Part shown: piece by piece, positions 1 through 6,442 of the stretch | Layout of the letters: each line of letters opens with the position of its first letter | Numbering within the stretch: position 1 is the stretch's first letter | Virus record (IMG/VR): IMGVR_UViG_2684622619_000013 | Length of the DNA stretch: 6,442 bases | Origin: a virus | Taxonomy: Duplodnaviria; Heunggongvirae; Uroviricota; Caudoviricetes | Strand: one strand, 5' to 3' | Translations under genes and position numbers: made by a program | The notes under the pieces: model-generated | The model's database searches: none | What the model was told of the DNA's origin: nothing | The model's input: only the letters and a program-made list of their open reading frames with translations

Positions 1-321
1 GCATTACTGACACTGGAAGAAATCAAGGCACATCTGCGTGTTGACCATGACGCGGATGATGAGATGCTGATGGACAAGGTTCGTCAGGCTACCGCCGTGC
101 TGCTGGCCTACATCCAGGGCAGCCGGGATAAAGTGATTAGTGAGGACGGTGAGCTGATCCCTGGTGAGGCATTAACCCGGATGAAGGGGGCTGCCATGCG
201 ACTGACCGGGATGCTGTACCGGAATCCGGATCTTGCTGAGCGGGAAGACCTCGTGCAGGGGGAACTGCCGTTTTCTGTTTCCGTGCTGATTTACGATTTG
301 CGTTGTCCGACGGTGTTATGA
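1..321 (+). CDS. Phage head-tail connector protein, gp6-like; 5' end lies just upstream of the window
   Basis: Frame open from base 1 to TGA at 319-321. Translation ALLTLEEIKAHLRVDHDADDEMLMDKVRQATAVLLAYIQG... matches the conserved N-terminal signature of gp6-like head-tail connector proteins as I recall it. First gene of the structural series; the next gene has AGGAGG at 321-326 ahead of its ATG at 331. Confidence 0.7.
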   Translation, partial: ALLTLEEIKAHLRVDHDADDEMLMDKVRQATAVLLAYIQGSRDKVISEDGELIPGEALTRMKGAAMRLTGMLYRNPDLAEREDLVQGELPFSVSVLIYDLRCPTVL

Positions 322-330
322 GGAGGGGGA

Positions 331-681
331 ATGGCAATATCTGCAGGTCGTCTGACACAGATGATCAGTGTTCTGAACCCGGTGTTAACCCGTAATGCTG
401 CCGGAGAAATGACGGAAGAATGGGTGTCATGCGGGAAAATTCATGCGGATATCCGGGGCAGGAGCAGCCGGGAGCGGATGCAGTCCGGTGCGGAAATGGC
501 GCAGGCGGAAATCCGCATCTGGGTACGCGGTCAGTCTGGTCGTGAAATCACGGCGGCGTCACGACTTCATGTGCTGAGTGGTCCCTGGCGTGACCATGTC
601 CTGAATGTCGTCGGGGTCCCGGTTCCGGATGCAACCGGCGGGCGTCTGGAAATTCTCTGTCGGCTGGGAGGGGAAAAATGA
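331..681 (+). CDS. Phage head closure / head-tail adaptor protein (Phage_H_T_join-like)
   Basis: 116-aa ORF, ATG at 331 preceded by AGGAGG at 321-326. Size and sequence character (MAISAGRLTQMISVLNPV...RIWVRGQSGREIT...) fit the head-tail joining family. Stop TGA at 679-681 overlaps the next ATG (ATGA). Confidence 0.7.
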   Translation: MAISAGRLTQMISVLNPVLTRNAAGEMTEEWVSCGKIHADIRGRSSRERMQSGAEMAQAEIRIWVRGQSGREITAASRLHVLSGPWRDHVLNVVGVPVPDATGGRLEILCRLGGEK

Positions 682-1124
682 TCGAAACCCTGCTGGATTT
701 TTCGGGGCTGGAGGACATCAGCCGCGATTTGCAGCTTCTGAGTGGTGCAGAAAATAACCGGGTGCTGCGTGAGGCAACCCGTGCGGGTGCGAATGTGCTG
801 AAAGAAGAAGTGGTGTCACGGGCACCGGTACGCAGGGGAAAACTTCGCCGCAATGTGGTGGTCCTTTCCCGGTGCTCCCGCGATGGCGGGATGGAATCCG
901 GTGTGCATATCCGGGGTGTTAATCCGGACACCGGTAACAGCGATAACACCATGAAGGCGGATAACCCGCGCAATGCTTTCTACTGGCGGTTTGTGGAAAT
1001 GGGGACCGTGAATATGCCACCGCACCCGTTTGTGCGCCCGGCATTTGATGTGCGCAGTGAACAGGCGGCACAGGTGGCGATTGCGCGGATGAACCGGGCC
1101 ATTGATGAGGTACTGAGACGATGA
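678..1124 (+). CDS. HK97 gp10-family phage tail component (tail completion-like, analogous in position to lambda Z)
   Basis: 148-aa ORF. ATG at 678 overlaps the upstream stop (ATGA) and is preceded by GGGAGGGG at about 665-672. N-terminus MIETLLDFSGLEDISRDLQLL... and length are typical of the HK97 gp10-like family as I recall it. The ORF lies between the head-closure gene and the tail terminator-like gene. Confidence 0.65.
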   Translation: MIETLLDFSGLEDISRDLQLLSGAENNRVLREATRAGANVLKEEVVSRAPVRRGKLRRNVVVLSRCSRDGGMESGVHIRGVNPDTGNSDNTMKADNPRNAFYWRFVEMGTVNMPPHPFVRPAFDVRSEQAAQVAIARMNRAIDEVLRR

Positions 1125-1465
1125 CGGAGGCGGATTTGTATCCTCATCTGGCGCATCTTGCCGGCGGGCAGGTGTACCCGTATGTGGTCCCCCTGCTGGA
1201 TGGCAGGCCGTCGGTGGCGCTTCCGTGGGTGGTTTTCAGCCTGATTTCATCGGTGTCAGCGGACGTGATGGGCGGGCAGGCGGAGTCCTCAGTGTCGGTG
1301 CAGATAGACGTTTATGCCGGGACTGTGACGCAGGCGCGTCAGATACGTCAGGACGCCCGTGAAGCCATAATGCTGCTGGCCCCGGGATCCGTCAGTGAAA
1401 TGCAGGACTATATTCCGGAAAACCGCTGTTACCGTGCAACCCTGGAGTTTCAGGTCACGGTGTGA
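1121..1465 (+). CDS. DUF3168-like phage tail protein, probable tail terminator (lambda U position)
   Basis: 114-aa ORF, ATG at 1121 overlapping the upstream TGA (ATGA at 1121-1124). Sequence MTEADLYPHLAHLAGGQVYPYVVPLLDG... resembles DUF3168-type phage proteins. It sits immediately upstream of the major tail gene, the canonical place for the tail terminator. Function is inferred from position and family. Confidence 0.6.
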   Translation: MTEADLYPHLAHLAGGQVYPYVVPLLDGRPSVALPWVVFSLISSVSADVMGGQAESSVSVQIDVYAGTVTQARQIRQDAREAIMLLAPGSVSEMQDYIPENRCYRATLEFQVTV

Positions 1466-1493
1466 CTTTTTCTTTTTTCTACAAAACCCATAC

Positions 1494-1514
1494 CCCGCCG
1501 CGTGCGGGTTTTTT
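1494..1514 (+). terminator. Intrinsic terminator-like hairpin plus U-tract in the intergenic region ahead of the major tail gene
   Basis: CCCGC (1494-1498) pairs with GCGGG (1504-1508) around a 5-nt loop CGCGT, followed directly by TTTTTT (1509-1514). Located between the stop at 1465 and the RBS AGGAGG at 1521-1526. Confidence 0.5.
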
Positions 1515-1530
1515 ATTATCAGGAGGCAGA

Positions 1531-2247
1531 ATGTCTGCTTTGTATGAACGCTCACAGCTGACGCAGGTGATGATTTCATCTGCCCCGGCGACTGCTGAAA
1601 CTATGGATAAGGCGGAATATCTGCGCCTGGACTGCACCATCAAGGAAGTGCAGTTCACCGCCGGGCAGAAACAGGATATTGATGTGACCACGCTCTGCTC
1701 CACAGAGCAGGAGAACATCAATGGTCTGGGGGCGTCGTCTGAGATTTCCATGTCGGGCAATTTTTATCTGAATCAGGCCCAGAACGCCCTGCGTGATGCC
1801 TATGACAATGACGCGTTGTATGCGTTTAAGGTGCTGTTTCCGTCCGGTAAGGGCTTTAAATTCCTGGCGGAAGTGCGCCAGCACACCTGGTCATCCGGTA
1901 CCAACGGCGTGGTGGCTGCAACGTTCTCACTGCGTCTGAAAGGCAAACCGGTGTCCTTTGTGGTACCGCTGGCGTTTGTGAAAAATCTGGATAAGACACT
2001 TACCGTGAATACCGGTGCGCTGCTGACAATGTCAGTCAGTGCCAACGGGGGAACGCCGCCGTATAAATACGCCTGGAAGAAGGATGGTCAGCCGGTTGAC
2101 GGGCAGACGACAGACACCTTCAGTAAGCCAGGTGCGCAGTCCGCTGATGCGGGGAAATATACCTGTGTGGTGACCGATTCGGCAGAGAAAGCACAGAGTG
2201 TGACGTCTGTTGAATGCACCGTGACAGTGAGCGCAGCCGCCGGATAA
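1531..2247 (+). CDS. Major tail (tube) protein with C-terminal Ig-like domain
   Basis: ATG at 1531 with AGGAGG at 1521-1526; stop TAA at 2245-2247. The longer track ORF from 1462 is rejected because it would run through the terminator hairpin and the RBS. Positioned directly upstream of the G/GT chaperone pair and tape measure gene. C-terminal ~80 residues (TLTVNTGALLTMSVSANGG...DAGKYTCVVTDSAEKAQSVTSVECTVTV) carry an Ig-fold signature (D-x-G-x-Y-x-C). Confidence 0.8.
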   Translation: MSALYERSQLTQVMISSAPATAETMDKAEYLRLDCTIKEVQFTAGQKQDIDVTTLCSTEQENINGLGASSEISMSGNFYLNQAQNALRDAYDNDALYAFKVLFPSGKGFKFLAEVRQHTWSSGTNGVVAATFSLRLKGKPVSFVVPLAFVKNLDKTLTVNTGALLTMSVSANGGTPPYKYAWKKDGQPVDGQTTDTFSKPGAQSADAGKYTCVVTDSAEKAQSVTSVECTVTVSAAAG

Positions 2248-2261
2248 GGGGATGGGTCATC

Positions 2262-2636
2262 ATGAAAAAGGATCTGAAAACGCTGGCGCTGGCCAGACTG
2301 TCAGGGTTTCGTCATAAAACGGTGAAGGTGCCGGAATGGGGTAATGTCAGCGTGGTGCTGCGGGAGCCTTCGGCAGAGGCCTGGTATCTGTGGCAGGAAG
2401 TGCTCAATGGTGATGGAGAGGATGACGATACCCTGTCGGTGGTGGCGAAAACCCGCCGTAACCTGGAAGCGGATGTGACGCTGTTCTGCGATGTCCTGTG
2501 TGATACTGACCTGCAACGGGTGTTCACTCCGGACGACCGTGAGCAGGTGCTGGCCGTCTATGGTCCGGTACATGCCCGGTTGCTGCGTCAGGCACTGGAA
2601 CTGATCGCTGATGCAGAGTCGGCCAGAAAAAAGTAG
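2262..2636 (+). CDS. Tail assembly chaperone, lambda gpG-like (zero-frame product)
   Basis: ATG at 2262, 124 codons, stop TAG at 2634-2636. Acidic small protein immediately upstream of the tape measure gene. Ends in the slippery heptamer A_AAA_AAG directly followed by the stop. Confidence 0.8.
   Translation: MKKDLKTLALARLSGFRHKTVKVPEWGNVSVVLREPSAEAWYLWQEVLNGDGEDDDTLSVVAKTRRNLEADVTLFCDVLCDTDLQRVFTPDDREQVLAVYGPVHARLLRQALELIADAESARKK
2627..2633 (+). promoter_or_regulatory. -1 programmed ribosomal frameshift slippery heptamer A_AAA_AAG (G to G-T)
   Basis: In the G frame the codons are aga-aaa-aag-TAG, so the heptamer a(2627) aaa(2628-2630) aag(2631-2633) has the X_XXY_YYZ form. The -1 frame is open from here (…V A R P E I R F L M R L A L R…) for about 100 codons until the N block at 2933. 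Confidence 0.75.
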
Positions 2637-2932
2637 CCCGCCCGGAAATTCGCTTTCTGATGCGACTTGCGCTCCGTCTGGGGCGCACCTTATCCGAACT
2701 GCGCCACAGCCTGAGTGCGAGCGAGGCGATGATGTGGATGGAGTTCGACAGGGTATCCCCGCTGGGTGATGAGCGCGGGGATATCCGTAATGCACAGATC
2801 GTGAAAGCGGTTTTCGGGGCACAGGGGATGAATGTTGCACTGAAGGACGCCATGCTCTGCTGGGGCGAGGATGAGGATAAGCCGGAGGTGGATCCGTTTG
2901 CGGCGCTGGAAGACGCGCTGAGCCTTGCAGCA
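2633..2932 (+). CDS. T-like extension of the G-T frameshift fusion chaperone (-1 frame); 3' end hidden in the N block
   Basis: -1 frame relative to G, open from the slippery site through 2932. Translation ...MMWMEFDRVSPLGDERGDIRNAQIVKAVFGAQGMNVALKDAMLCWGEDEDKPEVDPFAALEDALSLAA resembles the phage tail assembly protein T family. No Shine-Dalgarno precedes the internal ATG at 2660, consistent with expression only by frameshift. The stop codon is not visible. Confidence 0.7.
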
Positions 2933-2984
2933 NNNNNNNNNNNNNNNNNNNNNNNNNNNNNNNNNNNNNNNNNNNNNNNNNNNN
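2933..2984. other. Poly-N block (52 nt), masked or unresolved sequence at the T / tape-measure junction
   Basis: Run of n characters in the sequence. It hides the T stop codon and the tape measure start codon. Confidence 1.
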
Positions 2985-5864
2985 GCTGCGGCAGCCCGGG
3001 AGCAGCGACGTGCCCTGGCAGAACTGAACAGCCAGTTGACGGAAATCCGCGCTTCGGCTGTCGGAATGGCTGGCGCATTTGCCGGTGCCTTTGCCACCGG
3101 ACACCTGATTTCACTGGCTGATGAGTGGAGTTCCGTGAATGCCCGTCTGAAACAGGCGTCGCAGTCATCTGATGAATTTTCGTCATCACAGAAAGTGCTG
3201 ATGGATATCAGTCAGCGGACAGGTACCGCTTTTTCGGATAATGCGGCCCTGTTTGCCCGCTCGGCAGCCTCAATGCGTGAATATGGTTACAGTGCTGATG
3301 ATGTGCTGAAGGTGACGGAGGCCATTTCCACGGGGCTGAAAATCTCCGGTGCCAGTACGGCTGAGGCNNNNNNNNNNNNNNNNNNNNNNNNNNNNNNNNN
3401 NNNNNNNNNNNNNNNNNGGTGACCGGATCGTACGTGCACTGGCTGCGGGTATGGGCGTGGCCCGTAAAGATCTGAAGGCGATGGCGGACGATGGTCAACT
3501 GACGGCGGATAAAGTCGTTCCTGCGTTAATCAGCCAGCTGGAGGTATTGCGTGATGAATACGCGGCCATGCCGGAAACGGTCTCTGACGGGATCACAAAG
3601 GTGGAAAACGCCTTTATGGCCTGGGTGGGTGGTGCGAATGAGGCCAGCGGGGTGACGAAAACGCTCTCCGGCGTGCTGAACGGTGTTGCCGGACAGATTG
3701 ATAATGTGGCAACAGCCGTGGGGGCACTGGTTGCCGTCGGGGTTGCCCGGTACTTTGGCAATATGGCCTCCGGAGCGATGTCTGCCACNNNNNNNNNNNN
3801 NNNNNNNNNNNNNNNNNNNNNNNNNNNNNNNNNNNNNNNNNNNNNNCGCCGCCCAGAATGCGCTGAACAGTACAACGGCGGTGGGCTCACGTCTGATGAG
3901 CGGTGCGCTGGGGCTGGTTGGTGGCGTACCCGGACTGGTGATGCTGGGGGCTGCAGCATGGTACACGCTGTACCAGAATCAGGAGCAGGCCAGGGAGTCT
4001 GCGCGCCAGTATGCACTGACGATAGATGAAATCGCGCATAAAACGCCGTCAATGTCTTTGCCTGAAGCCTCAGATAATGAAGGACGAACACGGGCGGCGC
4101 TGACAGAGCAGAACCGGCTGATTGATGAACAGGCCAGTCGGGTGAAATCCCTGCAGGAAAAAATCGCAGGATATCAGTATGTTCTGGCGAACCCGGGCTG
4201 GACGACCGGTGACGGATTCATGATAAACCATCTGACATCGGTGAAGACCGTAACGGAAGGGCTTGCTCAGGCAACAGAGCAGCTTGCCGTTGAGCAGTCC
4301 CGTCTGGCACAGATGCAGGAAAAAGCGCAGTCCATTCAGGATGTGCTTGCCGGGCTGGAAGACCGTCGTGTGGCGTTAATTCGTCAGCAGGCGGCAGAGC
4401 AGAATAAGGTGTACCAGTCCATGCTGGTTATGAACGGTCAGNNNNNNNNNNNNNNNNNNNNNNNNNNNNNNNNNNNNNNNNNNNNNNNNNNNNNNNNNNN
4501 NNNNNNNNNNCCTGACAAAAACAGAGCGTGAGCTGGCCCTGTCCAGACTGAAAGGGGAAGAAAAAGAGCGTGCCCGGCTGGGGTATGCGGCGGATGACCT
4601 TGGTTTTGTGGGGGATTCGTATCAGGAGGCGAGACAGCGTTATATCAGTAATGCCCTGGAAGCCTGGCGTAATAACGAGGCGAACAAACCTAAATCCCGG
4701 GGTGGAAAATCAGAGACGGAAAAAGCGGAAGACAGTTTTTCCCGGCTACTGAAGCAGCAGAAAGAGCAACTGGCACTGGCGGGTCAGAATACAGAGCTGG
4801 CGAAGCTGAAGTACCAGACTGCGCAGGGCGAACTGAAAACCCTGACGGAGATGCAGAAGCAGGAACTGCTGCGTAACGCGGCCCTGATTGACCAGCAAAA
4901 AATCCGGGAACAGTTGCGATCCCGGGAAGAGACCCTGAAGAATGATAATGTGGCTGCGCGTGCATCAAATGAAGCCGAACTGCTGGGATACGGGCAGGGA
5001 GAACGAGCCAGGGAACGCATGCGGGAGTTGCAGCAGATCCGCGACAGCTTCCGCCAGAAGGATGCGGACCTTCAGTCTCAGTATCAGACCGGGGATATCA
5101 GTGAGGATTTTTACAGACAGGCTCTGGCACAGAACGCGCAGTATCTGAGCGAACGCCTTAAGGACCAGGCAGTCTTTTATGCCGAATCGGATGTGCAGCG
5201 TGCGGACTGGCAGAAAGGGCTGCAGGAGGGATTCAGTAACTGGGTGGATAATGCGTCCGATTACGCCTCACAGGCAGCACAGCTGGCGACGGAGGGTATC
5301 TCAGGGATGGTGAATAACATCACGGAGATGCTGAACGGAAATAAAGTGGAATGGCGCAGCTGGGCCTCATCCGTACTGCAGGAAATATCAAAAGTTCTTA
5401 TGAATGCCGCGATTGTCAACGGAATTAAGACGGCGGCAAACGGTATGTCCGGTGCGGGAGGATTTCTCGGCAGCATTGGTGACTGGCTGGGCGGAGCGGT
5501 GGCCAATGCAAAAGGCGGCGTGTATACCTCGGCAAACCTGAGCGCGTACAGCAACAGCATTGTGGACACGCCCACGTACTTTGCGTTTGCAAAAGGGGCC
5601 GGGCTGATGGGGGAAGCCGGACCTGAAGCTATTATGCCCCTGACCCGGGCGGCGGATGGCTCGCTGGGCGTACGCGCCGTGGGCAGTATGAACGGCAGTG
5701 CTGGTCTGGTGTATTCCCCGGTCTACCACATTGCCATTCAGAATGACGGGGCTAACGGACAGATAGGGCCGGAGGCGGCAGGCAGTCTTGTGCAGCTGAT
5801 TGACCAGCGGGTGCAGGCGGTGATGCTGTCCATGCGACGTGACGGAGGAATGCTGAGTGGCTGA
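2985..5864 (+). CDS. H: Tail tape measure protein, lambda gpH-like; start hidden in the N block, interrupted by three further N blocks with apparent frame steps
   Basis: Coding segments 2985-3367 (frame 0), 3418-3788 (frame 1), 3848-4441 (frame 2) and 4512-5864 (frame 0); stop TGA at 5862-5864. The N-terminal part is Ala/Gly-rich, followed by a hydrophobic Gly-rich stretch (GALGLVGGVPGLVMLGAAAWY), a long charged Gln/Glu/Arg/Lys-rich helical region, and a C-terminus (…IAIQNDGANGQIGPEAAGSLV…MRRDGGMLSG) closely resembling the lambda gpH C-terminal region as I recall it. Confidence 0.85.
3368..3417. other. Poly-N block (50 nt) inside the tape measure gene
   Basis: Run of n characters. The plausible coding frame changes from 0 to 1 across it. 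Confidence 1.
3789..3846. other. Poly-N block (58 nt) inside the tape measure gene
   Basis: Run of n characters. The plausible coding frame changes from 1 to 2 across it. Confidence 1.
4442..4510. other. Poly-N block (69 nt) inside the tape measure gene
   Basis: Run of n characters. The plausible coding frame changes from 2 to 0 across it. Confidence 1.
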
Positions 5865-6198
5865 GATAAAAACGCTGCATCTGGTCCCGCGTGAAGGGAT
5901 GCAGGTGAGTGAGAAGCCGTCGGTGGTGAGGGTGCGGTTTGGTGACGGTTATGAACAGCGCCGCCCCACAGGGCTGAATCCTCAACTGAAGACGTTTCAG
6001 GCGGTGTTCCGGGTGACGGATGAGTCAACCCGGCGCTGGCTGGATGAATTTTTATCCTGGCATGGTGGTTACCGTGCCTTTTTGTGGCGACCGCCGAAAC
6101 ATAACCGGACGGTGAGGGTTGTGTGCCGTGAGTGGAGTGTCACGGATAATGCCCGGTACAGTGATTTCAGTTGCACGATAGAGCAGGTGGTGAACTGA
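5857..6198 (+). CDS. M: Minor tail protein, lambda gpM-like
   Basis: 113-aa ORF starting at GTG 5857, with GGAGGA at about 5844-5849, overlapping the tape measure stop. Translation (...VRVRFGDGYEQRRPTGLNPQLKTFQ...FLWRPP...EQVVN) matches conserved blocks of lambda gpM from memory (…VRKVRFGDGYSQRAPAGLNANLKTY…FLWTPP…EQVVN). Confidence 0.85.
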   Translation: MAEIKTLHLVPREGMQVSEKPSVVRVRFGDGYEQRRPTGLNPQLKTFQAVFRVTDESTRRWLDEFLSWHGGYRAFLWRPPKHNRTVRVVCREWSVTDNARYSDFSCTIEQVVN

Positions 6199-6442
6199 TG
6201 CAGAATATTCATGAAGAAAGCCTGAACGAGTCGGTTAAGTCAGAGCAGTCACCGCGGGTGGTGCTCTGGGAAATCGACCTGACGGTGCAGGGCGGTGAGC
6301 GGTATTTTTTCTGCAATGAGCTGAATGAAAAAAGGGAGCCGGTGACCTGGCAGGGGCGGCAATATCAGGCGTACCCGATTGAGGGCAGTGGCTTTGAGAT
6401 GAACGGAAAGGGCAGCAGTGCCCGCCCGTCGCTGACGGTGTC
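6198..6442 (+). CDS. L: Minor tail protein, lambda gpL-like; 3' end beyond the window
   Basis: ATG at 6198 overlaps the M stop TGA at 6196-6198. Open to the window end, which is why it is absent from the ORF track. Translation MQNIHEESLNESVKSEQSPRVVLWEIDLTVQGGERYFFCNELNEKREPVTWQGRQYQAYPIEGSGFEMNGKGSSARPSLTV closely parallels the lambda gpL N-terminus (…VVLWEIDLTEVGGERYFFCNEQNEKGEPVTWQGRQYQPYPIQGSGFELNGKG…) as I recall it. Confidence 0.85.
   Translation, partial: MQNIHEESLNESVKSEQSPRVVLWEIDLTVQGGERYFFCNELNEKREPVTWQGRQYQAYPIEGSGFEMNGKGSSARPSLTV

Follow-up and report, generated by a model that had tools for sequence, protein, structure and literature searches.

A very probable −1 programmed frameshift on A_AAA_AAG between the tail assembly chaperone genes G and T of an Escherichia coli O157:H7 lambdoid prophage

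The tail genes of bacteriophage lambda yield the chaperone G and the fusion G-T at a ratio of about 30:1, which is required for tail assembly (PMC5009743, where the work on lambda G/G-T by Levin, Hendrix & Casjens 1993 and by Xu, Hendrix & Duda 2004, 2013 and 2014 is reviewed), and gp14 of phage HK97 (GenBank AF069529) is annotated as 'translated due to a -1 frameshift'. The single tRNA-Lys of E. coli pairs better with AAA than with AAG, a preference that makes A_AAG the most shift-prone tetramer and V_VVA_AAG the most shift-prone heptamer class in this host (PMC5009743; PMC4066793). In reporters, A_AAA_AAG directs 0.29% shifting when no stimulator is present, 4.3% when the IS911 elements are supplied and 39% when the IS3 pseudoknot is; the corresponding values for the lambda-type G_GGA_AAG are 0.28%, 3.8% and 43% (PMC4066793 Table S3). 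The two sites thus behave alike, so that exchanging one for the other is not expected to alter the G:G-T ratio much. Set against the 39% reached with the pseudoknot, the 0.29% obtained without a stimulator also shows that A_AAA_AAG is not by itself highly efficient, as an earlier note on this DNA had described it (PMC4066793). Closest to the locus studied here is the prophage cluster A_AAA_AAG_25 of Sharma et al. (2014, NAR 42:7210, PMC4066793, Table S4), which is represented by ECs1801, described as 'tail assembly chaperone; [true]' and cross-referenced to GeneTack programmed-frameshift cluster #10, and for which −1 programmed frameshifting 'can be safely inferred', that is, is not demonstrated.

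The stretch of DNA analysed here, 6,442 nucleotides in length and hereafter called the window, is similar to prophages of E. coli O157:H7 and to long-tailed Stx-converting phages, and over positions 2200-2932 its identity to strain JEONG-1266 is 100% and to phage 2851 99.6%. It is the tail module of a lambdoid prophage (HK97-like tail, Stx-phage type) of E. coli O157:H7, with genes on the + strand for head closure, an HK97-gp10-like protein, a gp17-like tail completion protein, the major tail protein, two small ORFs, the tape measure protein and an M-like minor tail protein, in that order. Both Pfam and the RefSeq annotation of the identical prophage place the two small ORFs between the major tail protein and tape measure genes, which is the order of G and G-T (Table 1). 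Window G is identical to that of the Sakai prophage Sp9 (ECs1801/ECs1802) at 122 of 124 residues (98%), GCCAGAAAAAAGTAGCCCGCCCGG is identical in the two, and the T frame and the gene order are the same, whereas Sp9 differs in having G at window position 2704 and a different tape-measure N-terminus. The identity to ECs1801 and the identical site context place the window locus in cluster A_AAA_AAG_25. The start of the tape measure gene lies inside a masked stretch, and runs of N interrupt the gene further on. These runs do not preserve length, the 52 N at 2933-2984 standing for about 191 nt in a 100%-identical genome, so L003 gene coordinates are not transferable 3′ of 2933, and the scan for in-register heptamers described below is reliable only for genes upstream of that position.

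Table 1. Features at and around the G-T junction (window coordinates)
Feature	Position	Strand	Basis or remark
Major tail protein gene, C-terminal Ig-like domain	1531..2247	+	Directly 5′ of G; Pfam and annotation
G, tail assembly chaperone, 124 aa, 14.0 kDa, zero frame	2262..2636	+	Pfam Phage_TAC_1, phrog_344, RefSeq annotation
Overlap, open in the zero frame (G) as well as in the −1 frame (T)	2612..2633	+	5′ bound is the −1-frame TGA at 2609-2611
Slippery heptamer A_AAA_AAG	2627..2633	+	X_XXY_YYZ register; P-site codon AAA, A-site codon AAG
Zero-frame stop TAG of G	2634..2636	+	Abuts the heptamer
T segment of G-T, −1 frame	2633..2932	+	100 of 102 codons visible; last two codons and stop within N-run
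First nine T codons (VARPEIRFL), upstream of any ATG	2633..2659	+	Reachable only by frameshift from G
Internal Met codon of G-T, used in public records as 'T' gene start	2660..2662	+	Without Shine-Dalgarno sequence
Tape measure protein gene	2985..5864	+	Directly 3′ of T; Pfam TMP_3 and Tape_meas_lam_C; annotation of L003

The product of the first small ORF matches Pfam Phage_TAC_1 (PF06222) over its full length (1e-61, 206.7 bits), corresponds to phrog_344 (tail assembly chaperone) and is labelled 'phage tail assembly chaperone' by RefSeq in the 100%-identical genome, and its start is preceded by the Shine-Dalgarno (SD)-like sequence AAGGGGA, with an anti-SD pairing energy of −8.4 kcal/mol. 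Read from ATG 2262, positions 2625-2636 are AGA AAA AAG TAG; this is the ending that the earlier note had described, with the heptamer in register and the stop directly 3′ of it. The −1 frame, by contrast, had been described as open from that point, whereas it is actually open from 2612, 15 nt 5′ of the heptamer. The string AAAAAAG occurs three times on the two strands of the window against 0.57 expected occurrences, and the copy at 2627 is the only one that lies in slip register within a gene. It is also the only in-register heptamer of the A_AAG type in the genes that precede the first N-run, where G_GGA_AAA at 836 and C_CCG_GGA at 1381 are the only other in-register X_XXY_YYZ sequences. Assuming equal base frequencies, we estimate that about 4e-4 occurrences of a specified heptamer would be expected in a 22-nt overlap, and the presence of this one where two frames overlap for 22 nt and two recognisable domains meet is not plausibly an accident.

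Across the junction the −1 frame reads K-K|VARPEIRFLMRLALRLGRT..., and from the G of the AAG codon onwards its sequence is VARPEIRFLMRLALRLGRTLSEL.... The −1-frame peptide matches Pfam Phage_tail_T (PF06223) at 6e-19 and 68.8 bits, against a gathering cut-off of 25.9, with the domain beginning at about 2714; the T segment further matches phrog_337, and a single 224-position profile, phrog_14766, covers G and T together. A G+C-rich palindromic stretch encodes the conserved LALRLGRT motif of T. As read from the unmasked sequences of L003 and L002, T ends in ...LSLAAMS and a stop codon, 9 nt into the mask. Considered as the extent of T, the ORF 2660..3121 was rejected as an artefact, since the N-runs do not keep length. 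The complete G-T fusion comprises 226 aa with a computed mass of 25.4 kDa, close to the roughly 25 kDa anticipated in the earlier note; searches with the exact 226-aa fusion, in both its window and its Sakai versions, returned no match in a collection of 15 billion proteins.

Taken together, the gene order, the two domains, the lack of a ribosome-binding site for T and the comparative evidence presented below support the original proposal that, in the manner of lambda-like phages, G and G-T are both produced by virtue of a −1 frameshift on A_AAA_AAG. We consider it very probable that programmed shifting on this heptamer gives both G (14.0 kDa) and G-T (25.4 kDa). The sequences show the anatomy of the site, the homologies, the lack of a start signal proper to T and the conservation both of the slip site and of −1-frame coding immediately 3′ of it, whereas the production of the fusion, its frequency and its role in assembly are inferred. 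Most ribosomes translating G would stop at TAG 2634-2636, giving the 124-aa protein, while a minority would slip back by one nucleotide on 2627-2633, with the single tRNA-Lys in the A site re-pairing from AAG to AAA and the tRNA-Lys in the P site re-pairing from AAA to AAA. The slipped ribosomes would then read GTA GCC CGC ... in the −1 frame and complete the 226-aa G-T. On the model of lambda, the tape measure protein would be coated by G and by the G moiety of G-T and the major tail protein recruited by the T moiety, and the frequency of the frameshift would, on this analogy, set a fixed ratio of G to G-T.

To place the site in its family, we assembled a set of 116 related loci, drawn from viral contigs and species-representative genomes, which together with lambda and three close relatives gave 47 different contexts surrounding the end of G, and analysed 34 intact lineages with G proteins 46-100% identical to that of the window. 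An in-register A_AAG is found at the homologous position in all 34, 8 to 10 codons before the conserved F(L/M)M-LALRLG motif of T, and a slippery sequence is therefore kept in the overlap among the relatives. The heptamer is A_AAA_AAG in 19 lineages; the others carry G_GGA_AAG (lambda type), G_GAA_AAG (HK97 type), A_GAA_AAG or A/G_GCA_AAG. The codon in the A site is without exception AAG (34/34 lineages), as compared with 33% AAG among the lysine codons elsewhere in the same G genes (Fisher p = 7e-15), and the constancy of this codon is, on the evidence of codon usage, a product of selection on the synonymous choice. In seven other lineages, a −1-frame stop stands directly 5′ of the heptamer, the −1 frame opening only 7 nt before the G stop, so the change of frame must fall within those 7 nt.

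The same comparison bears on the possibility that it is RNA polymerase, and not the ribosome, that slips on the A-run, in which case some mRNAs would carry one extra A and G-T would arise from them by normal translation. An added A would lead to a protein indistinguishable from that of a −1 ribosomal shift, the site does contain a homopolymeric run, A6 in the window and A9 in lineage L114/L119, which is 67-69% identical, and AAAAAAA is under-represented in E. coli, partly on this account (PMC4066793). In many lineages as well as in lambda, however, the run at the homologous site is no longer than A3-A4 (GGGAAAG, GCAAAG, GAAAAG), and what is conserved is the A_AAG register and the G after the run, features that matter for tRNA re-pairing but not for the polymerase. 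Furthermore, bacterial RNA polymerase slips appreciably on runs of about 8-9 or more, and the A6 of the window is shorter than such runs. We regard polymerase slippage as extremely improbable.

A separate question is whether T could be expressed from a start of its own, as RefSeq and most phage records imply by treating it as an independent ATG-initiated gene. Ribosomes terminating at TAG 2634-2636 would then reinitiate at ATG 2660, or others would initiate there de novo, and the heptamer would be incidental. This ATG is in the T frame, nine codons beyond the slip site and 24 nt 3′ of the TAG, and lies 5′ of the entire Pfam T domain; many lineages, moreover, have a TGATG resembling a stop-start coupling site, and the RefSeq and GenBank records of the close relatives all annotate T in this way. 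Yet the 20 nt upstream of ATG 2660 pair with the anti-SD at only −3.5 kcal/mol, which equals background (window median −3.7 kcal/mol), compared with −6.9 to −12.8 kcal/mol for the six other gene starts in the window. The T-like −1-frame polypeptide had been described at the outset as devoid of a ribosome-binding site, a description borne out by this background-level pairing and by the match of the peptide to the lambda T family. Nor do the records agree on a start codon, PGAP and phage 2851 using ATG 2660 and Sakai ECs_1802 a later ATG, and the codon itself is not conserved, being replaced by Leu in the Xenorhabdus lineage L018, which has its first ATG only at residue 32, and displaced in other lineages. 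Lambda T, for its part, has no start before residue 16, which is inside the conserved region.

The sequence between the G stop and the ATG is equally difficult to reconcile with an independent T gene. Across the 20 lineages in which the stop abuts the slip site, the mean entropy of these 27 nt at codon positions 1, 2 and 3 of the −1 frame is 0.51, 0.72 and 1.06, respectively; proline is encoded by all four CCN codons, glycine by GGT, GGG and GGC, phenylalanine by TTT and TTC, and leucine by CTG, TTG and CTA, while the peptide V..P(G/L)..F(L/M)M is conserved across the stretch. To judge from this pattern of substitution, the 27 nt before the ATG are evolving like −1-frame codons, although under the separate-gene model these nine codons, conserved as protein and wobbling in the third position, would be non-coding. 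The −1-frame coding of the stretch together with the lack of conservation of the ATG implies that translation must enter it from G. An independent start would also leave the invariant AAG choice unexplained, and we consider it highly unlikely. T is instead a second ORF that is in the −1 frame, overlaps G by virtue of being open from 2612, has only background pairing at ATG 2660 and keeps its pre-ATG peptide, all of which is consistent with entry by frameshifting from G.

A dedicated cis-acting element could be sought in the distant stem GGCGCA 2682-2687/TGCGCC 2700-2705, in an extended hairpin at 2667-2720 or in a weak hairpin at 2639-2664, and the low shifting on the bare heptamer in reporters (0.29%) would favour such an element. 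The 87 nt 3′ of the site fold at −32.3 kcal/mol (z = −1.98), including a possible weak hairpin that begins after a 5-nt spacer, a distance within the 5-9 nt at which dnaX- and IS911-type sites have a stem-loop or pseudoknot 3′ of the heptamer, and Sharma et al. 2014 predicted a hairpin with a 5-nt spacer in 85% of the genes of cluster A_AAA_AAG_25 (PMC4066793). The z-score is only −1.0 in a 171-nt context, however, and the structure changes, while the published hairpin has a delta-delta-G of 0.020 +/- 0.023, close to zero and no better than the local average (PMC4066793). The distant stem, which the earlier note placed about 50 nt away and suspected of being too remote to stimulate, is indeed present, 48 nt from the heptamer, and the suspicion is strengthened by its lack of conservation: the substitution C2704G breaks it in Sakai Sp9 and in PPyecE_EH1910, although these are 99.5-99.9% identical to the window.

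Across the 34 lineages, RNAalifold returned no consensus pairs from −30 to +90 around the site. When the window's own minimum free energy structure, distant stem included, was projected onto the alignment, 64% of cells could pair (62-65%), a figure biased upward by the derivation of the structure from the window itself, and most pairs were broken in 30-70% of lineages. The G+C-rich sequence in question also has to code for LALRLGRT. An Rfam scan of 2400-2932 at E<=10 gave only sub-threshold, meaningless matches. In the 25 nt 5′ of the heptamer there is no SD-like element, the best anti-SD duplex amounting to −3.0 kcal/mol; the element that dnaX- and IS911-type sites carry 6-17 nt 5′ of the heptamer is thus lacking, and cluster A_AAA_AAG_25 was likewise scored SD = N (PMC4066793). 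No conserved RNA stimulator is evident in the aligned sequences of the family, and dependence of the frameshift on a dedicated cis element appears unlikely to us. With the reporter value of the heptamer alone at 0.29%, the level of shifting at the window site may nevertheless depend on other features of its context.

The G stop abuts the site in 20/34 lineages and lies 1-8 codons further 3′ in the rest, as it does in the HK97-type, Xenorhabdus-type and lambda G. Since it abuts in only this part of the family, an abutting stop is not required; it may add some stimulation, but it is not essential to the family. Furthermore, there is no association between a non-canonical heptamer and an abutting stop (7/11 versus 13/23, Fisher p = 1.0), and only the tetramer A_AAG is invariant in the family. 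It is conceivable, though on balance doubtful, that the abutting stop takes the place of an RNA structure, with slow RF1-dependent termination at UAG allowing time for the P-site tRNA-Lys to slip, and that P-site re-pairing is at the same time dispensable in lineages with x_GCA_AAG or x_GAA_AAG. If the stop did act as the stimulator, the G:G-T ratio would be sensitive to release-factor availability or to growth state.

The frameshift site is already known, having been catalogued in 2014 and its HK97 homologue annotated earlier; for this prophage it is known by inference and not by experiment, and our search of the literature found no experimental report on the site of this prophage. The biological value of the present analysis is limited, the site being catalogued already. 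Its more immediate use lies in the correction of annotation: G-T is missing from RefSeq for these prophages, T stands free in the records of phage 2851, of Sakai and of the 100%-identical RefSeq genome, and among the records inspected only that of HK97 carries the frameshift join. In addition, the comparative set, with heptamers ranging from the canonical to a bare A_AAG and the stop abutting in 20/34 lineages, represents a compact natural experiment for tuning frameshift predictors.

Phage HK97 offers a further close parallel. Its gp13/gp14 are 60% identical to the window proteins over the 226-aa fusion and have the same gene order, and the slip position relative to T is common to both (VSTPGVKFLM versus VARPEIRFLM). 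The HK97 site is CGG GAA AAG (G_GAA_AAG in register) in place of A_AAA_AAG, HK97 G runs five codons (SQPPA) beyond the site where the window stop abuts it, and a moron (gp15) lies between T and the tape measure gene. By the homology of both parts (PF06222 plus PF06223) and by the slip position, the true family of the window G/G-T is the HK97 gp13/gp14 type. The relationship to lambda is different for the two halves of the fusion. The T proteins belong to the same Pfam family (PF06223), to which lambda T scores 54.1 bits, and their first 18 residues can be aligned with no gap (lambda T beginning VFDGELSFAL); the position of the shift is homologous, with AAG in the A site and a −1 peptide that starts with V directly after it in both. 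Lambda, however, uses G_GGA_AAG followed by five more G codons before the stop, whereas in the window the stop abuts A_AAA_AAG, and lambda T is 144 aa long as compared with 102 aa. Assignment of window G to the Pfam family of lambda G was rejected, the window protein matching only PF06222 (Phage_TAC_1) and lambda G only PF06894 (Phage_TAC_2), with 22% identity in alignment; the analogy for the G part therefore rests on the HK97-type relatives and on position. Finally, the dnaX gamma/tau site has the same heptamer, A_AAA_AAG, read by the same single tRNA-Lys (PMC5009743), but in dnaX an upstream SD-like element and a downstream stem-loop accompany a shift of about 50% that gives the shorter product, whereas the window site, with no SD-like element and no evident conserved stem-loop, would give the longer one.

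The start codon assigned to T, the segment read in the -1 frame after the tail assembly chaperone G, differs among public records (window 2660; 20472 in the related locus L121): the PGAP, phage 2851 and PPyecE annotations all begin at the ATG at 2660 and yield 93 aa, whereas ECs_1802 of the O157:H7 strain Sakai begins at a later ATG (69 aa). Among the records inspected, a frameshift join is annotated in HK97 only. In one database protein, P0023 (191 aa, Logan assembly), a single called ORF carries both the Phage_TAC_1 and Phage_tail_T Pfam domains, which may reflect an indel in the A-run; the fusion could be natural or could stem from an error in sequencing. An A9 run (AAA AAA AAG) is found in a 67-69%-identical E. 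coli lineage (L114 and L118-L120, at about 2860-2869), where its length would suffice for transcriptional slippage to contribute, as that of the window's A6 would not. Finally, both the 3' end of G and the reading frame of T are broken in the loci of Leclercia adecarboxylata NCTC13032 and Candidatus Symbiopectobacterium endolongispinus, which match from 2501 onward and retain a -1 ORF of only 104-134 nt; both look like decaying prophages.

Elsewhere in the window, the second AAAAAAG lies out of the X_XXY_YYZ register when the frame is counted on from 6198, where M stops. The G_GGA_AAA at 836 and the C_CCG_GGA at 1381 are in register and without an obvious -1 ORF, and both motifs are of low efficiency in E. 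coli (PMC4066793).

The N-runs of the window do not keep the length of the sequence that they replace: in the JEONG-1266 prophage, which is 100% identical, the place of the 52 N at 2933-2984 is taken by ~191 nt. Any reading frame or ORF running across a mask is therefore an artefact, and ORF 2660..3121, which spans a mask whose N count differs from the true length, was rejected as such. Window coordinates 3' of the masks are likewise out of register with public records.

Coordinates of masked stretches, additional heptamers and terminator-like hairpins (window positions unless a locus is named)
Feature	Position	Strand	Location
N-run	2933-2984
N-run	3368-3417
N-run	3789-3846
N-run	4442-4510
Second AAAAAAG	6328-6334	+	L-like gene
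G_GGA_AAA, in register	836-842	+	gp10-like gene
C_CCG_GGA, in register	1381-1387	+	gp17-like gene
Terminator-like hairpin with T-run	1452-1468		within 1452-1520
Terminator-like hairpin with T-run	1494-1508		within 1452-1520
Terminator-like hairpin + T9	L003 (JEONG-1266) 4752-4779		masked stretch after window 2932
Terminator-like hairpin + T9	L002 (close relative) 2250-2278

Upstream of G, the major tail protein (1531-2247) carries an Ig-like domain fused in frame at its C-terminus, with Pfam matches to Ig_3, Ig_2 and I-set; the protein is named 'major tail subunit' by PGAP versus 'immunoglobulin domain-containing protein' in the phage 2851 RefSeq record. The gp17-like gene is separated from the major tail protein gene by a short gap that holds two terminator-like hairpins, a count that does not exceed the shuffle expectation (2 against 1.2). 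The interval between T and the tape measure gene holds a further terminator-like hairpin, with the sequence CCTGC-TGTG-GCAGG and a T9 run after it, at the same position as the moron (gp15) and putative terminator of HK97.
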